From Roseibacillus sp. (GTDB taxonomy: Bacteria > Verrucomicrobiota > Verrucomicrobiia > Verrucomicrobiales > Akkermansiaceae): a stretch of 64,000 bases of DNA. The stretch lies in the NCBI GenBank assembly GCA_965242925.1, contig CBDEUM010000030.1, forward strand, positions 224,001 through 288,000. Reading direction: 5' to 3'. The notes below the pieces were generated by a model. That model was given only the letters and a program-made list of their open reading frames with translations, was not told the DNA's origin and ran no database searches. The translations under genes and the position numbers were made by a program. Positions 1 to 64,000 of this stretch are shown here, piece by piece (position 1 is the first letter of the stretch; the number at the start of each line of letters is the position of its first letter).

Positions 1-1
1 C

Positions 2-439
2 AAGGCCATCGGCCTCTACAAGGAAACCGTCCGCCCTCCACGCAAGCGCAATAGCGACCCCGCGACCGAGGAAACCAGAAGGGAGCCCCGTAAGGCTCCC
101 AAGTCCGGAACTCGTGTTGCCAAGACCGCGAACGAAAACCGGGCGGCACCCACGCCCAAACCCGTTGATTCCACCCGACTCTACCTCGGCAACCTCTCCT
201 ATGACGCCGCCGAGTATGAGCTGGAGGAACTCTTCAAGGGAGTGGGTTCAGTGCGCGGCATCGAGATCGTCTACAATCACAACACCCATAAATCCAAGGG
301 CTATGGGTTTATCGAGATGGCGACCATTGATGAAGCCAAGCGTGCTGTTGAAGTCCTGCACGATCAACCCTTCATGGGACGCAATATGATCGTGAGCGGC
401 GCCAAGTCGCAGGGCCCGGCTGATTCCGACGACCAGTAG
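2..439 (+). CDS. RRM (RNP-1) RNA-binding protein, 5'-truncated by the window edge
   Basis: The frame is open from base 2. It contains RNP2 LYLGNL and RNP1 KGYGFIEM, preceded by a basic, low-complexity region. Confidence 0.9.
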   Translation, partial: KAIGLYKETVRPPRKRNSDPATEETRREPRKAPKSGTRVAKTANENRAAPTPKPVDSTRLYLGNLSYDAAEYELEELFKGVGSVRGIEIVYNHNTHKSKGYGFIEMATIDEAKRAVEVLHDQPFMGRNMIVSGAKSQGPADSDDQ

Positions 440-458
440 TTTCGTTTTCCCTCCCTTC

Positions 459-490
459 ATCCCCGTGAGCTCCGGCTCACGGGGATTTTT
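459..490 (+). terminator. Rho-independent terminator after the RRM gene
   Basis: ATCCCCGTGAGC-TCCG-GCTCACGGGGAT is a perfect 12-bp stem followed by a T run. Confidence 0.85.
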
Positions 491-555
491 ATGGTCTGGC
501 CCCCTGAGCGGAGAGCACAGAGTATCTCTCCGCCGGAAAACAACGGATCCCGATT

Positions 556-1479
556 CTGAACACACCCTTCCACCCTTTCTACCTGTGCGGACCGACGGCC
601 TCTGGAAAATCCTCCCATGCTCTGGCCCTGGCGCGGTCCCTCAATGGCGAGATCGTCAATGCGGATGCCATGCAACTCTACCGGGGCCTTGAGATTATCA
701 CGGCTGCCCCCTGCGAAGAAGAGCGCCGCATGACGCCCCATCATCTCTATGGTGTGGCCGATCCCACGGATTCCCTTGATGCCGCCCTCTATCGCAAACT
801 CGCACTTCCTGTTATTGCCGATATCTCCTCCCGGGGAAAACTGCCCATCGTCGTCGGAGGCTCAGGGCTTTACCTGAAGTTTCTCACGCACAAGCCGGCT
901 GATTTACCCTCCGCTGATCCCGATCTTCGCGCCAAGCTGGAAACCCTCCCGCTAGCCGAATTGAACCGGCGCCTTGAACAGATCGACCCCATCGAAGCGG
1001 CCCGGATTGATCAAAACAACCCGCGCTACGTGCAGCGCGCACTTGAAGTCAGCCTGATGACCGGTCGTCCTGTTTCCGAGCAGCGAACGCCCTTCGAAGC
1101 CAACCCGGGAACACTTCGCGGACTCCTCCTCTGCTGGGATTCCGAGACTCTGGAAGAACGCATCGGCAGGCGCACATCTCACATGCTTGATCACGGTGCA
1201 ATCGATGAGCTGTCCGCTCTTTCTGAACTCGGCCCCACCGTCTCCCGGGCAATCGGGATCCCGCAGCTGCAACGCCTCCTCAACGGGGAAATCGACCAGG
1301 AATCCTGCCGGGAGGAAATTGTGATTGCCACCCGCCGCTACGCAAAACGCCAGCGCACCTGGTTCCGGCGCGAGAAATGGCTCACCCCGGTTCCGGGGGA
1401 TCTCTCCGAGGAACAGATGATAGCCACTGCGCGCACCCTGCTCCAATCCGGACCGGGAAGAAGCCCCGGAAGCACTTAA
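556..1479 (+). CDS. miaA: tRNA dimethylallyltransferase MiaA (start uncertain, upstream of the ATG at 670)
   Basis: In-frame P-loop GPTASGKS at 589-612, then ADAMQLY, VGGSGLY and TRRYAKRQRTWF. Confidence 0.93.
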   Translation: MNTPFHPFYLCGPTASGKSSHALALARSLNGEIVNADAMQLYRGLEIITAAPCEEERRMTPHHLYGVADPTDSLDAALYRKLALPVIADISSRGKLPIVVGGSGLYLKFLTHKPADLPSADPDLRAKLETLPLAELNRRLEQIDPIEAARIDQNNPRYVQRALEVSLMTGRPVSEQRTPFEANPGTLRGLLLCWDSETLEERIGRRTSHMLDHGAIDELSALSELGPTVSRAIGIPQLQRLLNGEIDQESCREEIVIATRRYAKRQRTWFRREKWLTPVPGDLSEEQMIATARTLLQSGPGRSPGST

Positions 1480-1543
1480 AGGCGGTTCATATTGATTCCA
1501 GTCGGTAAACTCTGTGAACTTCTGCCAACCTTCCCTCACCAGT

Positions 1544-2299
1544 ATGCCGCAACTCCCCGCCCACCGCATTTTTCCCACTCCCGACGCCGCCTCCGAGACT
1601 CTCGCAGCCGAAATCAGCGCCCTTGTATCCGCCCGTGCTTCCGAGGGCCGATCGGTGGTGCTGGGCCTTGCCACCGGCAGCACTCCCATCCGCCTCTACG
1701 CTGAATTAGCCCGTCTTCACAGCGAGGGGCTCTCCTTTGCCAACGTCATCACCTTCAACCTCGACGAGTACCTGGGCCTCGAACGAAACCATCCCGAGAG
1801 CTACTGGCAGTTCATGCACCTCAGGCTTTTTCATCATATTGATATTCCGCCTGAGAACATTCACATCCCGGACGGCGGCATTCCCGACGAAGAACTGGAA
1901 GGATACTGTGCGGGCTACGAAAAGGCCATCTCCGAGGTGGGCGGGATTGACCTCCAGGTTCTTGGTATTGGCCGCAACGGCCATATCGGATTCAACGAAC
2001 CCGGTGCGGCCCCGGACCTGCCCACCCACGTGACCGAATTGAATGAGGTCACCATCGGCGACGCTGCTGAAGCCTTCGGCGGAGCTGCAAACGTCCCCCG
2101 TCGAGCCATCACCATGGGCGTTAAAACCATTCTCGAGTCCCGGCGGGTGGTTCTCCTTGCCTTCGGCGAGTCGAAGGCGGAAATCATCCGGCGCGCGCTC
2201 ACACCGGGGGTCACCCCGCGGATCCCCGCCACCTACCTGCAATTGCACCCGGACTCCACCTGCTTCCTCGATCAGGAAGCGGGAGCGCAGTTGGGCTGA
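1544..2299 (+). CDS. nagB: Glucosamine-6-phosphate deaminase (alternative start GTG 1514)
   Basis: LGLATGSTP, TFNLDEY and LGIGRNGHIGFNEPG motifs. Confidence 0.93.
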   Translation: MPQLPAHRIFPTPDAASETLAAEISALVSARASEGRSVVLGLATGSTPIRLYAELARLHSEGLSFANVITFNLDEYLGLERNHPESYWQFMHLRLFHHIDIPPENIHIPDGGIPDEELEGYCAGYEKAISEVGGIDLQVLGIGRNGHIGFNEPGAAPDLPTHVTELNEVTIGDAAEAFGGAANVPRRAITMGVKTILESRRVVLLAFGESKAEIIRRALTPGVTPRIPATYLQLHPDSTCFLDQEAGAQLG

Positions 2300-2366
2300 A
2301 AGCTCTCCCTTCCAGCCTGGAGGATCGTTTGGCACCGTCCACCCGGGACGGCCACTAGTTGCAGCC

Positions 2367-2789
2367 TCAGCCTCCCCCGCCGCCTTCCTCGTCGCCGCAA
2401 CATCCGCCCTGATCGGCGAGGTCCTCCGCAATCGGCACGCGACCGAGTTCCAGGGTCTTCCCCACGTACTTTCCAATCGCCATCTGGACGGACTGCAGAC
2501 TCTCCTGCGCATCCATGAAATCGCACGCCACCGAATTCTGCAGGAGCGCCTTGCGGGCCTCCTCAAAGTCCTCCACTTCGCCGGCACTCAATTCCAATCC
2601 GGACTTTTGCTTCTGGCCCAGTTCGTGGTGGCGCTCCTGAACACTCTGGAACTGCAATTTGGCTGCATCGTCCTCAAGAAAGCGCTCCACCTTTTCCAGG
2701 AGAGATTTGTATTCGGAATTCTCTGCAATGACCGAGCAAAGCTCCTTGGTCTTGCTCATGACTTGCGAATCGTCGGCCAGCATTGTCAT
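2367..2789 (-). CDS. YlbF/YmcA-family helical protein with a Gly/Cys-rich tail
   Basis: All-helical pattern (ELCSVIAENSEY...NSVACDFMDAQ) resembling the YlbF family; C-terminus GGCCGDEEGGGGG. Confidence 0.7.
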   Translation of the reverse strand: MTMLADDSQVMSKTKELCSVIAENSEYKSLLEKVERFLEDDAAKLQFQSVQERHHELGQKQKSGLELSAGEVEDFEEARKALLQNSVACDFMDAQESLQSVQMAIGKYVGKTLELGRVPIAEDLADQGGCCGDEEGGGGG

Positions 2790-3105
2790 GCCCCATGGAT
2801 ACGTCCCTTTCATCCTTCAGGCAATACGCGATATCCCTCGGAACAAGAAATTCAGAGTTCTTCTGTCATCCGTGGCCCGGGGTCCCAACCCAGCCGATAC
2901 CAGGTCGACCAGCTTGGCCTCCCTTCTTCAGGTCCTCCCGCGAAAACAGGGGATTGCCTGCTGCATCGTGAGGCCGGTCCGCCTCTCAATACAAGCCGGA
3001 CGCTCAGAATCCTGACCATCAACGCCGTAGGACGAGATTCTCTTCTCCCTGCCGGCACCTTGGGGGTCGGACTTCCGGGGATTCAAGCACCGCCCGCTCG
3101 GCATC

Positions 3106-3492
3106 TCACCACTCCTCCATCGCCACTGCGTTGGCTGCCGCATAGTTCCTGGCATGCGTCAGGCTGATCTTTACCTGGGTAATCCCCCGTTCTTCCACAA
3201 ACTCCCGGCCACGACCGTGCAGGATCATCTTCGGCTCACCTGAGTGCAGGCGTGCGATCTCCATATCCTGCCATCCCAGCAGTTCGCCGATCCCCGTCCC
3301 AAAAGCCTTGGACACCGCCTCCTTCGCCGCCCAGCGTGCCGCAAAATGAATCGCAGGCCGCTTCTGCTTCAGGCAGTAGTCACGTTCTTCCGTCGTAAAA
3401 ATACGTTTCAGGAATCGGTCGCCGAATTCCTCCATCGCCACCTCGATGCGCTCCACCTCGATGACGTCGATGCCAATACCGAAGATCTTCAT
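3106..3492 (-). CDS. acpS: Holo-ACP synthase
   Basis: GIGIDVIE, ARWAAKEAVSKAFGTG and ISLTH motifs; overlaps the pdxJ stop. Confidence 0.95.
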   Translation of the reverse strand: MKIFGIGIDVIEVERIEVAMEEFGDRFLKRIFTTEERDYCLKQKRPAIHFAARWAAKEAVSKAFGTGIGELLGWQDMEIARLHSGEPKMILHGRGREFVEERGITQVKISLTHARNYAAANAVAMEEW

Positions 3493-4238
3493 GCCTCCCC
3501 GGGGTATCCCTGCATGGCTTCCGCCATTTCCCGCACCGCCTGCTCCAGACCTGTCGTGATGGCCCGGGAAACAATGCTGTGACCGATGTTGAGTTCCAGG
3601 AGGTGAGGCACCTTGAAGAGTTCCCCTATATTGCGGTAGTTGATACCGTGTCCGGCATTAACCTGTAATCCCAGTTCGTGACCAAGTCGGGCACCGTCTA
3701 CCAGTCTCTCGATTTCATCCACGTGATCTTCTCCGACCGAATTCGCGAAGCAGCCGGTGTGCAATTCTATCATATCCGCTTCGATTTCGGCGGAGGCGCG
3801 GATCTGTTCCTCGTCCGGATCAATGAACATGCTCACCATGCCTCCCCCCCTTCGGAGAGTGGTCACCGTGGCACGCAGGCTCTCCTGCTGCCCCGCCACG
3901 TCGAGGCCACCCTCGGTCGTGATCTCCTGCCGGTTCTCGGGAACCAGGCACACGAAATCCGGTCCCAGTCTCAGCGCGATCTCCAGCATTTCAGCCGTGC
4001 TCGCCATCTCAAAGTTGATCGGCAGATCGCAGGCCTTCTTCACCCGTGACACATCCTCCTCCTGCACGTGCCTCCGATCCCCCCGCACGTGCATGGTTAT
4101 GGAATCCGCCCCACCCGTCCTGGCTGCCAGGGCCGCCGCCACGATGTCCGGTTCGGCATTGGGCGAATCGAGCATGGTGGCATAGCGGGCCTGCCTCAAC
4201 GTGCTGACGTGATCTATGTTAACTCCAAGTTTCAGCAT
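3489..4238 (-). CDS. pdxJ: Pyridoxine 5'-phosphate synthase
   Basis: LGVNIDHVSTLRQAR, TTEGGLDV, NAGHG and ELNIGHSI motifs. Confidence 0.96.
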   Translation of the reverse strand: MLKLGVNIDHVSTLRQARYATMLDSPNAEPDIVAAALAARTGGADSITMHVRGDRRHVQEEDVSRVKKACDLPINFEMASTAEMLEIALRLGPDFVCLVPENRQEITTEGGLDVAGQQESLRATVTTLRRGGGMVSMFIDPDEEQIRASAEIEADMIELHTGCFANSVGEDHVDEIERLVDGARLGHELGLQVNAGHGINYRNIGELFKVPHLLELNIGHSIVSRAITTGLEQAVREMAEAMQGYPGEA

Positions 4239-4274
4239 TTCAGGTCGCGGAACTCTAAGATCATGAATCCTTCG

Positions 4275-5819
4275 CTAATGACGGAAGTGGCGATGTCCAG
4301 TAAAGACCATCGAGAGGCCCGCCTCGTTTGCAGCTGTAATGACCTCTTCATCACGCACCGATCCTCCCGGTTGAATACAGGCGGTGGCCCCGGCCTTGAT
4401 GGCCGCTTCCAGTCCGTCCGCAAAGGGGAACATCGCATCGGAGGCGATGACGCTCCCCTTCAGGGACAATCCGGCCTCCTCCGCTTTCCAAGCCGCGATG
4501 CGCGAGGAATCCACTCGGCTCATCTGGCCGGCTCCGATCCCGATCGTGCTGTCGGTGGAGGCAAACACAATGGCATTTGATTTCACATGCTTCACCACCC
4601 GCCAGGCAAACCGCATGGCCCGCAGTTCCTCCTCGGTGGGCGGGCGCTCAGTGACCACCTTTTCCTCCAGTTTATCGAGCCCCATGGCGGTGTGATCCCG
4701 ATCCATCACCATCAGTCCGCCGGGGGCTGAGCGCAGGAGCGGCTCCTTTTTCGCCCGCTGATATGCTTCGTGCATCTTCATCAGGCGCAGGTTCTTCTTC
4801 TTCTGGAGGATTGCCCGCGCTTCCGATTCAAAATCGGGAGCAATGATGACGTCCGTGAAAATCTCGCTGATCATCCGCGCCAGACTCTCGGTGAGCGGGC
4901 GATTACAGACGATCACGCCGCCAAAGGGAGCCTGTCGGTCCGTCTCAAAGGCCTTCTGCCACGCCATCCGGAGATCCTCGTCATCCTGTCCCACCCCACA
5001 CGGATTGGTGTGTTTCAGGATCGCCACTGTCGGTCGCCGGAAATCGAGAATGAGATCGGCAGCTGCTTCAATGTCCAGGATATTGGTGTAACTGAGTTCC
5101 TTCCCCTGCAGTTTGCTGAAGTGGTCGCCAAACGAACCGTAGAGCCGGGCCTTCTGGTGTGGATTGTCGCCATAACGCAACTCCCGCTCCAAGGGCAGCA
5201 TGGTCGAGAAACACGCCGTAGTGCTGTCGTCGCACTTGCCGAGATAGTTCGCGATCGCAGTGTCATACTCCGCCGTGCGCTTGAAGACCTTGAGCGACAA
5301 TTCCTCCCTCAACCGCAGGCTGGTGTCCCCCTCGTGACTCCGCATCTCCTCCAGCACACGTTCGTAATCCTCCGGGTCGGTCACCACCGTCACGGAAGTG
5401 GCATTCTTGGCCGCGCTCCGCAGCATGGAGGGCCCCCCGATATCAATATTCTCGATGGCTTCCTCCATGGTCACCTCCTCCTTCGAAACGGTCTCCTCGA
5501 ATGGGTAGAGATTGACTACTGCCAAGTCGATCGGCTCGATCCCGTTCTCCTTCGCCTGACGCAGGTGCTCCTCGGAATCACGCTTGTGCAGGAGTCCGCC
5601 GTGCACCTTGGGATGCAGGGTCTTGACCCGTCCCTCGAACAACTCCGGCGCCTCCGTATAATCGGATACATCGATCACCGGCAGATCCGCATCGCGCAGG
5701 GCCTTCGCGGTCCCTCCGGTCGAGAGCAGCTCCACCTGGAACTCCTCATGCAGAGTTCTCGCAAAATCGACCAGACCCGTCTTGCTCGAGACCGAGAGGA
5801 GCGCGCGTTGGATTGCCAT
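4275..5819 (-). CDS. purH: Bifunctional AICAR transformylase/IMP cyclohydrolase
   Basis: GRVKTLHP, IDIGGPSMLRSAAKN, KHTNPCG and a C-terminal FTGHRHFRH. Confidence 0.97.
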   Translation of the reverse strand: MAIQRALLSVSSKTGLVDFARTLHEEFQVELLSTGGTAKALRDADLPVIDVSDYTEAPELFEGRVKTLHPKVHGGLLHKRDSEEHLRQAKENGIEPIDLAVVNLYPFEETVSKEEVTMEEAIENIDIGGPSMLRSAAKNATSVTVVTDPEDYERVLEEMRSHEGDTSLRLREELSLKVFKRTAEYDTAIANYLGKCDDSTTACFSTMLPLERELRYGDNPHQKARLYGSFGDHFSKLQGKELSYTNILDIEAAADLILDFRRPTVAILKHTNPCGVGQDDEDLRMAWQKAFETDRQAPFGGVIVCNRPLTESLARMISEIFTDVIIAPDFESEARAILQKKKNLRLMKMHEAYQRAKKEPLLRSAPGGLMVMDRDHTAMGLDKLEEKVVTERPPTEEELRAMRFAWRVVKHVKSNAIVFASTDSTIGIGAGQMSRVDSSRIAAWKAEEAGLSLKGSVIASDAMFPFADGLEAAIKAGATACIQPGGSVRDEEVITAANEAGLSMVFTGHRHFRH

Positions 5820-5827
5820 TTGCCCGG

Positions 5828-5856
5828 TCCCTAGCCCCCCGTCCCACCCACCGCAA
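5828..5856 (-). promoter_or_regulatory. Sigma70-like promoter of purH (near-leaderless)
   Basis: TTGCGG-17 nt-TAGGGA, ending 8 nt before the ATG. Confidence 0.55.
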
Positions 5857-6036
5857 GCGCATTATCCCGCTTCTTCCGCCTTGACGCGGTGCCGGAACTC
5901 CTCAGGCCCTGCTCTTCCCCCATTTTAGCCGCCCGGGACGGCCTTGCGCAATTTCTTCAACTCCTCCCCCTTGAGGTCCTTCCCTGAAGGTCGCACCCAT
6001 GGAAAAAGGCACGCAATCCCTGAAGGTGCCGGGCAT

Positions 6037-6831
6037 TCAAGCGGGATTCGTTCTCGGGGCAATTCGTCCTCTACCCCTTTCCTCACCCCCACACACCATC
6101 AGCCAATCCCATGGCCTCACGCCTTCCAGCCAGCGGGGTGGATTCTCGATCTCCTCCGACCAAGGATACTCCACTCTCCGAATCCTGCGAACACGCAGAT
6201 CCTGCTGCGCCAGGGTCGCAATCAACTCTTCCCGCATCCAGTACTTGGTGGGGGTTCCACCCACCCGGACGATCCCGTCCGTAAATGATTGGAGTTCTGC
6301 TCCCATCAGACGCTCGGCCTCGTCCGCACTCAGACCATCCGGCGGCCCCGAGCGCTCCCGGATCCTCCGGAGCGTATGATAGACGTGAAATACAGACTCA
6401 AAAGCCGGCACCACGATGATTGCCACTCCCTGTTTCCGCATCGCCGAGCGCAGGGATCGCAACATGCCGCGACGCCTGCCACTGTCCGGATCGATCAGGG
6501 CATTGATGCAACAGACCACCTCGACCCGGAAAGGTAACTCCAAGCCCCGGCTCAAATCATGGCAGGCATAGCTGACCTTTTTGCTCCGGCATCGCTGCCG
6601 GGCGCGATCGAGCAACTGCTCGGCATAGTCAACCGCGATCACCTCCTCGAAATGTCTCGCCAGTAGCGGAAGCAGGCTGCCTGGCCCACACCCGAGATCG
6701 GCAACGCGTATTCCCTCTCCCCCCAGAGCCTCCAGTTCCTCACTCAGGGCCCCGGCCCGGTCTTCCCGGGCGATTTCTAACAGATTCTCCTCATAGCAAT
6801 CCGCCAGCGAGTCCCAATAGTTGCGATCCAC
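6037..6831 (-). CDS. Class I SAM-dependent methyltransferase
   Basis: Motif I VADLGCGPG, followed by AVDYA and CHDLS. Confidence 0.85.
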   Translation of the reverse strand: MDRNYWDSLADCYEENLLEIAREDRAGALSEELEALGGEGIRVADLGCGPGSLLPLLARHFEEVIAVDYAEQLLDRARQRCRSKKVSYACHDLSRGLELPFRVEVVCCINALIDPDSGRRRGMLRSLRSAMRKQGVAIIVVPAFESVFHVYHTLRRIRERSGPPDGLSADEAERLMGAELQSFTDGIVRVGGTPTKYWMREELIATLAQQDLRVRRIRRVEYPWSEEIENPPRWLEGVRPWDWLMVCGGEERGRGRIAPRTNPA

Positions 6832-6968
6832 ACCACATCAAAGTGCAAAAGCCCCGGCGAGACGACCAAGAACTGCCTCTTGGGGACAACATATCATCAG
6901 ACAAACGGTTTTTCGTGCGTGGTCTCTCGCCGGGAACATGATAACTGGAGACCCTCCTCTCCTGACCA

Positions 6969-8153
6969 GTGTTCGAGCTTCTAGCCACCGATGCCACCAC
7001 CAGGGCCCGCCGCGGTCGACTCACCACTGCGCACGGCACAGTCGAAACCCCGGTCTTCATGCCGGTGGGCACCCAGGGTTCGGTCAAGACCCTGCATCCC
7101 GATGAACTGCGCCTTCTCGATGCCCAAATCATTCTCGGCAATACCTACCACCTCTGGCTGCGTCCCGGGGAGGAAACCATCCGTGAACTCGGTGGACTCC
7201 ACCGCTTCAGTGCCTGGGATCGTCCCCTCCTTACCGACTCGGGAGGCTTTCAGGTCTGGTCCCTCGCCAAAACCCGCAGGATCTCCGAGGAGGGTGTCCA
7301 CTTCCAGAACCACCTCGACGGCTCTCCGGCTCTCCTCACCCCTGAAAAGAGCATGGAGATCCAGGCCTCCCTCGGTGCCGACATTGCCATGGTCTTCGAC
7401 GAGTGTCCCCCCTTCCCCTGCGAGCGGAACTATGCCGAAAAATCCACCTCCCTCACCACCCGCTGGGCCGAACGTTGCCTGAAGTGGCACGAGGAGAATG
7501 CCGCCCATCACTATCCCGTCCCCCCCCCCACGGCTCAGAGAGATCTGACCCCTCAGGCCTCAAAAGTTGATCCCAAACGCCAGCTTTGCTTTGGAATCGT
7601 CCAGGGCTCCGCCTATGCCGACCTGCGGGAGTCATCCGCCCGCGACCTCTGTGCGCTCAACTTTGACGGCTATGCCATCGGCGGCGTCTCCGTGGGAGAA
7701 CCGGAAGAAGAGATGTTTCGTGCAGTCGATCACAGCGAACCCTTCCTCCCGTCCCACAAACCTCGTTACGCAATGGGACTGGGCACTCCTCCCCAGATAC
7801 TGGAAATGATTGCGCGGGGGGTGGACATGTTCGATTGCGTGCACCCCACCCGCTCCGCTCGCCACGGCCTGGCCTTCACTCCCGATGGTCCGATTCACAT
7901 AAAGAATGCCTGCTTCGAACGTGATCAGGCTCCCCTGACCGGGGATTGCCACCCCCATCTGGCCGACTTCTCCCGTGCCTACCTCCGCCATCTCTTCAAG
8001 GCGGGAGAAATGCTGGCTTTGCGATTGCTTTCTTTTCATAATCTTGATTTTTACCTTCGCCTGATGCGCGGCGCGAGAGAGGCCATCAATGCCGGTGCCT
8101 TCCGAGAATTCCAGTCCTCCTTCTGCGAGCGCTACAACCACCAGACCGAATGA
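6969..8153 (+). CDS. tgt: tRNA-guanine transglycosylase
   Basis: TPVFMPVGTQG, LTDSGGFQV, FGIVQG and DMFDCVHPTR motifs; tgt-yajC-secDF context. Confidence 0.96.
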   Translation: MFELLATDATTRARRGRLTTAHGTVETPVFMPVGTQGSVKTLHPDELRLLDAQIILGNTYHLWLRPGEETIRELGGLHRFSAWDRPLLTDSGGFQVWSLAKTRRISEEGVHFQNHLDGSPALLTPEKSMEIQASLGADIAMVFDECPPFPCERNYAEKSTSLTTRWAERCLKWHEENAAHHYPVPPPTAQRDLTPQASKVDPKRQLCFGIVQGSAYADLRESSARDLCALNFDGYAIGGVSVGEPEEEMFRAVDHSEPFLPSHKPRYAMGLGTPPQILEMIARGVDMFDCVHPTRSARHGLAFTPDGPIHIKNACFERDQAPLTGDCHPHLADFSRAYLRHLFKAGEMLALRLLSFHNLDFYLRLMRGAREAINAGAFREFQSSFCERYNHQTE

Positions 8154-8530
8154 AGCATTATTCCATCATCGCCGCCGCTCCACCAACAGGTGAGGCCAGT
8201 CAGAATCCCATGGGGAGCATGTGGATCATGCTCATCCTGATGTTCGTGATCATGTATTTTCTCATCATCCGCCCCCAGTCCAAGCAAAAGAAGGAACAGG
8301 CTCAGCGGGTGGCCTCTATTGAGAAGGGCGACAAGATCGTCACCATCGGCGGCCTGCATGGTGCCGTCCATCACATCTCCAAGACCACCGTGACGGTGAA
8401 ACTCTCCGAGGGGGTCTTCGTCCCCTTCGAGAAGGATGCCATCCGTTCGGTTGCCAAGGTTGGCAAGGGAGGGAAGAAGGAGCAGGAGGAAGAACCCGGG
8501 GAAGAGGAGATCGCTGACGACAAGGAGTAG
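8150..8530 (+). CDS. yajC: Preprotein translocase subunit YajC
   Basis: TM segment then YFLIIRPQSK and GDKIVTIGGLHG. Confidence 0.95.
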   Translation: MKHYSIIAAAPPTGEASQNPMGSMWIMLILMFVIMYFLIIRPQSKQKKEQAQRVASIEKGDKIVTIGGLHGAVHHISKTTVTVKLSEGVFVPFEKDAIRSVAKVGKGGKKEQEEEPGEEEIADDKE

Positions 8531-8554
8531 TATTGTTCGCTCGTTCCCTGATCG

Positions 8555-9322
8555 ATGCGCATTTCCCTCCCACTTGTCGTTGTCCTTCTCCCCTGTGTCT
8601 GCCTGTCCCTCACGGGATGCAAATCGGAGAGCAGGCCCAACTTCGAGGCCGACCTCTCCCTTCCTCCGGACAATCCCGACTTGTCCGAGACCACTCTGGT
8701 GGCCGAGTTGGAGGCCCGTGCCGAATTGCTTGAAATGAGGCTTGAGATCAAACCCGGCGAGGAACTCGATCGCCGCCTCACGGTGCGGTTCCGCGCCGAA
8801 GACAAGGAGGACGCCCTGACCTGGCTCGATGCCCTCTGCCAGAGCGGCAGGGTCAGCATCCGTGCGGTGCACGACCGCAGCGCCTATCTCACCGACATCA
8901 TTCACAAGGACCCCTCCCAATTCCCCCCGGACCACGAAATCCACACCTATCGGATCGAAGCGGGCGACGTCCCGAGAAGTGAAAAACTGGCCGTAGCCCG
9001 TGCCGAAATTCTCGACAACAGCCATGTGAAAAGCGCGCTTGCGACCCGCGGAAAGCAGCACACGGTTCATATCTCCTTGACTACCAGCGGCGGAGACCGA
9101 ATTCGGGCTGCCACCGAAAAAATGCAAAAAGGCCGCTCTCGGCTTGCCATCATCTACGATGAACGGATTATCAGCGCCCCGGTCGTCACCCAAGAATTGT
9201 GGACCCCGGTAACCCTTGAAGGATTCAACTCCTTTGAGGAAGCCCAGGCCCTCGCCGCCGCGCTCAACAAGCCCCTTTCCGCCAAACTCCTGATCGAATC
9301 ACTGATGCCGCTTGCGCGATAG
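8555..9322 (+). CDS. Predicted lipoprotein homologous to the SecD P1 periplasmic domain
   Basis: Signal peptide with lipobox LTGC. RAVH...SGG...RLAIIYDERIISAPVV...EEAQALAAAL aligns by eye with P1 of the adjacent SecDF. Confidence 0.8.
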   Translation: MRISLPLVVVLLPCVCLSLTGCKSESRPNFEADLSLPPDNPDLSETTLVAELEARAELLEMRLEIKPGEELDRRLTVRFRAEDKEDALTWLDALCQSGRVSIRAVHDRSAYLTDIIHKDPSQFPPDHEIHTYRIEAGDVPRSEKLAVARAEILDNSHVKSALATRGKQHTVHISLTTSGGDRIRAATEKMQKGRSRLAIIYDERIISAPVVTQELWTPVTLEGFNSFEEAQALAAALNKPLSAKLLIESLMPLAR

Positions 9323-9368
9323 GCCAAGAAGCCTCAATGGTCTCCAACTCCCACGCATCTTCCACAAA

Positions 9369-12095
9369 ATGCAACCCACGATCGTTTTCCTCTCCGGCCT
9401 GGTCATCCTCGCTCTCCTCTTCTGGTATCTTGCCAGTGACGATATCAGCCGCAAACGCAAGGTGGGGACCACCCTCATTGCAGGGATCGTCCTGCTCTGC
9501 ATCTGGTCGCTGGCCCCTCGCTCCGAGGACTCCGAATTCCGCGCCGGGGATCTGATCGCCCTCGGCGACGGCTACGAGCTCACGGTCGAGGCCATTGCTG
9601 CCACCGACAAAAAGGGGGAGGAGATCGAGATGAAGCAGGAGACTCTCGATGCCAGGTTGCGCACCCTGCAGGAGCGCCTGCAGATCGACGGGAAGGGCGC
9701 GACCTACTCCTCCAACCTCCCCAGGACCATTACCATCCGCATGCCAGGATTCTCCGAGGAGGAGGCGGAAGAGGTGAAGGCCAAGGTCATCGCCAAACAA
9801 CAGGTCGACTCACTCAAGCCCGGGATCGACCTGGCCGGGGGAGCTTCCTTCACCCTCCAGGTCCAACCCAAGGTCGATCAGGACGCTGGAGAAACAATCG
9901 AAGTGACCTCCGACGCCATTCAGCAGGCCGTCAAGACCCTCCAGGGACGCCTCAATCCCGACGGCACCAAGGACATGCTGATCCAACCCCAGGGCGAGGA
10001 CATGATCATCATCGAGATGCCCGGTGTCTCTGAGGAAGAAGCCGCCTGGGTCCGGGAAATTATCCAGAAACAGTCCGTCCTCGAACTGCGTGCAGTCCAC
10101 CCCAACAATGACAGTCTGGCCCCCCAGGTTGCTGCCAAGGAGAAGGCAGTGCCCGGATACAGACTCTATACCCATTCCTACACCAACGACCGCACCGGGG
10201 ATCCGGTCACCGAACAACTTCTCCTTGAGAAGCGCAACAAGATCGAGGGCAAGCACGTCAAGAAGGCCTTTCCAGACCAGGGATCGACGGGTGTGGTCCG
10301 GGTGGAACTGAGCAACAGCGGAGGCAAACTGATGCGGAACCTGACCGCTCCCATGACCAAGGGGAGCGACCGGCTTGCCATCGTCCTCGACGGCGAAATC
10401 AAAAGCGCACCCGTGGTTCAGGCCACTCTCTCCTCGATCTTCGTCATCGAGGGAATGGGCGATGCGGAGGAGTGCCGCAATCTCTCCGCCACCCTGATGA
10501 ACCCCCTGGAGAACCCCCTCAAGATCCTGAAGGAATCGACGGTCACCGCACGCCTCGGTGCTGCCACGGTCAGCCAGGGAATCTACGCCGGCATCGCCGG
10601 ACTCGCACTCACCCTCGTGTTTCTCATCATCTACTACCGCATCGCAGGATTCATCGCCCTCATTGGTCTTACCATAAACGTGCTTATCCTTTTCGGGGCG
10701 ATGGCCATGTTCGAATTCACCTTCACCCTGCCGGGGATCGCCGGCATCATCCTCACCATCGGGGTGGCCGTGGATGCCAACGTCCTCATCTACGAGCGCC
10801 TGCGCGAGGAATTGCAGGAGGGAAAATCGCTGGGATCCGCCATTCAGGCTGCCTATGAGAAGGCCTTCACCGCCATCTTCGACGCCAACATCACCACCCT
10901 CATCACCGCCATCATCCTCTTCTGGCGTGCCTCGGGCACGGTCAAGGGCTTCGCGATCACCCTCACGATCGGAATTCTGGCCTCCATGTTCGCAGCCCTG
11001 GTGGTGACCCGCGTGGTCTTCTGGTGGACCGCACGCGGACCGGACAAGGGCGTTCGCAAGCTCACGTTCCTGAATATGGCCCCCAAGAGGACCATCAACT
11101 TCATGGGCCTGCGCAAGGCGGCCTTCGCAATCTCGCTCGCCGGACTCGCCGGCAGTCTCCTCATGGTCGGCACCAAACGCGAGGAGGCCCTCGGCATCGA
11201 CTTCGCAGGGGGTGCCCTCATCCAGTTCCAGACCCAGGAGGAACGGGTTCTGGAAAAGGACGCCAGCGCCGCTCTCGAGGACCTGGATCTCAAGAAGGTT
11301 CCCATCATCCAGAATGAAACTCTCCCCGCTCCTGACAATTCAGAGATTCTTTCCATCCGCTGCGCGGATGAGGATGCCCAGCAGATCGTGATTACCCTGC
11401 GGGAGAAGATCCCTTCTCTCAGCCTGAAGAAAGACCCCGTGGAAGGGAACCCTGCTTCCGCTACCGGGGAAGACGGAGCTCCTGATACCCCATGGAAATA
11501 TGATTCTTCCCGGGACACCGTGGAAGCCAGCCTGGGCGCGGATTTCCTTGTCAATTCCCTCATCGCCCTCGGGATTGGCCTCGTGGGCATCCTCCTCTAC
11601 ATCACCATTCGCTTCGAATTCTCCTTTGCAGTGGGCGCATTTGCCGCCCTCTTTCATGATGTCCTCATCTGTATCGGCATCGTGGTCCTGGCCGGGCAGG
11701 AACTCTCCCTCATCCACGTCGGCGCCTTTCTTACCATCGCAGGATATTCCATCAACGATACCATCGTCGTCTTTGACCGGATTCGGGAAACGCTCCGTAC
11801 GAAACGGGGAGAGGTAGCCAGTGTGATGAACCTGGCCATCAATGCGACCCTGTCCCGGACCATCCTGACTTCCCTGACCACCTTCATGGCGGTCCTTGTG
11901 CTGTATATCTTTGGAGGAGCCTCCCTCAAGGCATTCTCGTTCGCCATCATGATCGGGGTCATTGTGGGGACTTACTCTTCCATCTTTGTCGCCTCGCCCA
12001 TCGTGCTCATCTGGAGTCGCATGCGCGGAACCAACCTTCGCCGCGAACTCCTCGACGCCAATCTCGAAGCCCAGGTCAATCCGGGGCGCGGGTAA
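9369..12095 (+). CDS. secDF: Fused SecD/SecF protein translocase subunit
   Basis: GIDLAGG, TLPGIAGIILTIGVAVDANVLIYER, GIDFAGG and GYSINDTIVVFDRIRE motifs. Confidence 0.96.
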   Translation: MQPTIVFLSGLVILALLFWYLASDDISRKRKVGTTLIAGIVLLCIWSLAPRSEDSEFRAGDLIALGDGYELTVEAIAATDKKGEEIEMKQETLDARLRTLQERLQIDGKGATYSSNLPRTITIRMPGFSEEEAEEVKAKVIAKQQVDSLKPGIDLAGGASFTLQVQPKVDQDAGETIEVTSDAIQQAVKTLQGRLNPDGTKDMLIQPQGEDMIIIEMPGVSEEEAAWVREIIQKQSVLELRAVHPNNDSLAPQVAAKEKAVPGYRLYTHSYTNDRTGDPVTEQLLLEKRNKIEGKHVKKAFPDQGSTGVVRVELSNSGGKLMRNLTAPMTKGSDRLAIVLDGEIKSAPVVQATLSSIFVIEGMGDAEECRNLSATLMNPLENPLKILKESTVTARLGAATVSQGIYAGIAGLALTLVFLIIYYRIAGFIALIGLTINVLILFGAMAMFEFTFTLPGIAGIILTIGVAVDANVLIYERLREELQEGKSLGSAIQAAYEKAFTAIFDANITTLITAIILFWRASGTVKGFAITLTIGILASMFAALVVTRVVFWWTARGPDKGVRKLTFLNMAPKRTINFMGLRKAAFAISLAGLAGSLLMVGTKREEALGIDFAGGALIQFQTQEERVLEKDASAALEDLDLKKVPIIQNETLPAPDNSEILSIRCADEDAQQIVITLREKIPSLSLKKDPVEGNPASATGEDGAPDTPWKYDSSRDTVEASLGADFLVNSLIALGIGLVGILLYITIRFEFSFAVGAFAALFHDVLICIGIVVLAGQELSLIHVGAFLTIAGYSINDTIVVFDRIRETLRTKRGEVASVMNLAINATLSRTILTSLTTFMAVLVLYIFGGASLKAFSFAIMIGVIVGTYSSIFVASPIVLIWSRMRGTNLRRELLDANLEAQVNPGRG

Positions 12096-12195
12096 TTCTC
12101 AGGGGCAACGGCAACCCCCGGGGCTCCCCGCCTGACGGCAGCCCAATTCTCTGGAAAATCCCGTCCCCTCTGCTACCTTCGGAATTCTGCCGAAG

Positions 12196-13383
12196 ATGCC
12201 CCGCCGCGCCTTTCTCCCCGCCCTGCTCCTTCTTACCGCGGATTTCTCTCCCGCCCAAGAGCACGCGGGCCCTCCTGTCGACAAATCTTCTGCTTCCGAG
12301 ACGGCGGCATCCCTCCCGCCCAAGGACGACGGAACCCGCGTCTCCATCCTGGGTTACCACGAGTTTTCCTCCAGCCTGGCGCCCTCCCAGATGCGGATTC
12401 GCACGGCCACCTTTCGCAAGCAGATGGAGGCCCTCAAGAATCTCGGTCTTCCCGTGATCCCTCTGGAGGATCTCCTGGCCTGGAAAAAGGGCGTGAAATT
12501 CATTCCGCCCCGCTCGGTGGTCCTCACTATCGATGATGGCTGGAAGTCGGTCTACACCGAGGCCTTCCCCATCCTGAAGGAATTCAGGTTTCCCTTCACG
12601 ATCTACCTCTACAAGAACTACGTCGACGGTGGAGGACGGGCCCTCACCACCGCCATGATCAAGGAAATGCAACAACACGGTTGCACCATCGGGAGCCACT
12701 CCGTGTCCCACCCCTTCCCCGGCACCGTCAAATATCACGCCAGGAAGGGAGCCGAGGCCTACGACAAGTTCCTCCGGCGGGAGTTCGGCGAATCCAGGCG
12801 CTTCCTGGAATCGAAGTTTGGACAGAGCATCACCACCTACGCCTATCCCGGAGGCTACTACACTGAGACCATGTATCCCATAGCCGAGGAATATGGCTAC
12901 GACTACCTCTTCACCGTCCTTCCCGGGAAGATTCGCCGGGACCTTGATGACAGACGACTCCCGCGCTACATCATTCACGGCAATTCCGACCTTCACTTCG
13001 AACAGGCCACCACCTTCAAGTCCATCCTCGGCACTGAGACCCTGGTGGGCGCCGTTGTCCAGACCACCCCGCATCCCGTCGTGCCCGAACCTGGCAGCCG
13101 CATCGAATCACGACTTCCCTCCATCAGGGCCGATCTTTCCGATGTGGAGAATCTTGATGCGGAATCCATTGTCATGCGCGTGTCCGGTTTTGGCAGGGTG
13201 GAGCACAAGTATGAGCCCGCCACCTCCCAACTCAGCTGGACCGTCAACCGCCGCCTGCGTCACCGCGTGTGCGAAGTAAACGTGCAGTGGCGCCTGAGGG
13301 GGCGAACCAAGTACGAATCCCCCCTGCGCTGGAGCTTTCTTATCGAGCGGGAGGCTGCCTATCAGGCGGGAGCGGGAGAGTAG
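12196..13383 (+). CDS. Secreted polysaccharide deacetylase (NodB/CE4) with a beta-rich C-terminal domain
   Basis: Signal peptide; ILGYH, LTIDDGW, IGSHSVSH and YAYPGG motifs. Confidence 0.88.
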   Translation: MPRRAFLPALLLLTADFSPAQEHAGPPVDKSSASETAASLPPKDDGTRVSILGYHEFSSSLAPSQMRIRTATFRKQMEALKNLGLPVIPLEDLLAWKKGVKFIPPRSVVLTIDDGWKSVYTEAFPILKEFRFPFTIYLYKNYVDGGGRALTTAMIKEMQQHGCTIGSHSVSHPFPGTVKYHARKGAEAYDKFLRREFGESRRFLESKFGQSITTYAYPGGYYTETMYPIAEEYGYDYLFTVLPGKIRRDLDDRRLPRYIIHGNSDLHFEQATTFKSILGTETLVGAVVQTTPHPVVPEPGSRIESRLPSIRADLSDVENLDAESIVMRVSGFGRVEHKYEPATSQLSWTVNRRLRHRVCEVNVQWRLRGRTKYESPLRWSFLIEREAAYQAGAGE

Positions 13384-13536
13384 GCAAACGGTATTCGTTA
13401 TTGAGTTATTGCCCATAAGGGCACAGAACCCAGCTCACCCGACATCCCGGTTCCACCGAAAGGAACGAACCCTTCCTCACCAGATCGATCCCCGCTCCCC
13501 TTCCCCGGCAATCATACCTCCATCCCCGTTTTTCCT

Positions 13537-14937
13537 ATGTTTTCTTCGCTCGCTGACAATCTCGACGTGACCTTCCGCAACCTGCGGGGGGTGGGCCGAA
13601 TTTCCGAAAAGAACATCTCGGACGCCCTTCGTGAAATTCGTCTCGCCCTCCTTGAAGCGGATGTCGAATACAAGGTGGCACAGACCTTCATCGAGAGCGT
13701 CAAGAAGAAGGCCGTGGGCGAGGATGTCCTCAAGTCCATCAAGCCCGGCGAGCAGATCGTCAAAATATTCCACGACGAGCTGACGACCCTCCTCGGCGGC
13801 GACCAGGCGCCTCTCGATCTCAATCCCCCTGCCCGCATCCTGCTCTGCGGACTGAACGGTGCCGGCAAAACCACCACCGCGGGCAAACTCGCCCTGCGAC
13901 TGAAAAAGGAAGGGCGCCGTCCGCTCCTTGTGGCCTGCGACCTCTATCGCCCCGCCGCCATCGACCAGCTCGCCACCATCGCGAAGCAGGTCGATGTCCC
14001 CTGCTATACTCCGGAGGCAGGAGAAAAGAACGTGGTGAAGGTAGCAAAGGCCGCTCTGAAGTGGGCGGAACGTCAGTCAGGATCCTGCATTATCTTTGAT
14101 ACCGCAGGCCGACAGGAAGTTGATCGGACCCTGATCAGGGAACTGCAGGACCTCCACAAATTTCTCAAGCCGAACGAGACTCTCCTCGTGGCGGATGCCG
14201 CCACCGGCCAACAGGCCGTCAAGGTAGCACAAATCTTCGACGAAGCGGTCGTTCTCAGCGGAATCGTCCTCACCAAGCTCGATGGGGACGCCCGTGGTGG
14301 CGCCGCCCTTTCCATGCGTGCGGTCACCGGTCGACCTATCAAATATGTGGGCGAAGGGGAAAATCTCGACCAGTTCAATGAGTTCCACCCCGACCGCATG
14401 GCAGGCCGTGTCCTCGACATGGGAGACACCGTCTCCATGGTCGAGCAGGTCGCTGAACACCTCGACGAGGAGAAGGCGGCCAAGGCCGCCAAGCGACTGG
14501 AGAAGGGACGTTTTGATTTCAACGACTTTCTTGAGCAGATGAAGATGCTTCAGAATCTCGGCCCTCTTGAGGGACTGCTCGGCATGCTCCCCGGCTTCAA
14601 CAAGATCAAGAAACAGCTTCCTTCCGGCGCCCTCGACTCAAAGCGAATCAAGCACATGGAGGCCATCGTGCTTTCCATGACTCCCAGGGAGCGTACCCGC
14701 CCTGAGATCATCAAGGGCACGCGCCGTAAACGCATTGCCAGCGGCTCCGGTCGCACTCTCCTTGAGGTCAATCAGCTCCTCAAGCAATTTGGCATGATGC
14801 GCAAAATGATGAAGTCGAAGGGCAAGATGAAGAACATGATGAAACAACTTGGCGCCCTCGGCGGGGGTGACATGGGCGGCATGGAGAACCTCATGGGCGG
14901 CATGGATGGAAAAGGAGGGCCGAAGCTCCCCTTTTAG
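13537..14937 (+). CDS. ffh: Signal recognition particle protein
   Basis: GLNGAGKTT, DTAGR, TKLDGDARGGAALS and a Met-rich M domain. Confidence 0.97.
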   Translation: MFSSLADNLDVTFRNLRGVGRISEKNISDALREIRLALLEADVEYKVAQTFIESVKKKAVGEDVLKSIKPGEQIVKIFHDELTTLLGGDQAPLDLNPPARILLCGLNGAGKTTTAGKLALRLKKEGRRPLLVACDLYRPAAIDQLATIAKQVDVPCYTPEAGEKNVVKVAKAALKWAERQSGSCIIFDTAGRQEVDRTLIRELQDLHKFLKPNETLLVADAATGQQAVKVAQIFDEAVVLSGIVLTKLDGDARGGAALSMRAVTGRPIKYVGEGENLDQFNEFHPDRMAGRVLDMGDTVSMVEQVAEHLDEEKAAKAAKRLEKGRFDFNDFLEQMKMLQNLGPLEGLLGMLPGFNKIKKQLPSGALDSKRIKHMEAIVLSMTPRERTRPEIIKGTRRKRIASGSGRTLLEVNQLLKQFGMMRKMMKSKGKMKNMMKQLGALGGGDMGGMENLMGGMDGKGGPKLPF

Positions 14938-15051
14938 ACTGCAGGGATCATTCTCCGCATCAATCCAACCAGCAACAACCTGCTCTCCTTTCAGGACGGG
15001 GGACACTCCCTCTGGTGACGACAAACCTGGAAAAACCCGCCCGCCTCTGCC

Positions 15052-18000
15052 TCACTCCGCTGAGTCCAACCGTCGGGCCGCCCGCGAAGCCGCTCCCTTG
15101 GATTCTCCTCTTTTCGTATCAGCCGCAGTGAGACGCATGCCCACCGGTTTGGACACTCCGAACTCCTCCATGGTCACCCCGTAGATCACATCCGCGCGGT
15201 TCATGGTGCGCTTGTTGTGGGTCACAATGATGAACTGGCTCTGGTCCACGAAGCGATCGAGCACCTTGAGAAAACGCCCGATATTGGATTCATCAAGAGG
15301 AGCATCCAGTTCATCCAGAACACAAAACGGGCTGGGTTTCACCATGTAGATAGAAAAGAGCAAAGCTACCGCTGTCATGGAACGCTCTCCTCCGGAGAGC
15401 AGGGTGATGGACTGCAGCTTCTTTCCCGGGGGTTTGGCGATGACTTCGATTCCGCAATCGAGTGGATCCCCTTCGTCCAGCAGGATGAGGTCGGCCCTGG
15501 CACTCGATCCGAAGAGCTCCTTGAACATCTCCCGGAAGTTGGTCTGCACCTGTTCGAAGGTCTCCGCGAAGAGAATGGTTGTCTCGGTATTAATCTTTTC
15601 GATCACATTGAGGAGCTCTTCCTTGCCGACAACGAGGTCGTCGTGCTGCCCCTTCACGAAGTTGTGCCGCTCTTCCAATTCCTCGTATTCATCGATGGAA
15701 TCGATATTGACCGGCCCCATCCGGTCCAACCTGCCCCGGAGTTCGAGCACCACAACCTCTATGAACCTCCAGTCCGGGCCGTCCTCAAGTTCGATATCCT
15801 CAAGCTCTTCCTCCACACACTCGGTGACGGAGATCGACTCTTCATCCTGTGGTTCGGACGCCTCAGTGTGATCGGACTCCTCGCCATCATCCTGTTCCCC
15901 GTTACTGTCGCCGACAGAAATCTTCCCCTCTTCCTCAACCTCCTTCGCCGCCATCGTGGCCCGACGTTTCTCGAGGGATCGCATGGCCCTTCGCTGCTCC
16001 CCCATGCAGGTAAGGAGCGTGTGGGAATCGGGCTCGAAGGTCTGCAGATCCACCTGATAGCGCTCCATCACACTTTCCAGGAGCTTCTCCAGGCGCATCT
16101 CGATCTTGGCCAGGGCAACCTCCTCCCTCCCCCGCTGCTCGCCCAATTGATCGATCTTGTGACGCAAATCGGAAAGAGCGGCCTCAGCGCCATTGATCGC
16201 CTGTTGAAGTTCGCCGCGGCGCCTTCCGGCGTCGTTCAGTTCCGCCTCCACCTTCTGCCCCTGGCGACCACGTTCCGCAATCTCCTCCCGCAACCCCTCA
16301 TCCTCGTGCTCCGCTGATCCGATCCGCTTTTCGAATTCCTCGATCTCGGATAAACGACGGCTGTTGATCTCGCGCAATTCTCCAATCCGCGTCTGGATGG
16401 GCACCTGTTGTTGCTCGGCCGCCTCCCTGGCCCCGCGCTCGACAGCCAGAGCGGTCTGCAGTTTCCCCTGCTCGTCGCGCTCCTCAGCTTCGCGACGGCT
16501 CAGTTCCTCAAGCTGCATGCTCAAGCGGTTGATTTCGCTTTCCACGGTCTCCAACCGTCCCCGCGCCTCGCTCAAGTCCCTCTCCAGGGCAACTCGTGCC
16601 GCATTGGCACTCTCCTCGCGCGTCTGAATCTCCTCCTGCTCGCGCGTCACGTTGGCCAACTTACTCTCGAAGGAACTCACCTCCTGCCCGGCCAGCGAAG
16701 CACGACCGTGCAGGGTGGAAAGCTCCACCTGCTGACGCTGCAACCGGTCCTTGGCCTGCTCTGCCGAGGCCTGTAATTCGTCAGCTCGATGCTCCTGTGA
16801 AAGCACCTTGTCGCTCTCCTCGTGAAGGACAACCCCGAGATGCTTCACCTCTTCCTCCAACTCGGCGACCTCCTTGTGCCGCTCCAGCATGGATTTGCCG
16901 GCTTCTCCGGAAGCCCGGCCGCCTCGGAAAATTCCCTCCGGGTGCAGGATCTCACCCGCCAGGGTCACACACGACCAGACAGGATTCTGCGAGCGCAGTG
17001 CATGAGCTGCCGCGCGGTCTCGCACCACCAGAACATTTTCCAGCAACTTTGCCACGATGGAGCCCACTTCCTGGTCCGACTCCACACAGTCGGCGACCCA
17101 GCACTCCGCCCCTTCCGGCACAGTCATCAACTGTCGCTCATGTTCCGGATTCACCCAGTCCGGTGCGATGATGGAAACTTCTCCCTGTCCGCTCTGCGCC
17201 AGACTGTCGAGAATAGCATCGGCCAACTCCGCGTCGCGCACCAGGATCGCCTCCAGATTCGATCCCAAGGCGCCTTCCACTGCTCGCTCGAAACCGCTCC
17301 GCACCTCCAATTTGCTTCCCAGCACCCCCCGTAAGCCAGGTTTGATCAGGTGGGGATCGTCCAGTCCGGCCAGCACGCTCTGGGTCCCTTCCTTGAGACC
17401 TTCCCCCCGCGCCAGCAGTTGCTGCAACAACTCCAACCGGGAACGCCGTGCGGTCAGGTCCCGGTCCAGTTCAAAGCGCCGCTCTCGACAGGACTCCAGG
17501 TCCCCACGGGCGTGTTGAAAGGAACGTTCGGTCGCCAGTTTCTGTTCTTCGATCTGCCTGGCCCGCTCTTCTTCCTCCGTTATCTTGCCCTTCAGTTCTC
17601 CCTCGGTGGTCTGCAGTTCCACAATCTCCACCTGCAGCACTTCCTCCTCCTCCTTGAGACGACGGAGTCGGTCGCGACTCGCGGTAGACGAGACGTCCGC
17701 ACTCTCAATGCGGGCTTCCGCTGAAGCGACCGCGGTCTCCAGGCGCTTCGCCTCCTCCCGTGCCTCGTAGAGCCGACTGGCACTCGACTCTCGCTGGCAA
17801 ACCAGTTCATCAACCAGGATGGTCTTCTGCGAGAGAGCCTTGTCCCGCTCCTCGATACACTTGAGCAACGCATCAAGTTCCTCCCTGGACACACTGAAAT
17901 CAAGTTCCTGTTGTGCAAGTTTCTCCTCGGCCACCTCCAGATCGTCGCGGTTGGTCTGGATTCGCTCGCCCAATTCCCTGCAACGTTCCTCGTTGAAAAG

Positions 18001-18912
18001 AATCCGACTCTCGGCTGTGTGAGACGCATTGTGGTGACTGGAGAGACGCTGCCGCAGTTCCGAGAGTTCACTCTCCAAATTGGTGGCCTTGTCCCGTGCC
18101 CCCACCACTTCCATCTCGACTTCGGGCAGGCTTGCCTCAAATGACCCGCGCTGCTGTTCGATCGACTTCAGGGAATTCACCAGTTCCTCCCGCTCAGCCG
18201 CCTGTTCGCTGAAGCCCTTGTGGCAGAGATGGGTATCGAGAATCTTGACGTCGTTGGCGAGGGCCTGGTAACGCCGCGCCTTGGCAACCTGGCGCTTGAG
18301 GGAATTGATACGTCGCCCCTGCTCCACCAGCACATCGTTGACCCGCAGGAGATTCGCTTCGGTATACTCCAGTTTGCGCAGGGCCTCCTTTTTCTCCTTC
18401 TTGAACTTCGTGATCCCGGCGGCTTCCTCAAAGACCTGGCGCCGATCCTCCGGTTTGGCGCTCAGGAGAAGATCGATCTTGCCCTGCTCCATGATGGAGT
18501 AGGCCGCTCGTCCAATCCCTGTGTCCATGAAGAGCTCGTGGATGTCACGAAGACGACACAGCGTCTCATTGATGCGGTACTCGGATTTGCCGTCCCGGAA
18601 CACCCTGCGCGTAATGGCCACCTCGTTAAAATCCGTCTTGAGAGTCTCCTCACAGTCGGTGAGATTGAGGGTCACCTCCGCCATGGGCAGCGCCTTGCGT
18701 TTATCCGTGCCATTGAAGATGACATCCGCCATCTCTCCGCCCCGCAGGGCCTTTGCCGAGGTTTCCCCCAGCACCCACCGCACCGCGTCCACCACATTGG
18801 ATTTTCCGCATCCGTTGGGACCCACGATCCCTGTGATCCCCTCATGAAATTCGAAGGTGGTACGTTCAGGAAATGACTTGAAACCTTGGAGGACGAGGGA
18901 TTTGAGATGCAT
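15052..18912 (-). CDS. smc: Chromosome segregation protein SMC
   Basis: GPNGCGKSN Walker A, coiled coils, hinge, LSGGE signature and LDELDAPLD. Confidence 0.97.
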   Translation of the reverse strand: MHLKSLVLQGFKSFPERTTFEFHEGITGIVGPNGCGKSNVVDAVRWVLGETSAKALRGGEMADVIFNGTDKRKALPMAEVTLNLTDCEETLKTDFNEVAITRRVFRDGKSEYRINETLCRLRDIHELFMDTGIGRAAYSIMEQGKIDLLLSAKPEDRRQVFEEAAGITKFKKEKKEALRKLEYTEANLLRVNDVLVEQGRRINSLKRQVAKARRYQALANDVKILDTHLCHKGFSEQAAEREELVNSLKSIEQQRGSFEASLPEVEMEVVGARDKATNLESELSELRQRLSSHHNASHTAESRILFNEERCRELGERIQTNRDDLEVAEEKLAQQELDFSVSREELDALLKCIEERDKALSQKTILVDELVCQRESSASRLYEAREEAKRLETAVASAEARIESADVSSTASRDRLRRLKEEEEVLQVEIVELQTTEGELKGKITEEEERARQIEEQKLATERSFQHARGDLESCRERRFELDRDLTARRSRLELLQQLLARGEGLKEGTQSVLAGLDDPHLIKPGLRGVLGSKLEVRSGFERAVEGALGSNLEAILVRDAELADAILDSLAQSGQGEVSIIAPDWVNPEHERQLMTVPEGAECWVADCVESDQEVGSIVAKLLENVLVVRDRAAAHALRSQNPVWSCVTLAGEILHPEGIFRGGRASGEAGKSMLERHKEVAELEEEVKHLGVVLHEESDKVLSQEHRADELQASAEQAKDRLQRQQVELSTLHGRASLAGQEVSSFESKLANVTREQEEIQTREESANAARVALERDLSEARGRLETVESEINRLSMQLEELSRREAEERDEQGKLQTALAVERGAREAAEQQQVPIQTRIGELREINSRRLSEIEEFEKRIGSAEHEDEGLREEIAERGRQGQKVEAELNDAGRRRGELQQAINGAEAALSDLRHKIDQLGEQRGREEVALAKIEMRLEKLLESVMERYQVDLQTFEPDSHTLLTCMGEQRRAMRSLEKRRATMAAKEVEEEGKISVGDSNGEQDDGEESDHTEASEPQDEESISVTECVEEELEDIELEDGPDWRFIEVVVLELRGRLDRMGPVNIDSIDEYEELEERHNFVKGQHDDLVVGKEELLNVIEKINTETTILFAETFEQVQTNFREMFKELFGSSARADLILLDEGDPLDCGIEVIAKPPGKKLQSITLLSGGERSMTAVALLFSIYMVKPSPFCVLDELDAPLDESNIGRFLKVLDRFVDQSQFIIVTHNKRTMNRADVIYGVTMEEFGVSKPVGMRLTAADTKRGESKGAASRAARRLDSAE

Positions 18913-18942
18913 TCGGACGGTGAATACTGAGGGCGTGCGAGA

Positions 18943-18971
18943 ACGCTAGGGAGCCTCTCTGAAGTGAGCAA
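18943..18971 (-). promoter_or_regulatory. Sigma70-like promoter of smc
   Basis: TTGCTC-17 nt-TAGCGT, 30 nt upstream of the ATG. Confidence 0.55.
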
Positions 18972-18987
18972 GCACAGAAGGGCATTT

Positions 18988-19034
18988 TGACAAGATATTG
19001 GGGTGATCTCCCAAAACCATACAATATATTCTGC
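18988..19034. promoter_or_regulatory. Tandem NrdR-box-like operators
   Basis: tgaCAAGATATTGggg (18988-19003) and ataCAATATATTCtgc (19019-19034) are 31 bp apart. Each matches the CWATATATWG core at 9 of 10 positions. Confidence 0.65.
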
Positions 19035-19230
19035 TCAGGATGAACGGGTTTTGGAAACCTGAATAATTACAGAGCTCGTTCCTGCCTGGTTTTTCGCTCG
19101 CGATATTGCCGTCCTGATACCATTGACCTTTCCATTCCTTTCCGGGAATAGAAGCCTTTGCACCGAGAAACTGCTGACCGGTCAATGCCCTTTCCCCCCA
19201 AGGATCACAGATCCCACGCGTCCCCTGCAG

Positions 19231-19259
19231 TTGACCTTCCCTCCCGCCCCCTCTAGAAG
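19231..19259 (+). promoter_or_regulatory. Sigma70-like promoter of the SDR gene (near-leaderless)
   Basis: TTGACC-17 nt-TAGAAG, 9 nt before ATG 19269. Confidence 0.55.
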
Positions 19260-19268
19260 GCGCTCCCC

Positions 19269-20051
19269 ATGTCCGAATTCCTTACCGAACTCTTCTCCCT
19301 CGACGGCAAAGTCGCTGTTGTGATCGGCGGCACCGGCGAACTCTGCGGCGCGATGGGAGAAGGGCTGGCGCAAGCGGGCGCCGAGGTGGTATTGGTCGGC
19401 CGAAGCGAGAAAAAGGCTGCCTCCCGCATGGGTTCTATCGCTGAAAAGGGCGGAAAATCCCGCTTTATCGCCGCCGATGTGGGCACCCGGGCCGCTCTCG
19501 ATACCCTGTGCAACGAAGTAGTCGCCCAATGCGGTCGGGCCGACATCCTCGTCAACGGAGCGGGGGTGAACTCCCCCACCCCCATACTCGACATCACGGA
19601 GGACGAATTCGCACACATCCTCGATGTCAACTTGGCGGGTGTTCTCCGTGGTTGTCAGAGCTTTGGAACCTATTTTCTCGATAACAACGTGCCAGGATCA
19701 ATCATCAACCTGGGGTCCATTTCCGGCCTCAATCCCCTTTCCAGGGTCTTTACCTATTCGGCCTCCAAGGGGGCGGTGCACAACCTCAGTCGCAATCTGG
19801 CCCGTGAATGGGCGCCACACGGAATCCGGGTCAACACCCTGGTTCCTGGCTTCTTTCCGGCCGAACAAAACCGCAAGGTCCTCACCCCCGAGCGCGTGAC
19901 ACAGATCATAGGCCACACCCCGATGGACCGCTTCGGCGAGGCCCATGAACTGATCGGAACCACCCTCCTGCTCGCCTCCAACAACGCAGGCGGTTTCATC
20001 ACCGGCACGGAGATGATCGTCGATGGCGGGTTCAATGCTATGAGCATCTAG
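19269..20051 (+). CDS. Short-chain dehydrogenase/reductase (sugar-acid dehydrogenase-like)
   Basis: IGGTGELC Rossmann motif, VNGAG, catalytic YSASK and VDGGF. Confidence 0.9.
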
Positions 20052-20322
20052 GGGCTCCCCACAGGCAGCAATCGCCTCCCGGATTCGAATAAAGCATATC
20101 TCAATCTCTAATATTCAAGTATCAGGCATCAGCATCGAATCCTTTCCGGGTGGCCAAGTGTGGAGTCTGGGAGTCCCGATTTTCTGGTTTCTCCACCCCC
20201 AGCGCCAGTCAATGGCCCCTTGCAAATACGGATTCTGACCGCACAGTGCCTTGCCCTTGGCGGCCCCTCCGTGTATGGAACCGGCCGCTTTTCACAGCAT
20301 TTTCAATGGCTCCCCTCCCCTC

Positions 20323-23300
20323 ATGATCAAGTGGATCCTCCAGAAGATCGTCGGATCGAAACATCAGCGCGAAGTAAAGCGCATGTGGCCGATAGCGGCC
20401 AAAATCAACAAGATCGAAGAGACCCTTCAAAAAGAGTCTCTCGACACCATTCAGGAAAAGGTCGCGGTCTGGCAGAAACACCTCCACCGCTATCTCCCCC
20501 TGGAGACTGCCACCAAGCGTGAGATCGAACAGATGGACGCCGGCCAGCTCACCGAGATGGCTGCGCGAATTGGGCAACACCTCGGCTCTCTGCGTGAGGA
20601 ATTTCCAGATCTTCCTGACCGGGTGGGCGCGGATCCAGAATCAATCGAGAACGCCAAAGAGGCCTTCCGCGAAATTGAGGACCGCTTTCCCGTTCTGCGC
20701 AGGAAGTATCTCGACTCGATTCTCCCCGAGGCGTTTGCGGTGGTGAAAAACGCCTCCCGGCGCCTCGTCGGGGAAACCATTGAGGTCTGCGATCAACCCA
20801 TGGAGTGGGACATGGTGCACTTCGACGTGCAGCTAATCGGCGGAATCGCCCTCCACCGCAAGATGATCGCGGAGATGCGGACCGGAGAAGGCAAGACCCT
20901 GGTGGCAACCCTTCCCGTCTTTCTGAATGCCCTGACCGGACTCGGCGTGCACGTGGTAACCGTCAACGATTACCTGGCCCGACGCGATTCCGAATGGATG
21001 GGGACGATCTTCAAGTTTCTCGATCTCACCGTGGGATGCATTCAGAACCAGCAAGCCCCGCCCATCCGCCGCGAGCAGTACGGCTGCGATATCACCTACG
21101 GCACCAATTCCGAGTTCGGCTTCGACTACCTGCGAGACAACGGGATGGCCTCCTCGCAGGACGAGCAGGTGCAGCGTCCGCACTACTTCGCCATCATTGA
21201 CGAAGTCGACTCCATCCTCATCGACGAAGCGCGCACCCCTCTCATCATTTCGGGTCCGTCCGTCATGAGCTCCTCCACTGAACAGTATGTCCGCCATAAG
21301 CCGCTGGTGGAACAGCTTGTCAAACGCCAGAATGCGCTCTGCAACGAATTGGCGGCCCAGGCCAAGAAGCACCTCGAGAACGAAGAAGAGGAAGAAGCAG
21401 GGCGCTGTCTCTTCAAGATCAGGCAGGGCCAGCCCCGCAACCGCCAACTCATGCGCCTGATGGAAGATCCTGATCTGCGCCGGCTGGTGCAGAAGAGTGA
21501 GCTCTCCATGTATCAGGATGCGCAGAAAAAGGAACTCTTCGCGGTGAAGGAGGAACTCTACTTTACCATCGACGAGAAGGGCCACGACGCCGACCTGATG
21601 GAAATGGGAAGGGAATATCTCTCCCCCGATGAGCCTGAGGCCTTCATCCTTCCCGATCTGGCCGAGGCCTTTGCCGAAATCGACGCCAATCCCGATCTCG
21701 ATGAGGAAGCCGCTCAGAAGGAAAAGAAGACAGTCGAGGAGAATCTCGATCGCCGGGGCGAAAAAATGCACTCCATCTCGCAGCTCCTGAAGGCCTACTG
21801 CCTCTTTGAGAAGGATGTCGAGTATGTCGTGCAGGACAACAAGGTCATTATCGTCGACGAAAACACCGGTCGAGAGATGCCTGGCCGCCGCTGGTCCGAC
21901 GGACTTCACCAGGCGGTGGAAGCAAAGGAAGGCGTCGAAATCGAGCGTGAAACGCAGACCTACGCCACCATCACGATCCAGAACTACTTTCCGTCTCTAC
22001 GAGAAACTGGCCGGCATGACCGGAACAGCTGAAACGGAGGCCGCCGAGTTTTCCGACATCTACCGTCTCGACGTTCTTCCCATTCCCCCCAATGAGCCGA
22101 ATCAGCGTGACGACCTCAACGATCAGGTCTTCAAGACGCGGCGGGAAAAATACAATGCCGTGGTCAACGCCATCCAGTCAAGCCACCAGGCAGGACAACC
22201 CGTTCTGGTGGGAACCGCCTCCGTGGATGCTTCCGAGACCCTTTCGCGCATGCTCAAGCGTGCCAAGATTCCACACTCGGTACTCAACGCCAAATATCAC
22301 CGGCAAGAGGCCGAGATCGTAATCCGGGCAGGACAGAAGGGATCCGTAACGGTCTCCACCAACATGGCGGGCCGTGGAACCGACATCAAACTGGCGGATG
22401 GTGTTCCCGATCTCGGAGGTCTCATGGTGGTAGGTACCGAGCGCCACGAATCAAGGCGTATCGACCGTCAGCTCCGCGGACGTTGTGCCCGGCAGGGCGA
22501 TCCCGGCGCCTCGCAGTTCTTCATCTCTTTCGAAGACGATCTCATGCGCAACTTTGCCGCGGCCGAGAGAATGACCAGCATGATGGAACGCTTCGGCATG
22601 GAAGACGGCGAGGCCCTCGAGCACCGTTGGCTCAATCGCTCGGTGGAAACCGCCCAGAAGCGCGTGGAACAGCTCCACTACCGACGCCGGAAGTACGTCC
22701 TGGACTTTGACGACGTCATGAACAACCAGCGCGAGGTCGTCTATGGCTACCGGAACGAGGTGCTTGCCTCGGAAGATCCCCGCGAGCTCATCTACGAGAT
22801 CGTTGACAAGGTCATCCCTTCCCACGTTGAGAGTTACCTCATCGACCGCGATGAGGGCTCGCCCGACTACAACGAACTCATCGGATGGGCCAATACCACC
22901 TTTCCCATTCACCTCGACCGCTCTCCCGAGACCTTTGACGGAAAGGACCCCGGGGAAATCAGCGAGCTCCTCATCGAAAAGGTGAAGACGGCCTACGAGC
23001 TCAAGATCCAGGTGGAGGATCCTGCCCTCCTTGACCAACTCGAACGCCACATCATCATGGTGGCCATCGACCGCCTCTGGCAGGAACACCTCTATAACAT
23101 GGATGCCCTGCGGGATGGCGTACACCTCAGGGCCCAGGGCCAGAAGGACCCTCTCGTGGAATACAAGAACGAGGCCTACAACCTGTTCGTCACCCTCATG
23201 GACAGCATTGAGGGCGAGGTGTTGAACAATCTCTTCCGGAGCACCACCAACCTCGAGAAATTCGAACAGTTCCTGCACGATCTTCCCTTTGAGATGAACG

Positions 23301-23506
23301 ACCAGGAAGGCCATACGGGCGGGATTGGTTCCGGCCATCTGGCCACCTCCGGACCGGCCGCCGAATCCGGCGGGGCTCAGGGTGACAGGGGCGGACTTAA
23401 ACTCAACATTCCAAAACGCCGTCCCAGCATAAAGGTGAGCCGCAACGAACCCTGCCCGTGCGGATCGGAAAAGAAATACAAGATGTGCTGTGGACGCCAA
23501 GCCTAG
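20323..23506 (+). CDS. secA: Protein translocase subunit SecA, interrupted by one extra base near 21990
   Basis: [27 protein letters not shown] and QNYF in one frame; [37 protein letters not shown] and [17 protein letters not shown] in the next frame. Confidence 0.93.
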
Positions 23507-23571
23507 CATCCGGCAGGCGAGAGACGCAGGTTTGCGACCTGAAATTCCCGCTGTTGCTACAAAATCTCCGC

Positions 23572-23600
23572 TTGACGGCCTCGTCGAGCCTTCCTAGTCT
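23572..23600 (+). promoter_or_regulatory. Sigma70-like promoter of rpsU
   Basis: TTGACG-17 nt-TAGTCT. Confidence 0.65.
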
Positions 23601-23646
23601 CCGCGCCTCCAGTGAAGGGGCTGAATTTATCTATTCCTCTATTCGT

Positions 23647-23928
23647 ATGGCAAAAAGTCACGAGCGCGGCATCCAGGTAAAGAAGGGCGAGTCTGTCGAC
23701 CGGGCCCTCAAGCGGTTGAAGCAAAAGCTCGACACGGAGGGAATCATTGAGGAAATGCGTCGCCGTCGGGCCTTTGAAACGCCTACCCAACGCAAGATCC
23801 GCAAGCACCGCACCGCCATCAAACGCAACCGTGTGCGCTGGCGCTATGTCTCGGAAGCGACCGAGAGGAAAATCGCAGAACGCAAGGCTGCGGCTGCCGC
23901 ACAAGCGACCCAGGGAAACCCTTCCTGA
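23647..23928 (+). CDS. rpsU: 30S ribosomal protein S21
   Basis: VKKGESVDRALKRLKQK...RRRAFETPT. Confidence 0.92.
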   Translation: MAKSHERGIQVKKGESVDRALKRLKQKLDTEGIIEEMRRRRAFETPTQRKIRKHRTAIKRNRVRWRYVSEATERKIAERKAAAAAQATQGNPS

Positions 23929-24085
23929 GTGAACGGCACCCTCTTCGAGGTGCATGCCGGTTAATATCCCATCGGAGGGGAAATCCCTTTTCTCCCGGAT
24001 CGGGTGGCCGACCACAGCAGCACTACAAGCCCTCTCCTCCTCAGTTCCCTCTTCCCGGACCGGAGGGCAACCCTCCAAGGCCGTC

Positions 24086-25336
24086 CTACCCCTCGAAGGC
24101 CTTGACGATCAGGGTGGCGTTGTGTCCTCCGAAACCGAAGCCATTGCTCGCCGCCACCTTGATCTTCGCCTCGCGGGCCTCATTCGGCACGTAGTCCAGA
24201 TCGCATTCGGGATCCTGGTTCTCCAGGTTGATTGTGGGAGGAATGACACCATCCCTAATCGCCATAATGCAGGCCGCAAGCTCAATGGCACCGGCTGCCC
24301 CGAGAAGGTGTCCGGTCATTGACTTGGTGGAACTCACTGCCAGCCCACTGGTGGCGTAATCCCCGCAAGCCACCTTGATGGCCAGGGTCTCCGCGATGTC
24401 TCCAAGGGGGGTGGAAGTGCCGTGCGCATTCAGGTAGTCGACTTCCTCAGGATTCACCTCGGCATGCTTCATCGCCATTTTCATTGCGCGGGCGGGACCG
24501 GTTCCATCTGGTGAAGGCGCACTCAGGTGATGGGCGTCGGCACTCACACCGTAGCCCGCAAGTTCTGCGTATATCCGCGCACCACGTTTCAGAGCGTGTT
24601 CCAACTCCTCCAGCACGACCACCCCGGCACCTTCCCCCATCACGAATCCGTCTCGGTCAGAATCAAACGGGCGCGAGGCGCGCTCCGGTTCGTCGTTACG
24701 ACAGCTCAGGGCCCGCATGTTGCTGAACCCGGCCAGTCCCATATCCCGGATCGAGGCCTCCGCTCCGCCCGCCAGGATGGCTTCCGCATCACCAAACTTG
24801 ATAATCCTCCACGCTTCCCCCACGGAGTTGTTGGCGGTGGCACAGGCCGTGACAATGGACATGCTGGGCCCCCCGAAACCATGCTCCATTGAAATCATTC
24901 CAGTCGCGATATTCGCGATCATCATCGGAATCACGAACGGGCTTACCCGGGCCGGTCCCTTTTCCATGAGGATGGTGTGCTGATTCACCAGAGTGTGCAG
25001 ACCCCCGATCCCGCTCCCCACCATCACTCCCACCCGGGTCTTATCCACCGCCGCAGGATCCATTCCGCTATCATTCAGCGCCATTCGGGCGGCCGGAACA
25101 GCGAACTGGGTGTAGCGATCTGACCGCCGCACATCCTTCGGATTAGAATAGAAGGGCTTGGGATCGAATTCCTTCACCTCCCCGGCGATCTGACAGGGAT
25201 AATCCGAAACGTCGCATTGCTCAATCTTCCCGATACCCGAACGACCTTCCTTGAGGCCTTCCCAAGTGGTGATCAGATCGTTCCCAAGAGGACTGATCGC
25301 ACCGATGCCGGTCACTACAACTCTGCGTTCAGACAT
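24086..25336 (-). CDS. fabF: Beta-ketoacyl-ACP synthase II
   Basis: RRVVVTGIG, TACAT, NAHGTST, GHLLGAAG and FGFGGHN motifs. Confidence 0.96.
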   Translation of the reverse strand: MSERRVVVTGIGAISPLGNDLITTWEGLKEGRSGIGKIEQCDVSDYPCQIAGEVKEFDPKPFYSNPKDVRRSDRYTQFAVPAARMALNDSGMDPAAVDKTRVGVMVGSGIGGLHTLVNQHTILMEKGPARVSPFVIPMMIANIATGMISMEHGFGGPSMSIVTACATANNSVGEAWRIIKFGDAEAILAGGAEASIRDMGLAGFSNMRALSCRNDEPERASRPFDSDRDGFVMGEGAGVVVLEELEHALKRGARIYAELAGYGVSADAHHLSAPSPDGTGPARAMKMAMKHAEVNPEEVDYLNAHGTSTPLGDIAETLAIKVACGDYATSGLAVSSTKSMTGHLLGAAGAIELAACIMAIRDGVIPPTINLENQDPECDLDYVPNEAREAKIKVAASNGFGFGGHNATLIVKAFEG

Positions 25337-25368
25337 AAGATCATCATGGCCCTGACGTGCTCAAAGCT

Positions 25369-25397
25369 TCCCTAAACCGGCGAGCGCTGTTGCGCAA
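25369..25397 (-). promoter_or_regulatory. Sigma70-like promoter of fabF
   Basis: TTGCGC-17 nt-TAGGGA. Confidence 0.5.
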
Positions 25398-25400
25398 GTC

Positions 25401-25643
25401 TCATCCCAGTCGACGATCACGACTACATGGGTTGGGGCTGGCACATTCAGGGCAGGACTGGACCGCATCCTGCCCCTCCTTCCGGTAAGCCGTTCCACAG
25501 ATGCGACAGCGCATGATATTCCGGCGTACCTCCCGGAACATGCGCCGCTCGCGAAGCTCGTCCACAAGAACCCCCAATCCTGCCCCCCCCACCACCACGG
25601 AGAGAATCATCACGAAGAATTGGGTCAAATCTAATTCGATCAT
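25401..25643 (-). CDS. Small membrane-anchored zinc-ribbon protein (80 aa)
   Basis: N-terminal TM segment, then CRIC...CPEC. The ATG lies 1 nt after the upstream stop. Confidence 0.7.
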   Translation of the reverse strand: MIELDLTQFFVMILSVVVGGAGLGVLVDELRERRMFREVRRNIMRCRICGTAYRKEGQDAVQSCPECASPNPCSRDRRLG

Positions 25644-25644
25644 G

Positions 25645-26481
25645 CTAGTCCGAATGATCCTTCTCCTCCCCTCCTGGCACCGCACGCACCCTCACCCGAA
25701 CCTCTCCCCAAACCAAAGCATCCTGGCCCGGCTTCAACCGCTGCCCTCGCAACCACCGAGCAATCAAATCATCCACCTCCCGCTCCTCAGGGTCGAGCAC
25801 CTGGCAGGTTTCGATCATACCGTGCTCGTTCACACTTACCCGAAACCTGCGATCCAGACCGAGCAGTTCCCGCGGTTGCAACCGCTCCGGTTGGTCCTGC
25901 CCTTCGGCCAGCAGATTCCGCACCGGGCTCGCTGGCGGAGGATTACCCCAACGCTCCCGGAGACCCTCGTCAACCTCGGCAATGAGGTGTCCTTCCACTT
26001 CAATGGCAGCCTTCAGCCGTGCCATGTTCTGCTTCAACTGCGGAAGCCGGGGCCGGATCGGATCGAGAATCGGAGGTAAATCACTTCCCACTGGTCTCTC
26101 TGCCGACGGATGGAGCAGAGCCTCATGTCTCGTCTCAGCCAGCAGATTGGCCTCAAGCCGTTCCATCCTGACCTGCAAAGTTCCGTCCCCCGCCGGTTCC
26201 CACCGATCAAGAAAGGGCGCCTCCTGACGAGCCCATGCCAACCAGCGACGTGATGCTTCACTTCCCGGCGTAAGCACCGTTATACGGGTCGCCTCGCGGC
26301 GCCCCCGGTTCTCCTGCGAACCTTCCACTCGGACCAGTAGGGCCCCCACGATACAAAGCACTGCCGCCAGAACGATCGCCATCATGGTTCTCCGGACGGA
26401 ACCCCTGCCAATCCGCCAGCAAAACAGCAGTCCAGCCTCTTCGTCTTCCACCGTGCGGCGACACTTACTCCTCCGCTCCAT
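25645..26481 (-). CDS. Single-TM protein with a divergent TonB-C-like C-terminus
   Basis: N-terminal TM and Pro-rich middle; C-terminus FRVSVNEHGMIETCQV...VDDLIARWLRGQRLKP; lies downstream of exbB/exbD. Confidence 0.55.
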   Translation of the reverse strand: MERRSKCRRTVEDEEAGLLFCWRIGRGSVRRTMMAIVLAAVLCIVGALLVRVEGSQENRGRREATRITVLTPGSEASRRWLAWARQEAPFLDRWEPAGDGTLQVRMERLEANLLAETRHEALLHPSAERPVGSDLPPILDPIRPRLPQLKQNMARLKAAIEVEGHLIAEVDEGLRERWGNPPPASPVRNLLAEGQDQPERLQPRELLGLDRRFRVSVNEHGMIETCQVLDPEEREVDDLIARWLRGQRLKPGQDALVWGEVRVRVRAVPGGEEKDHSD

Positions 26482-26956
26482 CCTGATCCTCCCGTGCTTC
26501 CGATTCGGGCGAATCCTCTCTCAGGTTGCGAAAGCCCGTTTTCTCCATTTCAAATCTTCCACCCAGAATCACTTCGACCCCCACCTGATCCGCCACTTTT
26601 TCAAGTTCGCTCACCAGACCGAACCTCATATCCTCGTCCAATACGGCCACTAGAACCTCAATTGCCCGCTCCTCCTTGAGTCGACTCAACTCAACCGCCA
26701 GATCCTCTAGTTCGATCTGATTCCTCCCAAGATGAAAACGTGGTTGCGGCCCACCCCGACCAAAGAGACTGACACGCTTTCCCGGAGGAATGGTATCCAT
26801 CCGCGAACTGAACTTCATCCTGTTCAGAGGCATCCCGGCCTGCTCCGCCACTGCCGGGATAAGTGCAAAGAAGATCAGGAGAACCACGAGCAGGTCAAGG
26901 ACGGCCAGGAGATACAGGGCGGAGGGCCTCTCCGGGAGTGAGATTTGGGCCTTCAC
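26465..26956 (-). CDS. ExbD/TolR-family protein
   Basis: TM segment with the conserved Asp (AVLDLLVVLLIFF); C-terminal DEDMRFGLV; coupled to exbB by a GTGA overlap. Confidence 0.75.
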   Translation of the reverse strand: MKAQISLPERPSALYLLAVLDLLVVLLIFFALIPAVAEQAGMPLNRMKFSSRMDTIPPGKRVSLFGRGGPQPRFHLGRNQIELEDLAVELSRLKEERAIEVLVAVLDEDMRFGLVSELEKVADQVGVEVILGGRFEMEKTGFRNLREDSPESEAREDQDGAEE

Positions 26957-27642
26957 GATTCTCCGCTCCGTGATTCCCTCTCCTTTTCCTGCTGTGCCTC
27001 AACCTCTTCCCTGAAGGAGACAATCTCGGAATTGGCGCGGGCGTCGACTATGAGATTGACGATCTCGATTCCCGTGCGCTGCAACCGATAGAGCAACCGC
27101 TTGGCCTTCCCCAGCATCGTCAGGTAGAAGACATAGGAGCAGGTTGCGATACAAAGCCCCGCCGCAGTCGTTAGAAGGCTCAGAAAGGTCCCCTCCGCCA
27201 GATGGGCGAGGGCGACCTCTCCTTCGGCCTCACGAATTTCCGTAAAGACGTCAAGAAGGCCCAGTGACGTCCCAAGCAATCCGGCCAGGGGTGCCACCAA
27301 CGCGATGCCGAGAAGGGCACGCAGATTCTTCTCGATACGGGGCACTTCCATACACACCGCCTCATCGGCGATTTCACGCAGATCCTTACGCTCCATATGA
27401 TGGCGGATCAGGACGCTATGCACGACCCGGCCCACCGGACCGGGCACCCTGTCCGCCTCATGAATGGCCTCCGCAAAAGCCTTGCGGCGAATATGATTCG
27501 AGATCCCCAGCAGGAAATCGGCGGCATTGACCCGCACCCCGTGAAAGTAAAGGAGCCGTTCCAGAACATAAACAATGGCAAGGAAGGCGAGGGCGGCCTG
27601 GAGCCAGAAAACCGGTCCGCCGTACTTCAGGAGCTCCGACAT
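26953..27642 (-). CDS. MotA/TolQ/ExbB proton-channel protein
   Basis: GGPVFW...ER, APLAGLLGT and LLTTAAGL motifs. Confidence 0.88.
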   Translation of the reverse strand: MSELLKYGGPVFWLQAALAFLAIVYVLERLLYFHGVRVNAADFLLGISNHIRRKAFAEAIHEADRVPGPVGRVVHSVLIRHHMERKDLREIADEAVCMEVPRIEKNLRALLGIALVAPLAGLLGTSLGLLDVFTEIREAEGEVALAHLAEGTFLSLLTTAAGLCIATCSYVFYLTMLGKAKRLLYRLQRTGIEIVNLIVDARANSEIVSFREEVEAQQEKERESRSGES

Positions 27643-27767
27643 CGTCCAATAGTATAACGTGAACCCTGCAGAATGACCAGTCGTTCTGCACCAATCGTGC
27701 AATTCTCCTTTCCACGGAACCCGGGCATTGCCCTTGACCCCATTCTCAGCTCCCTCTACGTAGCGCC

Positions 27768-28973
27768 ATGTCATTTGCTGAGCTTGGGCTCTCGGAAGGT
27801 GTCCTGAAGGCCATCGATGAGTCCGGTTACACCAATCCCACCCCTATTCAGGAGCAAGGGATTCCACTCGTCCTTGAAGGACGCGACGTTATTGGCGCCT
27901 CTCAGACAGGCACCGGAAAGACGGCCGCCTTCGCCCTCCCCGTCCTCAGCAAGCTCGAGCCGATGCCTACCCCCCAGTGCCTGGTCCTTGAACCTACCCG
28001 CGAACTTGCCCACCAGGTGTCCGAGTCCTTTGAGCACTACGGGAAGCACACCGACTGCCGGGTGGCTCTCCTGCACGGCGGTGTGGGCTACGGAAAACAG
28101 GTCGACCAGCTGGAACGGGGAGCCGACGTGGTGGTCGCTACTCCGGGACGCCTGATTGATTTGTTCTATCGCGGCACCATGCGTTTCGGCGAGATGAAGG
28201 TTCTCATCCTCGACGAGGTCGATCGCATGCTGGACATGGGCTTCCTGCCCGATGTCCGCAAGATCGTGAACCTTTGTCCCTGGGAACAGCGCCAGACACT
28301 CTTCTTTTCCGCCACCATGCCTCCGGCCATTCAAACCTTCGCGGAGTGGTGCCTCAAGGACCCGGTGGAAGTTGAGATAGCCCGTCGCGAGATACCCTCT
28401 ACCGTGACACACGCTTTTTACCCGGTCTCCATGAGCCAGCGGGATGAACTGCTCCTCTCTCTCCTTGACCAAACAGACCAAACAGACTCTCACAGCGTCA
28501 TGATCTTCACCCGTACCCGCAAGGAGGCAGACTCCGTCTCTGGTCTCCTCAAGCAGGAGGGTCATGCCAAGGTCGCGGTGATGCACTCTGATATCAAGCA
28601 GAGCGATCGCATGAAGGCTCTCAAAGGATTCAAGGAAGGATCCTATGATGTCCTCGTCGCAACCGATGTCGCTGCCCGTGGAATCGATATTTCCAATGTC
28701 ACGCACGTCATCAACTACCGCGTCCCCGAGAATGCGGAAGACTATGTCCACCGTATCGGCCGGACCGGTCGTGCCGAGCAGGAAGGCGACGCCTTCACCC
28801 TCCTCACCGCCGATGAACTCGACTTCGCAACTTCGGTTGAGCGCTTTATTGACCGGAAAATCGAGCGGAAAAAGCTGGATGGGTTCGACTATGCCTACAC
28901 TGCTCTCCTCGATAACAAGCCGGCCAGGCCAATCCGCCGCCCCCGCCGTCCGTCGGGTCGGCGCCGGAAGTAA
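27768..28973 (+). CDS. DEAD-box RNA helicase
   Basis: Q motif, QTGTGKT, PTRELA, DEVD, SAT and HRIGRTGR. Confidence 0.95.
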   Translation: MSFAELGLSEGVLKAIDESGYTNPTPIQEQGIPLVLEGRDVIGASQTGTGKTAAFALPVLSKLEPMPTPQCLVLEPTRELAHQVSESFEHYGKHTDCRVALLHGGVGYGKQVDQLERGADVVVATPGRLIDLFYRGTMRFGEMKVLILDEVDRMLDMGFLPDVRKIVNLCPWEQRQTLFFSATMPPAIQTFAEWCLKDPVEVEIARREIPSTVTHAFYPVSMSQRDELLLSLLDQTDQTDSHSVMIFTRTRKEADSVSGLLKQEGHAKVAVMHSDIKQSDRMKALKGFKEGSYDVLVATDVAARGIDISNVTHVINYRVPENAEDYVHRIGRTGRAEQEGDAFTLLTADELDFATSVERFIDRKIERKKLDGFDYAYTALLDNKPARPIRRPRRPSGRRRK

Positions 28974-29041
28974 CCTCCCCCCTTCCCGGGGCTTTTAGGA
29001 TTCTGGAATCAACCATCTGCCCTTAGGCTGTGGAGCCAGCC

Positions 29042-29545
29042 ATGCGCATCCTCGCCATCGACCCCGCCATTCGCAACACTGGTTTTGCCGTGGTTGAAGG
29101 CGATCATAGATCGCAACGGGCCCTCGATTTCAACATCATCTCTCTCCCGCAAAAGCTCCCCCAATCGGAAGCCTTGGCCGCTATTCGGAGGGGGCTCAGC
29201 AATACCATCGCGAAATGGGAACCCGATGAAGTGGCGGTGGAGGGAATCATCTATGTGCAATCCCACCGCACCGCCATCTCCATGGGAGCGGCCCGCGCTG
29301 CGGCCTTGATCGCAGCTGCCGATCATGGACTGAACGTCTACGAGTATGCCCCTCGCAAGATCAAACAGGCTGTGGTGGGCAAGGGAGGGGCTGACAAGCA
29401 ACAGGTGGCCTTCATGGTGCGGGCCCTCCTCGGGCTCGAAGAAACGCCCCCTCACGACGCTGCTGACGCCCTCGCCATTGCCCTCGCTCATCTCTTTGCC
29501 TCCGATCCTCTCAGGCAGGCCGCCCTCCCTCGAACCCAGGTCTAG
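29042..29545 (+). CDS. ruvC: Holliday junction resolvase
   Basis: ILAIDP, VAVE, KQAVVGKGGADKQQV and DAADALAIA motifs. Confidence 0.94.
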   Translation: MRILAIDPAIRNTGFAVVEGDHRSQRALDFNIISLPQKLPQSEALAAIRRGLSNTIAKWEPDEVAVEGIIYVQSHRTAISMGAARAAALIAAADHGLNVYEYAPRKIKQAVVGKGGADKQQVAFMVRALLGLEETPPHDAADALAIALAHLFASDPLRQAALPRTQV

Positions 29546-29583
29546 CCATTAGCATCGACTAATCCGATCACCCCCTCCCCGCC

Positions 29584-30252
29584 ATGATCTCCCGCTGGCT
29601 CGGCACCAACGCCCCCTATCAGACCACCCTCCAACTTCAGGAGGAACATGCCCGACAACTCCGTTCGGGGGCTATTTCTGAAACAGTTTTCCTGCTGGAG
29701 CACGCACCGGTCTATACCATCGGGCGAACGCGCGACCAGAGCAGTCTGGGAGACACCTCTCACCTTCCTCATCCTGTATTCGAGGTCAACCGTGGTGGTC
29801 AGGCCTCCTACCACGGTCCCGGACAACTGGTCGGCTATCCCATTCTCGACCTGCAAAACTACGGGAAGGACCTGCACGCCTACCTGCGCGTCCTGGAGGA
29901 ATCCCTCGTGAACACCCTCGCCGACTTCAGCATCGTAGCCCGCCGCCGCGAAGGCCTCACCGGGGTGTGGGTTGAAGACCGCAAGATCGCCAGTATCGGG
30001 GTTGGTATACGCAGGTGGGTCACGATGCACGGATTCGCCCTCAATATCAGTCCCGATTCACTCCCCCCTTTCCTCTCCATCACTCCCTGCGGGATCGATG
30101 GAGTGACCACGACCTGCCTTCATCACGAATCCAGTCAGCAACCAGATACGCAGGAGGTCGGCAAGGCCGCTCTGCACCATCTCTCCTCCAAGCTTGCCGA
30201 ACTGGCGACAAATTCAACTACTCGAACTGGCCAGCTTCCTCCACCGAAATGA
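29584..30252 (+). CDS. lipB: Lipoyl(octanoyl) transferase
   Basis: EHAPVYTIG, RGGQASYHGPGQLVGYP, KIASIG and ITPCG motifs. Confidence 0.95.
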   Translation: MISRWLGTNAPYQTTLQLQEEHARQLRSGAISETVFLLEHAPVYTIGRTRDQSSLGDTSHLPHPVFEVNRGGQASYHGPGQLVGYPILDLQNYGKDLHAYLRVLEESLVNTLADFSIVARRREGLTGVWVEDRKIASIGVGIRRWVTMHGFALNISPDSLPPFLSITPCGIDGVTTTCLHHESSQQPDTQEVGKAALHHLSSKLAELATNSTTRTGQLPPPK

Positions 30253-30333
30253 CGTGGCAGCCGGGAAAGATACACTCCCGGACCACCATTCGAGCCTGAA
30301 ATCTGGCACCCTGCCGGGAGTGGATTCCCCGGC

Positions 30334-32424
30334 CTACTTCGTCTTGGCAGCCTTCTCCGCCTCAATCTTCCTGATCACCTCATCCGCAATGCCGCTTGGC
30401 GCGGCAGTGTAGTGGGAAAACTCCATTGAAAACTGGCCACGGCCCGAGGTCATGGTTCGCAGGTCCCCGATATATCCGAACATCTCGCCCAGCGGAGCCT
30501 CCGCCCTGATCCGGTTGCCGGTAGGCGCACGTTCTTGAGCGTGAATCATTCCGCGCCGACGGTTCAGATCTCCGATCACGTCTCCCACATTGTCCTCCGG
30601 TGTGAAGACGTCCAGTTTCATGATGGGCTCCAGGAGCCGGGGGGAAGCCTTTGGTATGGACTGGCGGTATGCCGCCTTGGCTGCCAGTTCGAAAGCCACC
30701 GCCGAGGAGTCCACCGAGTGATGTCCGCCGTCCAACAGGGTCACCTTGAAATCGAGGCAGGGAAACCCTGCCAGCACTCCCTTCTCCAGCGATTTCTTGA
30801 AGCCCTTCTTTACCGCCGGGATGAATTCCTTGGGCACGTTCCCGCCCACCACCTTGGACTCGAACTCGAATCCGGATCCCGACTCCAGCGGCTCCAGAAT
30901 ATAATCGATCTTGGCATACTGCCCCGAACCTCCGCTCTGCTTCTTATGCGTATAGGAGTCCTCGATCTGCTTTGTAATGGTCTCCCGGTAGGCTACCTGC
31001 GGAGCACCCACCACCGTTTCGACACCATAGGTGCGCTTGAGGATGTCCACCTTGATATCGAGGTGAAGCTCACCCATGCCCTTGAGCACAGTCTCACCGC
31101 TGTCCTGATCGGTCTCCACCCGGAAGGAGGGATCCTCCTTCATCATCTTCGCAAGAGCCCCACCCAGTTTATCGGCCTGACCCACTTCAGAGGGCTGAAC
31201 CGCCATCGAGATGACCGGGTCCGGGAAGACCATCGGTTCAAGGGTGGCCGGGTTCTTCTCATCGCACAAGGTGTGGCCCGTCTGCACGTTCTTGAGTCCC
31301 AGAAGGGCCACGATATCGCCGGCCTGGGCCCCCTCCAACTCCTTCCGGTCATCAGCGTGCATCTCCACGATCCGGCCCACCCGCTCGGTCTTGCCCGTGA
31401 AAGTATTGAGAATCATCGTGCCCTTCTGCAGGCGCCCGGAGTAAACCCGGGTGAAGGTAAGGGCGCCGTACTGGTCGTCCATGATCTTGAAGGCCAGGGC
31501 ACGCAGGGGGCGGTCGGGATCAACCACCGCCACTTCGCCTGTCTCGTTGCCGTCAATATCAACCTCGGGCTGGGGCGGAACCTCGGTCGGATCGGGAAGA
31601 TAATCGACCACTGCGTTCAGAACCAGCTGCACCCCTTTGTTCTTGAAGGCCGATCCGCAGAAAGTCGGGAAGAAGGACAGAGCGATGGTGCCTTTACGGA
31701 CAAGCCGCTTGAGGGTCTCCACATCCGGCTCCTCCCCTTCCAGATACTTCTCCATCACCTCGTCATCCTGCTCCACCGCCATTTCGATCAGTTCATTGCG
31801 GTAGTGCTCCACCTTCTCCACCATATCGGCCGGCGGGTCCTCGATCCGGAAACTTGTCGGATCCCCCGAATCGTCCCAGATCCATGCCTTCCTGGTGAGA
31901 AGATCAATCACTCCCGTGAACGTGTCCTCGACGCCAATGGGCAGAGTCATCACCATCGGATTTGCTGCTAACACATCCTTGATCTGCTCAATCACGCGGT
32001 AGAAATCGGCGCCAACCCGGTCCATCTTGTTCACCAGAATGAGACGGGCCACCGCCGATTCATTCGCGTAACGCCAGTTAGTCTCGGATTGGGGCTCCAC
32101 TCCACCAGATCCGCAAAAAACTCCGACGCCACCATCAAGCACCTTGAGCGAACGATAAACCTCGATGGTGAAGTCCACGTGCCCCGGAGTATCAATGATG
32201 TTCAGCTGGTGGTCGTTCCAGAAACAGGTGGTGGCCGCCGACTGAATCGTGATCCCCCGCTCCTGTTCCTGCTCCATGAAATCCGTGGTGGCAGCACCAT
32301 CGTGCACCTCCCCGATCTTGTGGATCTTCCCCGTGAGCTTGAGTATACGCTCCGTAGTCGTTGTCTTTCCCGCATCGACGTGCGCAAAAATGCCTATGTT
32401 CCGGTATTTCGAAAGGTCAGCCAT
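30334..32424 (-). CDS. fusA: Elongation factor G (stand-alone copy)
   Basis: [33 protein letters not shown] and [10 protein letters not shown] motifs. Confidence 0.96.
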
Positions 32425-32657
32425 GGTTGAAATTTGGGTTGGCTAAAGCTTTGCAGGCGCCGTGTCTGCCTCAACTTCCCTGAAAAGTCGAGACTTGAGA
32501 CACAAATTAGACCTGTTTTTGCGGGAAACACGGAAGTTTTACAGTCCTTTGCTCCTTCATATAGGTTCAGATAGGCAAACTAAGCTGCACTTTAGACCGG
32601 AGTTTCCTTCGTCTACAAAGGGAGATTCCTGCCCTTGCAAACCGCCCCGTTTGCTCC

Positions 32658-33530
32658 TCAGCGTTTGTCTTCCGCGAACCTGAAGGGCTTGCCGCCGACC
32701 AGGTCGTCACTCGTGAAGGTGGGACACCAGTAGCGTTCCACGTGCCTCACCACCAAGCCGGTGCCCGAGAAGTGATCCACCCCCGGAGGTCGTTGAGGAT
32801 TGTACATCGTGTCCGTCATGTCACGCATAAGGGCCACGTTTTTCCCTACTTTTACCATCTGCCGAATCCCGAAGGGCCGCCCCAGCACACACATGTTGAG
32901 GTGCACTCCACAGAGGATCACGTTATCGATCTTCTTTGCCGCGAGAAGATTATAGGTCTCCTGACCATTATCCGTAATAGCATCGCCCTTCAGGATCTCG
33001 ATGCTCTTGATCTGCCTCGTCCACGCTTCGCGGATCTCGCACTTGGGTTCCTCGCAGCTGCATCCCATGTCCGAGTCATCAATGGGCAGCACCCCCTCGA
33101 AAGCCGGGTCGGGCCAGCACCACTTGGTTCCCCAGCGATCCTTGGCACTCAACTTCACCGGGGCCTTCGTGAAGGGAGCTTTTCGTGCATACTGGCGCTG
33201 CGGCGCGGTCTTGTAAAAGTCCACCACGCTACTGGGCGCATGAATGATGAAGATTCCCTTCGAGCGTGCCTTCTTGACCACCTCATTCATCGGTCCGCCC
33301 ATCTCACCCACCCGGCGTGCCGCCGACTTGCACCAGTGATCATCCCACATGTCACAGATGATCAAAGCTGTCTTTGACGCCTCCCAATCAACCTTTTTCA
33401 TGACTGCCGTCCCGGGTGCATCCTTTGTTCGTGACCGCATGGTGAGGCTCAACATCTGATCAGCCATAATCGAAGTGGGAAGAAGCGCCAGAAGGAGAAA
33501 TACAGGAGCCCTGCTCATCGACGTTTCCAT
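32658..33530 (-). CDS. Secreted isochorismatase/cysteine hydrolase family protein
   Basis: Signal peptide; TALIICDMWDDHWC and GVHLNMCV. Confidence 0.8.
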   Translation of the reverse strand: METSMSRAPVFLLLALLPTSIMADQMLSLTMRSRTKDAPGTAVMKKVDWEASKTALIICDMWDDHWCKSAARRVGEMGGPMNEVVKKARSKGIFIIHAPSSVVDFYKTAPQRQYARKAPFTKAPVKLSAKDRWGTKWCWPDPAFEGVLPIDDSDMGCSCEEPKCEIREAWTRQIKSIEILKGDAITDNGQETYNLLAAKKIDNVILCGVHLNMCVLGRPFGIRQMVKVGKNVALMRDMTDTMYNPQRPPGVDHFSGTGLVVRHVERYWCPTFTSDDLVGGKPFRFAEDKR

Positions 33531-33536
33531 GATCCA

Positions 33537-33565
33537 ACGCTAGGGAATCCAGGCCATACCCGCAA
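33537..33565 (-). promoter_or_regulatory. Sigma70-like promoter (leaderless if ATG 33530 is the start)
   Basis: TTGCGG-17 nt-TAGCGT, 6 nt before the ATG. Confidence 0.55.
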
Positions 33566-33828
33566 CGCTGAATCCTCACTTGAGGAATCTGCGGGACTCA
33601 ATGCCGGGAATGAGTGAGAAGTGCACGAGCACAATCCGCCAAGATCCTTCGATATTCTGAGAGGCTCTGGTCCTCCTAATGTTTACCTGGCTAAGCCTTT
33701 TTGCTCTCTTCTTCTCCCGGATTCGGCTGCAGCCCCCGTTTCCCAAAAACCATCAGGAGAACTCCACAAGAATCCGCTCCCTCCATGATCGCCCCTTACT
33801 CCCGGAATCCGGCGCCCGCGAACACTGG

Positions 33829-35295
33829 CTACGCAAGCACGCCATTGATCACCTTGCCGTGCACGTCGGTGAGGCTCTCCTTTCTTCCCTGGTGAAAGTA
33901 GGTCAGCAACTCGTGGTCAATTCCCATGAGGTGAAGAATGGTGGCGTGGATGTCATGCACATGGACGGGGTCGACCACCGCTTCAAAGCCGAATTCATCG
34001 GTCTCGCCATAGGCCGTCCCCCCCCTGATCCCAGCCCCCGCCATCCACATGGAAAAGCCGTAGGGGTTGTGATTCCGTCCCGGGGCATCCTTTCCTTCAC
34101 TGAAGGGCATCCGTCCGAATTCTCCACCCCACACCACCAGCGTCTCATCCAATAGTCCACGTTGCTCAAGATCACCCAGGAGGGCCGCGATGGGTTGATC
34201 AATCTCCGCTCCGTGCAACCCGTGATTCTTCTCAATCGATTCGTGTGCGTCCCAGGTCTCTTCCAGATGACCGCCCCCGGAGTACAGCTGCACGAACCGC
34301 ACACCCCGCTCCACCAGTCTCCGGGCTACCAGGCAATTGCGCCCAAACTCATCTGTAGGCGCTTTCCCCAGCCCGTAAGTCTCCTTCGTCTGTTCAGACT
34401 CCTGATCCAGGGCCACCGCCTGGGGTGCCTCCGCCTGCATGCGATAGGCCAGCTCGTAAGTTTGAATTCGCGCTGCAAGCTCGGATCCGCCCGGCCGGTC
34501 CTTCAGATGATCCGCGTTGAGTGCACCAAGAAAATCGAGCTGATTGCGCTGGGATTCCCGATCTAGATGCGCAGGCCCTTCCAGGTCCAGCACCGGGCTT
34601 CCCGTGGGACGAAACAACGTTCCCTGGTATGTTGCCGGCATGAACCCGCTTGACCAGTTGGGTTGTCCGCTGATCGGCCCCCCCCGTTTGTCGAGAATGA
34701 CGACGTGCGCCGGCAGACTGTCATTTTCGGAGCCTAGTCCGTAAGCAACCCAGGCGCCCATCGAGGGTCTCCCGATCTGGGGCATGCCCGTATTCATCTG
34801 CACCAGGGCTGATCCGTGAGCATGGCTGTCAGCATGACAGGAACGGATGACCGCCAATTTGTCGGCGTGTTCACGCAGACGGGGAAAGTAGTCGGATATC
34901 AACAGGCCGCTCTGTCCGCCCGGATGGAATTCACGCCAGTTGGGAGTGAGAAAACCCACCCGGCGGCCACCCGAATTGATGTAGTTCCTGTCCGGAGGGA
35001 GGTTCTTTCCCGCGTGCCTTCGCAACTCAGGCTTGTAGTCGAACGTATCCACCTGACTGGGGCCCCCATTCATCATGAGAAAAATGCAGGCCTTGGCTCT
35101 TGGCGGGGAAATGGCCGGGCCTGGAAGCCAGTGAGTCGGGGAGCCACGGCAGCCCCCGCGTGCCTCGCAAAGAATCCGCTCCCGGCCAGAAGGGAAGTGA
35201 GCGCCACTCCCGTGAACCCGCCGCCCATCTCCCACACGAACTCACGCCGGGTGAGCCCGCAGGGATAACCACTCTGCTCGTCGCCTAGTCGACAT
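33829..35295 (-). CDS. DUF1501-family Tat-exported protein, with frameshifts in the N-terminal ~200 nt
   Basis: [14 protein letters not shown] (Tat-like) in one frame, HFPAK in a second, and [23 protein letters not shown]...WGGEFGRMP...GRNHNP in a third. Confidence 0.85.
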
Positions 35296-37894
35296 GAAGA
35301 AACTCGTTGGTGTTGAGCAGCACGTGGCAGACCGAGGCGAGCGAGAGGAACTCCGGTGTGCGCTCCCCACCCGGACGGCTCTCCTCGGAAATTGCGATGG
35401 AGTACTTTCCTCCAAGCACCCCGCTCACCGCCCGCAACTCAGTTTCTCTCAATTGCCGGTCATAAATCAGGATCTCTGCGAGGTCCCCTCTCCAGTATTC
35501 TCCATCAATGTTCCCCTGCTGTCCGATGACATACGATCCGTCGAGTCTGCGAGACGACAACGCGGACGGGCGGGAACCGATAAGGAGTCCGTTGTGCAGG
35601 ATTCTGATCCCCTCCAACCCGGTGGAAGCGGCTACTACGAAGGCCTCCCCTGGCCGGTCGATCCCTGCCTCACTGCTAAAATCATCCGAAAAGCGAACCG
35701 TTCCCTTTCCTGTCAGCCCAAGAAACAACGAGGTGCCCGAGTTGCCGCCCTTGCCGTTCCAATTGGAGAAGATCCCACGATGAGAGGTTAAGCCGCTCCG
35801 GTCGCTTGCCACCGCCAGGATGGTATTGGACTGCGAACTCACAACCTCGCCCACAAGTCGGAGAAATTCCCGTTTTCCACTAAAGCGTACGGCCGGATGT
35901 CCGCCTATCGCCTCCCTGATCAGGCGAGGACGACGATCCTCCTCTTCCTGATGCGCGTAATGGGCTTCCCCTGATCCATTCCGCCAACTTCTCACTTGCC
36001 CTTCCGAACCCGTGGTCAGCCCCCGATCCGCCGCAAGCCACAAGACAAGCCCCTCGACCGGAATCCTGGCAACAACGGGCTCACTCCCCTGCGCCCTCTG
36101 GAACCTTTCCCTCTGTCTGGCGTAATGCCGTGCGGCCAGATCAAGCTCCGACTCCCTGGGTTCCCGGGTCAGGACTCTCCGCCATGCCTCGCAAATCGCC
36201 TCCCTTTCATTCGGCTCCTTCGCAAGGATGCTCCTTGCCAATCCTTCACTACGGGAATGCACGAACCGGTTGTTCAACATCGCAAGAGCCTGAGGCACCA
36301 CCGTGGTAACATCGCGGCGGCCACACGGCTTCTCGCTGTTCGGAAAATCAAACACGGTCATGAGAGGCAGCAGCAGATGCCGCTTGCTTACCATATAAAT
36401 GCTCCTCCGCTGCCGTTCTTCGGGAGAGGAAGGCTTCCACGCCTTGCTCTTCCGCGAAAATCCCTCCAGCACTTCCGGGGACATCAGAGGATAGAAGCTC
36501 GGCCCCCCCATCTTGAGATTCAACTCACCGGAGGCAGCCAACATGGAATCCCGCAACGCTTCTGCGTCCATCCGGCGTCTATTCTGTTTCCACAGTGCCC
36601 TGTTAGCCGCATCCCGTCGGGAGTAGGCTTCCTCCCTCGGGTGTAGCGAAGATTGCCGGTATGTCTTCGAGAGGACGATTTGCCGGATGAGTGGCTTGAT
36701 CCTCCACCCATTCTCCACGAATTCCCCAGCCAGCCAGTTGAGGAGATTCGGATGACTGGGAGGATCTGCCTTCACCCCGAAATTGTTAGGTGTCCCGACG
36801 ATTCCCCGCCCAAAGAGAGCCTGCCAGATCCGGTTCACCATCACGCGAGCGGTAAGAGGATTTCGTCGATCGACGATGAACTCGGCCAATTGCGCCCGAC
36901 GTTGTGTGGTTTTCGCCTCCGGTTGCGGATTTATCATCGGCATGTCCAATACGGGCACCAGCGAGAGCACACCGGGTTGCACGACTTGAGCCTTCCTGTG
37001 CAACTCCCCGTTCTCCAGCAGATGAAGCGGCGGCGGTTTCTTCCGGATATCGGTCCATCCGAACACTGCCTTTACGCCCAGTTCCTGCTCGTTGGGACCT
37101 CCCATCAAAGCACTGTCGCGCGGCTCTATCGCGCCGGGCCAGAACGCGGCCGCCATGCGATAGTAGTCGCGCTGGGGAATAGGATCGAACTTGTGATCGT
37201 GACACCGCGCACACTTCACGGTGACCCCGAGAAAGGCCTTACTCACCACGTCCACCATATCCTCCAGTCGCTCGAACTTATAGTCCTGCGGGATCATTCG
37301 GTTCGTCATTCCATGTCCCCGCCCGCAACATGCCAGTTGCGATCACGGACAACTCGGTTCGCTCCATCATCTCATCCCCGCTAACTGTTCACACACGAAC
37401 CGGTCATAGGGCATATCCTCATTAAATGCCTGAATGACCCAATCACGATACTTCCAGATGTTTGGCTTCAACGCATCACGCTCGTAGCCATTGGTTTCGG
37501 CGTAACGCACTACGTCGAGCCAGTGTCGAGCCCCAGCGTTCCCCGAAATGAGGAGAGGACAGGAGATGATCAACCAGAGTCATATAGGCTTCCAGCGACT
37601 GGTCCGCCTCAAAAGCGTTGCAACCTCCTGCAAGGTCGGGGGGATTCCAATCAGATCAAAGTACAGGCGCCGGATCAGAGTTCCCCGCTCCGCGCGGGGC
37701 GCCGGATCCATGTCCTCCTTCGCCAAGCGTAACCGCACAAAGGCATCAACCGCACCCAACTCCTCCTGCCCCTCCACGGAAGGCGGCACCGGTCGCACTA
37801 CCGGCTGAAAGGCCCACCAATCCAGCCCTGCGCGCTCCTCTTCCGCGAACGTTGCAACGGAGAACAGGATGACGACCGGAATGAGCCGACGCAT
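35285..37894 (-). pseudogene. DUF1549/DUF1553 (PSD1-like) protein with an inserted LamG-like domain; about 4 frameshifts (assembly error or decay)
   Basis: Segments WWAFQP...[62 protein letters not shown] and [11 protein letters not shown] are spread over several frames. Confidence 0.75.
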
Positions 37895-37967
37895 TCGAAG
37901 GATTAAAATCCCTCAGATCATTGATTGCCAGCCAAATTCCGCCCGATCCGCATGCACCCCTCTCCCT

Positions 37968-40900
37968 CTAATCCGGCTCTCCCCATCCGCCGCCACCCGG
38001 CGTCTCGATCCGGAGGCGCTCTCCCGAGCGCACCTCGAAACTGTGAACTGCGGGCAGGATCTCGCTTGATCCATCCGGGCGGATGAGCACCTGCCGACCG
38101 AGAACTCCATCCCCTCCACCTTCCGCTCCCCGGGGTGCCGTCTCGCGGCGCTGGGTCAGGAGCGAGACCGTCATGGGTTCGATAAATTCGATGTCACGCA
38201 AGAGACCGTCGCCACCAGCGCCACCTCCCCTCTCCGCCCGAGCCGCGGCGGAGCGAAAACTCCCGCAGTCGGACCGGAAAACGATGCTCAAGGATCTCAG
38301 GATCGGTAATGGCGGTGTTGCTCATGTGCACGTGCGTTCCGCTCAAACCCTTCCAACCTGGACCGGCACCGGAGCCTCCCCCGATGGTCTCGTAATAACC
38401 AAAATCTTCGTTGCCGAAGAGAACATTGTTCATGGTCCCCTGACTGTTGGCCTGCACGCCGAGGGCCTCTAACAAAACATCGACCACTCGTTGGCTGGTT
38501 TCCACGTTACCGCCCACCACGGCCGGGCAGCATGAGGGATCATCGGGGAATTCCGGATTCAGGATCCCGGGTGGAATCTCGATCTGAACCCCCTCGAGGA
38601 GACCTTCGTTCAACGGGAGATCGAGGGCCACCCAGGCCCGCAGCACATAAAGAACCGCGCTGCGCACAATCGATGGGGTTGCGTTCAGGTTTCCCGGATG
38701 CACCGGCCCCGACCCCGCAAAGTCGATGTGAAGACAACCCGTCATGCTCGTGATTTTCACCTCGATGACCGTGCCGTCATCGAGGGAGTCGGCGGCCCTC
38801 CAGGTGCGCTCACCCAGTTCCTGCAACTTGTCCGCCATGACCGCCGCAGCACGTTCATAAAGGCGCACCATGTTTCGAATCACCGTCTCTTGGCCCGCGT
38901 CTGCCACGAGAGACTGCACGGCTTTGACACCATGGCGATTGGCAGCGGCCTGTGCGGCAAGGTCAGCGAGATTGTCGGACAGCATGCGACTGGGACAGGC
39001 GGCGGATTGGAAGAGGTCCTTCACCTCCGCGAAGCGATCCCTGCCTCCCTCGAACAGGAGAACCGGCGCAATCACAACTCCCTCCTCCTCAAGTGAAGTA
39101 GCCTCCGCCGGCATGGACCCGGGAGTGCGGCCTCCGATCTCGGCATGATGCGCCCGGTTAGCGACAAAGGCAACGAGGGCTCCCTCCGAAAACACGGGAC
39201 TGATAAGCGTGACATCGGGAAGATGGGATCCGCCAAAGCCGGGATGATTCACCGCTACCATATCGCCCTCCTGCCAGGCATGACCCCGGCTCACCTTCCG
39301 CACGCACTCGCCCAGAGCACCGAGATGCACCGGGATGTGGGGAGCATTGACGACCAGGCGCCCCTCCCCGTCCAGCAGGGCACAGGAATAGTCGAGGCGC
39401 TCCTTCACATTGGTGGAGATCGCGGAACGCCGCAGGAGTTCTCCCATTTCCTCCACCACGCTCTCGAACCGGCAGCGGAACAGTTCAGCTTCCACCTCAG
39501 GAGCCCACTCTGCCGATCGCCGCGGTTCGGCCACGCGAGCCAGCTTCAGACTCCCCTTTGAGCCCTGCGTGAATCGCCAGCCCGGCTCAACGACGCAGGT
39601 GCGAAATGAATCCTGTCGCACTCCCCGTCTCTCCGCCACCTCCTCCGGTTCCGCAAACTCCTCGATTTCCTGCTCCTCGAGCGGCCCGGCGGCCACCACC
39701 CGCACCGCAACAACCTCCACCTCGCGATCCCGGGGAACCCCATACCCGTAGAGCACCTCATACTTGGCGTGAAACGCAGCCCGGACCTCGTCGAGAGTCG
39801 GCGCCACCTCGTACTCCAGCTCCAGCGAGGAGTCCTGTCCCCAGAGCCTCAACTCACACAGGTAGCGCGAAACCTCCGCGGTCTCTCCTACCTCGTCCCG
39901 CGCTTCACCGGCTAGCTCACAGAGCAAACCGGACCAGCCCCGCTCAAGATCCCCGCACTTTCGCAGAATCTGTCGCTCTGCAATACTCTCTCGCACAGAT
40001 CGATGCAGCCCCCAGGCACTCAGCAGACCGGCATCACCCGGCACCAGGATCTCACTGATTCCCAGTTTTTCAGCCACCGCACAGGCGTGCTGGGGCCCCG
40101 CTCCCCCGAAGGCCACCAAGAGGTAGTCGCCCGGATCATAACCCTCTCGCAGGGAAACCTTTCGGATCGCCTCCGCCATGCGCTCCACTGCGATCTCCCG
40201 GAGTCCTTCCAACAAGTCTTGATCCGGTGCGAGCTCCACCCCGTCTCGCTGCATCTGCTTCTTCAACGACTCAAACCGGTCCTGCGAGGCTCCCACTTCC
40301 AGCGGGATTCCCGCCTTGCCGGTCTCCATACATCCGAGCAGCAGGTTGACATCGGTGATGGTGAGCGGGCCACCCCTTCCATAGCAGGCTGGCCCCGGAT
40401 CGGCCCCGGCGCTCTCCGGTCCAACCTCCATCCCTCCGTTGCGCCAACGACAGATCGACCCCCCTCCTGCCGCCACTGTTTCAATCCGAACAGCCGGGGC
40501 GACAACCCGCACCGGCCCGATGGCCTGCTCATAGCGGAAGGAAGGTGCTCCCTCGAGTCGCGCCACATCCGTACTGGTCCCTCCCATGTCGAAAGCGAGG
40601 ATGCGCTCATGCCCGGCCGCCCGGGACGCCGAGAGGGCCCCCACCACTCCCCCAGCCGGTCCACTCAGGAGGCTGTCGACCGGGCGGTAGTCTTTCGCTT
40701 CCTTGAGAAATCCGGCACTTGTCAGCAACTCCAGGGAACCCTCTCCCAGGCGCGATCCCACTGCCGCCACAAATCGATCCATGACCGGAGCAAGGTAGGC
40801 ATTGGCGGCTGCGGTTTCCGCTCGCGGAAGGAACCGCATCCTGCTGGCAAGCTCAGTCGATAGCGAAACAAAGCGAATCCCTGCCTCGCGTAGAAGTTTT

Positions 40901-41637
40901 CCCAGTCGCTTCTCATGCACGGGATTGGCGTAGCTATTCAAAAGGGCAACCGCTACCACCTCAACCGCCTCGTGATGCAGGCACTCAATCAACATCGCGA
41001 CCTCTTCTTCATCGAGATGTTCGATGACCTTTCCCGTCGCGCTGATGCGCTCCCGGATGCCGATGGCACGCTGGAAGACCGGCACGGGGAGCTCCTGATC
41101 GAGTTTGAAGAGATGAGGCCGTCGTTGATCACGGATACGCAGGAGGTCCTCGAACCCCTCGGTGACAATCAAAACGCCTTCACTTCCTCTCCGTTCAAGC
41201 AGGGCATTCGTTGCACGGGTAGTGGCGAGCCTGAAGTCAATGATGGGGAAGGGGCTGCCCAGAGGAGTGGAGGTCAGGAGCCTCGCAGCCAGGACCGGAG
41301 CTTCCTCTCCAGTGAAAAGATCCAGCAACTCTCCCTCCGCAAAGGTTCGCCCCCCCTCAACCGTGAGGAGTCGTCCTTTACGCCGCCATCTGGAGACCAC
41401 TCCTCCACCATGGATTGCAAAATCCTGCAACAAGCCATCCTCGACACCGAAGTCACCTGCGAGCCGATAGCATCCTGTGCCAATCCGTTCCTCCACCCGC
41501 GTCCGCAGGACCCCGCTGGAGAGCACCTTGCAACGCCGTTCCTCCCCCTCCGGACTCCGGGCCCAGCCATCGGTAAAAGTTCCCCCCGTATCCACTCGTA
41601 GCAACCAGGGCGGATCTGGGGCAGGCGGGGAGTTCAT
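37968..41637 (-). CDS. Fused hydantoinase A/B (5-oxoprolinase-type ATP-dependent lactamase); frameshift near 38217
   Basis: [48 protein letters not shown] and GGNVETSQR; the C-terminal TPGGGGWG is in the adjacent frame. Confidence 0.9.
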
Positions 41638-41891
41638 CAGACAAAAAGCACAGCCACCGACTCCGGAGCGGATCGCGGCGACTCGGACCGATCATCGGAA
41701 CATTTGCCAGGCACGCAATGATCCATTGCCCCTCTCCACCCTGGCAGGGTCGCAGGGTTCCTCGAGAGCTCACAATGAAACCGCGGCAGGGCCCTGAAGG
41801 ACAAATCACTGATCTGCCGCCTACCCTGAGCCGCTACCACCCTCACCAACCGGATCGCGGCCCCTCTCACCAGGCCCCTCGTCGCTCCTCC

Positions 41892-42830
41892 TCAAAGTTT
41901 ATCCAGCTCGCGGGCGCATATGATGAGCGTCTCACGCACCCCCGGGAAATACTTACCCTTGCGCAGAATAGCCAGCGAGGTCCCCTTGAATTCAAGAAAA
42001 TCGACCAAGCCTTGAGAACAACTCATCACAATCGATTCCCCCTCCCGCAGACCCAGTTTGGAAGTGCACTCCTGCAGGATTTGGAGAGCCTCCACCTCCT
42101 TGGAGTTGATCTTGGTAACGTTGAGAATACCCGGCAATCCGCGCACACGCTGCATGATTTCCTGATAGCTCAACTCGTGATCAACTCCGAAAATTGCCCG
42201 CAGCTCCAGCTGCTTGGTTTCGCCCGTTATCGATTCCTCAGCCTCCGGTTGCTCCGGATTGGAAGACCCCTCATTCTCCGGCTGCTGTGACGGCTCCGGG
42301 AGGGGAGCCGTCTTGCTCCCTGTCCCGGTCGGGGCGGAAAAATCCCCGGTCCGGGTGTCCTCCGCTGGGGAAGAAGCGCCCGCGTCGGCCTTCTCCGGAT
42401 CCTCCCTGACCTGCGGCAGGTCCATTCCCACAAAGGGATCCGCCACGGGCGACGGTGCTGCCTCCTGCTGCTCCGGAGATTCGGGTTGGGAATTCATCTG
42501 GATGGGAGCCGCCTCCAATTGCTGCACCGGCGCCGGGCCTGGTGGGAACCCTTTCATCGGGAATCCACCTCCTGCCTGCTTCTGCTGCTGGAGAATCTGG
42601 CCTTCGGCAATCTCGAAGGGATTGGCAGTAGTCGGGTGTTGCTCGCAATAGGGTTGGGTGTGCTCCAGCGCCTGTTGGCCGACTGCCTCAAATGGCGAAG
42701 GCGAAGAAGCCTGGTCTTCTCCGTTTCCCCCTGCGATTTGAAAGGGATTCTGCAGATCCGGCAATCCCCCGGCCGGACTGCTCACGGGACCGGAACCAAA
42801 GGGATTGAGAGGAGGATTGGAGTGAGACAT
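41892..42830 (-). CDS. Hypothetical protein: disordered P/Q/E-rich N-terminus with NPF motifs and a compact alpha/beta C-terminal domain
   Basis: 312-aa ORF with its own promoter-like element (TTTACA-17-TAATTT, 42852-42880). Confidence 0.8.
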   Translation of the reverse strand: MSHSNPPLNPFGSGPVSSPAGGLPDLQNPFQIAGGNGEDQASSPSPFEAVGQQALEHTQPYCEQHPTTANPFEIAEGQILQQQKQAGGGFPMKGFPPGPAPVQQLEAAPIQMNSQPESPEQQEAAPSPVADPFVGMDLPQVREDPEKADAGASSPAEDTRTGDFSAPTGTGSKTAPLPEPSQQPENEGSSNPEQPEAEESITGETKQLELRAIFGVDHELSYQEIMQRVRGLPGILNVTKINSKEVEALQILQECTSKLGLREGESIVMSCSQGLVDFLEFKGTSLAILRKGKYFPGVRETLIICARELDKL

Positions 42831-42972
42831 GATTCGATTATGATTAACTTCAAATTAAGCGGGCTATCTCCTGTTGTAAACCTAAATCCGTCCGCCTCCC
42901 CTGGGCATCCAGACGGCGAAGCCCCTCCCCCCCGGGTCCAGAGAACGGGACGAGATGACATCAGGGAAACTT

Positions 42973-43515
42973 CTAGCCTTTGAGTCTCTTGAGTTCACGA
43001 CGCAGCATGAGCTTGGTGGCGGCGCTCACCCGATCGATGAAGAGAACCCCATTGAGATGATCGGCCTCGTGCTGGATGACCCGGGCGAGAAGCCCGTCGG
43101 TCTCCAATTCCAGTTCGCTGCCGTCAAGCTGTGGAAACGTTCCCTTTACCATCTCCGGTCGCTGAACCTCGGCCCGAATCTCCTGAATGCTGAGACAGCC
43201 CTCCTCCATTCGCTCCCGTTCACCCCTCTTCTCGAAGCGGGGATTGATGAAGACCAAGGGCATGATGTCCGCCACTTCGGCCTCCTCGCCGTTCACCTTG
43301 AGCACACCCACACAATCCGGGTCGTGCGAAACGTCCACCACCGCCAGTCGCAGATCCTGTCCAACCTGCGGTGCAGCCAGACCCACCCCCTGCGCCTCGC
43401 GCATGGTCTCAATCATATCCTCTGCCAGTGTCCTGATCTCCTCGGTCACTTCGCTTACCGTCCGGCATCGCTTGCGTAAAACGGGGTCACCAAATTGAAT
43501 GATGGGCAGGATCAT
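42973..43515 (-). CDS. def: Peptide deformylase
   Basis: GVGLAAPQVG, EGCLS and QHEADHLNG motifs. Confidence 0.96.
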   Translation of the reverse strand: MILPIIQFGDPVLRKRCRTVSEVTEEIRTLAEDMIETMREAQGVGLAAPQVGQDLRLAVVDVSHDPDCVGVLKVNGEEAEVADIMPLVFINPRFEKRGERERMEEGCLSIQEIRAEVQRPEMVKGTFPQLDGSELELETDGLLARVIQHEADHLNGVLFIDRVSAATKLMLRRELKRLKG

Positions 43516-43991
43516 GGCTGGAGCGGGTCTACGAAATCGACGGGCTGGGGCAGGCGAATGCGGGCGGGCACATCCTTGATATCATATTGCGCTGCGGTGA
43601 GCCCGTCCAGCACCAGGAAGAACTGGGCAAGGGTCGCACCCCGGTCGGCGGCAAGTTCAAGTTTCCGGTGGGGATTTTCCTTCCGAAAGACAATGAGCGC
43701 ATCGGCAAGCAGGTCCGGACTGGCCAGTTCGTAATTGTCCAGGGTGATAGCACCCTCCGCCGTGACCGCCAGCACTGCCCGACGCTCCACCACTTCAGTG
43801 GTTTCCATCTCCTTCACCACCGGCAGGGTCACCCTCACGACTGGTCGTGGCTCCGGGGGCGGGTTGTTGAGTTGCTCCTCCCTGGGAACCCCCCGGGTTA
43901 CGATGAAGAAAATCAGGAGGATGGTGAGAATATCGATGAGCGGCACGATGGGCACCCGCTCCTTCCTCTTCCTGGGCTGGTAAAAGTTCAT
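43512..43991 (-). CDS. ExbD/TolR-family protein
   Basis: IVPLIDILTILLIFF and a C-terminal AADRGA. Confidence 0.88.
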   Translation of the reverse strand: MNFYQPRKRKERVPIVPLIDILTILLIFFIVTRGVPREEQLNNPPPEPRPVVRVTLPVVKEMETTEVVERRAVLAVTAEGAITLDNYELASPDLLADALIVFRKENPHRKLELAADRGATLAQFFLVLDGLTAAQYDIKDVPARIRLPQPVDFVDPLQP

Positions 43992-43998
43992 TGTCCGC

Positions 43999-44754
43999 CT
44001 ACCGGGGGAACTCGGAGAGTTGGGGAGATGTCACGGCCGGCCTCTCTGACATCGTCCCATCGTCCGCACCTTTCCGTCCCGGCCTCCGCTGACAGGCACT
44101 GATGAGAATTCCCAGCAATACTTCCAACCGTGCGGACATGGTCTCGATCTTTCTTGTGAAATAACTGTGGGCCACCACCGACGGCACAGCCACCACCATG
44201 CCCGCAATGGTAGTGCCCAGCGCCCGCGCGATGCCCGAACCAATCTTGGCATTGTTCACCCCGGAGGTAAGGTCTTCCGTATTGCCAAAGATGAGAACCA
44301 GGCCGCTCGCCGTACCCAGCAATCCCAGCAGGGGAGCAACCGTAATGACCACATCCAGCACCGACAGGCCGGCATGCATACGCACAACCTCCTCCTTCGC
44401 ACTGGCCTGCACCGACTCCTGCGCTTCCGCTGCAGAACGGTCACCGTGCTTCATGGCCACGTCGCAAAGTCGTGCCAGAGAGGATTCCCCCGCCCTGAAC
44501 TCTTCCTGCAAGGCCTCCAGACGCCCCTCCTCCACGTGCACCTCGACCAGTTCAAGGTCGCCGGCCAGTCGGTCGGGAACAACCACAGCCCTCGTAAGGG
44601 TGATCATCTTGTAGAGGATGACAATCAGGGCCACCAGCGAGCACAGCACGATGAGCAGCATGAAAAAGCCCCCATCGGAAAAAAATTTCCAGGTTTTCTG
44701 GAGAGCCTCGGGTGCGGCATCCGCCGCCAGGGTGTATGAATCCTTCCGCAACAT
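43999..44754 (-). CDS. MotA/TolQ/ExbB proton-channel protein
   Basis: GGFFM, APLLGLLGT and GIARALGTTIAGMVVAVP motifs. Confidence 0.9.
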   Translation of the reverse strand: MLRKDSYTLAADAAPEALQKTWKFFSDGGFFMLLIVLCSLVALIVILYKMITLTRAVVVPDRLAGDLELVEVHVEEGRLEALQEEFRAGESSLARLCDVAMKHGDRSAAEAQESVQASAKEEVVRMHAGLSVLDVVITVAPLLGLLGTASGLVLIFGNTEDLTSGVNNAKIGSGIARALGTTIAGMVVAVPSVVAHSYFTRKIETMSARLEVLLGILISACQRRPGRKGADDGTMSERPAVTSPQLSEFPR

Positions 44755-44755
44755 G

Positions 44756-45937
44756 TTAGAAACGGAAGTTGATGTGAAACTCCAGTGGTTCACCCTCCAA
44801 CTCCCTGAGCACTTCCTCGGGCATGGCCGGCAACCGGGGTTGCTGCACAGCCTTCATGGTGAAACCCTTCTGCATCGCACTGGCTTGGAAGACGTCGAGG
44901 TAGCGCAAACCCGACACCTTGCCGTTCTTATCGACATAAAACCGGAGAGTGAGGATCCCCGGCAGCACGTGATCCCGGTGCATCACGCAGCGCCGCTGCC
45001 ACTCGGTCTCGATCATGCGGTTCACCCGGGCCTTGTATTTTCCGAGCGCAGTGGCTTCAACCTTGAGGGAACTCCGTCCCTGGCGACTGATCGTCCCCTC
45101 CATCCTCGTCTTCCTGGACTCCGTCCGAAAACCGCCATTCTTCACCTGCTCTCTGATCGGTTCCTGACTTTGCCCGTCCTCCCCTTTCCTGGTCACCTCG
45201 GCCTCACGCTCGTTCTTCTTTCTCCTCGGGAGCGTTTCTTCCTTCTCCTCCTGCACGCCTTCCTCGGCTGGCACCTCCACCGTATTCCTGCTCTCCAGCA
45301 AATCTTCCTTCGCCCTGCCCTTCTCCTCCTCGGGTTGATCTGTTGCGACCGGGGCCGTTAAATCCCCAACGGCTGATTCGGGATCGCCTGCCACCTCCTG
45401 CGGATCCACATTTTCCGGAGCCGCCCTGCTCTCCTCCTCACCAGGAGAGAAATCGGAATTGAACAGGTTGCGCTCGTTGCGCACGGAATCTTCCCCTTCC
45501 TGGGTCGGCAACTCGGGACCATCCTCCTTGGCCGGTGCCAGTTCGGCAGCCGCCAGGGTGTTCCGTTCACCGATCAGAATCGCCCCCTCGGGAGCCTCTT
45601 CGGATTCCTGGTCCGGACTGGTCTTGGCATAGCCGACGGGATCGTTCTCGATCGGATCGATCCTGACAGGTTCTCCGGGTTCGGACACCTCCTCCGGTTC
45701 CAGTGCTTCGCGCAGGGCGAGCAGGGCCGCCGCATCCAGTTCGACCACAACATCCTTAAACTCGTCAGGATCATCCGGACGCGCCAGTTCGGGAGGTTCG
45801 GGCTCTTCCTCCTCCGCAATCAGAATATCGACCATGGTGGTACCCACTATCGCACCGAAGGCCACGAAGTGCAGTGCAAGAGCAGCGACCACCGCGACAG
45901 CAAAGCTTCGTTCTCTGGCTGGTCTGACTGAAATCAC
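44756..45937 (-). CDS. TonB/TolA-like energy transducer (start uncertain; the ORF extends to 46006)
   Basis: TM segment with AALALH, long acidic/Pro linker, and C-terminal LRFYVDKNGKVS...PAMP...FHINF; directly upstream of exbB-exbD. Confidence 0.7.
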   Translation of the reverse strand: MISVRPARERSFAVAVVAALALHFVAFGAIVGTTMVDILIAEEEEPEPPELARPDDPDEFKDVVVELDAAALLALREALEPEEVSEPGEPVRIDPIENDPVGYAKTSPDQESEEAPEGAILIGERNTLAAAELAPAKEDGPELPTQEGEDSVRNERNLFNSDFSPGEEESRAAPENVDPQEVAGDPESAVGDLTAPVATDQPEEEKGRAKEDLLESRNTVEVPAEEGVQEEKEETLPRRKKNEREAEVTRKGEDGQSQEPIREQVKNGGFRTESRKTRMEGTISRQGRSSLKVEATALGKYKARVNRMIETEWQRRCVMHRDHVLPGILTLRFYVDKNGKVSGLRYLDVFQASAMQKGFTMKAVQQPRLPAMPEEVLRELEGEPLEFHINFRF

Positions 45938-45975
45938 CGCGTGCGCAGTCTCGCCTCCCTTTCCCCTGCTGGCAA

Positions 45976-47310
45976 CTACGGAACCGCACTCCAGGCCTTC
46001 CAACACTCCAGAAACCCGCTCGCAAAGTCCTGCGGACGCCTCGCAATCCAGCGATTCACCTCATCGGGGAACAACCACAGGCCCGCATCCACCTCCGAGC
46101 AGGGGAAGCGAATGGGATTCGTCTGCCGAAGCTCGAAGAGATGGACAAACTCCCAGCCGGTTTCCACCGTGGGGGGCAGGGTTGCCACCAGCTTGAGCTC
46201 GGCCCCCTTCTGCCCAGCCTCTTCCTCCAACTCACGCACCGCACAGGCTTCGTAATCTTCCCCGGCATCGAGGTGCCCGGCCACGCTCGAATCCCAGGTT
46301 CCGGGATGAGTGTCCTTCAATCGCGACCTCTTCTGCAGGAACACCTCCCCACCTTTATTGAAGATGAAAGCGTGAATGGCACGGTGGAGCAGATTGCGCT
46401 GATGCACCACCTCCCGCTGTTCCTGCCTGACCACTTCGTCGTCTTCATTCACCACGTCAAATACCTCATCGCCACGCTGCGGAATCTCGCTCAAGGGGTG
46501 AAGATCGTAGTGCCGGCACAGATCCACCCACTGCCTGAGGCTCAATTCTTCCGCCCGGATCGTCTCCGCCACTCCCAGCGCCGCTGCCACCACCGCCCAT
46601 TCCGGCTCCGGTGGCAGGGCCTTGCGAAGCTGCTTGCGTCGCTGCGCGAATCCCCGCCGCACCAGTTCGTCAAAGAGACGTGCATCGTAGACCGGCAGAT
46701 CGTCACCCCGGGGCTCCACCGCCATCAGGGTGGAATTGATGGTCGGGCGTGGATAGAAAACCTCCGGGCCGATGGTCTTCAGCGGCGTGCTCAACCACTC
46801 ACTCTGCATACGCAGCGCCAGCACCCCGTAGTTCTTGGTCCTCGGCACCGCCAGAATACGGTCAATCACCTCCTTCTGCAGCATCAGCACAGCCCGCGAG
46901 ACCGGGGAAGGCCGCTGAAGGAAATTGCGGAGAATCGCCCCACCCGCGGAGTAAGGCAGGTTGCCCAGAAACTTGACCGGGCGCTCCTTGAAGAGCGATC
47001 GCAGGTCAAAACGCGCCCCATCGGCATGCACCACCTCCACCGTATCCTCACCAGCAAACCGTTCCTTCAGCCACGCCGCAAGCCGCCGGTCGTATTCCAC
47101 CAAAAGAAGGCGGCGCACCCGCCCAACCAAAGCCTCGCTCAAAGCTCCCGTGCCGGGTCCCACCTCTACTACGAAGTCTCCAGGCTCGGGCTGCAATTGA
47201 TCCACGATCCAACGGGCGGTGTTGGGATCTGTTAGGAAGTTCTGGCCCAGTTTCTTCGACGGCACCACCTCAGCCTCTGCTAAAGCCGCCCTGACATCAG
47301 TCCCGCTCAC
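45976..47310 (-). CDS. rsmA: 16S rRNA m6,2A dimethyltransferase RsmA/KsgA fused to a C-terminal Nudix domain
   Basis: KKLGQNFL, VEVGPGTG, GNLPY and FAQRRKQL, then the Nudix box GHLDAGEDYEACAVRELEEEAG. Confidence 0.92.
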   Translation of the reverse strand: MSGTDVRAALAEAEVVPSKKLGQNFLTDPNTARWIVDQLQPEPGDFVVEVGPGTGALSEALVGRVRRLLLVEYDRRLAAWLKERFAGEDTVEVVHADGARFDLRSLFKERPVKFLGNLPYSAGGAILRNFLQRPSPVSRAVLMLQKEVIDRILAVPRTKNYGVLALRMQSEWLSTPLKTIGPEVFYPRPTINSTLMAVEPRGDDLPVYDARLFDELVRRGFAQRRKQLRKALPPEPEWAVVAAALGVAETIRAEELSLRQWVDLCRHYDLHPLSEIPQRGDEVFDVVNEDDEVVRQEQREVVHQRNLLHRAIHAFIFNKGGEVFLQKRSRLKDTHPGTWDSSVAGHLDAGEDYEACAVRELEEEAGQKGAELKLVATLPPTVETGWEFVHLFELRQTNPIRFPCSEVDAGLWLFPDEVNRWIARRPQDFASGFLECWKAWSAVP

Positions 47311-47395
47311 GCCAGAAGAGTGGATCAGTGGAGCGCAAGGAGCAAGGAGCGAGAGACCGATCTGAAACCAATCGCCACTCGTCGTTCCTGCCTCT

Positions 47396-48025
47396 ATGTT
47401 CGAACCTACCGTGACCCTGGCCACCTATCTGACCCTCCTCCGTACCCTTCTCGTTCCGGTCTTCGCGGTCCTCGCGGTCTACTACGGGGTGAGCGTGGAA
47501 GACGGCGCCCCGGTCGAGGCCTACCACTGGTGGGCAGTCAGTGTTTTTGTGGTAGCAGCCCTCACCGACCTGGCCGACGGCATCATCGCCCGCCGCTGCA
47601 ACCAGCATACACTTCTGGGCGCGGTCCTCGACCCCATCGCCGACAAACTCCTCATCCTCACCGCCATCCTCATCCTCTCCATTTGGCCCTGGGGAGACGG
47701 CTGGGGCATCCCTATTTGGTTCGTCGGACTTGTCATCGTCCGCGATGCTGTCGTATGGGGCGGCATCGCCGTGCTGCGTTTCCTCGAACACCGGGTGGAG
47801 ATCCAACCCCACTGGACCGGGAAGATCTGCACTGCTCTTCTCATGGTCACAGTAGCCTGGACCGGACTCAAGATCATCCCCCTTAACCCGATTTACCCCA
47901 CCACCGTCACCGCCTTCTTCCTCGTCCTCGCCACCTCCATCAATATTCGCCAGGGTATCGACCAACTCCATCAGGGTGAATTGAAACGCACAACCGAACA
48001 GGAACATGACCAGCCAGTCCCGTAA
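47396..48025 (+). CDS. pgsA: CDP-alcohol phosphatidyltransferase (PgsA-like)
   Basis: TDLADGIIARR...GAVLDPIADK motif. Confidence 0.85.
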   Translation: MFEPTVTLATYLTLLRTLLVPVFAVLAVYYGVSVEDGAPVEAYHWWAVSVFVVAALTDLADGIIARRCNQHTLLGAVLDPIADKLLILTAILILSIWPWGDGWGIPIWFVGLVIVRDAVVWGGIAVLRFLEHRVEIQPHWTGKICTALLMVTVAWTGLKIIPLNPIYPTTVTAFFLVLATSINIRQGIDQLHQGELKRTTEQEHDQPVP

Positions 48026-49394
48026 ACCCGTGATCGCCCTCGTGGGGCGTCCTAACGTGGGCAAGTCCGCTCTCTTCAATCGCCTGGCAGGCCGCACCAT
48101 CTCCATCGTGCATGATCAGCCAGGCGTCACACGCGATCGCGTCTCCGCTCCATGCTCCCTCACTGACGTCCCCTGTGATCTGGTCGACACCGGAGGCATC
48201 GGGGCCCTGGTTGACGCGGACTTCGCTGAGGCCGTCAGCACTGGGGCACAGATCGCAATCGACACCGCGGAAATCATTCTTTTCCTCGTCGATGCCCGCG
48301 AGGGACTGACTCCGGTCGACGAGTCCATCGCACAGCAACTTCGCAAGGCCGCGAAAAAGGTCTGCCTCGTCCTCAACAAGGCTGACCACGAAGAACTCGA
48401 CCACATCGCCGGCGACTTTGCCCGACTCGGTCTGGGTGCAGGTCTTTCCGTCTCGGCCGCACACGGCCGCAACTTCAAGGCTCTCCTGAGCGAACTGGAT
48501 ACCCGCCTCACCCCCTTTGCTGAATCCGCCCGTGAGGCTGAGACAGCTGCCCGGGTTACAGGTCTCAAGATCGTGGTGATCGGCAAACCTAACGCCGGCA
48601 AATCCTCGCTTGTCAACGCCATCCTCGATGACGAGCGAACGATCGTCTCGGAAGTGGCCGGCACTACCCGGGACGCGGTGGACATTCCCTACGATCGGGC
48701 CGGAGAACGCCACACCCTTATCGACACCGCTGGTCTTCGGCAGCGTTCCCGCATGGACACTTCCGTGGAGGTGTTCTCCGCCATGCGCGCGGAACGCTCT
48801 ATCCGCCGGGCGGATCTCTGCCTCCTGGTGGTCGATCTCTCTGCCGGCATCTCCGCCCAGGATCGCAAGATTGCCCGCCTCGTGCAACGCGAACAGAAGC
48901 CCTGCATCATCATCGCCAACAAGTGGGATCTCTACCACCCGGACGCTCCCAAGCGAGCGCGCATGGAAGAAGCCGAGGAGATCATCCGAACAGAGCTCTT
49001 CTTTCTCCATTACGCTCCCTTCATCTGCGTCTCCGCCCGGGAGAAACAGGAACTTGACCGTATATTCGGCTCTATCCGCAAAGTGCGTGAGGACGCCCAG
49101 AACGTCATCGGAACGGGAGAACTGAATCGCCTCCTTGCTGACGCTCTCCGCCGCAATCCTCCTCCCGCCGGCAAACGCCATCGCAGACGACTGAAGATTC
49201 TCTACGCCACTGCTGCCGTGAACGAGCGCTACGCTGCCATTCCGGTGCCTCGTTATATTCTCTTCGTCAACGACAAACGCCTCCTCGCAGACTCCTACCA
49301 GTCCTACCTCGAGAATACACTGCGCAAGGAAACCTCTTCCCTCGGTCTGCCTATCAACTTCTCGGCGCGATCACGCCGCAAACCCGAAATGTAA
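48006..49394 (+). CDS. der: Ribosome biogenesis GTPase Der/EngA
   Basis: Two G domains (GRPNVGKS/DTGG and GKPNAGKS/DTAG) plus a KH-like C-terminus. Confidence 0.96.
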   Translation: MTSQSRKPVIALVGRPNVGKSALFNRLAGRTISIVHDQPGVTRDRVSAPCSLTDVPCDLVDTGGIGALVDADFAEAVSTGAQIAIDTAEIILFLVDAREGLTPVDESIAQQLRKAAKKVCLVLNKADHEELDHIAGDFARLGLGAGLSVSAAHGRNFKALLSELDTRLTPFAESAREAETAARVTGLKIVVIGKPNAGKSSLVNAILDDERTIVSEVAGTTRDAVDIPYDRAGERHTLIDTAGLRQRSRMDTSVEVFSAMRAERSIRRADLCLLVVDLSAGISAQDRKIARLVQREQKPCIIIANKWDLYHPDAPKRARMEEAEEIIRTELFFLHYAPFICVSAREKQELDRIFGSIRKVREDAQNVIGTGELNRLLADALRRNPPPAGKRHRRRLKILYATAAVNERYAAIPVPRYILFVNDKRLLADSYQSYLENTLRKETSSLGLPINFSARSRRKPEM

Positions 49395-49519
49395 CCCCCC
49401 GGCGTAGCTCCCTGGCGCATTTTCAGGACTTCATCCTGGTTTTTCGGAACCTCCAGCGATCACCCTTCCACCGCACCTTGATCGTTGATCCCCCAACGAT
49501 CAAGGTACAGGCTTCCCTC

Positions 49520-50497
49520 ATGCCGCTTCTCGACGTCCGCAATCTCACCACCCGGTTTCATACGCGTACGGGAGTCGTGCACGCGGTGGAAGGCGTCTCC
49601 TTCTCCCTGGGGGCCGGACAGACCATCGGGATCGTGGGTGAATCCGGCTCGGGCAAGAGCGTGACCTGCTACTCGCTCCTTGACCTCATCCCGCAACCAC
49701 CGGGCAAGATCCACTCCGGCGAAGCCATCTTCGACGGGATCGATCTCCTCAAGAGCTCCGAGAGAGAGTTGCGTGGCATTCGCGGCAAACGGATTTCCAT
49801 GATCTTTCAGGACCCCATGACCTCCCTCAATCCCTATCTCAGGATCTCGAAGCAACTCACCGAACCGCTCGAGATCCACGAGGGGCTGAATGGATCGGAA
49901 GCGCTCAAGCGTGCCATAGAATCGCTGGAGGAAGTCGGAATTCCCGAAGCCTCCAAGCGCATTCACTCCTACCCTCATGAGTTTTCCGGCGGCATGCGTC
50001 AACGCGTCATGATCGCGATGGCACTCATCACCCGGCCCGAAATCCTCATCGCCGACGAACCCTCCACCGCCCTCGACGTCACTGTCCAGAAGCAGGTTCT
50101 CGATCTCCTGAACGAGCGACAGAAGGCGCTCGGACTCTCCATCATCCTGATCACTCACGATCTCGCGGTGGTTTCAGAAAGCTGCGAGGTCGTCCATGTC
50201 ATGTATGCCGGACGCATCGTGGAGCAGGCGCCCACCACTGACCTCTTTACAAATCCGCAGCATGCCTATACCCGCGCCCTTCTCAAGAGCATCCCCGCCA
50301 CCCACCAGCGCGGAGAATCCCTCTACACCATCCCAGGCATCCCGCCCGACCTTTCCCAGGAACCCACCCACTGCTCCTTCAACCCGCGCAACACCATCGG
50401 TGATGCCTCCCGCTGCCTGACCGATCGTCGCCCGGAACTGACCGAGGTCGCAGAGGGACATTTCGCCCAGGACTGCCCCGGTTGCCTCGCGAAATAA
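49520..50497 (+). CDS. Oligopeptide ABC transporter ATPase (OppD/DppD-like), without partner genes nearby
   Basis: GESGSGKS, FQDPMTSLNP, FSGGMRQR, IADEP and C-terminal Cys motif. Confidence 0.92.
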   Translation: MPLLDVRNLTTRFHTRTGVVHAVEGVSFSLGAGQTIGIVGESGSGKSVTCYSLLDLIPQPPGKIHSGEAIFDGIDLLKSSERELRGIRGKRISMIFQDPMTSLNPYLRISKQLTEPLEIHEGLNGSEALKRAIESLEEVGIPEASKRIHSYPHEFSGGMRQRVMIAMALITRPEILIADEPSTALDVTVQKQVLDLLNERQKALGLSIILITHDLAVVSESCEVVHVMYAGRIVEQAPTTDLFTNPQHAYTRALLKSIPATHQRGESLYTIPGIPPDLSQEPTHCSFNPRNTIGDASRCLTDRRPELTEVAEGHFAQDCPGCLAK

Positions 50498-50591
50498 CAG
50501 CTAGTCCTAACTGCGGCAGAGGCAGCCCTGGAGACGAGAACCGGCCGTCCCCGTTGACCCAGGATTCCGGTTCCCGGCGAAACCTGATTTT

Positions 50592-51020
50592 CTACGCCTC
50601 AATCTCCTCTCCACCAACGTAAAAACCGATCTTGCGCCTCTTCTCCGGTTCAACCTTCTGGGTATAGCACAGGATCTGAAAACTCGACTGGTGCGAAACA
50701 AACATGCAGGGCGCTCCGTCGAGACCCCCCTCCACCACGACGCTGGAATGCCCGTCTTCGCCAACTGAACGCACTTCAATGGCGTTTCCATTCGAGAGCA
50801 GGGCGAGGATCACAGGTTGTTCATCCTCCCCCAGACGCTCACGCCACTTCTGGACGCGGTGCGCCAGGCGTTTCACGAACTCTCCCGCCGATTCGAACCG
50901 ATGCTGCTGCTCAGCCGGCATGTGCGCGAGAATCTCCCCGATATCGGGCATACCAGTCGCTCCCGGGAGGCTGAGATACGGACGGCGCAGGGGACCCTTG
51001 TTTTCAGCTTCCTCGCTCAT
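50592..51020 (-). CDS. Conserved hypothetical protein (DUF6173-like)
   Basis: Coupled to folE2 by an ATGA overlap; ends in RRKIGF. The family call is from memory of the pattern only. Confidence 0.6.
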   Translation of the reverse strand: MSEEAENKGPLRRPYLSLPGATGMPDIGEILAHMPAEQQHRFESAGEFVKRLAHRVQKWRERLGEDEQPVILALLSNGNAIEVRSVGEDGHSSVVVEGGLDGAPCMFVSHQSSFQILCYTQKVEPEKRRKIGFYVGGEEIEA

Positions 51021-51805
51021 GAATTCCCGCGCTTCTCGATTACCGCGTAGGCATTGTGGTTATGAATGGATTCGAAATTCTCCGCCTCTATCCGGTACCA
51101 TGTGATCATTTCATGCGCCTCGGAGCGCGAGGCCACATTCCGCACCAGATCTTCCACAAATACCGGATGATCGTAGGCACGCTCCGTTACCTCCTTTTCA
51201 TCGGGTCGCTTGAGCAAGCTGTAGAGCTCCGAACTGGCCGAACATTCCACCAGATCCACCGCATCCTCGATCCACACTGGCTCCGAGAACCGGATCGCAT
51301 AGGTCACCATCCCGCGCTGATTGTGCGCCCCGCGGTTGCTGATTGCCTTGGAGCACGGACAGAGCGTGGTCACTGGCACTATTACGGTCAGAACGAAGTC
51401 AATCCCACCTTCCTTCTCCGCATCCACTTCAAAACGCACCTCGTAGTCCATGAGCCCCTTCTTCTTGGTCACCGGTGCGGACTTGGACCGGAAGAACGGA
51501 AACTGAAAGCTCACGTGGGCGCGCCGCGCATCAAGACGCTCCAATAACTCCTGCGGCAGGGACGCCATGCTGCGCACATCCAGACAGTTGCCATGCGAAT
51601 TCAGAATCTCGACGAAACGGCTCATGTGGGTGCCCTTGTAGTGATGCGGCAGGTCCACTGCCAAAGCGACCGTGGCAACCGTACGCTGCACCTCCCCGCT
51701 CTTCTCACGCACCTCCACAGGAAAACGCAGGGACTTCACACCCACCCGGTCGATCGGAAGATTACGATCGTCCCTCTCGTTCTGCATGTCCGTCAGTTCG
51801 TGCAT
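51017..51805 (-). CDS. folE2: GTP cyclohydrolase IB
   Basis: IDRVGV, KGTHMSRF, TTLCPCSKAIS, GAHNQR and ESIHNHNA motifs. Confidence 0.95.
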   Translation of the reverse strand: MHELTDMQNERDDRNLPIDRVGVKSLRFPVEVREKSGEVQRTVATVALAVDLPHHYKGTHMSRFVEILNSHGNCLDVRSMASLPQELLERLDARRAHVSFQFPFFRSKSAPVTKKKGLMDYEVRFEVDAEKEGGIDFVLTVIVPVTTLCPCSKAISNRGAHNQRGMVTYAIRFSEPVWIEDAVDLVECSASSELYSLLKRPDEKEVTERAYDHPVFVEDLVRNVASRSEAHEMITWYRIEAENFESIHNHNAYAVIEKRGNS

Positions 51806-51877
51806 CGGTCCTCTAGGTCCTGCAACTTCGAGACAAGACCAGAATACCGCCCAGGAACCGAACGCTTCGGAATCGGT

Positions 51878-52120
51878 TCAGGGCAGCAGATTCACCGCCC
51901 GGGCCCGCTTGATCTCACGCGTGATCTTGCGGTGCATCTTGGCGGATACGCCAGTCACTCGGCGCGGAAGGATCTTGCCAGTTTCCGTGGTGAACTTGGA
52001 AAGAACCTCAGGACTCTGATAGCTGATGCGATGCATCTCGAGGTCGAGACGCTTAGTTGTCATCTGCTTGTTAGCCTTGCGAAAGGCAATCCGCCGCTCC
52101 TTGGTTTTGGGCTCGCTCAT
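51878..52120 (-). CDS. rpsR: 30S ribosomal protein S18 (Cys-free form)
   Basis: [10 protein letters not shown]...IKRAR; no Cys residues. Confidence 0.95.
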
Positions 52121-52129
52121 GATCAGTCG

Positions 52130-52303
52130 TTAGCGGAGTTCGCGGTGAAGCGTCCGGCGCTTGAGATAGTGGTTGAACTTCACCTTCTCCAAACGGCCAG
52201 GCGTCTGCAGGCTCTTCTTGTTGCGGGTGGTCACGTAGCGGGATGGCTGCTTGCCCTCCGCTTTCGCTTCGGTGCACTCAAGGATGATGATGTCGCGCGG
52301 CAT
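52130..52303 (-). CDS. rpmG: 50S ribosomal protein L33 (no Zn ribbon)
   Basis: MPRDIIILECTE...RYVTTRNKK...LHRE; only one Cys. Confidence 0.93.
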   Translation of the reverse strand: MPRDIIILECTEAKAEGKQPSRYVTTRNKKSLQTPGRLEKVKFNHYLKRRTLHRELR

Positions 52304-52323
52304 GACTTGCGAAAAGGGCCGGA

Positions 52324-52351
52324 AACCTAGCCAATCAGGCGCGTGCGTCAA
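52324..52351 (-). promoter_or_regulatory. Sigma70-like promoter of rpmG-rpsR
   Basis: TTGACG-16 nt-TAGGTT; the -35 element lies inside the dksA 3' end. Confidence 0.5.
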
Positions 52352-53075
52352 GCGAAACTGCTGGCGCGTTGGCCGCCCCCATCCCAAGCCCGATTGCATC
52401 TGAACTGCGGAATTTGCGGTGCGGATTCTCCTGCTCCCACTGGGACTGGCACTCCACTGTGAGGCGGGCAAAGGGGATTGCCTCCAGACGTGCCTGGGGA
52501 ATTTTCTTCCCTGAAATTCCACAAATCCCGTAATTACCCGCCGCAATACGCTCCAAGGCAGCGTGGATTTCCTGCACGGCATCCTGCTCCTTGGAGAGGA
52601 GATTGAGGGCAAAATCGCGATCATAGGCGTCACTACCGGCATCCCCCTGGTGCATACCGCTCCCCGAGGAATCATTGCCAGAGGGCCCATTGCGCAACGC
52701 CTCCTGCTGCACACCATACATCGCGTCCATCAGTTCGTCCTGCAGGTCAAGGAGGCGCTGGCGCTGCTTCTTGACAAAGTTGGTGAGCTTCACCCGTTTC
52801 CTGGGGGCAGCCTTTTTGGCGGGCGTTTTCTTCGCTGCCTTCTTGGCGGGCGCCTTTTTGGCGGGCGTTTTCTTCGCTGCCTTCTTGGCGGGCGCCTTTT
52901 TGGCGGGCGCTTTCTTCGCTGCCTTCTTGGCGGGCGCCTTGGCGGGCGCTTTCTTCGCTGCCTTCTTGGCGGGCGCCTTTTTGGCGGGCGCTTTCTTCGC
53001 TGCCTTCTTGGCGGGCGCCTTTTTGGCGGGCGCTTTCTTCGCTGCCTTCTTAACTGCCTTCTTCTTCGTCGCCAT
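52335..53075 (-). CDS. dksA: DksA/TraR-family transcription factor with a histone-H1-like Lys/Ala/Pro N-terminus
   Basis: Coiled-coil tip HQGDAG and [36 protein letters not shown]. Confidence 0.88.
52803..53051 (-). repeat. Coding tandem repeat, about 6 x 42 bp ([14 protein letters not shown])
   Basis: Near-identical DNA units; one unit lacks one codon and two carry an A-to-T residue change. Confidence 0.93.
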
Positions 53076-53270
53076 AGGGTTGTTGAATACGAAAAGTGCG
53101 CTCCAGGCCCAACCGGCAGAACCATTCCCCGGTGGGAGGGCGGGAGTGCCTACTGGCTTTCACCAGACGCTGCAAGTGGAAAGTGTCTCGATCATCCTTT
53201 GATATTCACAATTTCCAGACTGTCCTTACGCTTGAATTTGACCCGCACCCTCTTACCTTTCCAGCGTCCT

Positions 53271-54032
53271 ATGGATCTATCCGCGGTCATTGAATCTCTG
53301 CTCTTCGCTTCTGAAGAACCTCTTCCCTCCCCGGAACTGGCCCGGTTGATCCGGGCCCGCCTCGCAGAAATCGAGGATGGCGTGGCAGACGAGGAAGAGG
53401 ATTACGGAAAGGCTGCCGAACTTGCTGATGACCTGAAAAAGCTGACCGCGATCGATGAAGAAACCGTCATCGAGGCCATCGCCTCTCTCAACAGAAAATA
53501 TGATCGAGGCAAGCGCTCCTTTTCAATTATCGAACGTTCCAGAGGCTGGAAGATCCTCACCCGTCCGGAATACGGCGGATTCGTCCGCCAGCTCTTTCCC
53601 GGTATCAAGCCACGCCGCCTGAGTCCGCCTGCGATGGAAACCCTCGCCATCGTGGCCTACCGCCAACCCGTCACCAAGGCCTCGATCGAGCACGTGCGCG
53701 GCGTGTCCTCGGATAGCATCCTGCAGAAACTCCTCGACCGGGAACTGATCAAGATCGATGGCCGCGCCGAACTCCCCGGACGACCGCTCCTTTACGCCAC
53801 CACTGAATTCTTCTTCGAGCACTTCGGTATCAAATCCATCAGCGAACTTCCCAATTCCGCTGAACTTCGCGCCGTCGAACTCCCCGAACCTCCCGGACAG
53901 GGGGGAGATGACGTAACTCAGGGGAGCAATGAGGAAAGTGACGGCGAAAAACAACTTGCCCTCGTGGAGCCTCCCATCGAACCCGCCGCCATCCAACAAC
54001 CTCCTCCTGATTTTTCGGCTCCTGGAAGCTGA
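53271..54032 (+). CDS. scpB: SMC-Scp complex subunit ScpB
   Basis: [34 protein letters not shown] and GRPLLYATT motifs. Confidence 0.94.
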
Positions 54033-54095
54033 TGGCGATGAGTGGCCGCGCTTTTCGGTTTAGAATTATGGAATTAGTCGCTAAAGCTTTCTCCG

Positions 54096-55166
54096 GTGTC
54101 CCTCGACGAGATCCGTAAACGTATCGACACGATCGATAAGCAGCTGCTTGATCTTCTCTCGCAGCGAGCTGATCTCGTGCACGAAGTCGGCCTCATCAAG
54201 AAGCGCGACGGTCTCCAGATTTATGCGCCCGACCGTGAGGAGGCCCTGTTGCGGAAACTCGTGGAAATGAACGAGGGGCGACTCCCGGAAAAATCCATCC
54301 GCTCCATCTACCGGGAAATCATGTCGGCGGCCCTTGCACTGGAGGAGGATCTCAAGATCGCCTACCTGGGCCCGGAGGGCACCTGGACTCACCAGGCCGC
54401 CATCAAGAAGTTCGGGCACTCGGTAAACTACACTCCTCATGCGAGTTTCTCCGACGTCTTCGACGATGTCGCCCGCCGCCGGGCCGATTATGGCGTGGTC
54501 CCCATTGAGAATTCCACCGAGGGCGCGGTCTCCCACACGCTCGACCTCTTCGTTGATTCGCCCCTGCGAATATGCGCCCAGATCCTCCTTCGCATCGACA
54601 ACAACCTGCTCGCCACTATCACCCGGGAGGAGGTTCGCACCCTCTATTCCCATCCCCAGGTCTTCGGTCAGTGTAAGAACTGGATTCTGCGAAATCTCCC
54701 CGAGGCGGATCTTGTGGAAGTCTCTTCCACCACCAAGGCCGCCCATCTCGCCCACGAAAACGCCGCTGAGGGTGCTGCTGCTCTCGGAGGGCGTCTCGCT
54801 GCCGAGCTGGCCGGGCTCAAGGTTCTCGACGAGGCCATCCAGGACCGGGCAACCAACACGACCCGTTTCCTGGTCATCGGCGAAAAGACCTGCCCGTCCA
54901 CCGGCAACGATCGCACCTCCATCCTCTTCTCGGTCCACGACCGCCCCGGATCACTCGTCGCAGCCCTCAAAGCCTTCGATTCCTTCGAGATCAATATGTC
55001 CAAGATCGAATCCCGGCCCTCAAAACAAAAGGACTGGGAATATATTTTCTACGTCGACCTCGCTGGTCACTGCGAAAACGGACAGGTGTCCTCCGCTCTG
55101 GAGGAACTCGAAAAACACTGTTCCCTGGTCAAACTACTCGGCAGCTATCCCGACAGCGCTGAATAA
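54096..55166 (+). CDS. pheA: Chorismate mutase/prephenate dehydratase (P-protein)
   Basis: Chorismate mutase N-terminus, LGPEGT, PIENSTEG, NTTRF and ACT-domain IESRP. Confidence 0.96.
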   Translation: MSLDEIRKRIDTIDKQLLDLLSQRADLVHEVGLIKKRDGLQIYAPDREEALLRKLVEMNEGRLPEKSIRSIYREIMSAALALEEDLKIAYLGPEGTWTHQAAIKKFGHSVNYTPHASFSDVFDDVARRRADYGVVPIENSTEGAVSHTLDLFVDSPLRICAQILLRIDNNLLATITREEVRTLYSHPQVFGQCKNWILRNLPEADLVEVSSTTKAAHLAHENAAEGAAALGGRLAAELAGLKVLDEAIQDRATNTTRFLVIGEKTCPSTGNDRTSILFSVHDRPGSLVAALKAFDSFEINMSKIESRPSKQKDWEYIFYVDLAGHCENGQVSSALEELEKHCSLVKLLGSYPDSAE

Positions 55167-55639
55167 CAACCAGGCATCAGAACCTTACCGAGTCTGCCGG
55201 AAGCGAAGCAACCATCCTGGAATCGCCACCTCAATAATACGTGGCCGTTAAAGATCGGGATTGGGCAATAAATCAGAAGCAGCGGAGATCACTTTTCCCG
55301 TATATATTCCCTTTGAAGGATTTGCGATCTCTTCGCCAACCCGGAAGCCAGTCGAGCCCTGAGCTTGGGCCTGAGCACTTTCGATATTTCCTAATTCTCT
55401 CATCGTAGGTCGTTTGCCTATCGGCCTGATCAGGTTAAGGGAAGTGGAACAATCTGGTTTCCTGAATTTGCTTCGAGATTGGCAGTTATCCAACAGGAAA
55501 GGCTTTCCCATAGTTGTTCTTGTGAATTTTTATAAGAAAGGGGATGTCTTTCTCCGTTCGAACTGATCAGCAAACAAAACATCGCCCTTTTCCTGCCTTC
55601 TGGAAGCACCCTGACAACTGCTGCGGTTCACCCCCAGAT

Positions 55640-55682
55640 ACCCCCTGATCGGAAGCGGAGACCGGTCGGGGGGTTGCCTTTT
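55640..55682 (+). terminator. Hairpin plus short T tract between pheA and the convergent kinase gene
   Basis: ACCCCCTGATCGG...CCGGTCGGGGGGT forms a 13-bp stem (2 G-U pairs on the + strand), followed by TGCCTTTT. Confidence 0.55.
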
Positions 55683-55693
55683 ACACTCCACCT

Positions 55694-57421
55694 CTAGGGC
55701 TCCAGAGGTTCAGGCCGCAACTTACCGTGATTGTATACTGCTGTTACCTCATCCGGATTCAATCGGCGCGGGAAGATCATGATTTCGTCGAGTGCTCCAG
55801 CAAGGTAACTTACAGTTCGACCTGCCTGAAAACGACCGAAGATGAGGGGTGCCCCATCAAAGTCCACCCGTCCCTCGAAGTGGATCTGCGAGACAGGCTT
55901 CCCATCGAGGTACAGAACGGAGAGCCTGGAGGTGGTATCGAAGGTGAAGGCGATATGGAACCACTGTCCGGAAAAATTCGTGGACATGACGTGGCTTAGT
56001 GGCACGGGCTTCCCTCCCCAGAAATCCTGCCGTAACTCGCGCTCGATGAAGATGAGATGGAAATACTGTCCCTCCTGTTCCGCCTTTCGTTGCCCGACGA
56101 GGCCCTGAACCCCTTCCAGTTCCGCGCGCACCCAGAGGGCAATCGTGAAACTGGAACTGGAGAGTGGCAGCGTTCCAGCCGGGACTTCAATCATGTCATC
56201 CACCCCGTCAAACAGCACTCCCATGCCACGTCGGCCCTGCGTGGATTGCACCCCGTGCAAGGTAGCGTTGATACCGTTGCCACTCTGATCGGAAACGCTT
56301 TCGCCATCAGCAACATCCTCAAAGGAGTAGTAGAGTGCCGAACCAGTCGGAAGAACCACGTCGGGAGATGCCGGGACCTCCTCCTCCGGGACTGGCTCCT
56401 TCGCTGCAACTGGCTCCTTCGCTGCAACTGGATCCTCCGCGACAACTGGAAGCTCCCCGGAGTTCTCCGTAGTCGCGTTTCTCAGGACTCCAATTGCAAT
56501 CAAGACGGTTCCGATCAACACCACCGCCGCTCCGCACAACGCCAGCATCGGCCCAAGGTGCTTCCTCCGTAAAAAGCGGAGCACCTCCAGTTCACGCGGC
56601 TGGGAAGCCGCAAACTCAAAATCTCGCTTGAACTCCGTGCAATCGTTGTAGCGGTTGTCGCGGTTGCGCTGCATGGCCTTGGCCAGCACCAGGTCGAAGC
56701 GTCCCTGCAATCCGGGATGGACTTCCCCGGGTGGCCGATAGTCCCCGCTGGGTCTCGTTCCGGTGAGCCCCTCGTAAGCCAGGACTCCCAGGGCAAAGAT
56801 GTCTGCGCGATGGTCAATCTCCACGTTCAAGTCCAGCATTTCCGGCGGAGCGTATTCGGGGGTGAGAAAGCGAGCCTCGTTCTGACTGCGCAGGTGATCC
56901 GGACCGCCCTGCGTCGCGCGGGCAAGGCCGAAGTCCATGAGTTTCACCACTCCCTCGCTATTCCACATGATATTCTCTGGCTTGACATCACGATGCACGA
57001 TGCCGTGGCGGTGAGCATACGCGAGGCCGTCACACGCCTGACAAACCAGGGCCACGGCCTCTTCCTCAGTCAGTGGTCCGGACTGAAACCGCGAGTGGAG
57101 AGTTGGTCCGTCGATCCACTCCAGAGCCATCCATAACAATCCGCCGGTCTCTCCAAAGTCGTAGAGTTGGGCAAGATTCGAATGATTGAGGCGCGCCATC
57201 GCCTTGGCCTCAAGCGAGAAACGGCTACGGAAATCCGACTCGCCCATATCGTATGGCAGGATCTTGAGGGCAACCTGCCGCTCAAGGTGACGCTGCACCG
57301 CGTAGTAGACCGCACCCATGCCGCCCCGCGCCACAAACCGCTGGACATCCAGCTGGGGCAGAACCTTCGTCAGTTCCTCGGGTGAAGGAACATCGAATTC
57401 AGGAAGAGGGGTGAGAGCCAT
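55694..57421 (-). CDS. Membrane Hanks-type Ser/Thr kinase with an extracytoplasmic LamG/concanavalin-like domain
   Basis: RGGMGAVY, VALK, HRDVKPEN, DFGLA and YAPPE; TM segment; LYYSFE...WFHIAFT...LYLDG...GALDEIMIF. Confidence 0.92.
   Translation of the reverse strand: MALTPLPEFDVPSPEELTKVLPQLDVQRFVARGGMGAVYYAVQRHLERQVALKILPYDMGESDFRSRFSLEAKAMARLNHSNLAQLYDFGETGGLLWMALEWIDGPTLHSRFQSGPLTEEEAVALVCQACDGLAYAHRHGIVHRDVKPENIMWNSEGVVKLMDFGLARATQGGPDHLRSQNEARFLTPEYAPPEMLDLNVEIDHRADIFALGVLAYEGLTGTRPSGDYRPPGEVHPGLQGRFDLVLAKAMQRNRDNRYNDCTEFKRDFEFAASQPRELEVLRFLRRKHLGPMLALCGAAVVLIGTVLIAIGVLRNATTENSGELPVVAEDPVAAKEPVAAKEPVPEEEVPASPDVVLPTGSALYYSFEDVADGESVSDQSGNGINATLHGVQSTQGRRGMGVLFDGVDDMIEVPAGTLPLSSSSFTIALWVRAELEGVQGLVGQRKAEQEGQYFHLIFIERELRQDFWGGKPVPLSHVMSTNFSGQWFHIAFTFDTTSRLSVLYLDGKPVSQIHFEGRVDFDGAPLIFGRFQAGRTVSYLAGALDEIMIFPRRLNPDEVTAVYNHGKLRPEPLEP
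56391..56431 (-). repeat. 18-bp direct duplication (PVAAKE x2) in the kinase linker
   Basis: ACTGGCTCCTTCGCTGCA occurs twice in tandem. Confidence 0.85.
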
Positions 57422-57739
57422 ATACTGTGCAGATCCTGCTCAATCACTTGTCCACGGACGTTTCTTCCAGGATCTCGATTCCAAGCGCACGATTGAGGAT
57501 CGGCGATCCCCCTGCCAGTAATCTACCCCTGCCATCTCTTAGGCCTGGGCAGCATCCAATTCCCAGCAGAATTGTCCACTCGAACCAATCGAAACTGGCT
57601 GGGCTGTCCATGATCAGAGAACCTCAATAAGGACTCGCCGATTGGACTCCGGCCTTCAGGGGTCGGTGAGCACTACCCCGTGGCCTGGATTTCTGCCGCC
57701 CGCCGGGGGGCATCAGGAACACTCCTCCGGCTTCACCTG

Positions 57740-59596
57740 TTAACCCTTTCCGGGCTGCTCCAGCAGCTCCCCGAGAAGTTCCGCCATGCCTTCGGAGACC
57801 TCTCCGGCATTCACCTCTAATCCGGCTTCCAACAGGGCGTGATCAGTCAACTGCCTGGCCACCATGGTAGCCAGGTCCCGCTGACTCTCCTGCAGTGAGG
57901 ACAGCCTGCGGATGAGCGGATGGCGAACGTTGATCTCAAGTTTGGCCTTCGTTTCCGGCATCTCCTGCCCCATCGACGCCATCATCGCCCTCATCTGGGC
58001 GTTGGGCGCGTCTTCCGGAAGCAGTGCCACCATCGGATGTTTCACCAGTCGCTTACCGGCATCCACTCGCGTCACGCGATCATCGAGGGTGGAATTCAAC
58101 CATGAAACAAGCCCTTCCGTTTCCTCCTCGGAGAGCGACTCACCATCGGACTCCTCCGGCAACTCTTCCAGTTCGATTCCGGCACGATTGGCGGCCACCA
58201 GCTTCTTTCCCTTGTACTCCCGCAGCGCCTCCAGCACATACTCGTCCACCGCTTCGGTGAAAAAGGCGACCTCCAGCCCACGGGCCCGGAACCCCTCGAA
58301 GAAGGGCCCCTTCTCAAGGGCCTCCCGGCTGGATCCCACCAGGAAGTAGATTTCTTCCTGTCCCTCCTTCATGCGATCGAGGTACCCAGTCAGGGAAGTC
58401 TGTTCATCACCCTCCGTCATGGAGGATCCAAATCGGAGGAGGCCCGCCAGGAGTTCCTGGTGTGTGGGCGAAGCCACGATCCCTTCCTTCAGGAACCGGC
58501 TGAACCGGTCATGGAATTCCCGGTAGCCCTCCGGGTCGGTCCCGGACTGCTTGTCCAGAAACTTGAGGTAACGCTTGGTGAGCACCTCGTTGAGCTTCCG
58601 CACGAGAGCACTGTCCTGCATCGATTCCCGCGAGATATTGAGGGGCAGATCCTCACTGTCGATGACTCCGCGAAGGAACCGCAACCACTCGGGCAGCAAG
58701 CCTTCCGGGTGCTGGTCGATCAGCACCTTGCGACAGTAGAGCGCCACTCCGGGAGGCTGTGCTCCCAGTCCCATGCGTTCCGCATTCTCGCCCGGCACAA
58801 AGAGCAACGCATTAATGGCCAGCGGTGCATCGGCCGAGAAATGCATGGTGTAACGCGGCTCGTCCATCGCATGCGCGGTGAACTGATAGAATTCCTTGTA
58901 CTGTTCCTCACTTACATCGCTCTTCGGCTTGAGCCAGATCGCCTCCACCGTATTGACCCGTTCACCATTCAGATTGACCGGAAAGCCCACGAAGTTCGAG
59001 TAGCGCTCGATAATGCCCTTCACCCGGTGTGTCTTTGCAAACTCCTCGTGCTCCTCCTTGAGGTGCACCACGATGCGAGCTCCCCGTCGCTGGCCTTCTA
59101 CCCCATCAATGGTATAACCACTCGCCCCGTCGCTTTCCCATCGCAGGTGCTCTCCTTCCTCCCGCCACGAGTGGGTGAACACCTCCACCCGATCCGCGAC
59201 CATGTAAGAGCTGTAGAAACCGACTCCGAACTGACCGATAACATCCGGCCTTGTTCCCTCCTTCATCTTTTCCAGGAAGGCCTTCGTGCCCGAGTGCGCA
59301 ATGGTTCCGAGATTTTCCACCAGTTCCTCCCGAGTCATGCCGATCCCATAGTCCGCAATCGTGATGGTCCTGGCCGTTTCGTCGGTGGTGATATTGATCT
59401 CCAGGGGGAGATCCCCATCAAAGATCTCATTTTCAGTCAATTGCGTCAGGCGCTGCTTTTCCAATGCGTCGGAGGCGTTGGAAATCAGTTCCCTGATGAA
59501 AATTTCGCGGTCAGTGTAAAGCGAATGGATGACGATATCCAGCAACTGCCGAACTTCTGCATGAAATTCTCTGGTCTCACTCTCCGTCTTACTCAT
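57740..59596 (-). CDS. htpG: Hsp90 chaperone HtpG
   Basis: FIRELISNASDAL, GTIAHSGT, IGQFGVGFYS and LPLNISRE motifs. Confidence 0.97.
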   Translation of the reverse strand: MSKTESETREFHAEVRQLLDIVIHSLYTDREIFIRELISNASDALEKQRLTQLTENEIFDGDLPLEINITTDETARTITIADYGIGMTREELVENLGTIAHSGTKAFLEKMKEGTRPDVIGQFGVGFYSSYMVADRVEVFTHSWREEGEHLRWESDGASGYTIDGVEGQRRGARIVVHLKEEHEEFAKTHRVKGIIERYSNFVGFPVNLNGERVNTVEAIWLKPKSDVSEEQYKEFYQFTAHAMDEPRYTMHFSADAPLAINALLFVPGENAERMGLGAQPPGVALYCRKVLIDQHPEGLLPEWLRFLRGVIDSEDLPLNISRESMQDSALVRKLNEVLTKRYLKFLDKQSGTDPEGYREFHDRFSRFLKEGIVASPTHQELLAGLLRFGSSMTEGDEQTSLTGYLDRMKEGQEEIYFLVGSSREALEKGPFFEGFRARGLEVAFFTEAVDEYVLEALREYKGKKLVAANRAGIELEELPEESDGESLSEEETEGLVSWLNSTLDDRVTRVDAGKRLVKHPMVALLPEDAPNAQMRAMMASMGQEMPETKAKLEINVRHPLIRRLSSLQESQRDLATMVARQLTDHALLEAGLEVNAGEVSEGMAELLGELLEQPGKG

Positions 59597-59617
59597 GATG
59601 GTAATTGAAACAGCCGG

Positions 59618-59646
59618 GGCCTAACCCGTTACGGCCAAGCTGTCAA
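59618..59646 (-). promoter_or_regulatory. Sigma70-like promoter of htpG
   Basis: TTGACA-17 nt-TAGGCC; no CIRCE element seen. Confidence 0.55.
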
Positions 59647-59693
59647 CAGGGGCTAACCCCTCTTCCTCAACAATACTCCTTCGATACCAAACC

Positions 59694-60335
59694 ATGCCCC
59701 GCGTCTGCATCACTGCCCAAGGCAAAAACGCCCAGCCCTACCGTTTCTCCCTTGATCGAAAGGTGGTCCGTATCGGTCGCTCCACCGACAACGACATCGT
59801 CATCGATTGTCCCTCGGTCTCCTCCCACCACTGCGAGATGAAACGCATCGACGGTGGCTATATTCTTGAAGACAAGGACTCAACCAACGGAATCAAGGCA
59901 GACGATGCCCGAATGGAGATCATCGACCTTGAAAACGGCCTTGATATTCTGGTCGGCGACGCCGCCCTAGACTTTGAGTTGACCGACAAGGAAAAGGACA
60001 CTCTGTCCGAGGAGGAACACGTTCCCAAGCAGCGCGCCCCTCTTCCCAAGAAAAAGAAGGACGGGAAGGCTTCGCCCAAGCGCCCGGCCTCACCTCTTCC
60101 CTCCCTTCCTGGTTCTCCCGGTGCCGTCACTCCTCTGGTCATTACCCCGACCACCTCAGGCGCAAACTTTGCCATTACAATCGGCCTTCTCTTCCTTGCG
60201 CTGATGGCCTTCTACTTCGGCCTCGCCAGCAAGCACCAGAGCAAGTATTCCAGATCCGAGTATGAGTCCAAGGGACTCTGGGGGGACATGTGGGACAAAG
60301 GACTACCCAGGAAGAAGCCTGACTCTTCCGAGTAG
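59694..60335 (+). CDS. FHA-domain protein with a C-terminal TM segment
   Basis: IGRSTDNDIVI...VSSHH...STNG; Pro-rich linker; TM segment. Confidence 0.9.
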   Translation: MPRVCITAQGKNAQPYRFSLDRKVVRIGRSTDNDIVIDCPSVSSHHCEMKRIDGGYILEDKDSTNGIKADDARMEIIDLENGLDILVGDAALDFELTDKEKDTLSEEEHVPKQRAPLPKKKKDGKASPKRPASPLPSLPGSPGAVTPLVITPTTSGANFAITIGLLFLALMAFYFGLASKHQSKYSRSEYESKGLWGDMWDKGLPRKKPDSSE

Positions 60336-60405
60336 GACCGGTCCAATCCGGAACCTTGTTTTTCGTGACAGGCGACGGCTATTTTCCAGCTTCCATACTG
60401 CCTGG

Positions 60406-61701
60406 TCAGGGCAAGGGATCCTTGATCTGGCCCGCGCCCCGCACGCGATACTGATAGGACGTCAACTCCCGGAGAGCCATCGGACCCCGGGCGTGCAATT
60501 TGTCGGTAGAGATCCCAATCTCTGCACCGAATCCGAATTCCTCCCCATCGCTGAAACGCGTGGAAACGTTATGAAACACGCAGGCGGAGTCCACCTCACG
60601 CAGGAAACGCTCAGCACTTGCCTCATCCTTCGTCACGATGCAGTCGGTGTGCTGTGATCCGTAGTGGTTGATATGCGCTACCGCCTCCGTCCCTGAACTG
60701 ACTACCTTAATGGCCAGAATATAATCAAGGTACTCGGCGCTCCAGTCCTCTTCGCTCGCCGCCACCACCTGGTCCCCAAGGATCGCCCGCGTCTTGGGAC
60801 ACCCCCGTAACTCAACCTGCCGGGCGGCAAGGCTTTGCGCCACTGCCGGCAGGAACTCACCCGCCAGCGCCTCGTGCACAAGCAATGTTTCCAGGGCGTT
60901 GCAGACGCTCGGTTTCTGCGTCTTGGCGTCAACCGTGATCTCCCCGGCCATCACCTGATCCGCCGCTTCATCCACGAATACATGGCAGATCCCATCGTAA
61001 TGCTTGATGACCGGCATCCGTGCCTGCGAAACCACCGCCTCGATAAGACCCTTGCCGCCCCGCGGGATGATGAGATCGAGATAGCGATCCATCGAGGCCA
61101 TCTCCTTCACGCTCTCCCGATCGGCAAAGGGAATCAACTGAATGGAGTGCGGTGGGAGCCCTTCCTTTTCTCCGCCCCCCTGCAGGGCCGCTGCTATCGC
61201 CCGGTTGGAGTGAATGGCTTCTGAACCACCGCGCAGTATGGTGGCATTACCCGACTTCAGGCACAGCACCGCCGCGTCACTCGTCACATTGGGACGACTC
61301 TCATAAATGATTCCGATCACCCCGATGGGCACCCTGATCTGTTGAATACGTATTCCGTTCGGGCGGGTGCGTTCATCGAGAATCTCACCGACAGGATCTG
61401 CTAGTCCGGCCACCTGCTCCACGCCCCCCGCCACGGCCTCGAGACGAGCCTCATCGAGGCGCAGGCGATCCAGCATCGCACTGGTCAACCCGTTCGCCTC
61501 CCCCGTCGCCAGGTCCCTGGCATTTTCCTCCAGGATCCCCGCCGACTGCTCCCGCAGTTCGGCAGCCATGGACTCCAACATGGCGTTCTTCTGCCGGGTG
61601 CTCAGGATCGCCAGGCTGTGTGCCGCCGTCCGCGCCTGCCGCCCCATTGTGAAGACGGCATCATGAATTTCCTCCGGGCTCAGTTCTCCGACCGCATTCA
61701 T
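60406..61701 (-). CDS. proA: Gamma-glutamyl phosphate reductase
   Basis: IIYESRPNVT, CNALETLL and EIGISTDKLHARGPM motifs. Confidence 0.96.
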   Translation of the reverse strand: MNAVGELSPEEIHDAVFTMGRQARTAAHSLAILSTRQKNAMLESMAAELREQSAGILEENARDLATGEANGLTSAMLDRLRLDEARLEAVAGGVEQVAGLADPVGEILDERTRPNGIRIQQIRVPIGVIGIIYESRPNVTSDAAVLCLKSGNATILRGGSEAIHSNRAIAAALQGGGEKEGLPPHSIQLIPFADRESVKEMASMDRYLDLIIPRGGKGLIEAVVSQARMPVIKHYDGICHVFVDEAADQVMAGEITVDAKTQKPSVCNALETLLVHEALAGEFLPAVAQSLAARQVELRGCPKTRAILGDQVVAASEEDWSAEYLDYILAIKVVSSGTEAVAHINHYGSQHTDCIVTKDEASAERFLREVDSACVFHNVSTRFSDGEEFGFGAEIGISTDKLHARGPMALRELTSYQYRVRGAGQIKDPLP

Positions 61702-61728
61702 GGTGAGACTGCTATAAAGGGAATTCCC

Positions 61729-62493
61729 TCAGGCGCCAACCCGGAAGCGTGTCGCAACCCCATCACCTGCCACGATCTCGGTCAGGCGGTCAGGACGGCG
61801 ACCGTTGGCGATCACAGTTTCCACTCCTTCCTCCACCGCAAATTTCACTGCCTTCAGCTTGGAACTCATTCCCCCGATTGCAAATCTTCCCTTCTCCTTC
61901 TCGGCGTAGGACATCACCTCTTCAACCGAACACACTTCGCGCACAATCGCAGATGAATCCGGCGGAAACAGACCATCAACACTCGTCAGGAGAACCAGCA
62001 ACCGGGCTCCAAGCAGGGCTGCCACCCGCGCCGAAAGCATGTCGTTGTCCCCCACACTCAGTTCCTCCACTGCCACCGAGTCGTTCTCATTGATGACCGG
62101 CACGATTCCAGGCTCCGCCACAAGCCGCTCCAGCAGGTCGCAGACCCGCCACCGGTGATCCTCGATCTCAAGGTCTGCCGCGGTAAGAAGCAACTGCGCG
62201 ACGCTGACGTCAAAGCTGCGAAAGAGATTTTCGTAGGCGTGCATGAGCCGGGTTTGTCCCACCGCCGCCGCGGCCTGCCTGGTAGGCACATCGTCGGGAT
62301 ATTCCTTCAAGCCCAGGGCCGGTATCCCGGCTCCCACCGCTCCTGATGAGACCAGGACCACCCGCTGACTGTGGTCCGGCAGGTCCGCCACCGCGTTTAC
62401 AAGCCGGGCCAGGGACGCCCCGTCCAACGTGCCGTCCTCCCGGGTAAGGACCCCCGTCCCGATCTTGATCACAATGATGTCCTGCTTTGGCAT
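61729..62493 (-). CDS. proB: Glutamate 5-kinase (short form, no PUA domain)
   Basis: VIKIGT, VSSGAV, INENDSV, GDNDMLSA and GGMSSKL motifs. Confidence 0.95.
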   Translation of the reverse strand: MPKQDIIVIKIGTGVLTREDGTLDGASLARLVNAVADLPDHSQRVVLVSSGAVGAGIPALGLKEYPDDVPTRQAAAAVGQTRLMHAYENLFRSFDVSVAQLLLTAADLEIEDHRWRVCDLLERLVAEPGIVPVINENDSVAVEELSVGDNDMLSARVAALLGARLLVLLTSVDGLFPPDSSAIVREVCSVEEVMSYAEKEKGRFAIGGMSSKLKAVKFAVEEGVETVIANGRRPDRLTEIVAGDGVATRFRVGA

Positions 62494-62558
62494 CTTCAGG
62501 ATTCCCCCGTTCGTCTGGATTCTGAGTGAAGGTCCTTCCCGTCCAAGGCAAAACATCC

Positions 62559-63998
62559 TCACATGCGTTCGGGCACTGCAATCCCGAGCAGGTCCAATCC
62601 TTTCCGTAGAACGCACGCCGTCAATTCACAGAGGACGAGGCGCGTATTCCTTACCGATCCTTCCGACTTGAGAACCGGGCAGGCCTGAAAGAAGGAATGA
62701 TAGGCCCGCGCCAACTCCAGGAGATAACTTGCCAGCAGGTTCGGTCGGAATCCCTCCAGCACCACCGGCACCACCTCGCCGAAACGCGTCAGCATGCGGG
62801 CAAGATGGATTTCCCTCTCATCGCTCAGTTCGAGCCCCTCACCATCGAGAACAACCTCTTCCCCCAGTTTCCCAAAGATTGAGCGACAACGCACATAGCT
62901 GTACTGCAGGTAGGGTGCCGTATCCCCTTCCATGGAAACCATTTTCTCCAGATCGAAGATGTAATCCGAGCTCCGGTGATGAGAGAGCTCCATGAACTTG
63001 ACGGCACTGATTCCGATCAACTCTGCCAAGGCTTTCCGCTCCCCTTCATCCTCCACCCGCGAACGCCCTTCCGAGCTCTCCCGCGCAACCTGGATGGCAT
63101 CGTCCAGCAGGTCGCTCAGCAGGGGCAAGTCCCCCGCCCGCGTCTTGAGTGGCTTGCCGTCCTTACCAAGGATCGTCCCGAAGGAGATATGCTCCAGTTG
63201 AATCTCCCGTCCGCGGCGCGCCGCCACCGCAAAAAGTTGCTTGAAATGATCACCCTGCCGGTGATCCACCACATACCAGGCACAATCGGCCTGCAACTCC
63301 TCCACCCGGTAATCGATGGTGGCGATATCGGTGGTGGCGTAGTTAAAGCCCCCGTCGCTCTTACGGACGATCATGGGTTTGTCCTCCCATCTGCCTTCCT
63401 TCTGGATCCTGAAGGGATCCTTCCCCGGATCGACTGAGTTGTCCGAGAAGACACAAACCGCCCCATCGCTCTCCCGCGCCAGACCGGCCTCGAGCAGGTC
63501 CTCCACCACGCCAGGCAGGCGCTTATGGTAGGAACTCTCCCCCAACCAGTGATCAAAGCTCACCTCAAGGTGATCGTATATCAGTTGCAGTCCCTCCCGC
63601 GACAGACCCACACACTCCTTCCAGATCGCGAGGTTGTTCTCGTCACCCTGCTGGAGCGCGACCAGTTCCTGGCGACACTCCTCCTTCACGGACTCGTCCT
63701 CCGCGCACCTGCTGTTGGCGGTTCGATAGAGACGCAACAGTTCATTGAGCGAATCGTCCTCCAGCGCGGAGCGATCGAGTTCCCTCTTCCAGGCCCAGAT
63801 TACCATCCCGAACTGCGTGCCCCAGTCCCCGATGTGATTGTCGGTGATCACCTCGTGTCCGAGAAAGCGCCCAATTCGCGCCAGGGAGTCTCCAATAAAG
63901 GTGGATCGGAGGTGTCCCACATGCATCGGTTTGGCCACATTTGGAGCACTGAAATCAATTACGATGCGGTGTGGGGTTCGCACCCGCGCCACACCCAG
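62559..63998 (-). CDS. argS: Arginine--tRNA ligase, 5'-truncated by the window edge
   Basis: SAPNVAKPMHVGHLRS, GDWGTQFG, GDTAPYLQY and C-terminal PERM. Confidence 0.96.
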   Translation of the reverse strand: MGVARVRTPHRIVIDFSAPNVAKPMHVGHLRSTFIGDSLARIGRFLGHEVITDNHIGDWGTQFGMVIWAWKRELDRSALEDDSLNELLRLYRTANSRCAEDESVKEECRQELVALQQGDENNLAIWKECVGLSREGLQLIYDHLEVSFDHWLGESSYHKRLPGVVEDLLEAGLARESDGAVCVFSDNSVDPGKDPFRIQKEGRWEDKPMIVRKSDGGFNYATTDIATIDYRVEELQADCAWYVVDHRQGDHFKQLFAVAARRGREIQLEHISFGTILGKDGKPLKTRAGDLPLLSDLLDDAIQVARESSEGRSRVEDEGERKALAELIGISAVKFMELSHHRSSDYIFDLEKMVSMEGDTAPYLQYSYVRCRSIFGKLGEEVVLDGEGLELSDEREIHLARMLTRFGEVVPVVLEGFRPNLLASYLLELARAYHSFFQACPVLKSEGSVRNTRLVLCELTACVLRKGLDLLGIAVPERM

Positions 63999-64000
63999 TC

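Follow-up and report, generated by a model that had tools for sequence, protein, structure and literature searches.

What would a copy of a translocon domain do once it had been released from its motor and encoded as a protein of its own? In the current view, SecDF pulls proteins from SecYEG and powers this with proton flow, which is coupled to swinging of the P1 head. What P1 can do solo, and which part of the cycle depends on the motor, remain matters of debate that draw on a handful of crystal forms, at least in the available part of the structural literature (PMC5974789). The question arises at a locus of a marine bacterium, Roseibacillus sp., within the 64,000-nucleotide stretch of DNA analysed here (the window). 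There, a first-pass annotation described a stand-alone, lipid-anchored copy of the SecD P1 domain between yajC and secDF and suggested that it might be an undescribed accessory of the translocon; we refer to this protein as free P1.

The gene belongs to a tight, co-directional string, tgt-yajC-P1-secDF, which is laid out as follows.

6969 to 8153, forward strand: tgt, which heads the string and encodes queuine tRNA-ribosyltransferase (Pfam TGT, E 6e-153).
8150 to 8530, forward strand: yajC, 126 aa (Pfam YajC, 97 bits, E 5e-28; TIGR00739, 88 bits; both above cut-off).
8555 to 9322, forward strand: the free P1 lipoprotein gene, an intact ORF of 255 aa with an ATG start, flanked by yajC and secDF.
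9323 to 9368, forward strand: the intergenic spacer upstream of secDF, 46 nt long and well conserved among species, with no terminator-like site.
9369 to 12095, forward strand: secDF, 908 aa, very probably the parent of free P1 (Pfam and NCBIfam matches), starting at ATG 9369.

The stop codon of tgt and the ATG of yajC overlap (8150-8153), 24 nt separate yajC from the P1 gene and 46 nt separate the P1 gene from secDF, and we found no terminator-like sites between these three genes. ATG 9369 (MQPTIVF...) is the conserved secDF start; TTG 9312, which would give an overlap and translational coupling, was considered and rejected, its frame containing stops and non-triplet indels in relatives. Among RNA-library contigs taken from four studies, two bridge yajC and the P1 gene and two bridge the P1 gene and secDF, a weak hint given that the libraries may include DNA. 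Positions 8945-9165 have no RNA-contig coverage in any of the four runs, and the contigs are uninformative on absence, strand and level. Free P1 is probably co-transcribed with YajC and SecDF.

Is the product a P1 domain, and is it a whole one? The whole mature part of free P1, from about residue 28 to 253, makes up an entire SecD P1 domain with both base and head, divided as follows.

8636 to 8869, forward strand: N-terminal part of the P1 base, residues 28-105 (in the AF2 model, strand-helix-strand-strand-helix-strand).
8870 to 9274, forward strand: P1 head, residues about 106-240, assigned by the PF22599 match and conservation and containing the nearly invariant KGRSRLAIIYDERIISAPVV block.
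9275 to 9322, forward strand: C-terminal strand returning to the base, residues 241-255 (LLIESLMPLAR), plus the stop codon (E246-252 in the AF2 model).

BLASTP aligns residues 85-249 with residues 241-409 of the neighbouring SecDF (numbering of the 927-aa frame) at 33% identity over 169 residues (E 5e-19), and in this alignment the C-terminal strand lies opposite SecDF NPLKILKES, immediately before TM2. Pfam PF22599 (SecDF_P1_head) matches residues 142-238 (profile positions 10-108 of 114) with 53.1 bits against a cut-off of 27 (E 3.6e-14). A profile built from 26 family members finds PDB 3AQO at E 2e-9, profile positions 52-237 corresponding to chain residues 32-211, and the base is aligned to 3AQO from chain residue 32/41. 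Because 3AQO is the structure of an isolated P1 domain, P1 is able to fold alone. The AF2 model of free P1 (pLDDT 85, pTM 0.75), in which the base elements are E30-35, H45-58, E63-67, E74-79, H84-95 and E100-105, leads to the same fold: Foldseek gives 10 matches at E <= 1e-3, every one a SecDF or SecD chain and among them 5yhf (1e-12) and 3aqo_A (2e-12), and VIA-align superposes model residues 28-253 on 3aqo_C with Z 18.9 and an rmsd of 2.9 A over 203 of 222 residues, against Z 8.1 for the best-scoring unrelated fold.

The sequence pairs that the first-pass annotation had matched by eye largely fall where these searches place them. VSIRAVH/LELRAVH, RLAIIYDERIISAPVV/RLAIVLDGEIKSAPVV and EGFNSFEEAQ/EGMGDAEECR all lie inside the BLASTP alignment; LLEMRL/TLQGRL lies outside its significant segment and is non-significant alone, but it sits in a helix spanned by the 3AQO profile match and is plausible. 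The neighbouring SecDF carries SecD_SecF_C, SecDF_P1_head, SecD_1st and Sec_GG, whereas free P1 gives no match at E <= 1 to PF02355 (SecD_SecF_C), PF07549 (Sec_GG) or PF21760 (SecD_1st), and it scores below the cut-offs of the full-length SecD/SecDF models (43 bits against 244.4 for TIGR01129; 29 against 721 for NF009583). By the Kyte-Doolittle scale there is no second TM helix, no 19-residue window past residue 23 exceeding 0.97, just as the annotation had claimed. BLASTP, Pfam, NCBIfam, the 3AQO profile, Foldseek, VIA-align and hydropathy together bear out its description of a stand-alone P1 copy without a transmembrane proton channel.

How would such a domain be held in place? Bacterial lipoprotein signals consist of an n-region, a hydrophobic core and the lipobox [LVI][ASTVI][GAS]C, with the Cys at about position 15-35, and the corresponding element of free P1 is this.

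8555 to 8620, forward strand: lipoprotein-type signal peptide (residues 1-21) plus lipobox Cys22 (LTGC), assigned by hydropathy and lipobox counts.

The N-terminus reads M-R as the n-region, a hydrophobic core at residues 3-21 (19-residue Kyte-Doolittle maximum of 2.27) and then L19-T-G-C22, which is the generally recognized pattern of a signal peptidase II substrate; residues 1-23 of the model have pLDDT below 50. The Cys column is invariant in all 26 aligned family members, the strict lipobox pattern being present at that position in 17 and the loose pattern in 25 of them. The 255-aa ORF stands exactly where the first-pass annotation put it, with the LTGC lipobox that it described. The genome also encodes LspA (114.5 bits), Lgt (204.1 bits) and a LolA-family protein (51.7 bits), all above cut-off. 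We infer that free P1 is lipidated and located at the inner membrane. Because only about 7 residues lie between Cys22 and the first base strand, the domain would be held on the membrane surface, with its base toward the membrane and its head away from it, the same geometry as that of P1 within SecDF.

Could the membrane be the outer one? The residue at +2 after the Cys is K in 18, R in 7 and E in 1 of the 26 family members and Asp in none, and by the E. coli +2 Asp rule for lipoprotein sorting, which may not apply to the host phylum, such a sequence could take free P1 to the outer membrane, away from SecYEG. As a Lol-sorted lipoprotein it would then work on the periplasmic side of the outer membrane, either as a chaperone of secreted or outer-membrane proteins or as a station that receives them, with no need for direct contact with the translocon of the inner membrane, a picture with which the LolA-family gene agrees, as does the association of the Sec and BAM translocons described in the available part of one report (PMC7695460). 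However, a tether of about 7 residues fixes the domain to one membrane and thus permits no bridging of the periplasm, and the operon context favours inner-membrane machinery, such that we regard an outer-membrane role as distinctly unlikely.

The origin of the domain can be read from a tree, in which the free P1 family and seven further short proteins form one clade (support 100/100) that groups with the genus's own SecDF P1 sequences (support 87/78). We propose that duplication of the 5' part (TM1 plus P1) of the lineage's own secDF would have given the free P1 gene, with TM1 turned into a cleavable lipobox signal and the gene terminating where TM2 would start. That the protein is a P1 copy and that it came from SecDF P1 are, taken jointly, close to certain. 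The tree also shows that two other families of the same order have their own free P1 copies beside secDF, and an AU test rejects a single clade of the free P1 family with L013 and L014 (p 5e-45, with a drop of 105 in lnL), a grouping chosen post hoc from the tree. Gene conversion between free P1 and secDF was considered and rejected for G000 and G009, where the gene has no blastn match to the neighbouring secDF and the proteins share 31-32% of their amino acids. Nucleotide identity is 71% over 238 nt for the G025 pair and 68% over 457 nt for the G039 pair, with no high-identity tract; these two pairs may have undergone old gene conversion.

Has selection kept the gene? Of the 19 other genomes from this genus, 16 have a strong orthologue, always on the same strand and about 1.5 kb or less upstream of the SecDF match, and yajC lies directly upstream in all 13 loci checked; the yajC-X-secDF synteny that the first-pass annotation had offered as a check is retained in these loci. 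In two same-genus species the gene is absent and the operon is tgt-yajC-secDF; thus, free P1 is dispensable in close relatives. Where the gene occurs, the yajC-P1-secDF order is kept across species near synonymous saturation (dS up to about 1.8), the frame is intact (13 of 13 loci), and pairwise dN/dS is 0.16-0.40 (0.10-0.32 in the head and 0-0.37 in the C-terminal strand). Compared over identical genome pairs, 43 of 45 being usable, the median dN/dS is 0.24 for free P1 versus 0.10 for SecDF P1, and the non-synonymous rate of free P1 is about 1.7 times that of the parent P1. Judged by these substitution patterns, free P1 is under purifying selection and is not decaying. The annotation had also named the findings that would count against it, namely, no P1 match, no lipoprotein signal, or a degenerate or unconserved ORF; what we found instead are profile and structure matches, a lipobox and constrained dN/dS.

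These same data bear on the idea that the gene is a decaying remnant of a secDF duplication or, alternatively, a secreted monitor ORF of the VemP/SecM type that controls secDF through translation. A signal-peptide ORF does lie directly upstream of secDF, and both the 46-nt spacer and the last 15 codons are highly conserved, with a mean column identity of 80% over the 133 aligned columns of the junction. Decay is nonetheless contradicted by the intact frames, the dN/dS values, the confident folded model and the invariant Cys. As for a monitor, the conserved C terminus forms a strand of the fold and corresponds by homology to the part of SecDF that precedes TM2, and a folded domain of 230 residues would be superfluous for such an ORF. 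An RNA switch at the junction was also considered and is not supported, the RNAalifold consensus fold reaching only -3.2 kcal/mol with compensatory change in 1 of 12 pairs. We consider it extremely unlikely that the gene is either a remnant or a monitor.

Free P1 proteins also occur elsewhere. In a word-indexed homologue search that spanned 140-447 aa, 42 of 44 related protein clusters are tagged PF22599; longer and fused forms were sought by an all-length phmmer search, in which eight representatives of 1,000-2,858 aa carry PF22599. Among the best 150 phmmer representatives, 113 are no longer than 345 aa, and of these 113, 82 carry a hydrophobic segment at the N terminus and 28 show a motif resembling a lipobox; in some relatives, an ordinary signal peptide or signal anchor replaces the lipobox. 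Atlas clusters with free P1 (230-302 aa) come from Planctomycetota, Peregrinibacteria, Bacteroidota and Acidobacteriota, and five genomes of the host phylum contain PF22599 open frames of 240, 421, 447, 506, 564 and 962 aa. Short signal-bearing P1 proteins are common in metagenomes, although some short P1 database entries may be truncated SecD fragments. The literature searched holds no tested function for any free-standing PF22599 protein and no description of the present family. In that respect the word "undescribed" in the first-pass annotation stands; it does not extend to the databases, which already list the family as Pfam-tagged hypothetical proteins and in which free P1 is widespread.

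Does this breadth mean that the P1 fold has simply been recruited as an all-purpose binding module, for envelope-stress sensing or another ligand, with its position beside secDF a scar of tandem duplication? Because free P1 proteins L015 and L016 (elsewhere in the family and order) are encoded away from secDF, the fold is not tied to the translocon, and free or differently fused PF22599 is common and often distant from secDF, as these two genes, the open frames of the phylum and the 1,000-2,858-aa representatives illustrate. Yet the yajC-P1-secDF order has been retained despite near-saturated synonymous sites, and free P1 beside secDF arose again in other families (L013, L014, G055 and G152), L013 and L014 having the same gene order. 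General re-use strikes us as quite improbable.

What, then, might free P1 do? Judging by gene order and by the known properties of P1, it may act at the translocon as an accessory, a chaperone or a relay. According to the available text of one review (PMC5974789), SecDF contacts unfolded protein through its flexible periplasmic region, and the P1 head switches between forms. We posit that free P1 would bind unfolded polypeptide as that region of SecDF has been shown to do, and that it would capture or hold secretory chains leaving SecYEG, as a passive holdase or ratchet near SecDF-YajC. Since it is without the 12-helix proton channel, free P1 is not driven by the proton-motive force. Taken as a whole, an exported, SecDF-derived P1 lipoprotein that serves as a passive holdase or ratchet is our best explanation, and we see the case for it as evenly balanced; the holdase or ratchet role considered alone is a tentative proposal, against which we lean somewhat.

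A related question is whether free P1 could be a physical subunit or regulator of SecDF, and here the neighbouring SecDF has an unusual feature of its own.

9519 to 9806, forward strand: a lineage-specific stretch of about 95 aa inserted into the P1 base of SecDF, where it duplicates the segment that comes next.

The insert matches that following segment by BLASTP (37% over 86 aa, E 6e-10) and is predicted to be strand-strand-helix-strand-strand-helix (pLDDT 75-86); the full-length SecDF model is weak (pLDDT 65, pTM 0.47), and only this secondary structure was used. As a subunit, free P1 would dock its base sheet on the SecDF P1 base, on P4 or on the duplicated base module, thereby adding a second head or tuning the cycle of the resident one. 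In all 13 loci its gene is flanked by two genes of known members of the SecDF complex, and the P1 base pairs with P4 in SecDF as a sheet or barrel, in the accessible part of the structural report (PMC5974789), which implies that such base modules do pair. The base-like insert is found in 11 of 12 carrier loci with a readable SecDF versus 0 of 2 same-genus non-carriers, but the compared genomes are kin and the association is no statistical test. Moreover, strict co-occurrence had to be rejected, with one carrier, G015 (L005), having the gene without the insert, and the alignment shows that the insert is absent from both of the other families that have a free P1 of their own. A complex prediction of mature free P1 with SecDF P1 (51-396) and P4 (602-724) scored 0.00 in both runs, without controls, and counts neither way. 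On balance, we consider a SecDF subunit or regulator unlikely.

We also speculate about a recurrent class of Sec accessory. In such a class, each lineage would duplicate the 5' end of secD(F) and re-anchor P1 by a lipid or a signal anchor, and the excised P1 would act as an energy-free ratchet or holdase on the trans side, here docking on the duplicated SecDF base module to give a two-headed SecDF. This wider proposal is likewise improbable in our estimation. If it were true, substrate handling by P1 would be separable from the proton motor; if free P1 were inert or unrelated to export, it would still be a clear case of domain release by partial tandem duplication.

Why does the locus matter? 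Evolution released P1, kept selection on it and placed it between yajC and secDF, and similar events occurred more than once. Free P1 is a ready-made, soluble and naturally stable P1, with which substrate binding, partner choice and motor-independent activity are directly assayable. It is also a candidate for a new holo-translocon accessory, from a phylum in which envelope biogenesis has been little studied. New here is the conserved P1 lipoprotein in the yajC-secDF string; the P1 domain and Pfam-tagged free P1 proteins in databases are already known.

How does free P1 compare with systems already described? VemP, a Vibrio secretion monitor encoded upstream of secD2F2, is like free P1 the product of a signal-peptide ORF directly upstream of a secDF operon, as far as the available text on it goes (PMC11470409). 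VemP works by translation arrest, whereas free P1 is a conserved folded domain with no supported RNA switch at its junction. Lipoprotein foldases such as PrsA act trans to the Sec translocon, and PrsA-like Mdp "dome" lipoproteins sit on the Sec-SecDF complex of Mycoplasma pneumoniae, as presented in the accessible part of a preprint (10.1101/2025.04.25.650208); such proteins are lipid anchored and meet chains leaving SecYEG beside SecDF without ATP. The analogy with free P1 is only in how they work. Their fold and family are unrelated, no PPIase (rotamase) or PrsA-type Pfam match appears in free P1 at E <= 1, and the fold search finds only SecDF above noise.

Closer are the other free PF22599 proteins, annotated as "hypothetical" or "lipoprotein family" clusters, which are short and combine a signal or lipobox with a P1 head, with or without the base, as free P1 does; they differ from the free P1 family in having separate origins (L013 and L014, by the AU test). 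Closest of all is P1 of SecD and SecDF. Free P1 differs from SecDF in being a separate 255-aa product with no Sec_GG, SecD_SecF_C or same-chain P4, and hence no proton channel, and its anchor is a predicted lipid instead of the TM1 and TM2 that anchor P1 in SecDF; it is 31-33% identical to the SecDF P1 of its own genome. Nevertheless, it shares PF22599 and the core block RLAI..D..I.SAPV with SecDF P1 and would, given its short tether, be oriented on the membrane as expected for SecDF P1; its whole-domain fold is the same as that in Thermus thermophilus SecDF (3AQO, the isolated P1, 3AQP and 5YHF) and in the Deinococcus structures (5XAN/5XAP).

The mature part of the protein encoded between yajC and secDF (free P1) is a whole P1 domain, excised at the TM1 and TM2 joins, with a lipoprotein signal in place of TM1. 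The position of this frame, noticed in the first-pass annotation, is confirmed, as follows.

Gene string around free P1 (window positions)
6969-8153, + strand: tgt (Pfam TGT), whose stop overlaps the yajC ATG
8150-8530, + strand: yajC (Pfam YajC, 97 bits)
8555-9322, + strand: free P1, an intact ORF of 255 aa in a tight co-directional gene string
9369-12095, + strand: secDF, starting at ATG 9369

The gap from yajC to free P1 is 24 nt and that from the free P1 stop to the secDF ATG is 46 nt, and no terminator-like sites were found between tgt, yajC, free P1 and secDF. The secDF start (ATG-MQPTIVF) is kept in relatives; the TTG at 9312 chosen by the ORF call was rejected on the basis of stops and non-triplet indels in the relatives' frame. 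The 46-nt spacer (9323-9368), which includes a CACCTCC-like stretch, is conserved among species with near-saturated synonymous sites, and no RNA structure was supported for it. Adjoining secDF on its 3' side is a pair of genes: directly downstream, a polysaccharide deacetylase with a signal peptide (PF01522; 12196-13383), and then ffh (SRP54; 13537-14937), another protein-targeting gene.

The identification as a whole P1 domain follows from BLASTP, Pfam, profile, model and fold matches taken together. BLASTP aligns free P1 with the neighbouring SecDF at 33% identity over 169 residues (E 5e-19), reproducing three of the four residue pairs that the first-pass annotation had matched by eye; the fourth falls outside the alignment. 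Pfam SecDF_P1_head covers residues 142-238 (53.1 bits; cut-off 27), the SecD equivalog TIGR01129 reaches 43 bits, below its cut-off of 244, and a Pfam search gave no match to Sec_GG or SecD_SecF_C. A profile of 26 family sequences matches the isolated Thermus thermophilus P1 (3AQO) with an E of 2e-9 over profile positions 52-237. In the AF2 model, made with the 26-member alignment as input (pLDDT 85, pTM 0.75), disorder is confined to residues 1-23, the base is built of E30-35, H45-58, E63-67, E74-79, H84-95 and E100-105, and the head is present, with the last strand (E246-252) going back to the base. The 10 Foldseek matches at E <= 1e-3 are without exception chains of SecDF or SecD, and VIA-align superposes model residues 28-253 on 3aqo_C with Z 18.9 and rmsd 2.9 A (203 of 222 residues), followed by 5YHF (Z 14.9), the Deinococcus I forms (~Z 13) and the first unrelated fold (Z 8.1). 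The head core, KGRSRLAIIYDERIISAPVV, is nearly invariant in the family alignment of 26 sequences.

Residues 1-21 comprise an M-R n-region and a hydrophobic core (Kyte-Doolittle 19-residue maximum 2.27, at 3-21), directly followed by L-T-G-C22; Cys22 lies ~7 residues from the first strand. No window past residue 23 exceeds 0.97, so there is no second membrane segment. The Cys is invariant among the 26 family members, and the three residues preceding it fit a strict lipobox in 17 and a loose one in 25. Each over its Pfam cut-off, Lgt, LspA and a LolA-family protein are encoded in the source genome. We infer that free P1 is a lipoprotein located at a membrane, as predicted from signal and lipobox. 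These data and the P1 fold support the structural half of the original interpretation. Might the protein be a chaperone anchored in the outer membrane? The residue following the Cys, which bears on this rival reading, is K in 18, R in 7, E in 1 and D in none of the 26.

Among the 19 other genomes of the genus, 16 carry a strong orthologue (E <= 1e-60, in a search of 40 relatives), each time on the same strand and at most ~1.5 kb upstream from the SecDF P1 match; at all 13 loci examined, the gene immediately preceding it is yajC. Three genomes of the genus are without the gene: one of them (88% complete) gave no match at all, and the other two (G007, G017) have an uninterrupted tgt-yajC-secDF string. 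A less likely reading has free P1 dock on SecDF as a subunit or regulate it. Related clusters in the protein database number 44 at E <= 1e-3; most are 255-263 aa long, and 42 are tagged PF22599. Only three bear names: one, from an Akkermansiaceae MAG, is a 'hypothetical protein', and two have the JGI label 'SecD'. Rather than the degenerate or unconserved frame with dN/dS near 1 that would have spoken against the first-pass annotation, the 12 orthologues compared (Nei-Gojobori) give 0.16-0.40 overall, with the head at 0.10-0.32 and the final 15 codons at 0-0.37. Over the same genome pairs (43 of 45, two being saturated), the median is 0.24 for free P1 versus 0.10 for SecDF P1, with dN 1.7-fold higher. 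The gene is clearly under purifying selection, looser than that on the parent domain, and free P1 is unlikely to be a remnant or a secretion monitor. In one carrier (G009, locus L017), two unlike P1 lipoprotein genes with 31% mutual identity stand in tandem between yajC and secDF (2103-2891 and 2896-3663); the first, with the database protein P0056, makes up a subfamily of its own within the family's clade.

Marine and seawater metagenome runs contain the free P1 DNA, and six RNA-library runs include ~30% of its sampled words. Four of these RNA-library runs, each from a different study, yielded two contigs that span the yajC-P1 junction (8299-8680, 8463-8737) and two more that span the P1-secDF junction (9166-9419, 9191-9700). 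This is a weak hint of expression, short of proving one transcript, because such libraries can contain DNA.

In an ML tree of 38 P1 regions, the family (10 rows) and seven more distant short proteins form one clade (support 100/100) that joins the same-genus SecDF P1 sequences (87/78); a quick 76-row tree agrees. No nucleotide similarity to the adjacent secDF was found in the source genome or G009, which points to an old duplication and later divergence, without ongoing gene conversion. In two more families of the same order, the string contains or adjoins a short P1 gene of the family's own: yajC-P1-secDF in G025, with an ordinary signal peptide, and P1-tgt-yajC-secDF in G039, where the N-terminal helix of P1 is similar to the one in SecDF. 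Each pairs with its own genome's SecDF P1 (100/97 and 100/99, respectively), at 47-50% protein and 68-71% DNA identity with no high-identity tract. A tree constrained to unite all these free copies is worse by 105 log-likelihood units (AU p 5e-45, for a group named after the tree was seen and with one long branch). Separate duplications are the simplest reading, although old conversion may have played a part.

When 1.84 billion representatives were searched with phmmer, at all lengths, 169 matches reached E <= 1e-3. Among the best 150, 113 are of <= 345 aa, some of which may be truncated SecD genes; 82 of these have an M start and a hydrophobic segment at the N terminus, and in 28 of the 82 a lipobox-like motif is present as well. 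The size of SecD is reached or exceeded by 27 of the 150, and 8 are >1,000 aa. In eight giants of 1,034-2,858 aa (P0102, P0104, P0105, P0113, P0146, P0150, P0157, P0179), a P1-head-like stretch lies far from the N terminus (e.g., residues 1008-1109 of 1,694); by this sequence match, the head is also used within multidomain proteins. A less likely reading makes free P1 itself a binding module re-used for another job. PF22599 is found in 151 of 151 genomes of the phylum, and ESM Atlas clusters of 230-302 aa carry it in Planctomycetota, Peregrinibacteria, Bacteroidota and Acidobacteriota. In the matches listed, two genomes (G055, G152) have a short PF22599 frame adjoining secDF and two (G028, G053) have one elsewhere; five multi-copy genomes hold additional copies in frames of 240-962 aa. 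Outside the window, the source genome has a 171-aa ORF with a signal peptide (L024 1345-1860; G000:C30, ~41784-42299; PF22599 21.5 bits, cut-off 27), which may be its third, strongly diverged P1-head-like protein. P0045 (424 aa) joins ion-channel domains (PF08016, PF00520) to about the last 110 residues of the family at 76% identity; it comes from one 2,090-nt contig, and looks like a chimeric assembly rather than a true fusion. Our literature search found no description of a stand-alone P1 protein, and the one paper found in it that uses 'P1 head subdomain' is on VemP.

In the SecDF of this lineage, a ~95-aa insert (window 9519-9806; residues ~51-146, numbered from ATG 9369) separates the N-terminal helices from the GG motif. 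The insert duplicates, within the protein, the GG-motif/SecD_1st segment that comes after it (37% identity over 86 aa, E 6e-10) and is predicted as strand-strand-helix-strand-strand-helix. Of the 12 carrier loci with a readable SecDF, 11 have it; it is missing in G015, G007, G017 and the other families.

According to the review PMC5974789, the SecDF periplasmic region comprises P4 together with the head and base of P1, unfolded protein interacts with it, and, as protons pass through the TM region, the head moves between membrane-facing and intermediate forms. The reading that we favour over its rivals is that free P1 would sit on a membrane surface, oriented as P1 is in SecDF, and would passively bind unfolded chains as they emerge, acting beside SecDF-YajC as a holdase or Brownian ratchet. 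Based on gene order, the conserved head core and analogy, we hold this role to be possible, and propose it tentatively.

In its architecture, free P1 is a new version of a known domain, within a widespread uncharacterised set of free P1 proteins, and its place in the yajC-secDF operon is conserved in one marine verrucomicrobial genus. Canonical SecDF has a single TM1, whereas all aligned verrucomicrobial SecDFs begin with two hydrophobic helices before P1 (here window 9369-9515; model H3-22 and H26-48, with a short R/K-rich linker). Whereas SecDF has 12 TM helices, free P1 keeps the base and the head and none of the 12, so that proton drive is impossible.
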